This document shows positions 1 to 36,385 of a DNA stretch of 36,385 nucleotides, piece by piece; positions within the stretch are counted from its first letter, which is position 1, and the number at the start of each line of letters is the position of its first letter. A model generated the notes under the pieces. It did not search any database, was not told where the DNA came from, and was given only the letters and a program-made list of their open reading frames with translations. Position numbers and translations under genes: made by a program. Location: IMG/VR virus record IMGVR_UViG_2698536369_000022; one strand, given 5' to 3'. The DNA comes from a virus. Its lineage: Duplodnaviria > Heunggongvirae > Uroviricota > Caudoviricetes.

Positions 1-381
1 TTATGAGTTCTGGAATTCTTCTGCCCGTCTTTCCAGCTCAGCCATGAAAGAAGTTTTGGCTTTTTCGTGAGCATCTGGGGCCATGATGCTGATGATTTGT
101 ATATTGTCATAATCCATCCAGTGCCTTGTATAAACCAGATAGATATTTGAAGTTCTGTCTATTTGGGCTTTGCTTTTCTTCCATGGTGGTTCTGACGGTA
201 GTCTTATGTGTAATTTATATACAAACGAACCACATAATCTTGCGTTATCTTCCCACTGCCCTTCATTGCCGAATCTGTCAGGGAGAACACCGGTATTTAA
301 CCAGTTTTCCAGAGCCTTTCCGTAAACTTTTGCAATGTCCTGGTATTCAACATCTTTATGAATGCTTACTTTGCTTGCCAT
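1..381 (-). CDS. YafO-like type II toxin (RelE-fold mRNA interferase family), 126 aa
   Basis: Motifs GVLPDRFG, KLHIRL and ..IYLVYTRHW..IISIMAPDAHEK..AELERRAEEF resemble E. coli YafO as I recall it (GVLPDIFG, HIHL, AHLVYCQ..LIAILKPEPHK..MAEAF). Start ATG overlaps the stop of the upstream gene (TGATG). Confidence 0.5.
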   Translation of the reverse strand: MASKVSIHKDVEYQDIAKVYGKALENWLNTGVLPDRFGNEGQWEDNARLCGSFVYKLHIRLPSEPPWKKSKAQIDRTSNIYLVYTRHWMDYDNIQIISIMAPDAHEKAKTSFMAELERRAEEFQNS

Positions 382-1019
382 CAGGAAAACTCCGGTGCCG
401 GGAGTCCCATGTTTTTATGCTCGGCAATAATCATTGCTTTCACATTTCCGTCAGACAGCGTATTGCCTAGGCTGGTCGTTTTGTCTGGTGCGGTGCTTCG
501 TTTGATGGCGTTGATGGCATCACGAGCGATAAACTCTCCCTGCGCAATTGCCCGACCAAAACGAACCAGTTTATTGCGATAGGCGATTCTTTGCTCCATG
601 CTATCCGGATACATTTTTGCCAGGTTATCCGGATCCATTACAATTTTGACAGCCTCTTTAACACGGGTGTGCTGCTTAAGTGACTCTTCGCATATTTTTA
701 TGATTTTTGCGGTTTTGTCAGCAAACAGAGCTCCCTTGCCTCTGTTCTGTCGTTCTTCAATGACTGCATTGAGCGCGGCACGCATGTTGTCATTCAGCCC
801 GTTGATATATTCAATAGCTTCTTCAAGAGGCAGAAACACCTGACCATCATGATGCTCAAATGTAAGCATTGAAACCACTCTGGCGTGTGTCACGGATTCA
901 ATAACTGTTGTTGGTAGTATCGTGCTTTTAGCTGGCACCGGAGCCAGTGATGCTGTCAGAGCTGTAGCAATAGCAGCAATGGCAGCAGACTTTGATTTTT
1001 GTTTCATAATGCACTCCAC
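381..1019 (-). CDS. Hypothetical 212-aa protein with signal-peptide-like N-terminus, translationally coupled to the YafO-like gene
   Basis: N-terminus MKQKSKSAAIAAIATALTASLAPVPA-KS has a basic n-region, Ala-rich h-region and AxA-like cleavage motif. Not similar to YafN/Phd antitoxins from memory. Stop overlaps the downstream start by 1 nt. Confidence 0.6.
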   Translation of the reverse strand: MECIMKQKSKSAAIAAIATALTASLAPVPAKSTILPTTVIESVTHARVVSMLTFEHHDGQVFLPLEEAIEYINGLNDNMRAALNAVIEERQNRGKGALFADKTAKIIKICEESLKQHTRVKEAVKIVMDPDNLAKMYPDSMEQRIAYRNKLVRFGRAIAQGEFIARDAINAIKRSTAPDKTTSLGNTLSDGNVKAMIIAEHKNMGLPAPEFS

Positions 1020-1405
1020 AGGTTGATGTGTTCAGCATATCGCAAATAGCAGCTTGTATAAAGAAACGCCACATCAGCAGTGATCGTTTTACGCGCTTTT
1101 CTTCTTGGATTTGCTGGTCGGTTTTTCTGCGCCAGCTTCCGTCAGTCGTGACATGCTGAAACACTTCTGCACGCTGTTGTTGCAATTGTTCGCCGGGCTT
1201 TACATCAGGCAGGTTATGACCGATGGGTAAGATTTGCCTGATAACAGGCTTATCCGGGCGTCCTTCAATGTTGGATATTTCCACGATGGTGCCTGCTGGC
1301 GGGTAGGCAAAACATCCCGCCTCACTGCCAGCTATGGGGCGGGGGAGTGGTACTGCCGGGTAAATGGGTGTATCGCTTTTTTTGTTACTCCGGCAATTCT
1401 GTCTG

Positions 1406-1666
1406 TTAATTCTGAGGTAAAGGCAAACTCATCTGATTGTTTCCCCTGTGTGAAGCTGGCAGATCATGCCACGGGATACCTTCTGAAGAGTGAACGCCGG
1501 AGGCGTGTTTTGATGTGAATTTATGGAAAGCTTCCAGTGTTGAGAAGCATACGCCGCATTCCAGATTGTTACACTGGTAATACTTTTGCCGCACGGTGTT
1601 TGAATCATTTTCCGGACGACTGGTGCGGATACGGGCAGATGCGCCACAAAGCGGACAACGGAACAT
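1406..1666 (-). CDS. ogr: Ogr/Delta-family zinc-finger late gene activator
   Basis: MFRCPLCGASARIRTSR...YYQCNNLECGVCF matches P2 Ogr (MFHCPLCQHAAHARTSR...YHQCQNVNC) with a Cys4 finger; small protein next to gene D as in P2. Confidence 0.85.
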   Translation of the reverse strand: MFRCPLCGASARIRTSRPENDSNTVRQKYYQCNNLECGVCFSTLEAFHKFTSKHASGVHSSEGIPWHDLPASHRGNNQMSLPLPQN

Positions 1667-1708
1667 AGAGACCTCCCTTAACGTGGTGCTGCCGCTATTC
1701 TAATTTGC

Positions 1709-2818
1709 TCACTCTGTTTCCGCTATCCATTCCGGGATTTTTGCCTCAAGCTCAAGCTGCGTGGTAAAGCCGCTGTTATCAATGGTGTGCTCGGCTTTTG
1801 CAATGATCCAGTCCTGATTATCAATCTCGCTTTTAAATCCTGTTACTGTGCCATGCATTTCGGGGTAGAGTTCTGCACGTCCACGCGCCAGCGTGATGGA
1901 GAATGATGCGGCTCCGCGTTGTAGTTGCTGCCACTTTGCCGCCGCTGCGCGTCTTGCTGCCTGCTCGTTCTGATAAGTCTTGCGTAACACAAACACATTG
2001 CCTTCCGCGCCTTCCATATAATCACCTTCACGGCTGCTGCTTTTCTCCTTTTTGGGTTTTGGCGGTTTGCGGCGTTTCACGCTGACTTTTTTCTTTTTCC
2101 CGTAATTAAGATCAAGCCAGTAAGCGCGTACCCCCGTATACGCTTCGCGGTCAGCAATGCGGAACTGATGGCGATCGCCACTGCTGCGCGTGATGGCGAA
2201 CGATGGCAACGGCTGGCCCTGTGCGTTCACGCCACCGCCAGGCATAATGAATAACAGATTACCGCTTTTTACCGTGGTGATTGCGCCCAGCATTTCCGCC
2301 ATGCGCGTAAGAAAGGACATGTCGCTTTCTTCGGTCTGGTCGGCGTGGTCGATTTCGATATCCATCAGCATTTCGCTGATTTGCGGTTTCAGACCATACC
2401 GATGAGCGATGGCGGATACCACACGCTCAACGGTCACATCATGCCAGGACACCTCACGTTTAACGTTAAATTCATCCCGAAAATCTGCGCTTCTGGCTGA
2501 AACAGTCAGCCTGTCCGGCGGTCCTTCGTGAGCGATTTCATCAACAATGTAAGTGCCTTTTTCTGTCAGCGGTTCCCCTTTCCAGCCAATGAGAACCGTC
2601 AGACGCGCGCCCCGTGGCGGTAGCTGCAACTGGCCATCGGCATCATCCAGCGTGATGGTGAGCTGGTCCGCTTCAAATCCCCGGTTGTCGGTCAGTGACA
2701 GGCTCATCAGGCGTTCTGCCACGCCGGACAGCGTTTTACCCTCGGCGAGAATATCAAAATCCGGCATTTTCACGGGGTCTGTGCCCTGACTGAGCAATTG
2801 CATGGTGGTGTCGGTCAT
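1709..2818 (-). CDS. D: Tail protein D (late control gene D family, tail hub)
   Basis: About 370 aa with gpD-family features; track ORF 1709..2950 has an implausible Pro/Arg-rich leader, so the internal Met (MTDTTMQLL..) at 2818 is the likely start. Confidence 0.8.
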   Translation of the reverse strand: MTDTTMQLLSQGTDPVKMPDFDILAEGKTLSGVAERLMSLSLTDNRGFEADQLTITLDDADGQLQLPPRGARLTVLIGWKGEPLTEKGTYIVDEIAHEGPPDRLTVSARSADFRDEFNVKREVSWHDVTVERVVSAIAHRYGLKPQISEMLMDIEIDHADQTEESDMSFLTRMAEMLGAITTVKSGNLLFIMPGGGVNAQGQPLPSFAITRSSGDRHQFRIADREAYTGVRAYWLDLNYGKKKKVSVKRRKPPKPKKEKSSSREGDYMEGAEGNVFVLRKTYQNEQAARRAAAAKWQQLQRGAASFSITLARGRAELYPEMHGTVTGFKSEIDNQDWIIAKAEHTIDNSGFTTQLELEAKIPEWIAETE

Positions 2819-2975
2819 CTGCTCCCTCCCTGTGTGGCATGGTCGCATGTGCGTGCGGAGGGGGTTACTGCTTTTTGTTGTCGCCGTGGCGGGAGAACGG
2901 CGCAGGGGTGAGATTACGCGCGTGGTGGGTGATGATTGTTGCCGAATCATTTAACGGATACAAGGGGCTGAAGCT
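2819..2975. promoter_or_regulatory. Divergent intergenic region between D and FI; candidate late promoter(s)
   Basis: 157-bp gap between divergently oriented D and FI starts; AAGGGG RBS before the FI ATG. No Ogr TGT-N12-ACA box could be matched confidently. Confidence 0.3.
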
Positions 2976-4160
2976 ATGAGTGAAACTCGTTTTCATGGTG
3001 CCCGTGTTACGGAAAATACCGACCTGGTAACAGCGATTAACGATGTTGATTCCAGCGTTATCGGTATCGTGGCAACGGCGGATGATGCGGACGCGAAGTT
3101 GTTCCCGCTGAACAAGCCCACACTGCTGACCCGCGTCAATGACGTGCTGGGAAAATGCGGAACAACGGGGACGCTTTATCGTGCGCTTAAGGCCATCGCA
3201 GACCAGGTGAGCACAAAGGTGATCGTCGTTCGCGTGGCTGAACACAAAGAAGAAGACGAAAAGACGCAGGATCAACTGGTTATCGGTGGTTCTGAGGATG
3301 ACGGCAGCTATACGGGGATGTATGCGCTGCTTGTTGCAGAGCAGGATGAAAGCATCGGATACCGTCCGCGTATTCTGGCCGCGCCGGAGCTGGACACGGA
3401 GGCGGTGACAAAATCCCTGTGCGTGATTGCGGGTAAACTGCGCGCATTTGTGTATGCCTCATGTCACGGCTGTAACACGATGGCTGAAGCGATTACCTAC
3501 CGCCAGAAATTCAACGAACGTGAAGTGATGCTCTTGTGGCCGGACTTCATCGCCTACAACCCGAAAAGTGGCGAAAACGAAACGTTCCCCGCGCCTGCCT
3601 ATGCGTGCGGCCTTCGTGCGTACATTGACCATGAGCAGGGCTGGCACAAATCGCTGTCCAACGTTCCGGTTAAAAATGTGCTGGGGATGTCCAGGCATGT
3701 GTTCTGGTCGTTACAGGCCGAAGACAGCGATGCCAACAGCCTCAACAACAAAGAAATCACGACCATTATTCGTCGCAACGGGTTCCGCTTCTGGGGCAAC
3801 CGCACACCGGAAACGAACGCCTACATCTTTGAGGTGTATACCCGAACCGCACAGGTGCTGGCTGATTCAATTGCGGAAGCGCAGTTTGAAACCATCGACA
3901 GTCCACTGACGCCTGCGAACGTGAAGGATGTTATCAGTGCCATCAGGGCAAAACTGGATTCACTGGTTACTGCCGGGAAACTGATTGGCGCGGAGTGCTG
4001 GTATGACGTGGTGGATAACAGCACCACGGATTTACGTCAGGGGCGTGTGCGTATTCGCTACAAATATACGCCCGTTCCGCCACTGGAAGACATGGAGCTT
4101 TACCAGACGTTTACTGATGAATACTTTGAACCCGCATTTGCGGTGCTGGGAGGTGCCTGA
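2976..4160 (+). CDS. FI: Contractile tail sheath protein FI
   Basis: 394 aa; motifs AIADQ, KLRAF.Y, DQEQGWHK.LSNV, RRNGFRFWGNRT, YTRTAQV, YTPVPPLE match P2 FI from memory. Confidence 0.9.
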   Translation: MSETRFHGARVTENTDLVTAINDVDSSVIGIVATADDADAKLFPLNKPTLLTRVNDVLGKCGTTGTLYRALKAIADQVSTKVIVVRVAEHKEEDEKTQDQLVIGGSEDDGSYTGMYALLVAEQDESIGYRPRILAAPELDTEAVTKSLCVIAGKLRAFVYASCHGCNTMAEAITYRQKFNEREVMLLWPDFIAYNPKSGENETFPAPAYACGLRAYIDHEQGWHKSLSNVPVKNVLGMSRHVFWSLQAEDSDANSLNNKEITTIIRRNGFRFWGNRTPETNAYIFEVYTRTAQVLADSIAEAQFETIDSPLTPANVKDVISAIRAKLDSLVTAGKLIGAECWYDVVDNSTTDLRQGRVRIRYKYTPVPPLEDMELYQTFTDEYFEPAFAVLGGA

Positions 4161-4672
4161 TGGCTGTGCCAAAACATCTTCGCTTTTTTACGCTGTTTGT
4201 GGATGGTGAAAACGAAGTGGGTAAGGTGACGTCCGTCACTTTGCCTAAGCTGACGCGCAAAACCGACAGCTACCGGGGTGGTGGCATGATGGGGGCGGTA
4301 AGTATTGATCTCGGTCTGGACGACTCCGCGCTTGATGCGAGCTTTGTCATGGGGGGCGCAGTTCGTGAGCTGTTCCTTAAGTATGGCGGCACGATTGACG
4401 GCACGCTGCTGCGTTTTGCGGGTGAATACTACACCGATGCAGAAAGCGACCTGTATGAAGTCGAAATGCGCGGACGTGTGACGGAAATTGATATGGGGGA
4501 AGCCAAACAGGGCGAAGCCACAGCACACACTTACGCCATCAAAAACACCTACTACAAGCTGAGTGTTAACGATCGCCCGTTGTGGGAGATTGACCTGCTG
4601 AACTTCATTTACCGGAAGGACGGCAAGGACATTGTGCCTGACCGTATCCGTTCCGCGCTCGGGCTTGGCTGA
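4160..4672 (+). CDS. FII: Tail tube protein FII
   Basis: 170 aa directly after the sheath gene (start overlaps FI stop), typical sheath-tube pairing; sequence character consistent with P2 FII. Confidence 0.85.
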   Translation: MAVPKHLRFFTLFVDGENEVGKVTSVTLPKLTRKTDSYRGGGMMGAVSIDLGLDDSALDASFVMGGAVRELFLKYGGTIDGTLLRFAGEYYTDAESDLYEVEMRGRVTEIDMGEAKQGEATAHTYAIKNTYYKLSVNDRPLWEIDLLNFIYRKDGKDIVPDRIRSALGLG

Positions 4673-4727
4673 TAAGTAATATGCAGGCGGCGCAGTGCGT
4701 CGCCTCTGACTGAAAAGGAGAAAACTG

Positions 4728-5102
4728 ATGAAAGACATCGATACTGAAACCCGGAATAACACCGTGGCGGATGATGTGACGGCAGGTGAGGATATGGCTG
4801 TCGAACGTGGCGTAAAACTGACCCGACCAATTGAGCGTGGTGGCGAAAAAATCACGTATGTGGAGATCACCGGGGCTATTGAACAGGCTGGATCCCTGCG
4901 TGGTCTGTCGCTGTCTGATGTGCTGAATCTGAAAGCGGATACCATGTTCACGCTGTTGCCTCGCGTGACCTCGCCACGACTGGATGAAGTGATGATTAAA
5001 AAAATGTCGTCACGCGATTTTATTCAGTTGTGCGCTGTGGCTGTAAATTTTATGAGCGAGCCAGACTCTGGCGCGAAGAGCGTGCAGGAGACGGCAGCGT
5101 AA
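4728..5102 (+). CDS. E: Tail assembly chaperone E
   Basis: Small ORF between tube and tape measure genes with an overlapping -1 frame ORF, the conserved P2 E/E' arrangement. Confidence 0.75.
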   Translation: MKDIDTETRNNTVADDVTAGEDMAVERGVKLTRPIERGGEKITYVEITGAIEQAGSLRGLSLSDVLNLKADTMFTLLPRVTSPRLDEVMIKKMSSRDFIQLCAVAVNFMSEPDSGAKSVQETAA

Positions 5103-5266
5103 TCACCCTGGTGTGCTTTGAGCGCATCGAAGATCTGGTGGCAGATATCGCCGCCATTTTTAACTGGTCGCCCGCCGAAATCTTCATGATGACGCCCGGC
5201 GAAGTGGTTAGCTGGCGTGAGCGGGCGGCACTTCGCAGCGGGAATGCAGATAATGAAGACTCTTGA
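4728..5266 (+). CDS. E+E' fusion made by programmed -1 ribosomal frameshift (join about 4728..5003 with 5003..5266)
   Basis: ORF 5030..5266 is in the -1 frame relative to E and opens right after a TAA at 4997-4999; a run of seven A (4998-5004, codons AAA AAA of E) is the only obvious slippery site before the E stop; E' ends ..IFNWSPAEIFMMTPGEVVSW.. overlapping the start of T. Confidence 0.6.
4997..5004 (+). promoter_or_regulatory. Candidate -1 frameshift slippery site (T AAA AAA A)
   Basis: Poly-A heptamer in frame with E Lys91-Lys92, directly after the -1-frame stop codon. Confidence 0.45.
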
Positions 5267-8060
5267 CATCCGGGTCGCTTTCAGCGCCGTTGACAGGCTG
5301 ACCCGGCCTGCCGAAAACGCCCGCCGCCTGATGGGGCAGTTTGGTGACTCCATCCAGCGAACGCAGGGGGCGATCAAAAATCTCGAGCGTCAGGCGCGAT
5401 CATTTGAGCGCGCCCGCGACGCTGTCAGTAAAGCGGATGCTGGCATCGTGAAAGCACGACGCCAGCTTAACGCCCTTAATCAGTTACAACGCACGGGTAC
5501 AGTGCTCAGCGAAAAACAACAAAAGCTGATGCAGCAGTTAAGCACCCGGCTTGAACGCCTGAATGAATCGCGCACACGGGAAATTCAGAAAATGCGGGAA
5601 CTTGGCGGAGAGCTGAAACGCCACGGCATTTCCCTGACAGGCAGCGATAACACCATCCAGCAGGCCATCAGACGCACCGAACAGTACAACAACCAACTTG
5701 AACGCGAACGGCAGGCGCTTGCGCGTGTAACGCGGGCGCGTGAGCGGTATTCGCGCGCGCAGGAAACCGCGGGAAAACTGAAAACAGGTGGTGCGCTGGC
5801 AATTGGTGCTGCAGCGGCTGGCGGCTATGCTGCCGGGCGTTTTTTGCAGCCTGCGATCGGGTTCGGCAAAGAGATGTCCCGCGTTCAGGCACTGACGCGA
5901 ATCGACAAAAACAGCCCGCAGTTTAAGGCGCTGCGTGAGCAGGCGTTAAAACTTGGTTCTGAAACACAGTTTACTGCGAGTGATGCCGCCAGTGGGCAGA
6001 GCTTTCTGGCAATGGCTGGTTTTACTCCGCAGGCCATTCAGGCCGCATTGCCCGGTGTTCTTAATATGGCGCTGGCAGGTGGCGTCGAACTCGGCGAGAC
6101 GGCGGATATAGGCTCCAATATCCTCACACAGTTCAACCTGACAGCCGATCAAATGGACCGGGTTGGCGATACGCTGACAGCGGCATTCACCCGGACCAAT
6201 ACTGATTTACGCGCGCTGGGCGAAACCATGAAGTATACCGGTCCGGTTGCCGCAAAACTTGGTATCAGTCTTGAAGAAGCGGCAGCCATGGCCGGGATGC
6301 TTGCCAATAATGGTCTTCGTGGAAGCGATGCTGGTACGGCCATGCGCGCAAGTCTGTCCCGCCTTGCATCACCGCCAAAAGCTGCGGCTGATGCGCTGAA
6401 AGAGCTGGGGGTGTCAGTTGCTGACGCCAGAGGCAAAATGCGCCCGATGGAGGATGTGCTGCTTGATCTCTATAAGGCGACACAAAAATACGGACAGGTG
6501 GACCAGGTCTCCTTCTTCAAGGGCATCGCCGGAGAAGAGGCGTTCGTTGGTTTGCAGACGCTTGTTGCGGCGGCTGGTTCAGGAGAGCTGCAAAAACTGA
6601 CCAGAGAATTGCAGGGGGCAAGGGGAGAGGCCGATCGCGTTGCAAAAGTAATGGCCGATAATCTTGATGGGGACCTGAAAAGTCTCGACAGCGCATGGGA
6701 AGGTCTTCGTATTCGCATCAGTGATCTGGTTGACGGTCCGCTGCGTTCTGTCACGCAGTGGCTCACGCGGGTGCTTGAAAAAATCACCTCGCTGGCGCAG
6801 GCCCATCCGGTACTGACGCGCCAGCTACTGATAGCAGGCGGTGCGTTGCTGGCAATGACTGCAACGGTTGGCTCGTTGTCGCTGGCTATTGGTGTGCTTG
6901 CTGGCCCGCTGGCAAAACTGCGTCTTGGCTTTTCCCTCCTGACCGGTTCAATGAATGCTGTCAGACTCCTGCCAGCACTATGGGGAATGGTGACGGGTTC
7001 CGTTTCGTTACTGGGGGGCGCTATCGGGGCGTTGTTCAGTCCGGTCGGTCTTATCGTGGCTGCGCTTGCCGGAGCTGCCGTTCTCATCTGGAAATACTGG
7101 GATCCCATCAGGGCATTTTTTGCCGGGGTGTTCAGCGGGATTATGGAAAGGCTGACCCCGTTGCGCGAAACCTTTGAACGGTTTGGTCCTGTTTTTGACG
7201 CAATCGGAAGCGGGATCAGCCAGGTGTTTAACTGGTTTAAATCGCTGTTGTCACCGATGGAGTCCAGCAAGGAAACGCTGGATAAATGTACCAGTGCTGG
7301 CGAGATATTCGGTAACGTTCTTGGCGGTGCGTTACAACTTGTTCTGACACCTGCAAAAATGCTACTGGATACGCTGGCGTGGATACTTGAAAAACTTGGC
7401 GTCCTTCCGGATGAAGCGGAAAGGGCGCGCAAGAAAATCGAAGACGCACAGCGTGCGGCCATTCTTCAGGACAAGGTTGCTCTGTTTCAGGGAGACATTG
7501 CGAAAATCAATCCGCCGAAGCCTGTGGAAAATGGCAATGGCACCGGAGGTGATAAACCCAAAGACAACAAACCGCTCACAGACAGCAATACCGGGACGCT
7601 ACGCAGACTCAGCAAAATTGCTGATAACACAGGTAAGCTGGTTGATGAGACGAAAAAACGCATTGGCCCCGGCGATATTGTCTTTAAGAACCTGCCCCGC
7701 GCACTTGCTGTTCGTGGGGAGTGGCAGGAGCGGAAGATTGCACAGGTCAGTAAGCCTGCCCCCGCAATTAATATCACACCCGTGGTCCCGGCTCCGCTGC
7801 CTCCGGCGCTGATCCCTGTTGTTGCGGCCAGCTCCCGCCCGGTGGCGGAGGCCATACGATCTCAAGTGGCATCAGTTCCTGTAACTTCCCGTAACCGGGA
7901 GCCTGTTGCCTCCGGATTTGGTGGTGAAATTCATGTTCATCTGCATAACGTTGTTACGCAGAACCCCCGCGAACTGGCGAAACTGGTCGGTGAAATGGTC
8001 AGGGCAGAAATGGAACGGCGCGCCCGTGCCGGGCGTGGCAGTTTTTACGATAAAGATTGA
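5217..8060 (+). CDS. T: Tail tape measure protein T
   Basis: 947 aa, long coiled-coil-rich N-terminal half, Gly/Ala-rich hydrophobic segment, position after E/E'; start may be an internal Met (MKTLDIRVAF..). Confidence 0.85.
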   Translation: MSGRHFAAGMQIMKTLDIRVAFSAVDRLTRPAENARRLMGQFGDSIQRTQGAIKNLERQARSFERARDAVSKADAGIVKARRQLNALNQLQRTGTVLSEKQQKLMQQLSTRLERLNESRTREIQKMRELGGELKRHGISLTGSDNTIQQAIRRTEQYNNQLERERQALARVTRARERYSRAQETAGKLKTGGALAIGAAAAGGYAAGRFLQPAIGFGKEMSRVQALTRIDKNSPQFKALREQALKLGSETQFTASDAASGQSFLAMAGFTPQAIQAALPGVLNMALAGGVELGETADIGSNILTQFNLTADQMDRVGDTLTAAFTRTNTDLRALGETMKYTGPVAAKLGISLEEAAAMAGMLANNGLRGSDAGTAMRASLSRLASPPKAAADALKELGVSVADARGKMRPMEDVLLDLYKATQKYGQVDQVSFFKGIAGEEAFVGLQTLVAAAGSGELQKLTRELQGARGEADRVAKVMADNLDGDLKSLDSAWEGLRIRISDLVDGPLRSVTQWLTRVLEKITSLAQAHPVLTRQLLIAGGALLAMTATVGSLSLAIGVLAGPLAKLRLGFSLLTGSMNAVRLLPALWGMVTGSVSLLGGAIGALFSPVGLIVAALAGAAVLIWKYWDPIRAFFAGVFSGIMERLTPLRETFERFGPVFDAIGSGISQVFNWFKSLLSPMESSKETLDKCTSAGEIFGNVLGGALQLVLTPAKMLLDTLAWILEKLGVLPDEAERARKKIEDAQRAAILQDKVALFQGDIAKINPPKPVENGNGTGGDKPKDNKPLTDSNTGTLRRLSKIADNTGKLVDETKKRIGPGDIVFKNLPRALAVRGEWQERKIAQVSKPAPAINITPVVPAPLPPALIPVVAASSRPVAEAIRSQVASVPVTSRNREPVASGFGGEIHVHLHNVVTQNPRELAKLVGEMVRAEMERRARAGRGSFYDKD

Positions 8061-8066
8061 GGAGTC

Positions 8067-8561
8067 ATGGCCATGATGATGATCTACGGCATGTTTGTTT
8101 TTGAGCTGCGCACGTTGCCGCATCAGCAGTTACAGCAAAACAAAAGCTGGCGGCATGTGAAAAATGAACGCGTTAACCGTTCAGCAAGCTGGCAGTATAT
8201 CGGGGCAGGCGATGATCGCATCGTTCTTTCTGGTGTGCTTTATCCTGAAATTACAGGTGGCGAAGTGTCGCTTTCGTTGCTGACCACGCAGGCATATACA
8301 GGACGCCCCTGGCCTCTGATTGATGGTGTCGGGCAGATTTACGGCATGTATGTCCTGACCGGAACGAATACGACCCGCTCCGAGTTTGATCGCTACGGTA
8401 AGGCGAAAAAGATAGAATTTTCACTGACCCTTGAACGCTGTGATGAGGATTTGCGGGAGCGCCTGCAATCCTCATCGTTCAGTGATATGCTGCCCGGCTT
8501 CAAAGATAAGGTCACATCATCCCTTAACAGCGCGGCCAGCTCCGTTAAAGGGCTGTTTTGA
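8067..8561 (+). CDS. U: Tail protein U
   Basis: MAMMMIYGMFVFELRTLPHQQ...GRPWPLIDGVGQIYGMYV..SEFDRYGKAKKIEFSLTL matches P2 gpU (MMLALGMFVF...GRAWPLLDGTGMIYGMYV..SEFDRLGKPRTIDFTLTL). Confidence 0.85.
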   Translation: MAMMMIYGMFVFELRTLPHQQLQQNKSWRHVKNERVNRSASWQYIGAGDDRIVLSGVLYPEITGGEVSLSLLTTQAYTGRPWPLIDGVGQIYGMYVLTGTNTTRSEFDRYGKAKKIEFSLTLERCDEDLRERLQSSSFSDMLPGFKDKVTSSLNSAASSVKGLF

Positions 8562-8568
8562 TTAACGC

Positions 8569-8598
8569 AAAACCGCTAATGGTCAGATTAGCGGTTTT
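8569..8598. terminator. Hairpin shared by convergent U and invertase genes
   Basis: Perfect 12-bp stem AAAACCGCTAAT / ATTAGCGGTTTT with 6-nt loop, followed by CATTTTCC on the plus strand; overlaps the invertase stop codon. Confidence 0.55.
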
Positions 8599-9193
8599 CA
8601 TTTTCCTGAGTCTTCCTGGTTGTTTCTTCAGCCTGTATATCGCCTACAGGGTGATAACGATAAATCGTCGATATGCCGATGTCGTAAATGATCGCCAGTT
8701 GTTTCCTGTCATGACCGTTTTTAATCAGCCTCGCTATTTGCGCGTGTTGTTCTTTTGTCAACTTCGGGCGACGTCCGCCAATGCGTCCTTGTGCGCGTGC
8801 TGCTGCCAGCCCGGCCAGTGTACGCTCTACAATTAATTCACGTTCCATTTCGGCTAAAGCCCCCATGACGTGAAAAAAGAAACGCCCCATGGGTGTTGAT
8901 GTGTCAATGCTGTCCGTCAGACTACGGAAATTAACACCTTTTTCCCGCAATTCCTCAATAAGCGTGATCAGGTGTTTCATACTTCTGCCCGGTCTGTCCA
9001 GCTTCCAGACAACCAGCGTATCTCCTTCTGATAGCGTTCTGAGCAGTTTTTTCAATCCCGGTCTGGCTGATTTCGTTCCGCTGATTTTATCTTCAAAAAT
9101 TAGTTCACATCCTGCGCACTCCAGCGCGTTACGCTGCAATTCTGTATTCTGGTCATTTGTTGATACGCGGACATAGCCAATAAGCATGATCAT
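8588..9193 (-). CDS. Serine DNA invertase (Hin/Gin/Cin/Pin family)
   Basis: MIMLIGYVRVSTNDQNTELQRNAL...LVVWKLDRPGRS...GRFFFHVMGALAEMERELIVERTLAGLAAARAQGRIGGRRPKLT closely matches Hin (MATIGYIRVSTIDQNIDLQRNAL...GRFFFHVMSALAEMERELIVERT..); catalytic Ser in YVRVST; C-terminal HTH. Confidence 0.9.
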   Translation of the reverse strand: MIMLIGYVRVSTNDQNTELQRNALECAGCELIFEDKISGTKSARPGLKKLLRTLSEGDTLVVWKLDRPGRSMKHLITLIEELREKGVNFRSLTDSIDTSTPMGRFFFHVMGALAEMERELIVERTLAGLAAARAQGRIGGRRPKLTKEQHAQIARLIKNGHDRKQLAIIYDIGISTIYRYHPVGDIQAEETTRKTQENENR

Positions 9194-9214
9194 CCCCCTG
9201 AATAAAAACCGGAG

Positions 9215-9610
9215 ATGATGCCAGTTAGCCGTAATCTCTGCATTTTCTTAAACGTTGGTTTGGGAGAAGCGGCAAAACGAAATGTAGGAACAGGTTCAGG
9301 TCAGATACCGGATATGAGTTCTTTTTCTGGCAGCATTGCCAGCAAGGGATATCAGAAGTTACCGGGAGGATTGATTATCCAATGGGGGGCAGGAGATGCA
9401 GGTACGGGTTATGTAGGCTCGACAGGCAATGAGATGAATTTCCCAATCGCTTTTCCGTCACAATGTTTTCAGGTGGTGACGTCCTACGATAATGGTGGAG
9501 GAAAAATTGTTGCCGGGGCAGCAGGGAATATGACCAGGACAGGATTTCTTCTACGCTGTGATGCTTCTGGTGGCAATTATAATTTTCGCTGGTTTGCAAT
9601 AGGGTGCTGA
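9215..9610 (+). CDS. Promoterless alternative tail-fibre C-terminal cassette (Hv'), expressed only after inversion
   Basis: Shares the GLGE crossover peptide with gene H, then a 113-aa Gly-rich C-terminal domain; opposite orientation to H; the N-terminal 12 codons of the track ORF are probably not translated. Confidence 0.6.
   Translation: MMPVSRNLCIFLNVGLGEAAKRNVGTGSGQIPDMSSFSGSIASKGYQKLPGGLIIQWGAGDAGTGYVGSTGNEMNFPIAFPSQCFQVVTSYDNGGGKIVAGAAGNMTRTGFLLRCDASGGNYNFRWFAIGC
9243..9268. promoter_or_regulatory. hix/gix-like 26-bp inversion site (right)
   Basis: TTTTCTTAAACG-TT-GGTTTGGGAGAA inside codons NVGLGE of the alternative tail-fibre cassette; resembles hixL TTCTTGAAAACC-AA-GGTTTTTGATAA. Confidence 0.65.
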
Positions 9611-9611
9611 T

Positions 9612-10055
9612 ATGAGTAATTATTATTTTTCACGGACGACGTTAGCTTTTTATCCGGTAGATATGCTGGAGCTATATCGCTCATATGACAGCTTACCGGA
9701 TGATATTACGCCAGTATCTGATGAAATATTTTTGACTTATTCAGGAACACCACCTGAAGGGAAAGCGCGCGGTGCAAATGATGATGGACAACCTGAGTGG
9801 GTTGATATTCCACCAATGACTCCTGAAGAAGCAATACTCCTTGCCACAGCTCAAAAACAAAATCTTATTGATAATGCCAACGAATATATGAACAGTAAGC
9901 AATGGCCTGGCAAAGCAGCTATTGGTCGTCTGAAAGGTGACGAACTGGCGCAATATAATTTGTGGCTGGATTATCTGGACGCACTGGAACTGGTCGATAC
10001 TTCCAGTGCGCCAGATTTTGAATGGCCTACGCCTCCGGCAGTTCAGGCCAGATGA
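9612..10055 (+). CDS. Tail fibre assembly chaperone (alternative, Tfa')
   Basis: 147 aa; C-terminus ..LDYLDALELVDTSSAPDFEWPTPP parallels the C-terminus of the minus-strand Tfa (..LDYIDAVEATDTSTAPDVIWPELP); directly follows the alternative fibre cassette. Confidence 0.8.
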   Translation: MSNYYFSRTTLAFYPVDMLELYRSYDSLPDDITPVSDEIFLTYSGTPPEGKARGANDDGQPEWVDIPPMTPEEAILLATAQKQNLIDNANEYMNSKQWPGKAAIGRLKGDELAQYNLWLDYLDALELVDTSSAPDFEWPTPPAVQAR

Positions 10056-10629
10056 CATCAGGCGCGGTGCTGGTATCTGTTGCCTCCACCGCGTCAATGT
10101 AATCCAGCACAGCGTTTAGACGGGTTGTTTCTGCCTGCGTCAGTTTACGTCCGGCCTGCAATTTCAGTTGAATCAGACTGATGGAAGTCATTGCTGCATC
10201 AATCAGTGACTGGCGCTGTGCTTCTGCCGCGTCTACTGCGGCACCGTGTTGTGCCTCAGTATCTGCCACCCATTTTTCACCATCCCATTTATCGTATGGC
10301 GTTAACGGGGCGATAGTGGTTGTTTTTTCGGGGTAATCACCCGGAGTTGTGATTTCTTTGGCGTCTCCCGTTTCGGTGTTATAGACGATTTCACCGCGAT
10401 GGTCTGGCACATATTCCCATGAGTTTAAATCCATCGAACGGCAGATAGCATAACCCGCCTTATGTGTGCCAGGGGCATCTAAACAGGAATATGCAGGGAT
10501 ACCGACGCCAACAGCAAGATATTCATTTGAAGTGGAAATATATTCTCGAGTTTCACCATCATAGTTATAGACGGTAATATTCCCTGCTTTGGTGGCGATA
10601 ATCTCGCTATTTAATATGGCGTTATCCAT
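10027..10629 (-). CDS. G: Tail fibre assembly chaperone G
   Basis: 200 aa immediately downstream of H; conserved Tfa C-terminal motif; 3' ends of the two tfa genes overlap convergently. Confidence 0.85.
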   Translation of the reverse strand: MDNAILNSEIIATKAGNITVYNYDGETREYISTSNEYLAVGVGIPAYSCLDAPGTHKAGYAICRSMDLNSWEYVPDHRGEIVYNTETGDAKEITTPGDYPEKTTTIAPLTPYDKWDGEKWVADTEAQHGAAVDAAEAQRQSLIDAAMTSISLIQLKLQAGRKLTQAETTRLNAVLDYIDAVEATDTSTAPDVIWPELPEA

Positions 10630-12254
10630 TATGCAGCCCTCACAATATAGTTAAATGCAATATTCCTTGGTCGAACCCTAAAACCAGCCCCTGCGCCTGC
10701 TCCAGTTGGTAGCAATTCGATAGAGGGGTATGCTGTTGCAGTGGAATATAAACCTTCACGGGAATCATAATCAGTCGTCATATAGTTAGACGCATTATCA
10801 GAAACAGTTTCTGTCGGTCTGGTAACCAGACGATAAGAGCCAGTGGTTGTTGACCTGACCAGACCAAAACTTTCAACCAGAGTGGCTTTTTGAAAGCTTA
10901 ATAATCCACGACCACTGTCAGCTCCGCGCCCATCATCCCAGCCACGAATAAACTCACCACGTAAATCAGGCAATTTATTTGTCGGATAAGCCTTTGCCAG
11001 TTCCGGGTATTCTTCAGCAGAAAAAGCTGCACCGTTGCATTTCAGCCAGCCTGTCGGCGGAGTGGCTGAAGGCCATGGAACAGGTACACCAACAGGTAAT
11101 GCCGAACCTTCTCCCAAACCAAGGTAATCAAGAACTCCCTGAGTGCTGGTTTTACCAAGAATGGCACGTCCAACACTTGTCAACGCGGTTAACGCGGCAC
11201 GATCTGCCCCTGTAAAATATGGGAGTTTATCTGCTGATGTAGCAAGCTCTGCCAGCGCCGTCAGGGTGGCATCCTTCGGTTGCTTACCCGCAAGCGCGTT
11301 AGTCATGGTGGTCGCAAAATTCGGGTCATTGCCCAGCGCCGCAGCCAGTTCGTTCAGCGTGTTCAGTGCATCAGGTGACGAATCTACAAGTGCGGCAATC
11401 GCGGCCATAACGAAAGCCGTGCTTGCGATCTGGGTACTATTAGTCCCCTGTGGCGCTGTTGGTGTTGTTGGCGTTCCGGTCAGTGCCGGGCTGTTTAATG
11501 GTGCTTTCTTGTTCGTTTCATCCATTACCGCCTTAACAGATTTTGGTGTCGCTGCCAGCGTTTCAGACGTGCTGTTCGTGGCGCTACTGAGCTGAACAAT
11601 CCCTTTTTGTGTAGTGGTGGCGTTCTGGGCGGTATATTTCCCGTTAGCCAGGTCATATGCAGCCTTAACCGCTTTCGGTGTTGCGGCCAGTGTTTCTGAT
11701 TCACTGTTAATTGCACTGCTTAACTGAGTAAAACCTTTTACGGTCAGCGAGGCGTCCGGGTGACGACGTGACTGTTCGTGCTCTGAGATTTTATCATCCA
11801 CATATTTGCGGGTTGCCAGAACCACAGACGGGTCGATTTTCAGCGTGATGGCTTCGGTGTTCGTGACAACCAGAATCATGCGGATAGTCTGGGTGCGTCC
11901 ACTGCCTTCCTGCAACTGCGGTTTGTACGTTTCCGGGCAGTTTGCCACCGCAATGAGTACACCTTCATCATCATAAAGACCAATCTCACGGATCCAGAAT
12001 CCTCCCTCGTTTTCAGGGATGATTTGCTCCGCAATAATCTGGCTCTGATTGTTAGGGTCAACACTCAGAAGATTCAGCGGTGCAATGCGTTTCTGGTTAA
12101 TCAGTTTTGTTTGTGCAGGGTCTGGTGTTGGTAACACACCATTTGCATCACCAACGGCCATTTGCGTCAGATTCAGCTTACTGCCGAGCATCGTCGCGTT
12201 AGCCAGTCGTGCCGCGCCCTGATTAGTCAGAATGGCGTAGTATTTCACTGTCAT
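10629..12254 (-). CDS. H: Tail fibre protein H (constant N-terminal part plus currently expressed variable C-terminus)
   Basis: N-terminal ..TQMAVGDANG..FWIREIGLYDDEGVLIAVAN..YKPQL.EGSGR and the repeats HEQSRRHPDASLTVKGFTQLSSA / TQKGIVQLSSATNSTSETLAATPK match P2 gpH from memory. Confidence 0.9.
   Translation of the reverse strand: MTVKYYAILTNQGAARLANATMLGSKLNLTQMAVGDANGVLPTPDPAQTKLINQKRIAPLNLLSVDPNNQSQIIAEQIIPENEGGFWIREIGLYDDEGVLIAVANCPETYKPQLQEGSGRTQTIRMILVVTNTEAITLKIDPSVVLATRKYVDDKISEHEQSRRHPDASLTVKGFTQLSSAINSESETLAATPKAVKAAYDLANGKYTAQNATTTQKGIVQLSSATNSTSETLAATPKSVKAVMDETNKKAPLNSPALTGTPTTPTAPQGTNSTQIASTAFVMAAIAALVDSSPDALNTLNELAAALGNDPNFATTMTNALAGKQPKDATLTALAELATSADKLPYFTGADRAALTALTSVGRAILGKTSTQGVLDYLGLGEGSALPVGVPVPWPSATPPTGWLKCNGAAFSAEEYPELAKAYPTNKLPDLRGEFIRGWDDGRGADSGRGLLSFQKATLVESFGLVRSTTTGSYRLVTRPTETVSDNASNYMTTDYDSREGLYSTATAYPSIELLPTGAGAGAGFRVRPRNIAFNYIVRAA
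11109..11134. promoter_or_regulatory. hix/gix-like 26-bp inversion site (left), inside gene H
   Basis: Plus strand TTCTCCCAAACC-AA-GGTAATCAAGAA, encoding LGLGE of H on the minus strand; the TTCTCCCAAACC half-site is shared in inverted orientation with the site near 9250. Confidence 0.65.
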
Positions 12255-12859
12255 GCGTTTACTCTCAGATTATCAATTAAATGAATGGCCGGGGCAGGGA
12301 AATAATCCCCTTCGACAATAATGGACTCCGGGGTGTAGGGATAAACCGTCAGGGCATCGCCGTGATAGCATCCCGTACCAACGAAAATCTTTCCGTTCAC
12401 ACTCAGGCTGATCGCCAGCCCCGTCAGATGGCGACTTACTGGTTTTGCATCCGCAATAAGGCGCTCAAGTTCCTGATACATTTCATCGGTGATGCCCTGA
12501 TCAAGTACTCCGACAACAATGCGAAATGTTCCTGGCTCCTCGTTGAGTTGCCACCACTCCTTTACTTCAATCAGGTAGCCGAGAGGCTCCACGGCTCTTC
12601 GCAGTGCGCTGATGGTCCCTTTGTGTCGGTGTATCAGCCATGCATCACGAATCACCTGTCGCTTTGTCTCTTCCGGCCAGTTGCGATCCCAGCGGTCAAC
12701 GGAAAACGCCCAGGCGAGATAAGGCAGCAGATGCACCGGGCAGGTGTCCGGCGACCACAGCGTGTTGAGATCTACCGGAATGTCTGTAATGCGTGTTCCG
12801 ACAGCTTCGGCACAACGCATGAAATTGCTGGCTGATGGTGGTAACAACGAATTACTCAT
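12251..12859 (-). CDS. I: Baseplate protein I
   Basis: MSNSLLPP..LWSPDTCP.HLLPYLAWAFSVDRWD.NWPEETKR...IHRHKGTI...EPLGYL...GITDEMYQELERLIADAKPVSRHLTG matches P2 gpI; start taken at the internal MSNSLLPP Met. Confidence 0.85.
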   Translation of the reverse strand: MSNSLLPPSASNFMRCAEAVGTRITDIPVDLNTLWSPDTCPVHLLPYLAWAFSVDRWDRNWPEETKRQVIRDAWLIHRHKGTISALRRAVEPLGYLIEVKEWWQLNEEPGTFRIVVGVLDQGITDEMYQELERLIADAKPVSRHLTGLAISLSVNGKIFVGTGCYHGDALTVYPYTPESIIVEGDYFPAPAIHLIDNLRVNA

Positions 12860-13748
12860 TACGCCCACCTTCGCTGATGGTGAATGACTCACAGCGCGCC
12901 GCCTGTATGTCGCTGATGGCCATATTCTGTGTGGGTTCGATTATCTCCACGCGTTGCACACCGTGCACATGCAGTGCGGCAGCAATGGCGGACAACGCCA
13001 CGTCCTGACCGATAAGCCCCTGTTCAGCCAGCCACTTCCTGAACGACGATTCAGCCGCGGCCAGAATAGGTTCGGATTCCGGGCCGGGGTAAAAGTACAG
13101 TTTTGCATTCAGCCGCCATGTCACGATTCTGGCGCTCTGTACGGTCAGGCGGTCGGCCACCGGGCGGGTATCCTCTGCATTCAGAACGGCGCGAACGGTA
13201 TTAAGCAACGCCTCCGTTGCTGTGCCGTCGCCTTCAGTGGACAGGATGGAAACCGTCACACAGGCCGGAGACGGACTGATAGCCCGCGCATCGCGCACCA
13301 GACCGCTGGCGCTGCGGGCAAAATACTCGTATGCACCTGACGGGCCAGCAACACTCAGGCCGTCGTACGCCCGCTGCGCCCGCAGTCTCAGCGAGGTGTC
13401 GCTCTCCATCACCGCGTCGGTGGTATCCGTTGCCGGAGTGATAACCAGGCGCTTTGTGTTCATATTGCCCGCGAGGTTGTCCAGGTCTGTCCCGGCGCTG
13501 TGGCTTAACATGCAGGCGCGTGCACCCTCATTGACCCGCTGGCGTAACAGCATTTCACGAAACGACATGGTTTGAGCGATAACGTTCAGGGGTTCCGATT
13601 CCAGCTCCAGCGCGGCGGAAACGGCTTCACGCTGTTCGGCGGGATAGGACGCAATCATCATGGCTTTTGTGTCAGCCAGAATTGCTTCAAAGTCAGGCTC
13701 CGCGATGATGGCGGGTTCCGGTAACTGGGAAAGGTCAACGGCGGGCAT
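12852..13748 (-). CDS. J: Baseplate protein J
   Basis: 298 aa between W and I in the conserved V-W-J-I order; sequence character of baseplate J family. Confidence 0.8.
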   Translation of the reverse strand: MPAVDLSQLPEPAIIAEPDFEAILADTKAMMIASYPAEQREAVSAALELESEPLNVIAQTMSFREMLLRQRVNEGARACMLSHSAGTDLDNLAGNMNTKRLVITPATDTTDAVMESDTSLRLRAQRAYDGLSVAGPSGAYEYFARSASGLVRDARAISPSPACVTVSILSTEGDGTATEALLNTVRAVLNAEDTRPVADRLTVQSARIVTWRLNAKLYFYPGPESEPILAAAESSFRKWLAEQGLIGQDVALSAIAAALHVHGVQRVEIIEPTQNMAISDIQAARCESFTISEGGRNE

Positions 13749-13751
13749 GAT

Positions 13752-14102
13752 TTACTCCCTCAGCGTGATGGTTAACTCAACATTCTGCATGGTCTGCATG
13801 ACAGTGCCCGACAGCGTCACCCCGGCGCGGCCTCCCGCTTTCCAGACAACGTCGATGGCATCCAGGGCAATGCGGGGTTCCCATCGTGTCAGCGCAATCA
13901 CGGCAGCACTCATGCATTGCAGACGCGTGGTGTTATTCATGGGTTCGTCAATCAAATCAGGCACAAGGCTGCCATATTCCCGTCGCATAACCCGGCTGGC
14001 CAGCGGGGTGGTCAGGATATCCCTGACTGACTGTTTCAGGTGCTCCATATCATTCAGGTTTCCCGTTCCGTCCGGGTTCATTCCTGTGTAGCGGGTTGTC
14101 AC
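13752..14102 (-). CDS. W: Baseplate wedge protein W (gp25-like)
   Basis: 116 aa, position between V and J. Confidence 0.8.
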   Translation of the reverse strand: MTTRYTGMNPDGTGNLNDMEHLKQSVRDILTTPLASRVMRREYGSLVPDLIDEPMNNTTRLQCMSAAVIALTRWEPRIALDAIDVVWKAGGRAGVTLSGTVMQTMQNVELTITLRE

Positions 14103-14680
14103 TGCGGGCCTCCTGTCGAATCGCTGCCACCTTTAACACCACCGTGTTTATGCGTATGCACTGTGATGCCGTTTGAGGTGAAATCGCCGCCGCTGTGCGT
14201 GATATTGCCGCTCATCTTTCCCCCTTTTGTGACGTCAAGCGTCGCTGTTCTCAGAAGGTTTGTGCATTCCACGACGGGCGTATCCAGTGTCACGCTGACG
14301 GATGCCTGCAGGGTGGCTGTTTTCATGCCGCTGGCGCTCAGTGCGCCTGCGTCTGCGTCGTAGCGGAACACCGCGCCATCCGGCGCGCTGACCACGATTT
14401 CTTTCAGGCTTTTGCCGGGGGCCGGACTGGCATCACTCCACAGGCTGCCAATTATCATGGCGGTTTCCGGGTTGCCGCCAATGCAGGCAATTACCACCTG
14501 TTCGCCTGGTGATGGCGGCAGCCACACATTGAAGGCTCCCGCGCGCGTGGTGTTCCAGCGCAACCAGCCTGTTTCCAGTTCGCCGCTGCGAACGCGCACG
14601 CGCCAGGACTTCTCATCAACTTCAGAGATGATCCCGGTGCGGATGATATTGCTCAGCAGTCGCATGAGTTCTGCGCTCAC
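14099..14680 (-). CDS. V: Baseplate spike/assembly protein V
   Basis: 193 aa, Gly-rich C-terminus HTHKHGGVKGGSDSTGG, position after S. Confidence 0.8.
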   Translation of the reverse strand: MSAELMRLLSNIIRTGIISEVDEKSWRVRVRSGELETGWLRWNTTRAGAFNVWLPPSPGEQVVIACIGGNPETAMIIGSLWSDASPAPGKSLKEIVVSAPDGAVFRYDADAGALSASGMKTATLQASVSVTLDTPVVECTNLLRTATLDVTKGGKMSGNITHSGGDFTSNGITVHTHKHGGVKGGSDSTGGPQ

Positions 14681-15321
14681 CGTACAGCCTCCGCAATCCG
14701 GCCCAGCACCGTGTTATAAATCAGGCGCTCATCTGCCTGGCTGATACCCAGCAGCTCACGTACCGGGTAATCGGTGAAAATGCCCGACGCAACCTGATCG
14801 CGCTCACCGAACTGATGAACGCGGGCAATACGTGCGGCCACGCCGCTGTAACCCACCGTCACACCGGAAGCATCTGCACGGGCTTTCAGGTAGCGGGCGG
14901 TGCGCAGTTTTACGAACATGGGGACGCGCTTTGTGCTGTCCTGGTTGATGCGCCGGGTGCGTATTTCCAGAAAGCGGTCGATGTCATCCCGGTAAAACGT
15001 GCGGATGCTGTTTTTATCCTCATCCCACCCGGTGATGGTTCGCCCGTATTTCCCCGTGTCGTGATGCCAGTTTTTCAGCGTGCGTGCTTCGTTATTCCAG
15101 ATAAAGCGAATGCGTTCCTGTATCCGGGTTACGCGGCGTCTGCGTGGTGTCCATGCGGTCCCGTCCGGCGCTTTCTGTGACCGGATGCGCGCCTGCTGGG
15201 CGCGGCGTAAATCCTGTGCCAGCTTTCTGGCGATGTTATTGATGGCCTGCTGATTCAGGCTGTCGCGGATAGCCTCAAAGGTTTCATCCACGCGGGTGAA
15301 TGCCTTATCCATCGCTTTCAC
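14677..15321 (-). CDS. S: Virion morphogenesis / tail completion protein S
   Basis: 214 aa with ..APDGTAWTP.. and ..ARVHQFG.. motifs recalled from gpS-family proteins; position R-S-V. Confidence 0.7.
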   Translation of the reverse strand: MKAMDKAFTRVDETFEAIRDSLNQQAINNIARKLAQDLRRAQQARIRSQKAPDGTAWTPRRRRVTRIQERIRFIWNNEARTLKNWHHDTGKYGRTITGWDEDKNSIRTFYRDDIDRFLEIRTRRINQDSTKRVPMFVKLRTARYLKARADASGVTVGYSGVAARIARVHQFGERDQVASGIFTDYPVRELLGISQADERLIYNTVLGRIAEAVR

Positions 15322-15772
15322 CCCACGTCACACCCTGGAATACATGCGACCAGTCGCCTTCGGAAGATGGCAGGCGGGGTTTTGGCTCCGGCAGGTGTTC
15401 TGCCTGCGGTGTCCCCTGACTGTTGCGCGTAATGCGAACGCGTTCCCGCAGGGGGAGCGTAAACAGGAGATCGGCGCTGTCATCGTCATTGATAACGGCG
15501 GAAAATTTGATGTCCTGATTACGCTCCGGATTGAGCAACAATTGCGGCTGATTTTCGGATAACCACGCCAGTAGCGGCAGCGTGAGGTCGTCCAGCTCCC
15601 CGGCGTAATCCATGACAAACATCACCATCTGATAGCGGTAAACAAACGAGGGCGTTTCTCCGGTCGTTTCAATGTTGCCGCTCTCCACGAAAATGGTGAA
15701 TTTTTCCAGGTTGGCCTGACACCATCGGCATGAACGGGTCATGGCTTCACGCAGGGAATCAGTTTTCAGCAT
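15305..15772 (-). CDS. R: Tail completion protein R
   Basis: MLKTDSLREAMT...FVESGNIET...PLLAWLSENQPQLL resembles P2 gpR (MLKPDSLRRALT...PVLAWLRENQPDIM). Confidence 0.8.
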   Translation of the reverse strand: MLKTDSLREAMTRSCRWCQANLEKFTIFVESGNIETTGETPSFVYRYQMVMFVMDYAGELDDLTLPLLAWLSENQPQLLLNPERNQDIKFSAVINDDDSADLLFTLPLRERVRITRNSQGTPQAEHLPEPKPRLPSSEGDWSHVFQGVTWGESDG

Positions 15773-16079
15773 GGTTGTTGTCCTCGTTGTTCAGTCGTTG
15801 CAGCCTGCGCTGTTCCAGTAATTCAATGGCCCGTTTATCCGCGTTACAGGTTTCCAGTGCATCCAGAAGGCGGTCGCCCCATATACCGAGATTTCCCCAT
15901 GTGGGAGTGTCAGGGAAGGGGGGGGGCGTTACCGGTATGGTCAGCGTCTGCGGGATAAGCCGGACTGACGGCGCTGGCCGTGGCGCGTTCTGCGTGCCTG
16001 CGCAACCTGTCAGTAAAACGAGCGTCAGGCAAAGCGTGGGCGCATTCATCTTTTGCAATATCGTTGCGTAGCTGTTCAC
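15759..16079 (-). CDS. lysC: Outer-membrane lipoprotein spanin (LysC/Rz1-like), nested in the lysB region in another frame
   Basis: N-terminus ..MNAPTLCLTLVLLTGCAG contains a lipobox (LLTGC), followed by a Pro-rich segment; start may be the internal Met near 16049. Confidence 0.65.
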   Translation of the reverse strand: MNSYATILQKMNAPTLCLTLVLLTGCAGTQNAPRPAPSVRLIPQTLTIPVTPPPFPDTPTWGNLGIWGDRLLDALETCNADKRAIELLEQRRLQRLNNEDNNHAEN

Positions 16080-16317
16080 GTCTGGCCTCTCCGTCCTGAT
16101 TGCGTTGCTGATTTTCCGCGCGGAGTTGTGCCAGCACCTGCTGCATATCCTGTACCCCGGTGCTGATGATATTCAGGGTGTCGACGGTACTTTTCAGGGT
16201 GCTGGCCTGCGCTTCGTTTCTGGCGTTCTCCCGGCCCAGCGACCACGACAGACGCATGGATTCTCCCCATGCGGCAATCAGAAGGAAAGCGACGCCCAGC
16301 GTGGGCCAGAGCTTCAT
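15910..16317 (-). CDS. lysB: Inner-membrane spanin (LysB/Rz-like)
   Basis: From internal Met MKLWPTLGVAFLLIAAWGE (N-terminal TM) followed by a coiled-coil-like region; the track ORF upstream extension overlaps the endolysin gene and is unlikely to be coding. Confidence 0.7.
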   Translation of the reverse strand: MKLWPTLGVAFLLIAAWGESMRLSWSLGRENARNEAQASTLKSTVDTLNIISTGVQDMQQVLAQLRAENQQRNQDGEARREQLRNDIAKDECAHALPDARFTDRLRRHAERATASAVSPAYPADADHTGNAPPLP

Positions 16318-16706
16318 GCCGGATAGGCTCCGTGTGGTAACTGAAAATGCGGTCCGTCTTTCAGGGTCTTCCAGTCGCCGCCCCATTCCACCGGAATATT
16401 CAGCTCCCGGCTGGCCTGTCTGAATGCTGCTGCGATTTTTTCGTACAGCGGCCATTCCCATGACACCTGGCTGCCGATATAAGCCACAACATCCACGGCA
16501 TGTCCCGTAAGGTGGCGGCTGTTCATGGTCTGGCTCTTACCTGTGGCCACAAGTTGCTTCTGGCGGTAACGGCTGCGCAACCCTTCGGTGATACCAAAAT
16601 CCACTTCCGAAATTTCCAGTGCCCGTCGGGTCACTTTCACCAGATCAGGATTTACGCCCTGCAAATTCTTTTCGCTCCGGCTGCTGAATTTAAATGTGTT
16701 GCTCAT
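16314..16706 (-). CDS. Endolysin, peptidase M15-type (L-alanyl-D-glutamate peptidase)
   Basis: 130 aa with DFGITEGLRS..RQKQLVATGKSQTMNSRHLTGHAVDVVAY...WEWPLYEKIAAAFRQASRELNIPVEWGGDWKTLKDGPHFQL, matching the M15 endolysin family as I recall it (His/Asp zinc ligands). Confidence 0.8.
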   Translation of the reverse strand: MSNTFKFSSRSEKNLQGVNPDLVKVTRRALEISEVDFGITEGLRSRYRQKQLVATGKSQTMNSRHLTGHAVDVVAYIGSQVSWEWPLYEKIAAAFRQASRELNIPVEWGGDWKTLKDGPHFQLPHGAYPA

Positions 16707-17026
16707 TCGTCCTTCTCCTTCACCCTGCGATTAAAGGCCGCAATAACCTTGTCGCGTGCTTTCTCTGCACCCATAAAACCGATTGATGCGCCGATAAACG
16801 TCACGGCATCTTCAGGAAAACCGAAGAAGCGCAACGACCCGGCCACGGCCATGGCAAGAACGCCGCACGCCAGCGATCCCGTTACGGTCTGAACCAGAGT
16901 TCGTCCGTCATAAAGACTCATCAGCGCGGAAATGCTGACCGCCGCGCCTACTGCATACACCGTTGGCAGGTGGTCAAAGAGCCACGCAATAACCTGCTCT
17001 GTGATCCCTGTTTGAATGGTGCTCAC
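16703..17026 (-). CDS. Y: Holin (P2 Y position)
   Basis: GTG start preceded by GGGGGAG gives about 107 aa with hydrophobic helices (VIAWLFDHLPTVYAVGAAVSISALM; GSLACGVLAMAVAGSL) and charged C-terminus; the track ORF's Arg/Gly-rich extension is unlikely to be real. Confidence 0.7.
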   Translation of the reverse strand: MSTIQTGITEQVIAWLFDHLPTVYAVGAAVSISALMSLYDGRTLVQTVTGSLACGVLAMAVAGSLRFFGFPEDAVTFIGASIGFMGAEKARDKVIAAFNRRVKEKDE

Positions 17027-17028
17027 TG

Positions 17029-17229
17029 CTACTCCCCCCACAACTGAATCATTTCTCGTTTCTTCTTCTCCGGCTCCGGCATCTCCACTTCCTGCCCGGC
17101 GTCCAGAAATACCTGCTGACAGAGTCCGGGGTTGGCATCCAGCACCTTTTCGGTGACGCCCTGCGTCGTGCCGTAGTACCGGAAACAGAGCGAATCCACG
17201 GTGTCGCCTTCCAGTGCCTTCACTTTCAT
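17029..17229 (-). CDS. X: Tail protein X (LysM-like)
   Basis: MKVKALEGDTVDSLCFRYYGTTQGVTEKVLDANPGL..VEMPEP resembles P2 gpX (MKTFALQGDTLDAICVRYYGRTEGVVETVLAANPGL); start at the internal Met. Confidence 0.85.
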   Translation of the reverse strand: MKVKALEGDTVDSLCFRYYGTTQGVTEKVLDANPGLCQQVFLDAGQEVEMPEPEKKKREMIQLWGE

Positions 17230-17732
17230 CAGCACAACTCCGCAAAGATTCGCGGGCGGCACAGAATGTCAGAGATGGCCCAGCTCACATCGCGCCACAA
17301 ATCCGATGTCTGTATATCCAGTGCGTCCGCCCGGCGGTCGCCCTTGTCCGTTGTGTCTGCATCACGATAACGCTCCAGAATCAGGGCGCGCGTGGCGGTA
17401 TAAACCGCATTGCGCCAGTGCCAGAGATTGACGCTTTCTCCGTTAATTACGGGTGCCGGAACATCGGCCAGCGTCTGATGGCCAGCCGCCTGCTGTTCCT
17501 GCTGCCACGCTTCCAGCTCGCGGGTAACGTGTGCCACGGCCCCGGTGGCGGTATGCAGCAGGCGGGAGGTGGTCACACGTCCCGGCAGTCGTACCGCCAG
17601 ACGCAGTTCACGCAGCACAATATCCGGCCAGAATGCACCCGCTGAAATACGGGTATCACCATCATCGGTATCGGTGATGTCGTCCTCTGCGGGTCCGGGG
17701 TTGGTTCTGGCAACCATACTCATGGGGTTCAC
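17229..17732 (-). CDS. L: Head completion/stabilisation protein L
   Basis: 167 aa with ..FWPDI...LADVPAP.INGESV..W..AV...TRALILERYRD.D.T.KGDRRADALD...DLWRDVSWAI matching P2 gpL features. Confidence 0.85.
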   Translation of the reverse strand: MNPMSMVARTNPGPAEDDITDTDDGDTRISAGAFWPDIVLRELRLAVRLPGRVTTSRLLHTATGAVAHVTRELEAWQQEQQAAGHQTLADVPAPVINGESVNLWHWRNAVYTATRALILERYRDADTTDKGDRRADALDIQTSDLWRDVSWAISDILCRPRIFAELC

Positions 17733-17824
17733 TCCTGAAAAAATCGGGCGGTGGGTGCGCGGTGTAAACGGTCACGGAGTCAAACCGGAACACCGCGCAC
17801 GCCGCCCGCTGACGGGGTCAGTCG

Positions 17825-18625
17825 TTAACCGCGCTTCGCCTTCTGCGTCGCGGTGGTTTTTCGTGTTGCAGGCTTCCGCGTTGTCTTTTTACTTTTGCTG
17901 CTTTCGTCCTGCGTCTGCGGTGTGCTGGCGTCTTCTGGTGCGGCTGCGGAATCGGCTTTTTTCAGGGCGCGGGAAAGGGTTGCAATCTCGCGTTTCACAC
18001 CTGCGTTCGGGTTCAGGTGCATTGCTTCGCGCAGCAGCTTCAGTGACAGGGCCATGCTGTCCGCATCACTCAGGCCACGGCGGGCAAAGGCGCACGCCTT
18101 GCATAATTTGGCGCGCACTTCGTCCGGCATGTCCTGGTCGGTGACAATCTCCCGGAGGGTGTCCAGTGGTTCGATAAAGGCGGATAAATCCGCGTCGGCA
18201 TCCGTTCCGGCCTGCGTCAGTACCGGGTTGCAGATTTCTTCGGTCAGCACTGTGGCAGCAGTACGGCCAAAGTTATCCGGCATGATGAGGTTGTGATGAA
18301 CCACATACGCACCAATACGCAATGCCAGCGGAAGATCGCCGCAGTCAATCGCCCACACCATCAGCGTGGCAATCACTTCATCCTGCTGCCCGCCGTCAGC
18401 CTCCAGCGTTCCTTCAATCCAGCCGGAAAAGTCCGGCAACAACTCTTTTTTGATGGCGGCTTTGGCGCTTCTGGCCTGTACGCCCTTAAGCCGGGCCTGT
18501 GCCAGACGCAGACGATACAGCACCTCTTCATGCGCGGTACGCGCGGCGTGGTCCACGCCTTCATTCGCCCGGCCTGCGCGCTGCGCCATCACGTTCTGCC
18601 AGTGTTGCTGTGCAGGAGTAATCAT
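17825..18625 (-). CDS. M: Terminase endonuclease (small) subunit M
   Basis: MITPAQQHW...KKELLP...ADMPDEVRAKL...AGVKREI and basic C-terminal tail match P2 gpM (MTSPAQRHM..KRELLP..ADMPDEVRAKL..AGVKKEI). Confidence 0.85.
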   Translation of the reverse strand: MITPAQQHWQNVMAQRAGRANEGVDHAARTAHEEVLYRLRLAQARLKGVQARSAKAAIKKELLPDFSGWIEGTLEADGGQQDEVIATLMVWAIDCGDLPLALRIGAYVVHHNLIMPDNFGRTAATVLTEEICNPVLTQAGTDADADLSAFIEPLDTLREIVTDQDMPDEVRAKLCKACAFARRGLSDADSMALSLKLLREAMHLNPNAGVKREIATLSRALKKADSAAAPEDASTPQTQDESSKSKKTTRKPATRKTTATQKAKRG

Positions 18626-18670
18626 TCTTTCTCTCCGTTACAGGCGGGCATGATGCCCGCCGTGAGTTGA

Positions 18671-19723
18671 TTAGCTGTCGGCGAACTTCAGGCCAGTGAC
18701 CATCGCGCACTTGCCATAGTCTTCAACGACATAAGCGTCATTGATGGACTGGTAGGTGGCGATGCGGTTGTATTCCGGCTCGTCTTTCATCAGGCGACGC
18801 ATTGAGCCTCTCTGCCAGTAAATTGACAGGTTGTTGAATGAGGTGATCAGCATCGTTGAATCCGGGAAGAACGGCGCAAGGAATACATCCAGCCCGCCAA
18901 TGGTGCGCGATGACAGGATGAGCTGTCCGGCGAGTAATTCCGCATTGGGATTCTGGCCGCTGATGCTGTTCAGAACGGGCAGACGCAGCGAGTTAAACAG
19001 GTTGCGCCCCATAATCACCACAAGGTCGTCTGCTTCCTTGTGCCATTCATCCAGCAGGGATGAGCGCGCGTCCTGTACCAGTGCATCAGCGTTCGCATAC
19101 TTACCCGCGTGCGCCACGGTGTTGTCCATGTTGCGGGAAGTCAGCGTCACGTCATTCATAACGCGTTCGCTGGCGTCGGTTCTGATGTGCTCCAGCCATC
19201 CCACGTTAACGTCCTGAAGCAGCTTGTTGGTGCTGAAATTGGATTTTTCCGCGTGTGATGTGCCATTAAAGCCGATCATGATGCGGTCAAGCGCCACCTG
19301 CCGGGCAATCTGTGTGCTGATGCGCGACTGAAAATCACTGTGAGCCGCCCAGGCATCAAGCTTCGGATACGAAATAAAGGTGTCGTAGTTCACCTGTTCA
19401 CACTGGTACTGACGAGCCTTCATATCGACAGCGTTGATCGGATTACGGCGATCTGTGCCGTCATAACTGGTATTCGTGCGCGCAATCGGCCCGGTGGTGT
19501 CCAGGAGAACTTTTTCGCCTTTCTGGTCAGTTACACCGATTACATTAATTCTTTTCGTAAATTCGGTACTTTCCTTTGAAGCGTTTTCAAAACGCTGTTG
19601 TACCGATGGATTGACGGTAAATCGCGATACCAGCGCAGAAACCGGGATATTGTTAAGCGACGCCTGCTGCGTCATGTAGCAGCCCAGCTTGTTACGGGCA
19701 TTATCTGACATCACCAGATTCAT
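18671..19723 (-). CDS. N: Major capsid protein N
   Basis: 350 aa with IMIGFNGTSHAEKS, LQDVNVGWLE, DLVVIMGRNL, LSIYWQ and YVVEDYG motifs matching P2 gpN; start may be an internal Met. Confidence 0.85.
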   Translation of the reverse strand: MNLVMSDNARNKLGCYMTQQASLNNIPVSALVSRFTVNPSVQQRFENASKESTEFTKRINVIGVTDQKGEKVLLDTTGPIARTNTSYDGTDRRNPINAVDMKARQYQCEQVNYDTFISYPKLDAWAAHSDFQSRISTQIARQVALDRIMIGFNGTSHAEKSNFSTNKLLQDVNVGWLEHIRTDASERVMNDVTLTSRNMDNTVAHAGKYANADALVQDARSSLLDEWHKEADDLVVIMGRNLFNSLRLPVLNSISGQNPNAELLAGQLILSSRTIGGLDVFLAPFFPDSTMLITSFNNLSIYWQRGSMRRLMKDEPEYNRIATYQSINDAYVVEDYGKCAMVTGLKFADS

Positions 19724-19746
19724 AAAAAATTTGCTCCTTTGTCTTA

Positions 19747-20583
19747 TCAGAAGTCAGCCAGTTGATCGGAGGCTGCGCCCGTTGCGGTGAACCGGTTCTG
19801 CGGATCGCCGTCCTGCGTGCGCAGTTTTTCCTTCAGTGCTGTCAGCTCTGTGGTCAGTGACGTGATTTTCTGACGGTCCTGCTTATGGCGGGCTTCCAGT
19901 GCATTAAAACGGTCGATAATGTCGGCCTGTGACGTTGCGACGCCTTCCACTGCTTCCTGAATGCGGGAAAAACTGGCGTCATCCGCTTTGCGGCCACGGC
20001 CAATAATCCCCATTACGCGGTTAAACCACTGGGTGCCTTCTTCCTGGCGTTGTTCTGCCATTTCGATGATTTCAGACTCGATGGCTTCGGAGATAAGCGG
20101 CGCTTCACCCTGGACACTGTTGAATGTCATTACCGCCTGACGTTGCTGTGCCGTGAATTTCAGGCGCTCAGTGCCCAGGCTTGCCGGGGTGTCGGTCATC
20201 GCCAGCCCGACCAGATAGGCGCGCCCGTTAACGGAGAACTGCGGGTGCAGTTCGATACTGGAATAGATTTTCTTGCCGTCAGCGACAAGCTGCTTCATGC
20301 GCTCGGTCGGTTCGATTTCTGCATACAGCGCAGTACGCCCGGCCAGCGGACCTTCCGTAATGTCTTCCGTACTCAGTGCGGTGACATCGCCCATTGCGGA
20401 AAATTCGCTTGACGGGCATGGCGAGAGATAGTGCTCAACGTTCACTCGGGCAGCGTAAACATCCGGGTCGAAGTTCTCAGCAGCTTCACGCAGATGCACC
20501 GGACTGATTTCGCGACCGTCAACAGTTGATCCGGAGACAGCCACGCGAAACTTTTTGCGGGATGTCTTTTTTTCATTAGCCAT
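19747..20583 (-). CDS. O: Capsid scaffolding protein O
   Basis: MANEKKTSRKKFRVAVSGSTVDGREISPVHLREAAENFDP..AYLVGLAMTDTPASLGTE matches P2 gpO (MAKKVSKFFRIGVEGDTCDGRVISAQDIQEMAETFDP..CYLVGLAVTDDPASLGTE); start at the internal Met. Confidence 0.85.
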   Translation of the reverse strand: MANEKKTSRKKFRVAVSGSTVDGREISPVHLREAAENFDPDVYAARVNVEHYLSPCPSSEFSAMGDVTALSTEDITEGPLAGRTALYAEIEPTERMKQLVADGKKIYSSIELHPQFSVNGRAYLVGLAMTDTPASLGTERLKFTAQQRQAVMTFNSVQGEAPLISEAIESEIIEMAEQRQEEGTQWFNRVMGIIGRGRKADDASFSRIQEAVEGVATSQADIIDRFNALEARHKQDRQKITSLTTELTALKEKLRTQDGDPQNRFTATGAASDQLADF

Positions 20584-20737
20584 AGTTTTTGCCCCTCTGA
20601 CTGGTTCTTCAGTCATGATGGCAAAGCGTAACAGGCTGATACAAAGGGCTTTTGTTGTAAGAAAACGGCCAGAACAGGGGGTTAAGGAGAACGGTTTCGC
20701 GCGCGGGTAATCTTCCTGTAATTACTCAGGGGGAGCA
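20584..20737. promoter_or_regulatory. Divergent intergenic region between O and P (expected late promoters for capsid and terminase operons)
   Basis: 154-bp gap between divergently transcribed O and P, as in P2; GGGGGAG RBS before P. No Ogr box verified. Confidence 0.35.
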
Positions 20738-22489
20738 ATGATTCAGGACGCTTTTGTGCGCCAGCGTGCGCGGCAACTTTACTGGCAGGGTTATCCGCCC
20801 GCAGAAATATCACGTCTGATGGGAATAAACCCGAACACGATTTATGCGTGGAAAAAACGTGACCAGTGGGATGAAACGCCACCCGTGCAGCGTGTCACGC
20901 AGTCCATCGATGCGCGCCTCATCCAGCTTACTGAAAAACAGAATAAAACAGGCGGTGACTTTAAGGAAATAGACCTGCTGACCCGGCAGCTTAAAAAACT
21001 GCATGATGGCCATCCGGATGCGACGGTCACAGGAAAGAAAGGCCGGGCGAAAAAACTCAAAAATCATTTCACGCCGGAACAGATTGCCGCACTGCGGGAA
21101 AAAATCATCAGCAGGCTGGAGTGGCATCAGCGGGGCTGGTTTGACTCCCTGACCCTTTGCAGGGAAGCCGGGATACGTAACAGGATGATCCTGAAATCCC
21201 GACAGATTGGGGCGACCTGGTATTTTGCACAGGAAGCACTGCTGATGGCGCTGCGTGACGATGTGGCGCAACCTTACCAGCGTAACCAGATTTTTTTGTC
21301 TGCGTCGCGTCGTCAGGCGTTCCAGTTTAAAAGCATTATTCAGAAGGCCGCGGCTGAAGTTGATGTGGAGCTGAAAGGGGGCGATAAAATCATCCTCTCC
21401 AACGGCGCAGAGCTGCATTTTCTCGGCACTTCTGCTGCGTCGGCACAGTCCTATACGGGCAATTTTTATTTTGATGAATTTTTCTGGGTCAGTCGCTTTG
21501 CTGAACTGCGCAAGGTGGCTGGCGCTATGGCAACCCTCAGCGGACTGCGGCGCACCTACTTCTCCACGCCATCCACCGAAACGCACGAGGCATACGCCTA
21601 CTGGAACGGCGACCGCTGGAACGAGAAAAAGGCCTCGCATAAACGCCAGCGTTTTTCTGTGGACTGGAAAACGCTGCATAACGGGCTTATCTGCCCTGAC
21701 CGGACGTGGCGGCAAATTGTCACGCTGGAAGATGTGGTTAATCACGGCTGGAAACACACCGATATTGACGAAATCCGTGATGAAAACACCGAAGACGAGT
21801 TCCTCAATCTCTATATGTGTGAGTTTGTTCGCGAAGGGGAATCGGCATTTAACCTGAATATCCTGATTGGCTGCGGTGTTGACGGATACGACGACTGGAA
21901 AGACTGGAAACCTTTTGCTCCCCGCCCGATGGGGAATCGTCCGGTATGGATTGGGTATGACGCAAACGGCAGCAGTGGCAACGGCGACAGCGGCGCTGTG
22001 TCCGTGGTGGTTCCTCCGGCTGTTCCTGGTGGCCGTTTTCGAACGGTGGAGACGCGACGCGTTCAGGGGCTGGAGTTTGAAGAACAGGCCAGAGTCATTG
22101 AAGAGTTCACGTGTCGCTACAACGTGGAACACATCGGCATTGATGTGACGGGCGGGAACGGGGAGGCTGTTTATCAGATAGTGAAACGGTTTTTCCCTGC
22201 TGCTATTCCGTACACCTTCACGCTGTCATCAAAACGGTCGCTGGTACTGAAAATGCTGCAAATAATGCGTGCCGGGCGGTGGGAATACGATCGCGCCGAA
22301 CGCGAGCTGGTCGCGGCCTTTAACGCCGTGCGTAAGGTGAAAACACCGGGCGGCTTTATCACTTACGAAACGGACCGCGCGAGGGGGATCAGCCACGGCG
22401 ACCTTGCGTGGGCAACCATGCTTGCTGTCATTAACGAACCGATTGGCGGCGAAGGAGAAAACGAGCGTTTCACGGTTATGGAGTTCTGA
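20738..22489 (+). CDS. P: Terminase ATPase (large) subunit P
   Basis: 583 aa; N-terminal HTH-like MIQDAFVRQRARQLYWQGYPPAEISRLMGINPNTIYAWKKRD and ATPase/nuclease core typical of P2 gpP. Confidence 0.9.
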   Translation: MIQDAFVRQRARQLYWQGYPPAEISRLMGINPNTIYAWKKRDQWDETPPVQRVTQSIDARLIQLTEKQNKTGGDFKEIDLLTRQLKKLHDGHPDATVTGKKGRAKKLKNHFTPEQIAALREKIISRLEWHQRGWFDSLTLCREAGIRNRMILKSRQIGATWYFAQEALLMALRDDVAQPYQRNQIFLSASRRQAFQFKSIIQKAAAEVDVELKGGDKIILSNGAELHFLGTSAASAQSYTGNFYFDEFFWVSRFAELRKVAGAMATLSGLRRTYFSTPSTETHEAYAYWNGDRWNEKKASHKRQRFSVDWKTLHNGLICPDRTWRQIVTLEDVVNHGWKHTDIDEIRDENTEDEFLNLYMCEFVREGESAFNLNILIGCGVDGYDDWKDWKPFAPRPMGNRPVWIGYDANGSSGNGDSGAVSVVVPPAVPGGRFRTVETRRVQGLEFEEQARVIEEFTCRYNVEHIGIDVTGGNGEAVYQIVKRFFPAAIPYTFTLSSKRSLVLKMLQIMRAGRWEYDRAERELVAAFNAVRKVKTPGGFITYETDRARGISHGDLAWATMLAVINEPIGGEGENERFTVMEF

Positions 22490-23535
22490 TGAGCAGAAAA
22501 AATAAAAAAGTGCGCATGAGTTCACGCATTGATCTCGCTGATGCGCTCAGGAAAGAATCATCGCTCAGTGCATTCACATTTGATGGTCCTTATAGCCTGA
22601 CCGGGCATGACCTGCTGGACAATATGTACTGTGCTGATAACGGGCGGTGGTATGAAACCCCGGTGGACTGGTACGGTCTGGCAAGAGCTGCCCGGCAAAC
22701 GTCCTGGCATCAGTCTGCGCTTTACTTTAAGCGCAATGTATTACTCGGTTGCTACATCCCGCACCCACTGCTTTCCCGGCAGGATTTCTCGGCGCTGGCG
22801 CTGGACTGGTTTGTGTTCGGTAACGCATTCCTTGAGCTTCGAAACAATATGCTCGGCGAACCGCTTAAATTACGGCACGCTCTGGCGAAATACATGCGAC
22901 GCGGAAGCGATCTTGAATCATGGTGGTATGTGCAGGATGGCAAGGACGCGTTCCAGTTTCGCCCTGGCAAAGTGTGCCACCTGATGAATCCGGATATTAA
23001 CCAGGAAATCTACGGCATGCCGGAATATCTTGGCGCATTACTCTCGGCCAGCCTGTCTCATTCGGCGGACATGTTCAGAAAACTGTATTACGACAACGGA
23101 TCCCACGCCGGGTGCATCATCTACATCGGTGCAGCGCAGGTAAACCGTGAAAGCATGGACTCCCTGAAAGAAACGCTACAGGGTGCACGTGGTGGTGGTG
23201 CGTTTAAAAACGTGCTCATTCATGCGCCCAACGGGGGCAAAGAAGGTGTGCAAATTTTGCCGTTCCAGCAGATCACCGCAAAGGATGAGTTCATGAATGT
23301 TAAGTCGGCATCCCGTGATGATGTGCTGGCTGCGCACCGCGTTCCGCCGCAACTGATGGGGGCGATGCCGGGCGAAAAAAGTGCGTTTGGTGATGTGGAG
23401 AAGGCCGCGCGGGTTTACGCAATTAACGAGCTGATGCCTGTCATGGAGGCCATGAAGCACATCAATGACTGGCTTGGCGAAGAGGTGATCCGTTTTAATT
23501 CTTATGCTCTTCTTGATGAAAAAACAGCCCCGTGA
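22489..23535 (+). CDS. Q: Portal (capsid) protein Q
   Basis: 348 aa following P with ATGA-type overlap; P2 Q-like sequence character. Confidence 0.85.
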   Translation: MSRKNKKVRMSSRIDLADALRKESSLSAFTFDGPYSLTGHDLLDNMYCADNGRWYETPVDWYGLARAARQTSWHQSALYFKRNVLLGCYIPHPLLSRQDFSALALDWFVFGNAFLELRNNMLGEPLKLRHALAKYMRRGSDLESWWYVQDGKDAFQFRPGKVCHLMNPDINQEIYGMPEYLGALLSASLSHSADMFRKLYYDNGSHAGCIIYIGAAQVNRESMDSLKETLQGARGGGAFKNVLIHAPNGGKEGVQILPFQQITAKDEFMNVKSASRDDVLAAHRVPPQLMGAMPGEKSAFGDVEKAARVYAINELMPVMEAMKHINDWLGEEVIRFNSYALLDEKTAP

Positions 23536-23551
23536 TGGGGCTGTCCTTTTT
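23524..23551. terminator. Bidirectional hairpin between convergent Q and the orphan gene
   Basis: Stem ACAGCCCC / GGGGCTGT with loop GTGAT, flanked by AAAA upstream and CCTTTTT downstream; overlaps both stop codons. Confidence 0.6.
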
Positions 23552-24074
23552 ACCAGAGTTGAACCATTTTCTGGGTGCCGTCAGGCTTGAGATTATCAAT
23601 TTCAGAGAGAACGTAATATTGAATGGCTTCACAAACGGTGGTGTATGGTGAATTACCTTCTTTAAGTGGCACGATATTATTATTAACGCGAACCTGTATT
23701 TCATCGTTATACATTGCGATCGAAAGAGGAGTATGCACGAACGCGACTTCGCCAGGTGTGTCGTCAACCACTGTCTCAATGCTGAAAATCAGTTTTCGCT
23801 CATCATTGCCGCCCCTTGCTTTGGGGGTAGCGGCAGGAATCTGAGATAAAGGCATTCTGCGAAACCCTTCAGTTGTTTCCAGTCCGCATGAAACGTAATG
23901 CTGGCGATTACCGTCGCTATCCGTCCATGTCTGTGATGGCAGCTCCAGAGAGATTTCATAAGCATCAACAATTCCCTGGGCAAGGTGTACAAGCGGGGTC
24001 AGATCTTCATTGCGGCGAAAACTTTCCTTTACCTGCTCTCGTTTTTCTCGTAACTGCTTGTAATTAATGACCAT
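23550..24074 (-). CDS. Orphan protein of about 174 aa (no recognised family)
   Basis: ORF with internal ATG (MVINYKQLREK..) preceded by GGAGG; protein-like composition; no motif I recognise. Track ORF 23550..24113 starts at GTG. Confidence 0.6.
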   Translation of the reverse strand: MVINYKQLREKREQVKESFRRNEDLTPLVHLAQGIVDAYEISLELPSQTWTDSDGNRQHYVSCGLETTEGFRRMPLSQIPAATPKARGGNDERKLIFSIETVVDDTPGEVAFVHTPLSIAMYNDEIQVRVNNNIVPLKEGNSPYTTVCEAIQYYVLSEIDNLKPDGTQKMVQLW

Positions 24075-24639
24075 AAAACAGCCTCCATTGATTTCTTTGC
24101 TCGTATTTTGCACTTATGAAGTGTGGTCGGCAAGGTGCCGCATCACTGACGCGCTTCGCTTGTCTGCTGCTTCGCCGGGGCATAAAAAATTTATGCCCCG
24201 ACTCTCCAGCTCCTGTATCAATCAGATAATTTCACGACGTCTTCCGACTTATCGCTATCATCGACAGTCAGGCTCTTACGCAATCCCGCCGCGCTGACTG
24301 CATGTTCTCGCCGCCTCAGTGCGATTTTGATGGCCTTACCTTTCATCCCATCAAATCAGAACCCCTTACGTCTTTTTCACGTTCAGCGTGAGCGATACAG
24401 CCATTCTGTTGTGTCGCTGCGACATCGTTCAGGGAATGCTATTTACCCCCTGAAACGCGGGCTGTTCCCCCGTCACCTGCGCGCAGAAAAAGCGCGTTTT
24501 TTTGTGCACGCACGGATCCTTGACGGATCCAGCCGCCACGCGGGCCGGAAGGGCAAAAATTCGTTCAAAAAAATTGTGCAAATTTGTGCACTATTGTGCA
24601 GCAGGGCGATGTGCGATTATCGCCCTGGTTTGAGGGGGA

Positions 24640-25179
24640 TCAGGTGTTATTTTTATCTGTCGTCAGTGGGCTAAACCATCCACAATTTACATCGCAGGAC
24701 TGATGCGTTCTGTCCTCGTGTTTCTCCTGCCACAATGCTTTTCCGCCAGCCTTTATGATGGCTCTTTCAACATCCCGCTCGTATCGCAAGGGCTGAAATA
24801 CGTCATTAATGAAATATTCGCTTATGTCCGGAAGCGATACTGCAAGATTATTTGTTTGTTGCGCCGTCCGGCTATGCAGCAAAGCGGCATACTTTAATGC
24901 GTCCTGTGCTTTCTGGAATTTAAGTGCATAGTCAGTGGCGATTTTTTCCAGTTCAGCGATGCGATTTTTTGCTGTTTCCAGTTCATCCAGCAGTGCCAGC
25001 ATGTCTTCCGGTCCAGCCAGAAGTCTGAAGGTGTTGATCGCGTCAATATCCACACCGTAATCTTTAAGTTCCTGTTCGCTTAACAAATCATCATCAACTG
25101 GCAATATTAACAGGCGTTCCATTGCCGGAATTGCACGTTCTGCTGCCATTTGTAGTGCCTGATAGTCAATTTTGCTCAC
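24640..25179 (-). CDS. Ead/Ea22-like family protein (paralogue 1)
   Basis: MSKIDYQALQMAAERA..MLALLDELETAKNRIAELEK shares N-terminal module with the adjacent gene. Confidence 0.55.
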   Translation of the reverse strand: MSKIDYQALQMAAERAIPAMERLLILPVDDDLLSEQELKDYGVDIDAINTFRLLAGPEDMLALLDELETAKNRIAELEKIATDYALKFQKAQDALKYAALLHSRTAQQTNNLAVSLPDISEYFINDVFQPLRYERDVERAIIKAGGKALWQEKHEDRTHQSCDVNCGWFSPLTTDKNNT

Positions 25180-25751
25180 TGACTGCCTCCTTTACGTAGC
25201 TCGGCGGCAAAAGCTACTGCGTGATCATGATGTTCAAGTGTGTATGCACACTCCGCAAACATCTCCACGCCCTGCGCCCGCACTTCAGCCAGGAAAGCAT
25301 CGGTGGCTGGAATGGGCTTTTGTGGTGATATAGCAATGCGAATTGTCTCAAGGTCTGGAGCTGTTTCCGCTGTTGGCACCTTGATATAACCCGTCTGCAC
25401 CCCATTCATGATGAACCTGCGACGGTCATCACATATCGCCTTAAGCCCTGCATTCTCCGCCGCCAGCGCCGCACGACTGGCCTCCAGTTCAGCAATGCGT
25501 TTGTTTTGGGCTTCCCGTTCATCCAGCAGCGCCTGCACTACTTCAGGGTTGAAAGCTGCGATATAACGAGCATTAGCAGCAGCTTTTTTCTGTCCATCAA
25601 ACCCAGGCCATTTGATAACATCTTCGCATCGTTTATCACCTGGCGTATGCACCGCATACGTACCAGTACCCGGCGAAATAAATGCGACCCATTCGCCCTG
25701 TGTTGCCTGTTTTGCTAACTCACGCAGTGCCTGATAGTTGATTTCGCTCAT
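25176..25751 (-). CDS. Ead/Ea22-like family protein (paralogue 2)
   Basis: MSEINYQALRELAKQATQGEW...NARYIAAFNPEVVQALLDEREAQNKRIAELE; family name from memory of prophage annotations. Confidence 0.55.
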   Translation of the reverse strand: MSEINYQALRELAKQATQGEWVAFISPGTGTYAVHTPGDKRCEDVIKWPGFDGQKKAAANARYIAAFNPEVVQALLDEREAQNKRIAELEASRAALAAENAGLKAICDDRRRFIMNGVQTGYIKVPTAETAPDLETIRIAISPQKPIPATDAFLAEVRAQGVEMFAECAYTLEHHDHAVAFAAELRKGGSQ

Positions 25752-25814
25752 TAAGTCGGTCTCCTTGTTTATGTTCTGAGGTGGAGATCAGGGCGAACTC
25801 GCCCTGACGTTGTG

Positions 25815-26126
25815 TTATTCAGGAAATAACGCCCTGATATTTCCGGCCATCTGACTGGTTATCTGTGCGGTTGGTACTGGCTGTGAGTCGGGGCGTTCTG
25901 TCCTGGTTTGTGTCACTGATAACGCCTCATCATCAGCCCATGCAGCCAGTCGGTAAGCCTCTGCCGGATTCATTTTCAGAAGTGCCAGCCCAGCCAGAAA
26001 AGCCACGCGTTGGCCGCTTTTGCGGGCTTCTGGTGTAAGGCTGTCCAGCCATGCGCATGCTTCGCCTTCGTTCTTGACGGCGGCGGGCTTCAGATAGAAA
26101 CTTATCCGTCTGGTTGGTGTCGTCAT
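25815..26126 (-). CDS. parR: ParR-like adaptor/repressor of a type II partition system
   Basis: From internal Met: MTTPTRRISFYLKPAAV..AWLDSLTPEARKSGQRVAFLAGLALL resembles R1 ParR N-terminus (..RRTIAFKLNPD..LDSIPQGERS..RAALTAGLAL); immediately downstream of the parM-like gene. Confidence 0.55.
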   Translation of the reverse strand: MTTPTRRISFYLKPAAVKNEGEACAWLDSLTPEARKSGQRVAFLAGLALLKMNPAEAYRLAAWADDEALSVTQTRTERPDSQPVPTAQITSQMAGNIRALFPE

Positions 26127-26130
26127 TGGT

Positions 26131-27090
26131 TTACTCCTTGTCCATTGCGTACAGCCCATTAACCAGAGCAAACTGTGGCACCCCGTCCGCGATGAAAGTC
26201 GCATTAACTCCGCAGGCTTCGCGGATAGCGGGTGCCACAATCTCCGCCCCTCCACCGACAACCATCACCCGCCCGTAACCCGAAAAAACCGCCAGCGCGC
26301 GGATCACGCGTTGTTTCAGTGTTTCTTCCTTTTCACGAATAACCGCCATCAGGCTGTTGTAATGCGCGTCATTGTGGATGTGCTGGCGCAGCCAGGCTTC
26401 ATCATGGCGATGTTCGATAATGGTATTGGCGATGTGGTGACTGGTACGCATACCGTTAGTGGCCATCACCGACAGTACGGCATCGGCCATCAGGGAAACG
26501 CCTACGTGTGGATCGCAAAACACCTGGCTGATACCTGCCAGTTGTCCCTGAACCTTTGCCACATCCAGCGTGGTTCCGCCTAAATCCACAATCAGCAGGG
26601 ATTCAAACGGACTCATGTCAGCCAGTGCCTTAAAGCCAGCCGGAATGGATTCAGGCATAACCCGTACGTTGCGGATAGTGAATGCCTCACTGTTCTGATA
26701 CTCCACCGGGCGCATAACGTTCGCTTTTTTGCGGTTGATGTTGGCCATGTCCGGCTGGGCGTTTGTGTCGAAATACTCGCTCAGTGGCAGGGTGACAACC
26801 ACATCCACCTCCTGTGGCGTGATGCCTGATTTGACCAGCGCATGATGAATGGCAATGACATTCACATCGCTGTACTGGTATTGCGTGTCGGTCGTCTGGA
26901 CAAAGCGATCGCTGACCGGATCAAAACCATAGCGCACGCCATCAAGCATGTAGTTCGCGGGCTGCATGCCACCGAACGGCGCAGACCATTCCGACTTGAA
27001 GCTGTTCGGGCTGATGGCGTTGCGGCGTTCGCCGTTCTCAGTCCATGCCAGCTTGATGTTGGTGGAGCCGTCGTCGATGTGAATTTTCAT
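26131..27090 (-). CDS. parM: ParM/StbA-family actin-like ATPase
   Basis: MKIHIDDGSTNIKLAW, ISPNSFK, YSDVNVIAIHHALVKSG, NRKKAN, VRVMPESIPAG, LLIVDLGGTTLDVAKV, VMVVGGGAE and ALVNGLY align with R1 ParM motifs as I recall them. Confidence 0.75.
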   Translation of the reverse strand: MKIHIDDGSTNIKLAWTENGERRNAISPNSFKSEWSAPFGGMQPANYMLDGVRYGFDPVSDRFVQTTDTQYQYSDVNVIAIHHALVKSGITPQEVDVVVTLPLSEYFDTNAQPDMANINRKKANVMRPVEYQNSEAFTIRNVRVMPESIPAGFKALADMSPFESLLIVDLGGTTLDVAKVQGQLAGISQVFCDPHVGVSLMADAVLSVMATNGMRTSHHIANTIIEHRHDEAWLRQHIHNDAHYNSLMAVIREKEETLKQRVIRALAVFSGYGRVMVVGGGAEIVAPAIREACGVNATFIADGVPQFALVNGLYAMDKE

Positions 27091-27121
27091 GTCGCTTTTC
27101 CTTATGTTGATTAATTAATCG

Positions 27122-27148
27122 TTTACGGGATTTTTAAATCCCGTTTTT
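27122..27148. repeat. Palindrome TTTACGGGATTT-TT-AAATCCCGTTTT upstream of parM
   Basis: 9-bp perfect inverted arms with 2-bp spacer in the 76-bp gap between the A stop and parM start. Confidence 0.6.
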
Positions 27149-27166
27149 GCCTGTTTTATGCGCGCT

Positions 27167-30007
27167 TCATATATCGCGGCGCGTTTTTTGCTCATTTACG
27201 GGATTTGTGAATCCCGTTTCTGTCTGTTTTTTGTTTCCACTGGTCAGGCCACCCCGCAGCAGGTCTGCTTTGCGGCGGGCGCGTTCAGTGGTTTCACTGA
27301 TTCTCTGTGCGTGCTCTGCGTCGCGGATGGCGCGCAGCATGTCAGAAAGCACGGTAACGGGTGTTTTCATGGTGTTCTGGTCTTGCTGAAGTGTGGATGC
27401 CAGGCGTGCGGCGGCTTCGGGGTCTGATGCCCCCAGCTGTTCCAGATAGCTGGCGATCGGGTTATGGCGGATCTCCGTGCTGCTTACGCCGTGGTTACGG
27501 CTCAGGCGCTGCCAGAGCTGCGTGATCCGTCTGTCCGGTCGGGTATCCGGTTTGCGTACAATTTCAAATTCCTGCGGTGCAATGATGCTGCCGTCAACGT
27601 ACAGGCTGCCGCCCCGTAACAGGTGCTGCATCTGCTGTTCACCGATATGCAGGCCGAGAGATTCGGCAGATTCCCGCCATTCTTTAGCGAGTAATTCGTG
27701 GTTATCAGGCAAAGGCCGCTGCTGTTTGCGGCTCTGTGTCCAGCTCTGCATTTCATCACTGCTGTTTTTTGCCTGTTTGTCACGAAGCGAACGCATCAGC
27801 GCCCGGCGTTCGTGCCGTTTCAGTGAGCGCATCCATTCGTTCACTTCAACGCCGTCAGGGAGCTGCGGCCACGGTGCTGGCCGTTCTTCCGGCTGTTCTG
27901 TCCCGTTGTTGTCCGTTTCCTGTACACGGGGACAGTTATTGCCACGAGTCCAAGGGGCGGCAGGGCCGCCCTGAAGGTCAAAACCATTTTCGCGGGCGCT
28001 GTCTTCCGCTTCCGGTTTGCGTCTTACCAGCTTCCAGTTATCCGGATGCGTGCATACGCGGGAAGACTCCCCAATGAGCGGCGACCAGATCCCGTAAATC
28101 TGTACGCTCTGTTCACCGTAATCGTTCAGCTCATCTGCGAGGTCGTAGGCGGTGCGAATCAGGTAGTCTTTGCGTGGAACAAGTACGCCACCCTGTTTCT
28201 CAATGTAGGTGGCAAAACATCCGGCATCAGCGGCAGCGAGTACCGCGTCCATTGCGTCATCCTTCAGCCGTTGCGGGCCTTCCGGGTTGCGTGCCATCTG
28301 GCTGGCAAGGCGGCGCAGTTCACGCCACACCTGACGGGAGGGGATACCAAAGAACTGGAACTGGCGGACCCGGTGAAGGCGCGCCCAGCCGATGGCGCGT
28401 TCCACGCTCTCGGCCATTGATTTTCCGGTTTCGTGGTCAACGCGTGGCTTGCCCGTTTTCGGGTCGATGCCATCTACGGCGCGGCTGTCCAGGTTTTTTC
28501 CGATGTAGGTCGCGATATAGCTGGTTGGTGTGCCTTTTGAGCCGTCGACATACTCCGCCTTAAAGCGCGGAGTAATATCATTGCCCAGCTCGTGGCGGTC
28601 TTCCTGAATGGCAATATCGCGGGTGATGACCACGATGCTGTCGATTTCTTCCGGATGAGCAAAGACCATCATATGCCAGTGCACGGTGCCGTCATGGTGA
28701 GGCTCCACCGTGCGGATGCCATACCAGCGAAGACCGTCGCGGCTCAGTTTTTTGCGGACCGCCGCAAAAAACGTGTTAACCAGGTAATCGCTGGAGTCGC
28801 GCATGGTGGCCCCGTTCCATTTGGGGTTCGGATGACCGTTCTCCGTTGTTGCGTGGTATTTTGACGGGCAGGTGACAGTCAGAAACACCGCTCTGTCGCC
28901 ACGGGCTTCGGCCAGAAGTTCCAGTCCTTTCATGGTGGCCATCATTTCTGCCTTACGGTGAACCGGGTTACTTACTCCCGCGTAATACACTGTCTCGAGA
29001 TCAATCGTGAACCCGTCTTCATTTTCCAGCATGAAACTTTTCAGGAAATCGCGTGTTTTCTCGCGCTGTGCGCGAAACTCGCTTAACGCGTCCTGGCTCA
29101 GATAGGGTGATGTTTTTCTGGAAACCAGACAGGCGGCGCGGCGTTGTTCTTCTCTCCACTCGCAACGTAACAGCCACAGTTTGCGTTTCCACCAGTCCGC
29201 ACAGGTCAGGCGAAGGATTGCGCCCGGCAGCAGTTCTGTGTCCGGTTCGTTCCTCCGGTCTTTGTCTGTTGTCAGTGCGTCATAATGTGGCGGCATGGCG
29301 TGCAGGTGTAACGCCATTCGGGCCAGCATCTGATACGCCTTCAGCGCCACTTCCATGGTCAGCTCACCATCGGTCGCGCCAAAGCCATCGCAGAGTGTCT
29401 CGAAGGTGCTGCTGAACATTGCCGCCGTCATGGTGGCCAGTGTCTGTATCTGGTGTTTGTTGAGCTGCGGCAGGTACAGCAAATCGTCCAGGCGTTCGCG
29501 CCCGGCAAGGGAGCGATAACCCGGTGTCAGCCAGCGTCCGTCAGTGCGATCCAGACGTTCGAATATTTTGCGCAGGGTTCCGCGTGCATAGCGTTCAGCC
29601 TGCCAGCTCTTTTTGCCTTTCTGGCGATCGGCTTCCTGTTTTTTGCGCAGGAAAGAGAGGTGGCAGCTCAGTGGTTCACGCAGATAAACAGGTAGTGCCT
29701 TTAGTGTGGCAAAGGCACGGGCTACTGGGTCTTGTTCTGTTGCCCGGCGCTTACTGATGATGCTCTGTGCCAGCTTTTCACGCTGTCCGGCTTCCTCAAG
29801 GGATGCCATGAGTTTTTTACCCATGGCGGATTGTGCGAAAAAGGCTTCTTCCTTCGCTTCCTGTTCTTCCTGTGCCCTTTTGTCTGCCTCAAGGTAGTAA
29901 CGGATGGCGCGTTGCAGGTCGGTTTCAGTTTCCTGCCTGTGCTCCGTAAATCTGGCCGGATCAATGGCTGGCCGTGGTTCATTCCAGCTCCATGCAAACT
30001 CATTCAT
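27167..30007 (-). CDS. A: Replication initiation protein A (rolling-circle endonuclease, GPA family)
   Basis: About 946 aa from the internal MNEFAWSW Met (ATGA overlap with the upstream ORF); contains HDGTVHWHMMVF HUH-like motif; position in the early operon as P2 A. Confidence 0.8.
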   Translation of the reverse strand: MNEFAWSWNEPRPAIDPARFTEHRQETETDLQRAIRYYLEADKRAQEEQEAKEEAFFAQSAMGKKLMASLEEAGQREKLAQSIISKRRATEQDPVARAFATLKALPVYLREPLSCHLSFLRKKQEADRQKGKKSWQAERYARGTLRKIFERLDRTDGRWLTPGYRSLAGRERLDDLLYLPQLNKHQIQTLATMTAAMFSSTFETLCDGFGATDGELTMEVALKAYQMLARMALHLHAMPPHYDALTTDKDRRNEPDTELLPGAILRLTCADWWKRKLWLLRCEWREEQRRAACLVSRKTSPYLSQDALSEFRAQREKTRDFLKSFMLENEDGFTIDLETVYYAGVSNPVHRKAEMMATMKGLELLAEARGDRAVFLTVTCPSKYHATTENGHPNPKWNGATMRDSSDYLVNTFFAAVRKKLSRDGLRWYGIRTVEPHHDGTVHWHMMVFAHPEEIDSIVVITRDIAIQEDRHELGNDITPRFKAEYVDGSKGTPTSYIATYIGKNLDSRAVDGIDPKTGKPRVDHETGKSMAESVERAIGWARLHRVRQFQFFGIPSRQVWRELRRLASQMARNPEGPQRLKDDAMDAVLAAADAGCFATYIEKQGGVLVPRKDYLIRTAYDLADELNDYGEQSVQIYGIWSPLIGESSRVCTHPDNWKLVRRKPEAEDSARENGFDLQGGPAAPWTRGNNCPRVQETDNNGTEQPEERPAPWPQLPDGVEVNEWMRSLKRHERRALMRSLRDKQAKNSSDEMQSWTQSRKQQRPLPDNHELLAKEWRESAESLGLHIGEQQMQHLLRGGSLYVDGSIIAPQEFEIVRKPDTRPDRRITQLWQRLSRNHGVSSTEIRHNPIASYLEQLGASDPEAAARLASTLQQDQNTMKTPVTVLSDMLRAIRDAEHAQRISETTERARRKADLLRGGLTSGNKKQTETGFTNPVNEQKTRRDI
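27195..27220. repeat. Second copy of the palindrome (ACGGGATT-TGTG-AATCCCGT) inside the 3' end of gene A
   Basis: Near-identical arms about 73 bp from the first copy; encodes TGFTNPV of the A protein C-terminus. Confidence 0.6.
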
Positions 30008-30393
30008 GGCTGGTATCCCGTCACGCGCTGCCACTCCTGCGAGAAGAGGGCAGAAAGGCGGTTAAATTCAGCGGTGTATTCACTCAGCGAGGCACACCCG
30101 CCAGCAGTGCGATGCGCCAGCATTGCCGCAAATACGGAGGCCGGGGAGTCGTAATACGCCAGCAGTGATTCTCCGTGTGGTGTCAGGCAGTGCAACGCCA
30201 GCCCGTGTGGTGTGAAGTCCACGCGGTAGCAGTCGTCTACTGTGAAATAAAGGGTGTCTGCATTCTCCGGTTTTGTGGTGCGTGCTCTGTTGTCACGACC
30301 ACGGATGTAGAGATCAAATAATCCCTGAAGAACGGGAGCCAGACGGGTGTCCTGTGTGCGCACCCATCTTGTGAAGTCATGAGCGTCAATCAT
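30004..30393 (-). CDS. Hypothetical protein (129 aa), coupled upstream of A
   Basis: Protein-like ORF whose stop overlaps the A start; no recognised motif. Confidence 0.55.
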   Translation of the reverse strand: MIDAHDFTRWVRTQDTRLAPVLQGLFDLYIRGRDNRARTTKPENADTLYFTVDDCYRVDFTPHGLALHCLTPHGESLLAYYDSPASVFAAMLAHRTAGGCASLSEYTAEFNRLSALFSQEWQRVTGYQP

Positions 30394-30465
30394 GCTGCAA
30401 TTCTCTTTACTACAGATGTGCGAAGGCCTCCCGCCGCAAGGTGCAGGAAAGGCCCGGAACAGGAA

Positions 30466-30693
30466 TTAATGGAGTTTGTTTTGCTGCTGGATGAGCCGTT
30501 GAAGTTCGCGCAGATCATCCGCCAGATAGCTGAAAACAGAGGCGGAATAGGTGTTTGATAGCGCGTGGCTGCGCTCATGCAGCATATTGATGTGCATGAT
30601 TTGCGCGACGCGTGATGCGCGGAAAAGCCTGCGGTTGATTTCAGTCTGGATGTGACGACGCGCAGCGTATGCGCGCTGTTTGCGGTTTGCCAT
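30466..30693 (-). CDS. Hypothetical small basic protein (75 aa)
   Basis: ORF with helical, Arg-rich character; no recognised family. Confidence 0.4.
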   Translation of the reverse strand: MANRKQRAYAARRHIQTEINRRLFRASRVAQIMHINMLHERSHALSNTYSASVFSYLADDLRELQRLIQQQNKLH

Positions 30694-30865
30694 GGTGTGG
30701 CCTCTGCGGTAGTAAGTTGTAAAAACTCACCATCCAGAGGTGGAAAACTCGGGGTGGTGAGACGTACAGGGTTTCCACAACCGGCTACCACAGAACCCGG
30801 CCCGACCGAAGTCGGCCCCATACGCCCCACCATAATTCGTGTGCGAAAAAGACGTGGCGATACGG

Positions 30866-30893
30866 TACGCACAAAAAAACCGCTGGCGCGGTT
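30866..30893 (-). terminator. Rho-independent terminator for minus-strand transcription
   Basis: Minus-strand reading AACCGC-GCCA-GCGGTT followed by TTTTTTTG. Confidence 0.5.
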
Positions 30894-31136
30894 GTGCGCT
30901 GTGATAGTCAGCGGGGTGGAAATCCCGGCACCCGTTTTATGAGGTGCAGCGGAAATGTAACCTGACTGATTGCGGCATGGCAAGCGGTTTTTTTGTGTGT
31001 GCATATACAGTTTTACTCCGTTTAATCCGGTTTTTTTTGCCTTCAACCGGAAAAGAAGGGTGTGTTACGCTTGAAGCACCCGCTGTTCCGTCAAAAACAA
31101 GGCGGGTGCTTTGTTCAACACACGTAAGGAAAATAA

Positions 31137-31223
31137 ATGTCTGATAGCGATAAATTTCATGTACCACGACAACCCGCACCCGCTCCGGAAAAGGGGCAGG
31201 GTTGGGATGATGAGGAGGACTAG
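31137..31223 (+). CDS. Possible 28-aa leader ORF (MSDSDKFHVPRQPAPAPEKGQGWDDEED)
   Basis: ATG preceded by AAGGAAAA; ends 6 nt before the membrane-protein gene; below the ORF-track size cutoff; weak evidence. Confidence 0.25.
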   Translation: MSDSDKFHVPRQPAPAPEKGQGWDDEED

Positions 31224-31229
31224 ATAGCA

Positions 31230-31715
31230 ATGGGTAATCAGCCATCTGAAAATAATGCTGCGCGGCGACACGAGGTGATGTATCGCCTCTGGAATAGTTA
31301 CTGGCTTGAGCACATTGTGGAGGTGTTTAATCGCCGCATGGATACGGTTATCAATGCAGTTATTCTTACGTTGGGAGCCACGGTGTTTGCTGACAGTAAT
31401 TTCAGTTGGCTGCTGGGCGGTATAGTGGCTGTACTTAGCGGCTGCAATATCGCCTGGAAATTTGGTCAGCGTGCGGAGGCGGCGAAAGCACAAGCCCATC
31501 GTTACAGTGTGCTGATTTCCGAAAGCGGCAATCTCAGCACGGAAGATGTGCTTAACAGGCTTCTGGAAACAGAGAAGCAGGACTCCCCAGTGATTGAAGG
31601 CATGGATGCAGTCGCGCGAAACAAGGCGAGTGCATCTATGGGGCTTAAACATCGCGACCAACTTTCCCTTCCTCAAAAAATCATTGCGTTATTGACCGTT
31701 GGTAATCCCGGTTAA
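31230..31715 (+). CDS. Two-TM membrane protein (161 aa), oriented opposite to the early operon
   Basis: GAGGAGG RBS 11 nt upstream; two adjacent hydrophobic helices (TVINAVILTLGATVFA; FSWLLGGIVAVLSGCNIAW) then a charged helical C-terminal region; own terminator. Confidence 0.65.
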   Translation: MGNQPSENNAARRHEVMYRLWNSYWLEHIVEVFNRRMDTVINAVILTLGATVFADSNFSWLLGGIVAVLSGCNIAWKFGQRAEAAKAQAHRYSVLISESGNLSTEDVLNRLLETEKQDSPVIEGMDAVARNKASASMGLKHRDQLSLPQKIIALLTVGNPG

Positions 31716-31742
31716 GCGCAAACGCTTAACTTTTCATTTCTT
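31711..31742 (+). terminator. Rho-independent terminator after the membrane-protein gene
   Basis: GTTAAGCG-CAAA-CGCTTAAC followed by TTTTCATTTCTT; overlaps the stop codon. Confidence 0.55.
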
Positions 31743-31754
31743 AAAGCGCGGCTT

Positions 31755-32069
31755 TCAGTCGTGCTTTTCTGTTGCACCAAGAAAAAAATCAAAAACCTTG
31801 TCGATGCGTTGAAGCAGTTCGCGCTGCATTGCTTCCGGTGTTTCGGGTTCTCCGGGTGAACCCAGCGTTGCGCAGAAGTCAGTGATTTCATGACGGAGCG
31901 TCAGGTGAATGGCAGGAGCCGTGGTTCTGGCGTGCTCCAGCTCATCCAGCAGCGCCAGCACGGCAGACGGCGAGAGCATTGCGCGAAACGCCAGTAATTT
32001 TTGATGTGTTGCCATTCGTTGCAGGTCAGTCGCCAGTTTGCGTAATTCCTGGTGGTTGATGGTTCTCAT
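31755..32069 (-). CDS. Ea22-like N-terminal-module protein (104 aa, third paralogue)
   Basis: MRTINHQELRKLATDLQ...AVLALLDELEHAR shares the INYQALRELA / LALLDELE module with the two genes at 24640-25751. Confidence 0.5.
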   Translation of the reverse strand: MRTINHQELRKLATDLQRMATHQKLLAFRAMLSPSAVLALLDELEHARTTAPAIHLTLRHEITDFCATLGSPGEPETPEAMQRELLQRIDKVFDFFLGATEKHD

Positions 32070-32311
32070 GCTCTGGCTTCCTTCAGTAGCTGGTTAAACA
32101 TGTTGGTAAGTGGATTGCCGCACCCGAATGGCATCGGGTTTATCTGGTAAGAAAAGCGACCGCCTGTTTTGCGCTCTTTTCTTACGACTGAACCGCTGCG
32201 CCAGAGTCGGCGTAACTCCGCATTAATGGCTGTGGCTGGGGTATTCAGTGCTGCGGCGATTTCTCCACCGCTACAATTCGGATGGGTAGAGATGTAGTCC
32301 AGAATGGTCAT
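32066..32311 (-). CDS. Putative winged-helix DNA-binding protein (81 aa)
   Basis: MTILDYISTHPNCSGGEIAAALNTPATAINAELRRLWRSGSVVRKER looks like a wHTH (helix, recognition helix, basic wing); start overlaps the upstream stop. Confidence 0.45.
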   Translation of the reverse strand: MTILDYISTHPNCSGGEIAAALNTPATAINAELRRLWRSGSVVRKERKTGGRFSYQINPMPFGCGNPLTNMFNQLLKEARA

Positions 32312-32511
32312 CTGCGTGACTCCTGTACCTGTCTGATAAGATTCACCTGCACCACGTTGGTGGCGCAGAAGTAAGTGTCGTCAGTGAGGTAAATGTGATG
32401 CGCGTCAGGTTGCGAACGGTGACGGTCGAGCGTTTTAATCAGCCGTTCGTCAACTTCGTATTCACGCCCTCTGGATGTGAAACGAATGACGGAAAAACGC
32501 TTAATTGCCAT
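32308..32511 (-). CDS. Hypothetical protein (67 aa)
   Basis: Small ORF in operon register (ATGA overlap with the next gene). Confidence 0.4.
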   Translation of the reverse strand: MAIKRFSVIRFTSRGREYEVDERLIKTLDRHRSQPDAHHIYLTDDTYFCATNVVQVNLIRQVQESRR

Positions 32512-32534
32512 TGCGCCCCCTTTGTCCAGTAACC

Positions 32535-32945
32535 CTATGCGTTAAATACGGTGCGCTGTGCGTCATCAATGAATGCGACTTGAGAGCGCTCAATCAGGCG
32601 GAGATTTGTCAGAATCTCTGATTCCCTTATGGGGTGAGGAGTGATCAGGTATTTATCCTGTAATCCGGCGATAATGGTGTATCGCTGTAGCTCCGAGCCA
32701 ATTGTGTAAATAAGGCATCCGGTGTTAGACAAATCCAGTCCGGTGACTGGTTGAGTTTTGAAAAGCGTAAGTTCCGCACCCTGTTCTTCGATGATTTTGG
32801 CGGCTTCTGCCGTGACTTTTGCGACTATCATCGTGTGGGTAGCGACGTCTATATGATCATTTGCTACGGCTTTTTTCGCTACTTCGCTTTCCATCTTTGA
32901 AATTTCTTTCAGTGCTCTGATGATGCCTTCTTCTTTTGCATGCAT
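32535..32945 (-). CDS. Hypothetical protein (136 aa)
   Basis: Protein-like ORF in the early operon; no recognised motif. Confidence 0.5.
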   Translation of the reverse strand: MHAKEEGIIRALKEISKMESEVAKKAVANDHIDVATHTMIVAKVTAEAAKIIEEQGAELTLFKTQPVTGLDLSNTGCLIYTIGSELQRYTIIAGLQDKYLITPHPIRESEILTNLRLIERSQVAFIDDAQRTVFNA

Positions 32946-33038
32946 TTTTGTATCTCCGTTATTTGCGTGTGCGAATACCTCCGCTAATACGGATGGTTTT
33001 CACGTTTTCTTATTTAATCTGGTGTTTTGTTTGTGCTG

Positions 33039-33152
33039 TTATTCGTCAGGGAAATAACGCTCAATCTTTTTTACTGAATGAATAATTCGCATAATCCCGA
33101 TTGCGCAGGCCACCGAAATAATCAGAACAATCCATGATATAAATATACTCAT
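33039..33152 (-). CDS. Possible 37-aa single-TM peptide (MSIFISWIVLIISVACAIGIMRIIHSVKKIERYFPDE)
   Basis: ATG overlaps the stop of the upstream 80-aa gene (ATGA); strongly hydrophobic core then basic tail; not in the ORF track (too short); hand-translated. Confidence 0.35.
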   Translation of the reverse strand: MSIFISWIVLIISVACAIGIMRIIHSVKKIERYFPDE

Positions 33153-33391
33153 ACGATATTCCCCAGTTTATATGGCTCAATGCGCTCTCCGCATTCTGCG
33201 GCGCAGACGAGTTCGGAAAGCTCGTTAATTGCATCCAAATCGTCAGCATAAAAGGCTACGTCATAAAGACTTCTGATTGCTCTTGCTAATGAGTCATGGG
33301 CTGCGTGTTCGGCGTGGGGGCCTGATGTGTTTAAGCGAAAATGAAAACGCTCAAGTGCTTTGTTAATGAGAGTTTTATATTCTTTGTCCAT
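33149..33391 (-). CDS. Hypothetical protein (80 aa)
   Basis: Protein-like small ORF in the early operon. Confidence 0.45.
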   Translation of the reverse strand: MDKEYKTLINKALERFHFRLNTSGPHAEHAAHDSLARAIRSLYDVAFYADDLDAINELSELVCAAECGERIEPYKLGNIV

Positions 33392-33411
33392 TGCATTTTC
33401 CCGGAAAACAA

Positions 33412-33666
33412 TTAAACAAAATCTCTTAATGGTTTACCTGATTCAATGCGCTCAATTGTATCGTTAATAACTATGCATGCCGCGTAATCATCTGCATAGC
33501 CTGCACATTCCAGTAGCGCCTTTAATCCGCTGATAATATCGCTTTTTGCTTTCGGTAAAGGTTTTCTCGTATTTAGTGCATCACAGGCATTATTAGCTAT
33601 GAGCCGGTGTATGATAAGAGTGTAAGCCGCGGCTATCTCTGTCATGTCTTTTGCTGTTGTTGCCAT
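33412..33666 (-). CDS. Hypothetical protein (84 aa)
   Basis: Protein-like small ORF in the early operon. Confidence 0.45.
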   Translation of the reverse strand: MATTAKDMTEIAAAYTLIIHRLIANNACDALNTRKPLPKAKSDIISGLKALLECAGYADDYAACIVINDTIERIESGKPLRDFV

Positions 33667-33669
33667 TGG

Positions 33670-34155
33670 TTAATTCCCTCGTGGATGCTGAAAACTACGG
33701 CCTGCAATTAAGCGGTCAACGGTGCGCAGTGCTTCGTACAATGTGAAATCCTGCCCGAACTGATTGTCGCCGCAGCTCAATGCAAAAATGCGGTTTCCGG
33801 TAAACGGATTGCGTGGGCATCTGTGAACCACGATTCCAGCTTTCTCAATCAGCCAGGTGTGTTCGCCGATTTGTTTTACAGCGTGGCCATCCGGCGTTGC
33901 GTGTGTTTCGCTCAGGCTGTAGCGAGAGTTGCTACGTGATGCACTGGTAGCGAAACGGTTAGCATGGCGTTCCGCACCGTTGCGGAAGCGCTGCTGTGAA
34001 GAATTGCGCTGTTGCTTCATGTCAAAAACTCCGTACCTGTTTACTTCCCCGGCATAACGCCCATTTTCAAAGTAATTGCGGCGAAATCCCGTGTTATGAG
34101 GTTCGCTGTTTCGCTGTTGCTTATTCATTTTTCGAGCCTCTACCCAATGAGCCAA
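33670..34155 (-). CDS. Hypothetical protein (161 aa)
   Basis: ORF with Arg/Asn-rich N-terminal half and compact C-terminal region; no recognised family. Confidence 0.5.
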   Translation of the reverse strand: MAHWVEARKMNKQQRNSEPHNTGFRRNYFENGRYAGEVNRYGVFDMKQQRNSSQQRFRNGAERHANRFATSASRSNSRYSLSETHATPDGHAVKQIGEHTWLIEKAGIVVHRCPRNPFTGNRIFALSCGDNQFGQDFTLYEALRTVDRLIAGRSFQHPRGN

Positions 34156-34346
34156 ATAACAAACGCTATGAGCACCGCGCCAATAGTGGTCGGAAAAAGA
34201 CCTCTGGTATAGGCGGCGAGGTAATGAACGTTGAGAACAATAAAGCGCTCTTTTTGTCCTGTTAGCTTGTTAAGCAGATAAATCGCTATTACACCCACTT
34301 CCAGGTACACAAAGTTCAAAATGGCGCTGATGATGTTGCTGGTCAT
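34140..34346 (-). CDS. Small two-TM membrane protein (68 aa)
   Basis: Internal Met of track ORF 34140..34595; MTSNIISAILNFVYLEVGVIAIYLL...FPTTIGAVLIAFVIWLIG; the track ORF N-terminal part overlaps the Cox-like gene in another frame. Confidence 0.45.
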   Translation of the reverse strand: MTSNIISAILNFVYLEVGVIAIYLLNKLTGQKERFIVLNVHYLAAYTRGLFPTTIGAVLIAFVIWLIG

Positions 34347-34356
34347 TTTTGTGTGT

Positions 34357-34878
34357 TTAGTTGCCTTCGCTGCTTTTGAGTCGTTCCAGCTTTGAGCTTC
34401 TACCCATATAAACCCGTTTTCCGTTAACGGTCTGGCAGTCTTCTTTGTCGGCTGGAGAGAACTTTCTTTTCTGGCGGTCATACGTCCAGTAACTTTTCCA
34501 GTTGTGCCATTCTGGGGGCTCGTACTCTGGTAGCTCATCAGCCAACTTGTCCCACTCTTTGGCGTTAAACCACCATACTCCGTCTGAGTTTTCATCTTCT
34601 GGGTTTGTGCGCGTTTTGTGTCCCGGCATTTGACCGCGATGAATGGCTACGCGCAGTGCAGATTTTGTTAGGCCAATATATGCCGCACCTTTTTCCAGAG
34701 AGCAAAGCCCGGCGATCGGACCATCCAGCCGTAAAGTCGCTCCTTTTTTGTAGGAACGCTTTTTCTTGTTTTCTTCGTGTTCGTCGTCGTTGGCGGCATC
34801 AATGGATCCGCTGAGTGTGTCGCTTTCCTGAAGTGGTTGGTGGTCAGATAACTCTTTATCGGCAATGAAGTCCCGCAT
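34357..34878 (-). CDS. Cox/Apl-like excisionase-type HTH regulator, first gene of the early operon
   Basis: Divergent from the C repressor across a 103-bp gap; HTH ..GAAYIGLTKSALRVAIHRGQMPG.. followed by ..GVWWFNAKEWDKL.. resembles AlpA/Xis-type winged helices; longer (173 aa) than P2 Cox with an acidic N-terminal extension. Confidence 0.55.
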   Translation of the reverse strand: MRDFIADKELSDHQPLQESDTLSGSIDAANDDEHEENKKKRSYKKGATLRLDGPIAGLCSLEKGAAYIGLTKSALRVAIHRGQMPGHKTRTNPEDENSDGVWWFNAKEWDKLADELPEYEPPEWHNWKSYWTYDRQKRKFSPADKEDCQTVNGKRVYMGRSSKLERLKSSEGN

Positions 34879-34981
34879 TTGTTATCCTCTTGCGTTGGTG
34901 CGCTTGTTGCGCCTTGTGATGGTTTGTTTTGGTTTGTTTTCTTCACCCTGTGGTGAAGAGCGAAAAGAGGATACTCATCGT
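34879..34981. promoter_or_regulatory. Lysis-lysogeny switch region (divergent Pe/Pc-type promoters and operators)
   Basis: 103-bp gap between the Cox-like and C genes containing direct repeats GGTTTGTTTT x2 and palindrome TTCACC-CTGT-GGTGAA. Confidence 0.5.
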
Positions 34982-35323
34982 ATGGTGAACATGTCAAGAG
35001 ATTACGCCAAAAAACTAAAGGCGATCAGAAATGCGGAAAAACTTACACAATCTCAGTTTTCGCAAGTAACGGGGGTTTCTGTAGGGACTATAGGAAATTA
35101 TGAGTCTGGATATAAACCTGCGCGAATTGAGGTTGTAGAAAAAGTAATCCAGGTCGAGCGATTCGAAAAATACACTATGTGGATACTTCACGACAAAACA
35201 TTTCCCGCTGCCGGGCAGGTTGCTCCGGCTCTCTCTCTTGATGGCTCTATTCAGTCGGAGGGCGATCAGGTTTCAATCGGCATTACCCAAAAATCGCCCC
35301 GATCAGGCCGCAATGTTGGCTGA
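34982..35323 (+). CDS. C: Immunity repressor C (XRE-type HTH)
   Basis: ..LTQSQFSQVTGVSVGTIGNYESGYKP...RFEKYTMWILHDKTFPAAGQVAPALS resembles P2 C (..LSRQQLADLTGVPYGTLSYYESGRSTP...QFTKYTLWFMTNQIAPESGQIAPALA); start at the internal ATG after AAGAGGA; the track ORF N-terminal extension is unlikely. Confidence 0.8.
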   Translation: MVNMSRDYAKKLKAIRNAEKLTQSQFSQVTGVSVGTIGNYESGYKPARIEVVEKVIQVERFEKYTMWILHDKTFPAAGQVAPALSLDGSIQSEGDQVSIGITQKSPRSGRNVG

Positions 35324-35392
35324 CGCTACACATTGAGCGAATTACATCTCGCAAGGAGTGTTTAGTTAATTTATCCGTTGGAGGGGCTAATC

Positions 35393-36385
35393 ATGTCGAT
35401 TAAGCAACTCAAAGACGGACGTTATCAGGTTGATGTAAGGCCTCAGGGTGCGGAAGGAAAGCGGATTCGAAAAATCTTCACCCTGAAATCAAAGGCTCAG
35501 GAGTTTGAGAAGTATGTGTTACAGAACTTCCATGACAAGCCATGGCAGGCTAAGCCAGCTGATCAGCGGCGATTATCAGAGTTACTTGATGCGTGGTGGA
35601 TGCTTGACGGGCGTAATCAGGCTTACGGGGATAGCTACAGGGTCAGGTTAGGGAAGGTTATTCGTGAAATGGGGGATCCTCGTGCCAGTCAGATGACGCG
35701 AAAATTTATGCTCGAGTATCGGTCAGAGAAATTACAGGCCGGATTAATGCCGTCCAGTATTAATCGTGACTTATGCGTTCTGTCTACCATGTTCACGGTG
35801 CTGATTGAAGCTGAGGTCTTTCACAACGTGAACCCTGTGCGCGGTATACGCAAACTGAAAGTTCAGAACACGGAAATGGCCTTTCTTTCTGATGATGAGA
35901 TTGAACGGCTTCTTGAGCGACTGGAAGGGGATGCGCGTCGTGTTGCCATTCTGTGCCTTTCTACTGGTGCCCGATGGAGTGAAGCATCGGAACTACGTGG
36001 AGAACATATCGTTGGCAACCGGGTGACGTTTTTTAACACCAAAAACGGAAAATCCCGCTCGGTTCCTGTGGCGGATTCGGTCGTGCCTCTGATTAAAACC
36101 CGTCGAACGGGATTGTTGTATCAGGTTGATTATTTGAAGTTCCGGGAGATTCTTCAGGAGGTGAAACCGGATTTGCCGAAGGGGCAGGCTACGCATGTCA
36201 TGCGTCATACATTTGCCACGCACTTTATGATGAATGGCGGAAATATTGTTACGTTGCAACGAATCCTGGGGCACGCAACGATTCAGCAAACAATGACGTA
36301 CGCTCATTTTTCGCCGGACTTCTTACAGGACGCGATCAACTTTAATCCGCTGGCTGAAAGTGTCCATAAACTGTCCATCGATTAG
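35393..36385 (+). CDS. int: Tyrosine integrase (P2-type)
   Basis: GGAGGGG RBS then MSIKQLKDGRYQV..; C-terminal catalytic region ..HVMRHTFATHFMMNGGNIVTLQRILGHATIQQTMTYAHF with the R..H..R..Y signature; stop is the last codon of the window. Confidence 0.85.
   Translation: MSIKQLKDGRYQVDVRPQGAEGKRIRKIFTLKSKAQEFEKYVLQNFHDKPWQAKPADQRRLSELLDAWWMLDGRNQAYGDSYRVRLGKVIREMGDPRASQMTRKFMLEYRSEKLQAGLMPSSINRDLCVLSTMFTVLIEAEVFHNVNPVRGIRKLKVQNTEMAFLSDDEIERLLERLEGDARRVAILCLSTGARWSEASELRGEHIVGNRVTFFNTKNGKSRSVPVADSVVPLIKTRRTGLLYQVDYLKFREILQEVKPDLPKGQATHVMRHTFATHFMMNGGNIVTLQRILGHATIQQTMTYAHFSPDFLQDAINFNPLAESVHKLSID

Follow-up and report, generated by a model that had tools for sequence, protein, structure and literature searches.

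What does a prophage gain from two small genes that run against the early lytic operon in which they are embedded? This question arises from a stretch of 36,385 nucleotides (IMG/VR record IMGVR_UViG_2698536369_000022; hereafter the window, meaning the whole stretch that was analyzed), in which a cassette of ~775 bp, composed of a 28-aa micropeptide gene and a 161-aa membrane-protein gene, is reversed within the early lytic operon of a P2-like prophage. An earlier, sequence-only reading had recognized a short leader ORF and a membrane protein with two transmembrane (TM) helices, a ribosome-binding site and a terminator, and had suggested a moron expressed during lysogeny; all the features that it named were found where it had placed them. 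We find that the two genes form a previously undescribed cassette, recurrent in many temperate phages and probably a lysogen-expressed weapon against other phages.

A Reversed Cassette in the Early Operon of a P2-like Prophage

The host phage of the cassette is a P2-like (Xuanwuvirus/P88-type) prophage, with the following features around the insertion:

31005-31779, no strand assigned: whole accessory cassette, an insertion or replacement relative to P88-type phages
27167-30034, minus strand: gpA gene, flanking the cassette
30466-30693, minus strand: derepression protein gene, flanking
31755-32069, minus strand: Ead/Ea22-like gene, flanking
32066-32311, minus strand: MarR-wHTH gene, flanking
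minus strand: IsrK and C4 RNAs, flanking
34865-35323, plus strand: C repressor gene, on the strand of the cassette genes
35378-36385, plus strand: integrase gene, on the strand of the cassette genes

Homology to P88, P88_4B11, and Shae_phiSM stops at 30997-31005 and restarts at 31779/80, leaving sharp junctions at ~31004 and 31780. In P88_4B11 the slot so delimited is empty (21 nt), P88 has NfeD/SPFH genes there, and Shae_phiSM a gene for a DNA-binding protein. This presence/absence polymorphism among otherwise collinear phages bears out the earlier proposal of a moron, that is, a self-contained accessory unit. The minus-strand neighborhood that had been described for the plus-strand ORF is also confirmed, as all flanking genes lie on the minus strand. 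Neither the GC content of the cassette (48.8% vs. 52.8%) nor its GC3 is distinctive. No minus-strand terminator was found within the cassette, and no Rfam family matched between 30950 and 31800 at a lenient threshold.

A Micropeptide Gene under Strong Constraint

The coding part of the cassette comprises four features:

31137-31223, plus strand: 28-aa proline-rich micropeptide gene (MSDSDKFHVPRQPAPAPEKGQGWDDEED), with a Shine-Dalgarno sequence AAGGA at 31126-31130
31212-31218, plus strand: Shine-Dalgarno-like GAGGAGG of the main ORF, inside the last micropeptide codons (read from the sequence)
31230-31715, plus strand: gene of the 161-aa putative SLATT-like inner-membrane protein (phrog_6315, match E 7e-42)
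31344-31457, plus strand: coding region of two predicted TM helices (residues 39-54 and 59-76) and a 4-residue loop, from hydropathy and positive-inside flanks

The leader ORF, previously considered merely "possible," is a real gene under strong constraint (pN/pS about 0.05-0.2), with pS of 0.3-0.87 and pN of 0.02-0.14 over 28 pairwise comparisons. Its existence had thus been correctly perceived but its importance underrated, since it is a conserved gene that coevolves with its neighbor and carries a motif more conserved than the effector. Across the family the micropeptide measures 26-48 aa, and its motif consists of DKFHVP followed by PxPxP or a polyproline run, with a basic residue 2-3 positions ahead of the Pro run. 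The conservation of this motif exceeds that of the membrane protein: the window and Photobacterium have exactly the same SDKFHVP, while the main proteins are only about 21% identical. The pair is kept in Fels-2, a Yersinia phage, Providencia phage PSTNGR2lys, EKP1, lambdoid E. coli prophages, and Photobacterium prophages, and the gap between the micropeptide gene and the main ORF downstream of it is 2-9 nt in all the P2-type, lambdoid, and Photobacterium loci examined with the exception of one lineage. In the latter (three IMG/VR contigs) the main ORF is intact but the micropeptide gene is frameshifted with a premature stop, and so the micropeptide is not strictly indispensable.

The GAGGAGG previously proposed as the ribosome-binding site of the main ORF is indeed present, and homologues keep AAGGA or GAGGA 5-14 nt upstream of the main ATG. 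Judging from the sequences, translation of the two ORFs may be coupled, and the micropeptide may act as a dedicated partner of the membrane protein. The possibility that leader translation opens RNA structure over the main-ORF Shine-Dalgarno/AUG was rejected, given unpaired probabilities of 0.41-0.74, about average, in 13 loci; no conserved structure occluding the main-ORF Shine-Dalgarno was found. Between the Pro run and the next start codon there are anywhere from 3 to 11 codons.

A Distant SLATT-like Membrane Protein

The plus-strand ORF of 161 aa is genuine. Between the window and an 80%-identical copy, its own frame shows a dN of 0.15 and a dS of 1.24 (dN/dS 0.12; codon-position differences 27/19/72), versus a dN of 0.31 and a dS of 0.21 (dN/dS about 1.5) in the frame of the long antisense ORF of 203 aa. 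Its 163 representative relatives are 150-180 aa in length. The two-TM topology advanced in the sequence-only reading agrees with hydropathy, positive-inside flanks and the helices modeled by AlphaFold2. The hydrophobic segments are flanked by R35/R36 and K77/R81, which predicts an N-in/C-in hairpin, and the AlphaFold2 model (pLDDT 94.8, pTM 0.87), obtained from a 123-sequence alignment after a poor run with 12 close sequences (pLDDT 63), contains helices at residues 7-52 and 59-76. Compared with BFVD by Foldseek, this model best matches proteins annotated as SLATT (probability 1.0, TMq 0.55-0.66).

Profile searches for two-TM effector families revealed a remote SLATT match in the relatives. 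NCBIfam SLATT_4 is matched by 28 of 123, at sub-threshold scores (best E 8.6e-7), SLATT_1 by four, and Pfam SLATT_fungal by one, and UniRef labels relatives as DUF4231 or "SMODS and SLOG-associating." The window protein itself stays below the SLATT_4 cut-off (NF033632; E 0.023, 14.6 bits against a cut-off of 55) and has no match among the Pfam SLATT models; the curated SLATT cut-off is reached by no model. Scans of single proteins against PADLOC, Pfam, and NCBIfam gave nothing above cut-off, the Pfam ATP-synthase subunit I-like family (PF03899) matching the window protein at E 0.001, below its cut-off. No SMODS, SLOG, TIR, or RT partner gene is adjacent in more than 25 annotated or gene-called loci. 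Taken together, the sub-threshold profile hits, the Foldseek matches and the database names support the assignment of the 161-aa protein, as a predicted stand-alone and distant member, to the SLATT 2TM effector superfamily. The membrane-effector architecture seen earlier is therefore strengthened by a remote family that includes phage-defense effectors, but no PADLOC model matches.

A class II holin was also considered and rejected, as a gene of this kind would be expected in the lysis cassette, reading the same way as the endolysin and spanin genes, and this one lies in the early region. In EKP1 the main gene adjoins a holin but on the opposite strand, and a PHROG match to Rz-like proteins is faint (E 0.054). 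The family is invisible in current annotation because the micropeptide gene (87 nt) falls under the usual gene-calling limits and because, in the annotations of Fels-2 and Yersinia phage 42.18, an opposite-strand ORF is called across the main gene, which itself goes unannotated. We found no description of the 161-aa protein family in the literature.

A Portable 5' Element

Upstream of the micropeptide gene lies a 110-nt 5' element composed of interleaved covarying hairpins, an invariant TGnTAnnnT and a 5' hairpin, and the main ORF is followed by a terminator:

31026-31060, listed on the plus strand but folding at least as well on the minus: 5' boundary element, with perfect, interleaved helices A (TCCGGTT/AACCGGA) and B (CCTTC/GAAGG), from homology and layout
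31063-31071, plus strand: putative extended -10 promoter TGTTACGCT (TGnTAnnnT), predicted transcription start near 31078
31076-31115, plus strand: hairpin 2 (GCACCCGC...GCGGGTGC) followed by TTTGTT (-19.3 kcal/mol, z -4.46)
31710-31741, plus strand: intrinsic terminator with hairpin at 31710-31731, stem GGTTAAGCG/CGCTTAACT and T-rich tail TTTCATTTCTT (-10.9 kcal/mol, z -3.85)

Homology between the window and the Ch1-type copy begins exactly at 31026. The A-B-A'-B' layout is present in 18 of 22 loci, with five A variants and about nine B variants, always 69-79 nt upstream of the leader ATG; the motif occurs once per locus, and the boundary hairpin has an energy of -8.2 kcal/mol. A consensus fold computed with RNAalifold from a MAFFT alignment of the 5' region was of no use, since loops of differing length put the stems out of register, and an explicit helix search was used instead. 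The minus strand folds as well as the plus or better, with a summed MFE of -762 versus -663 kcal/mol on the plus strand and a lower z-score in 8 of 10 loci. As read from the sequences, the non-Watson-Crick positions are mostly C.A on the plus strand, equivalent to G.U on the minus. A plus-strand pseudoknot was rejected because its loop 3 would have only 0-4 nt across a stem of 6-7 bp; the minus-strand geometry fits, being that of a classical H-type pseudoknot whose loop 3 is A-rich. An operator for a dimeric protein was rejected as well, given that the stem sequences covary and their spacing varies from 8 to 14 nt.

The putative promoter consists of G-T-G-n-T-A-n-n-n-T, unchanged in all 14 aligned P2-type copies amid variable neighboring sequence, and has no -35 element. 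Both its identity and its activity are suggested by sequence. The assignment is not secure, because the covarying helices upstream overlap the proposed -10 and fold no worse on the minus strand than on the plus. Hairpin 2 is probably the 5'-terminal stem-loop of the mRNA; all P2-type copies have a hairpin at this position, with different stem sequences. Its interpretation, with TTTGTT, as a general attenuator was rejected because homologues lack the U-run. In the Photobacterium copies a sigma-54-like TGGCAC motif was likewise dismissed, the GG-GC spacing being 9 and not 10 nt. No separate sigma-70 promoter for an antisense sRNA was detectable on the minus strand of the leader.

In other P2-like phages the same 5' element precedes at least eight unrelated cargo ORF families, at a fixed 63-73 nt. 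The cassette is the self-contained unit that had been described, but that account missed that its promoter/5'-UTR element is portable and common to unrelated cargo genes. The other cargos are without known function, and so lend the cassette no guilt-by-association support. Among the transcription signals of this moron, TGnTAnnnT lies at a fixed distance from the cargo starts, without a -35 and overlapping the covarying helices, and a terminator is present in the window copy. The stop codon of the 161-aa ORF sits in the terminator stem, and the absence of a U-tract on the minus strand makes the terminator unidirectional. The clean terminator attributed to the unit is real in the window, but it is not conserved in other copies and is no fixed part of the cassette.

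Distribution and Orientation

The cassette is rare and sporadic, occurring in 11 of 5426 E. coli genomes, with a lambdoid-type relative in 51 of these, while a single GTDB species representative carries the close family; for the Pseudomonas relative, no related loci were found. Genomic contexts were examined in Enterobacterales and Vibrionaceae, and in every one the cassette is confined to temperate phages. It is antisense to the lytic genes in all of the ~13 independent insertion contexts, and, in P2-like phages with the repressor and integrase in view, it is invariably on the repressor/integrase strand. Its position varies, from the cox-C switch region (L009 and L043) to just upstream of gpA (the window, L007, and L038). 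Overall, the P2-like early operons contain a swap-prone antisense slot with at least nine cargo families, and the constant orientation would fit expression in lysogeny only.

Proposed Function and Alternative Explanations

With middling confidence, we propose that the locus is a lysogeny-expressed accessory cassette (moron) encoding a minimal membrane-effector system against other phages. A constitutive, -35-less extended -10 promoter (~31063-31071) would give rise to an mRNA of ~660 nt that starts with a stabilizing hairpin. Ribosomes would translate the 28-aa micropeptide, and the 161-aa protein, starting 6 nt on, would be made by re-initiation or from its own Shine-Dalgarno. It would then form an N-in/C-in helical hairpin in the inner membrane, leaving a bundle of helices in the cytoplasm, and, by analogy to the SLATT effectors of CBASS and DRT10, be kept inactive in the lysogen. 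Superinfection would switch it to disturb the membrane, through abortive infection or exclusion at DNA entry, thereby protecting the lysogen population and the resident prophage. The membrane-damaging, anti-phage action is suggested by analogy. The micropeptide might be the dedicated partner, as a regulator, sensor or inhibitor. From the antisense position of the cassette within the early lytic operon, we propose that it is off during lytic growth of the prophage, when convergent Pe transcription and the resulting antisense RNA would silence it. A constitutively made pore-former would need restraint, which counts against this effector reading.

A more elaborate version of the effector proposal, which we regard as doubtful, envisages a minimal self-sensing SLATT system with the micropeptide as sensor, and the 5' element as a general platform for antisense accessory genes in P2-like early operons. 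The far greater conservation of the micropeptide motif than of the effector suggests that it senses a part of the host machinery that does not vary; the peptide might do so while still a nascent chain in the ribosomal exit tunnel, or by depending on EF-P. A phage-induced disturbance of translation could then alter effector synthesis or free the pore. In parallel, the interleaved helices, the pseudoknot-like fold on the early-transcript strand and the promoter would let cargo be expressed in lysogeny and silence it during lytic growth.

The same arrangement could be interpreted as a toxin-antitoxin or addiction module, in which a SLATT-like toxin is curbed by a labile micropeptide (type II-like) or by an antisense RNA (hok/mok/sok-like, with the micropeptide ORF as mok), the gain being prophage stabilization, or killing after prophage loss, and not defense. 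A small gene followed at 2-9 nt by a larger putative toxin is an order typical of such operons. Moreover, the entire 5' UTR and Shine-Dalgarno region lie under a structured complementary region whose minus-strand fold is at least as stable as the plus-strand one, with C.A on the plus equivalent to G.U on the minus at most non-Watson-Crick positions. Nevertheless, an intact main ORF next to a disrupted micropeptide gene in one lineage is hard to square with an essential antitoxin, and the micropeptide motif is conserved far beyond the putative toxin that it would bind. In addition, the leader has no detectable sigma-70 promoter for an antisense sRNA, neither the toxin/antitoxin families of Pfam, NCBIfam, and PADLOC nor Rfam (30950-31800) gave a match, and plasmid-style addiction would be of little use to an integrated prophage. 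We consider both the module and its addiction benefit unlikely.

Two other scenarios place the benefit elsewhere. The product might be a lysogenic-conversion factor that aids the host outside phage conflict, such as a small channel or stress protein that alters ion homeostasis or makes cells tolerate antimicrobials or colicins. In favor of such a role, the product is a predicted membrane protein whose cytoplasmic part is a bundle of helices, it lacks a recognizable sensor partner, it bears a weak likeness to ATP-synthase subunit I-like proteins, and its expression from the prophage is expected. We judge it quite unlikely, as the nearest recognizable relatives by profile and fold are SLATT effectors of conflict systems, the cassette is found only in temperate phages wherever context is seen, and it turns over rapidly in a swap-prone slot, like defense genes of P2-like phages (bioRxiv 10.64898/2026.02.27.708500). 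Alternatively, the convergent unit, its structured 5' element and the antisense overlap might tune the phage's own early operon (cox, gpA) and bias the lysis-lysogeny decision, the proteins being secondary. This would account for a cassette always antisense within repressor-controlled lytic units, in some phages at the cox-C switch or just upstream of gpA, for a 5' element retained while the cargo changes, and for minus-strand helices with H-type pseudoknot geometry. Yet strong purifying selection acts on the protein sequences of both ORFs, most close relatives are without the cassette and regulate normally, and the same protein pair occurs in lambdoid phages with other switch architectures, which makes phage self-regulation very unlikely.

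How SLATT effectors are triggered has been called "a central open question" (bioRxiv 10.64898/2026.04.29.721553). A SLATT-like protein of 160 aa with a 28-aa peptide as its only conserved companion would offer the simplest setting for studying it. The strictly antisense, swap-prone slot also marks out a defined place where new genes of phage-phage conflict can be sought, and its layout is a natural design for lysogeny-only expression.

Comparison with Known Systems

Short ORFs upstream of other genes are familiar from the hok/mok/sok type I toxins and from leader ORFs and arrest peptides (the proline-codon control of mgtL/mgtP, SecM, TnaC, and RAPP-type peptides). The cassette resembles them in that a membrane-protein gene closely follows a short ORF to which it is linked, and complementary transcription overlaps the 5' region. 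Further likenesses are that the micropeptide is Pro-rich and constrained at the amino-acid level, with a basic residue shortly before the Pro run. It differs in that the downstream protein has 160 aa and two TM helices and is not a toxin shorter than 60 aa, no antisense sRNA promoter was found, the cassette shows no conserved occlusion of the ribosome-binding site, and the distance between Pro run and start is not constant.

Lambda RexB with RexA, P22/lambda SieB, and HK97 gp15 are membrane proteins of exclusion or abortive infection expressed by lysogens. The 161-aa protein is similarly a small inner-membrane protein of temperate phages, with a predicted expression in the lysogen and other phages as its predicted targets. 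However, it has no sequence or profile similarity to them, its partner is a micropeptide and not a RexA-like sensor, and its gene is antisense to the early operon, whereas theirs are co-oriented with the repressor operon.

Like morons (lambda bor/lom, P2 old/tin/fun) and the genes of P2-like hotspots (PMC9122126), the cassette is present in some and absent from others of otherwise collinear phages; it has a putative promoter of its own and, in the window copy, a terminator. It lies outside the main gpA-portal hotspot, between integrase and gpA, a region that holds 8% of known P2 defense systems (bioRxiv 10.64898/2026.02.27.708500). Its portable 5' element, shared with at least eight unrelated cargo families, and its strict antisense orientation set it apart; we found neither described in the literature on morons and P2-like hotspots.

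The SLATT effectors provide the remaining comparison. SLATT is needed for DRT10 defense and toxicity, and SLATT proteins are predicted pore-formers (bioRxiv 10.64898/2026.04.29.721553), with DUF4231 reported to be enriched in defense islands (PMC10799925). Unlike the SLATT systems, the cassette encodes a stand-alone protein of ~160 aa paired with a 26-48-aa micropeptide, with no nucleotide-generating or RT partner, and in phage lytic operons its orientation is invariably antisense. Nevertheless, SLATT-5 of DRT10/UG17 and the 2TM effectors of CBASS have an architecture in common with the 161-aa protein, built from a long helix at the N terminus, two TM helices in a tight hairpin and helices in the cytoplasm, and like them it sits on mobile elements engaged in phage conflict.

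Prophage and Early-Operon Surroundings

The window represents a P2-like prophage (Peduoviridae; P88/Xuanwuvirus type), and the flanks of the cassette at 31005-31779 are 88-94% identical to those in the phages P88, P88_4B11, and Shae_phiSM. The minus strand carries the early operon, and the C repressor and integrase genes are located on the plus strand. The surrounding features, those of the minus strand in order of transcription, are as follows:

34357-34878, minus strand: Cox, first of the early-operon genes listed
33149-33391, minus strand: DUF4754 gene
32066-32311, minus strand: MarR-type wHTH gene
31755-32069, minus strand: Ead/Ea22-like gene, directly before the cassette
30873-30947, minus strand: IsrK RNA (64.7 bits), next after the cassette
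30750-30837, minus strand: C4 antisense RNA (78.8 bits)
30466-30693, minus strand: "derepression protein" gene (75-aa product, PF25738)
between the "derepression protein" gene and gpA, minus strand: 129-aa gene
27167-30034, minus strand: gpA replication endonuclease
34865-35323, plus strand: C repressor
35378-36385, plus strand: integrase

IsrK, C4, and the "derepression protein" gene form an immI-like antirepressor control unit (30466-30947, minus strand), which adjoins the cassette upstream of gpA in a P2-like phage; IsrK of the window has a sigma-70-like promoter (TTGCCA-18-TACATT, 30983-30954), and unit and cassette are contiguous in the window, in AVS0542, and in L007 (L-numbers denote compared loci). 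The Ead/Ea22-like ORF flanking the cassette gives a weak, sub-threshold match to Pfam Ead_Ea22 and is annotated as ead/Ea22-like in P88; two further paralogues stand in tandem (24640-25751, minus strand) in the gpA-portal hotspot (23550-27090), none of whose ORFs has a PADLOC match. Also downstream of gpA are a ParM/StbA actin-like segregation ATPase (26131-27090, minus strand; PF06406, E 1e-81) and a StbB-like plasmid stability protein (25815-26261, minus strand), which, beside an integrase in one prophage, suggest a capacity for plasmid-like maintenance.

Coding Evidence and Identity of the 161-aa Protein

The cassette itself comprises the following features:

31026-31060: interleaved perfect helices A-L1-B-A'-L3-B' (TCCGGTT...CCTTC / AACCGGA-AAA-GAAGG), directly upstream of the putative -10
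31063-31071, plus strand: putative extended -10, TGTTACGCT, agreeing at its key positions with this promoter type
31076-31109: strong hairpin (hairpin 2; -19.3 kcal/mol, z -4.5), directly downstream of the putative -10
31137-31223, plus strand: 28-aa micropeptide gene (87 nt)
31212-31218, plus strand: GAGGAGG, ahead of the 161-aa ORF
31230-31715, plus strand: 161-aa ORF
31710-31741, plus strand: hairpin with T-rich tail

The sequence-only reading had placed the small ORF, the GAGGAGG, the 161-aa ORF, and the terminal hairpin at these positions, all correctly, and had described a plus-strand gene amid minus-strand early genes, which holds, the early operon being entirely on the minus strand around it. 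It had also claimed two adjacent transmembrane helices; the protein indeed has hydrophobic segments at residues 39-54 and 59-76, flanked by Arg and Lys and joined by a 4-residue connector, from which a membrane hairpin with cytoplasmic N- and C-termini is predicted. Comparison with the 80%-identical copy of Escherichia coli strain Ch1 gives 27, 19, and 72 differences at plus-frame codon positions 1, 2, and 3, with dN 0.15 and dS 1.24 for the 161-aa frame. A 203-aa ORF on the opposite strand yields dN 0.31 and dS 0.21, and is thus not coding.

Public annotations of this region appear to be wrong at several sites. In Fels-2 (L013, NC_010463, 3411-3962) and Yersinia phage vB_YenM_42.18 (L014, 2861-3456), the SLATT-like and micropeptide genes are left unannotated, and opposite-strand ORFs are annotated over both instead (STM2733.1 and the 222-aa gp08, respectively). 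For P88_4B11 (L002, 1480-2097), the annotation has a 205-aa "transcriptional regulator" spanning the C4 and IsrK RNA genes.

By itself the 161-aa protein has a sole firm match, phrog_6315 (function unassigned; E 7e-42), together with weak matches to SLATT_4 and ATP-synthase-I, and a PADLOC scan of it returned nothing. Among 1.84 billion representative proteins searched by profile there were 163 relatives, almost all of them stand-alone and 150-180 aa long; their sources are Enterobacter, Cedecea, Arsenophonus, Citrobacter, Salmonella, Escherichia, Pseudomonas, and Photobacterium. When 123 of these were scanned singly, SLATT_4 (NCBIfam) was matched by 28 (best E 8.6e-7), SLATT_1 by four, and Pfam SLATT_fungal by one, every match falling below the curated cut-offs; some relatives are named DUF4231 or "SMODS and SLOG-associating" by UniRef. 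A confident AlphaFold2 model built on the 123-sequence alignment (pLDDT 94.8, pTM 0.87) displays a long helix over residues 7-52, two more at 59-76 and 78-101, and a further three that are shorter and cytoplasmic, and its best matches among viral structure predictions are annotated SLATT proteins (probability 1.0, TM 0.55-0.66). On the combined strength of these profile matches, names, model, and structural matches, we place the protein in the SLATT superfamily as a branch that is divergent and stand-alone, outside every curated SLATT family.

A Conserved Proline-Rich Micropeptide

The upstream 28-aa ORF, previously noted as possible, proves to be a conserved gene. It occurs in every readable P2-type copy, with its stop codon 5-9 nt ahead of the main ATG, and in 28 pairwise comparisons synonymous sites are near saturation (pS 0.3-0.87), against a pN of 0.02-0.14. 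Its length of 87 nt is below the usual minimum of gene callers. Far more distant copies likewise have a micropeptide, 2-9 nt before the main ORF:

Micropeptides of distant copies
Fels-2: MSDSDNFHVLPRPAPAPKPEPGQDKK
Yersinia phage 42.18: ...DTNDFHILHKPAPPEEKKTDDEE
Lambdoid E. coli prophages: MERCVDKYEERHVPLRQKPPVPPKPPKEN
Providencia phage PSTNGR2lys: ...PKPIRPTPPPPSTPSDGGKK
Phage EKP1: ...PTPPPPTNTSNRGKPKQ
Photobacterium prophage: ...SDKFHVPQREIPPPPTKNKD

At the core of the peptide is the motif D-K-F-H-V-P, followed by a basic residue and then by PxPxP or a polyproline run. The window and Photobacterium have this motif in identical form, although their main proteins share only ~21% identity. Since the motif is conserved much more than the effector, we favour a putative partner of the micropeptide that would be an invariant host component, for example the ribosome tunnel or EF-P-dependent elongation. 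A role as direct inhibitor of the effector is weakened by an exceptional lineage of three IMG/VR contigs (L088, L090, and L091), in which a frameshift of 2 nt following codon 2, together with a premature stop, breaks the micropeptide gene, and the SLATT-like ORF is intact. These contigs also contain an out-of-frame 72-aa upstream ORF that overlaps the main start codon. The final codons of the micropeptide always encode AAGGA/GAGGA, 5-14 nt ahead of the main ATG, and no conserved RNA structure occluding this site was found.

A Portable 5' Element with Diverse Cargo

Upstream of the micropeptide, G-T-G-n-T-A-n-n-n-T is invariant in 14 aligned P2-type copies. Of 22 loci, 18 have the A-B-A'-B' layout, helix A coming in five variants and helix B in about nine; the layout always ends 69-79 nt ahead of the micropeptide ATG, and the A motif occurs once per locus. 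Homology between the window and the Ch1-type copy starts exactly at the first base of helix A.

Scanning IMG/VR with the 3' part of the element recovered 40 contigs, only nine of which carry the micropeptide and SLATT-like pair. In the remaining contigs (among L048-L087), the ~110-nt element stands ahead of ORFs from at least eight unrelated families, whose start codons come 63-73 nt after it; these ORFs (58-60 aa, 68-95 aa, up to 151-158 aa) are likewise antisense, between minus-strand early genes. They include a 60-aa family (MSYDKKVIDALNAAI...), a 151-158-aa family (MELNITTCYKIFEKH...DSDWDFEPADTRLN; phrog_5286), and phrog_9021, phrog_10549, and phrog_35031, and none has a recognised function or a credible PADLOC match. 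SEN4 and SEN5, both sequenced phages, also carry the element, as do Yersinia phages, with no match in P2 or 186. From the same element at the same spacing before unrelated cargo, we infer that the cassette represents one allele at an antisense accessory locus that is polymorphic and has a common expression element as its defining feature; the micropeptide is part of the SLATT-like cargo, not of the platform.

Helices A and B lie upstream of the proposed -10 or overlap it. Directly 5' of the Shine-Dalgarno is a further helix (C), in which TTGTGGT pairs with ACCACAA, the window's group having GTGTGTT/AACACAC, that is, two compensatory pairs. Across 31026-31136 and the equivalents in 21 loci, the covarying interleaved helices and a long-range helix fit a minus-strand H-type pseudoknot plus a long hairpin: on that strand the A/B geometry is classical, stems 1 and 2 being 4-7 and 6-7 bp long, loop 1 ~1 nt, and the A-rich loop 3 4-10 nt. 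Coexistence of A and B on the plus strand is ruled out by a loop 3 of 0-4 nt. Where hairpin 2 and helix C contain mismatches, these are mostly C.A when read on the plus strand, and so G.U on the minus; summed folding energy over 21 loci is -762 kcal/mol for the minus strand against -663 for the plus, and z-scores are lower on the minus strand in eight of 10 loci (means -2.3 and -1.8). Together with the pseudoknot geometry, these mismatches, energies, and z-scores suggest that the early-operon transcript may be where the structure acts, for example by pairing with the cassette mRNA or in processing against it; the promoter would then act on the plus strand.

Mobility, Rarity, and Antisense Orientation

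Homology to P88-type phages ends at ~31004 and restarts at 31779/80. The corresponding slot is 21 nt long in P88_4B11 and holds a DNA-binding-protein gene in Shae_phiSM. In P88 (L001, 2154-3184) it contains an NfeD-like membrane protein and SPFH/Band-7 "lipoprotein" gene pair that, unlike the antisense cassettes, runs with the early operon on the minus strand. The cassette occurs in 11 of 5426 complete E. coli genomes, its lambdoid-type relative in 51, and a single GTDB species representative carries it.

In P2-like phages the position varies: between cox and C (L009, L043), directly after cox (L045), after one or two early genes (L044, L046), mid-operon (L011, Fels-2, Yersinia 42.18), or directly before gpA (the window, L007, Photobacterium L038). 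The strand is that of C and int wherever those genes are in view, and the flanking early genes are opposite in every case. Lambdoid prophages carry the cassette antisense inside the early-left operon, beside a cI-like repressor, and EKP1 between the Q antiterminator and holin, again antisense. All of ~13 distinct contexts are antisense (roughly 2^-13 by chance if they are independent), so this orientation is unlikely to be accidental. No minus-strand terminator was found inside the cassette, and thus lytic transcription must cross it in antisense.

In Enterobacter and related prophages (L009, L010, L043; 3787-4780), the cassette lies inside the lysis-lysogeny switch; either the early promoter Pe reads ~800 nt antisense through it before cox, or it is co-transcribed with C and int. 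In a Photobacterium prophage (L042, 4369-5834), an AAA_15/AAA_21 ATPase gene directly after the CI repressor is followed by a gene with a weak HNH-domain match; at this repressor/integrase end of a P2/186-like prophage, the two genes look like a defence-type pair. That P2-like phages serve as reservoirs of defence genes is known, and 8% of the known systems map between integrase and gpA (PMC9122126; bioRxiv 10.64898/2026.02.27.708500).

Probable Role of the Cassette

The best-supported reading is that the cassette would be a moron expressed from the repressed prophage, yielding a SLATT-like membrane effector and its micropeptide partner. The putative effector would counter superinfecting phages through membrane disturbance or exclusion, and convergent early transcription would silence the cassette while the phage itself grows lytically. 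This proposal draws on the relationship to SLATT and on what SLATT effectors are known to do, as well as on the accessory behaviour of the cassette and its orientation rule. SLATT is needed for both defence and toxicity in DRT10, with pore formation predicted (bioRxiv 10.64898/2026.04.29.721553), and DUF4231 is reported to be enriched in defence islands (PMC10799925).

Other roles can be envisaged for such a gene pair. That it constitutes a toxin-antitoxin or addiction module seems unlikely; a membrane protein serving host fitness is less probable still, and a regulatory device working by transcription interference we regard as the least probable of these.

A literature search did not find a publication on the 161-aa protein family, its accessions, or its locus. 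As a moron carrying a SLATT-like effector, the cassette would belong to known kinds. However, SLATT effectors usually have SMODS, SLOG, TIR, or reverse transcriptase genes as partners, none of which was present at any locus examined, whereas the SLATT-like protein described here is paired with a dedicated, highly conserved proline-rich micropeptide. Also unusual for SLATT effectors and phage morons are the strict antisense embedding in lytic operons and the portable structured 5' element, common to other dark-matter cargo.

Follow-up and report, generated by a model that had tools for sequence, protein, structure and literature searches.

The window analysed here, by which we mean the whole stretch of 36,385 nucleotides, is a P88-type prophage (genus Xuanwuvirus, family Peduoviridae, P2-like), about 95-96% identical over its structural genes to PhiR44_2, Shae_phiSM and P88, and also to many E. 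coli prophages. Its gene layout, obtained by mapping the proteins of P88 onto the window, is that of the early lytic (cox-to-A) operon of P2 and 186, and after cox the minus strand carries in order DUF4761, an 84-aa ORF, DUF4754, a gene for a short peptide with which this study is concerned, and several small ORFs. The landmarks of the prophage are as follows:

35393-36358, plus strand: integrase (mapped from P88)
35012-35320, plus strand: C repressor (mapped from P88)
34968..34997, minus strand: promoter-like site TTGACA-18-TATCCT upstream of cox (consensus match only)
about 34417-34782, minus strand: cox (mapped from P88)
33149..33391, minus strand: DUF4754 gene, 80 aa, upstream partner of the peptide gene (PF15946, E 4e-48)
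30469-30693, minus strand: derepression protein (mapped from P88)
27170-30001, minus strand: replication protein A (mapped from P88)
16706-17026: holin (mapped from P88)
16317-16706: endolysin (mapped from P88)

The promoter-like site corresponds in position to Pe of P2 and pR of 186, and is likely, from its match to the consensus, to be the early promoter that would transcribe the peptide gene. A sequence-only reading of this DNA had placed the peptide inside an early operon, and the mapping confirms this, the operon being the cox-to-A operon of a P2-like prophage. Two other features of the same region were observed. The 161-aa, TTG-started ORF at 33670-34155 (minus strand) is over-extended, the DUF4761 domain beginning at residue 57 and DUF4761 orthologues being annotated at 111-117 aa. 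About 2.2 kb downstream of the peptide gene, in the same operon orientation, adjoining matches at Rfam gathering level to C4 antisense RNA (RF01695, 78.8 bits; 30750-30837, minus strand) and isrK (RF01394, 64.7 bits; 30873-30947, minus strand) lie just 5' of the derepression-protein gene.

The peptide gene and its immediate surroundings, all on the minus strand, comprise:

33161..33164, minus strand: GGGG Shine-Dalgarno-like run, 8 nt 5' of the ATG, within the last DUF4754 codons
33149..33152, minus strand: ATGA start/stop overlap with the DUF4754 gene, read from the sequence and kept in 85/85 loci
33039..33152, minus strand: 37-aa ORF with stop TAA at 33039-33041, orthologue of phage P88 gp07
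33090..33146, minus strand: predicted transmembrane segment, codons 3-21, IFISWIVLIISVACAIGIM (hydropathy, AlphaFold2)
33042..33089, minus strand: amphipathic charged tail, codons 22-37, RIIHSVKKIERYFPDE, predicted to be cytoplasmic (hydrophobic moment, conservation)
33061..33249, minus strand: overlapping 62-aa ORF in another frame, a chance ORF that is not preserved
32966..33001, minus strand: conserved non-coding element within the 93-nt spacer that follows the peptide gene, kept across loci

Re-translation of 33039..33152 on the minus strand, DNA that begins ATGAGTATATTT and ends GACGAATAA, gives MSIFISWIVLIISVACAIGIMRIIHSVKKIERYFPDE, 37 aa followed by TAA. The earlier hand translation and its coordinates were an exact match, and the frame, which that reading feared might have been miscounted, is correct. 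The peptide ATG (33152-33150) and the DUF4754 TGA (33151-33149) have three bases in common, forming a 4-nt ATGA; the reported overlap of the start with the preceding stop is therefore real, the upstream gene being the 80-aa DUF4754 ORF, and the sequence layout expected for the proposed translational coupling is present. At codon 3, a change of ATGAGTATA to ATGAGTTAA would produce a stop in the 37-aa ORF while leaving DUF4754 intact. Gene positions and sequence show the ATGA overlap in the distant loci L086-L091, L093, L094 and L096 as well. The GGGG run would pair with the anti-Shine-Dalgarno sequence with a duplex energy of -5.5 kcal/mol, among the lowest 5.5% of 17-mers in the neighbouring gene, and a purine- or G-rich motif of this kind stands 6-11 nt 5' of the ATG in every locus (-4.2 to -8.5 kcal/mol). 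It is retained although the DUF4754 C-termini that overlie it vary (KLGNIV, FTGVAA, YSQVAA, LIEGET, LIEELA and ELENAA).

A short hydrophobic ORF is unremarkable in itself, and the case therefore rests on comparison with relatives. Using the DUF4754 protein as query, we gathered 82 loci from viral and genome collections, which with three annotated records made 85; a scan of genome contigs with DUF4754 gave two loci. Homologous DNA is present in all 85 loci at 84-94% identity, and the frame and its ATGA overlap are kept in every one, so that the conservation which the sequence-only reading proposed to look for in related phages is complete. The frame is 37 codons long in 80 loci, 45 in four and 30 in one, and encodes 34 distinct peptides, among which the hydrophobic part differs by conservative I/L/V/M/A exchanges. 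Variable sites number 12, 11 and 20 at codon positions 1, 2 and 3, and the ratio of non-synonymous to synonymous polymorphism (pN/pS; pooled Nei-Gojobori, 85 loci) is 0.27-0.29 in the 37-aa frame (codon-bootstrap 95% CI 0.13-0.49), against 1.26 and 1.00 in the two alternative frames; the neighbouring DUF4754 gene gives 0.12. Both parts of the peptide are constrained, with values of 0.25 for codons 3-21 and 0.32 for codons 22-37.

The 62-aa ORF, which the sequence-only reading had judged the less plausible of the two, was rejected as a gene: its start codon and open frame are intact in 0/85 loci, ACG replaces ATG in 83/85, internal stops occur in most, and pN/pS in its frame is about 1.0. That relatives might preserve this frame instead had been named as grounds for abandoning the shorter one, and none does. 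T-rich frames often yield hydrophobic ORFs, and at 37 aa the frame is short, yet the idea that it arose by chance, and that the 62-aa ORF or nothing at all is the real feature, is already refuted by the 85/85 against 0/85 contrast and the pN/pS of 0.29, and we give it virtually no weight. As these comparative data exclude chance, the 37-aa ORF is, on the pattern of sequence divergence, a real protein-coding gene with a conserved frame under purifying selection, and we are highly confident that it is a translated gene for a membrane protein.

For residues 3-21 the mean Kyte-Doolittle hydropathy is 2.72 and the Wimley-White octanol value -11.4 kcal/mol, which no other product of the early operon approaches, and AlphaFold2, supplied with the family alignment, predicts one continuous helix over residues 2-33 (pLDDT 86). 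The tail, RIIHSVKKIERYF, is amphipathic (hydrophobic moment 2.0), and the family keeps its positions R/K22, I23, I24, K28, I30, E31 and F34. The hydrophobic stretch is preceded by no charged residue and followed by four K/R, one H and three D/E, a net charge of +1. Of the architecture first proposed, one transmembrane helix with a basic tail, the helix is thus upheld by prediction while the tail proves to be weakly basic. Because the charges follow the hydrophobic stretch and none precedes it, the positive-inside rule favours an N-terminus outside and a C-terminus inside; this orientation is probable, on that rule alone and with a tail whose net charge is just +1.

Conservation is unevenly distributed around the helix. 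Across 10-14 diverse members M1, W7, A17, G19, I24, K28 and I30 are invariant, and S6, L10, I23, E31 and F34 vary in at most one sequence. Column entropy over residues 3-34 has a helical periodicity peak near 105 degrees (permutation p about 0.009), calculated from 14 phylogenetically related sequences and hence modest evidence, since the sequences are akin to one another. The conserved stripe, S6-L10-S13-A17-I20-I24-K28-E31, runs through both the transmembrane segment and the tail, and positions 5, 9, 15/16, 25/26, 29 and 32/33 form a variable face opposite. Such one-sided conservation resembles a helix-helix interface and, to the modest degree that the periodicity allows, appears to exceed what bulk hydrophobicity would require.

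To delimit the family, an alignment headed by a natural 45-aa allele was used in a profile search of 5.8 billion proteins, which returned 115 matches with E-values down to 5e-22, and 19 came from HMMER run exhaustively on 1.84 billion cluster representatives. All matches belong to one small family, the named ones nearly all Escherichia and no entry bearing any name but "hypothetical protein"; as the HMMER scan finds this family alone, there are no remote relatives to lean on. Its 41-aa forms include MIIFLSWLILIISVLMAIGIMRIIHTLKDIELFFTGDKRRK, MNILISWLILILAIICAVGTMRIINGIKTIESLFTGDKRHK and MSIFMSWVVLVLAIIFAIGIVKIITVIKAIEALFTGDKHHK, and on their contigs a DUF4754-type gene of 80/81 aa always precedes the peptide gene and overlaps it by the same 4 nt. 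In the distant loci the peptide is 49-68% identical to the window's and DUF4754 29-41%, so that the peptide is the better conserved of the two neighbours. In one locus (L091) the peptide is 89% identical, with the same YFPDE tail, and DUF4754 48%. The DUF4754 gene of this locus (732-974) is a mosaic, its first 14 residues matching the window's exactly, its middle distantly related and its C-terminal IEPY motif kept, which suggests, from the sequence, recombination within this small gene.

DUF4754 itself is predicted to form a three-helix bundle (pLDDT 91.7; helices 3-23, 25-48 and 52-66), for which a fold search of PDB and BFVD gave generic helical-bundle noise alone (E >= 0.8). Across 92 loci the DUF4754-peptide pair is constant amid variable flanks: the gene 3' of the peptide falls into nine sequence clusters, representing at least seven real gene families, and the gene directly 5' of DUF4754 into three real families. 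In a narrow, recently diverged family this constant adjacency could reflect descent rather than function.

The peptide had been described as unannotated, which holds for the ORF track then available and is otherwise unsupported, because orthologues are widely annotated. P88 gp07 (YP_009113050.1, "membrane protein") is 89% identical over 37/37 residues and likewise follows DUF4754, overlapping it by the same 4 nt; full-length similarity and the place after DUF4754 between cox and A assign the window's peptide to its orthologous group. The label "putative membrane protein" is used for URC09552.1 and in phage vB_EcoM-569R5, and throughout RefSeq E. coli there are entries such as WP_033550184.1 ("hypothetical protein"). 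The window copy differs from P88 gp07 and the RefSeq orthologues in having the rarer tail YFPDE in place of FFTGE. We located the 114-nt sequence in 1336 of 5426 complete E. coli genomes, O157:H7, O104:H4 and ST131 strains among them, and an annotated CDS lies under it in 40/40 rows sampled across the ranking. We found no functional data in the literature for the peptide family, DUF4754, Xuanwuvirus early genes, P88 or CP-933T. Hence the ORF is already in databases and its product is an uncharacterised protein of a very narrow family; it is also of a well-known kind, the small single-pass phage membrane proteins, and would not surprise a specialist.

Allelic variation is concentrated in the tail, which indels in the A-run (GTAAAAAAG) or a T-run replace or truncate to give 30-, 34- and 45-aa forms, the 34-aa form occurring on 388 contigs. 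The protein may be able to do without its tail, or else decay may be under way in many of the prophage copies. Database proteins in which DUF4754 and the peptide appear fused were rejected as frameshifted assemblies and not natural fusions. The record of phage 503458 (NC_049341.1; L092), in which the peptide is not annotated, has single-base indels in both DUF4754 and the peptide gene that look like assembly error rather than biology, and was left out as a poor record. Another contig (NZ_JBQPOM010000071.1), labelled Vagococcus sp., has a DUF4754 89% identical to the window's and a homologous adjoining peptide region, with about 87% DNA identity across both; its assignment to a Gram-positive host is probably due to assembly contamination or mislabelling. 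In four of the distant loci (L086-L089, about 3139-3234) a second, uncalled hydrophobic ORF of 31 aa (MKNVKAILTIASVWLIFQVCALIWLALKIWE) lies 12 nt past the 41-aa peptide gene, and a related copy of it appears fused to the peptide in a 77-aa database entry (P0065).

The A-run also bears on the reading of the frame. Codons 27-29, GTA AAA AAG, place an A_AAA_AAG heptamer (33066-33072, minus strand) in the phase of the dnaX frameshift site, and the -1 frame entered there ends ...KKD-stop, giving 30 aa. Read by eye, the sequence has neither a Shine-Dalgarno-like stimulator 5' of the heptamer nor an obvious hairpin 3' of it. Programmed -1 frameshifting was rejected as a conserved feature, the heptamer being absent from distant family members, and for the same reason it is probably a mutational hotspot. 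Beyond the gene, the conserved spacer element, GAAAACCATCCGTATTAGCGGAGGTATTCGCACACG, contains a hairpin (TCCG 32993-32990 with CGGA 32983-32980) whose variants keep their pairing (TCCGC/GCGGA, TCTGC/GCAGA and TCCGT/ACGGA). The element persists whatever the gene after it and can still be made out in the distant locus L090; it lacks a T-tail, and Rfam has no family that it matches. It may serve in regulation or processing, or mark a module boundary at which recombination takes place.

Comparison of the peptide with Pfam, PHROGs, NCBIfam, PADLOC and PDB sequences revealed no significant match, and at E<=1 Pfam returned PET117 (0.11) and DUF6007 (0.26) alone, neither a toxin family. The sequence-only reading had seen in a transmembrane helix with a tail the architecture of small membrane toxins and Kil-type peptides. 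A small peptide with a single transmembrane helix is indeed what a type I toxin looks like, and TisB, DinQ, Hok/Gef and Ldr (PMC8309996, PMC3567139) share with it a length below 50 aa, one transmembrane helix and an expected targeting to the inner membrane. They differ in being stand-alone genes with an antisense RNA, whereas a start/stop overlap ties the peptide gene to its neighbour within an operon; the peptide, moreover, matches none of the known toxin families in Pfam (Hok/Gef, Ldr, TisB, Ibs, Fst and others), and a specific face and its tail are conserved. An Rfam scan placed no RNA at the peptide locus. The sole promoter-like site on the opposite strand (32897-32924) lies inside a gene that is downstream-adjacent in 52/92 loci, and such sites occur at chance level. 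The hok/gef gene of P88, gp52, stands alone elsewhere in that phage, and no homologue of it occurs in the window. The toxin analogy therefore fails on family and on locus, and the architecture is no mark of a toxin, being equally that of non-toxic small regulatory membrane proteins (reviewed in PMC12648545). That class, which includes AcrZ, MgtS, MgrB and YohP (PMC12648545, PMC7549839), is functional and not a homologous family; the peptide resembles it in size (<50 aa) and single-pass architecture. Its members usually work by binding a partner, and the one-sided conservation of the peptide suggests the same, but the peptide is phage-encoded, lies in a lytic operon and has no homology to them.

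The comparison with lambda Kil did not survive either. Both are short and come from an early phage operon, but Kil is a soluble helix-turn-helix peptide and FtsZ inhibitor that acts on FtsZ through ZipA (PMC3961180, PMC11762379) and so is no architectural match, whereas the peptide is predicted to be one continuous, largely transmembrane helix; a Kil-type assignment was rejected on its 19-residue transmembrane segment and the want of a Pfam match. A role as holin or antiholin was rejected because the locus is wrong, the peptide lying in the early operon and holin and endolysin 16 kb away. The nearest positional counterparts are fil and dhr of phage 186 (NC_001317 annotation), small, overlapping, non-essential genes that occupy the corresponding position in a P2-like early operon and are host-directed (cell division and replication). 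Fil and Dhr differ from the peptide in having no sequence similarity to it and no transmembrane segment, their best 19-residue Kyte-Doolittle values being 1.26 and 0.49 against 2.72.

We prefer to read the gene product as a small membrane protein of early lytic growth that is synthesised along with DUF4754 and has a specific binding partner; for this statement as a whole we estimate a probability of about 0.5. Ribosomes finishing DUF4754 would re-initiate at the overlapping ATG, so that synthesis of the peptide would accompany that of DUF4754. The 37-residue product would be a bitopic protein of the inner membrane, with a two-residue periplasmic N-terminus, a span formed by residues 3-21 and an amphipathic tail (22-34) on the cytoplasmic side. 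It would act by specific helix-helix binding, not by non-specific membrane damage, as is suggested by the conservation of one face and by a tail as constrained as the transmembrane segment; we hold this mechanism to be plausible while somewhat short of probable, resting as it does on patterns of residue conservation. The partner might be DUF4754, another member of the conserved DUF4761/DUF4754 block or an inner-membrane protein of the host, and the action would fall in early lytic development, where phage 186 has the host-directed fil and dhr. The L091 locus, with its conserved peptide and divergent DUF4754, argues against a tightly co-evolved complex of the two, and the 30-, 34- and 45-aa alleles, some of them common, point against an essential tail.

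Several other explanations were weighed. The peptide might instead depolarise or permeabilise the inner membrane and so arrest host growth early in the lytic cycle. Its size and architecture are those of TisB, DinQ, Ldr and YohP-type peptides (PMC8309996, PMC3567139, PMC12719787), the gene lies where 186 has its host-directed genes, and under lysogenic repression of the operon a toxic product would be tolerable. Nevertheless, with no toxin-family match in Pfam at E<=1 or in PADLOC, no stand-alone locus, antisense RNA or conserved antisense promoter, the true hok/gef of P88 elsewhere and without a counterpart in the window, Kil not being a membrane peptide (PMC11762379), and position-specific conservation beyond the demands of hydrophobicity, we regard membrane toxicity as unlikely; the positive evidence for it is the architecture, which non-toxic regulators share (PMC12648545). 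A protein that binds a host DNA-entry component or a membrane-bound defence protein, and thereby protects the replicating phage by exclusion or anti-defence, would suit the accessory position, the variable flanks and the one-sided conservation expected of a binder. Other phages are known to block entry by means of small proteins of the inner membrane, for example T4 Imm and HK97 gp15. This is rather improbable, since the operon is a repressed lytic one and not a lysogenic-conversion locus like P2 tin/old, and there is no PADLOC match; it overlaps with the preferred explanation and does not exclude it.

It might also be that translation itself is what matters, as a coupling or leader ORF that prevents Rho polarity or controls the downstream spacer element. 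The strict conservation of the ATGA and the conserved hairpin-containing spacer are in keeping with this, as is an annotation note for 186 according to which A is apparently not translated unless ribosomes reach the end of orf84. A pure coupling role is nonetheless very unlikely because the amino-acid sequence is under selection: both halves have low pN/pS, in distant relatives the peptide has diverged less than its neighbour, and the hairpin lies about 50 nt past the stop, out of reach of the terminating ribosome. Lastly, residues 1-15 could be a signal peptide (SVA|C16) releasing a lipidated, periplasmic peptide of 22 residues, given that I-S-V-A-C16 loosely fits a lipobox. A lipoprotein was rejected, and we consider the chance negligible, as no K/R precedes the hydrophobic core, the hydrophobic stretch runs five residues beyond the Cys, and relatives have M, I or F in place of C16.

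The specific-partner reading can be carried further, to a dedicated early host-takeover module of P88-type phages formed by DUF4761, DUF4754 and the peptide, with the peptide as its membrane arm. The peptide would then tether DUF4754 to the inner membrane, or bind the host divisome, a transporter or a protease through its conserved face. We offer this as speculation and think it doubtful; if true, it would be a phage counterpart of AcrZ/MgtS-type regulators, present in about a quarter of sequenced E. coli.

For annotation, the consequence is that the 37-aa frame should be called and the 62-aa ORF dropped. Phages encode many small membrane proteins, of which hardly any has been characterised, and the merits of this one are its clean conservation, its defined early operon, its possible three-gene module and its occurrence in roughly one complete E. 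coli genome in four. Were it merely a toxin, or dispensable, it would be one more hypothetical phage gene; were it to have a specific host membrane target, it would provide a probe of that target and an example of host takeover by a phage microprotein.
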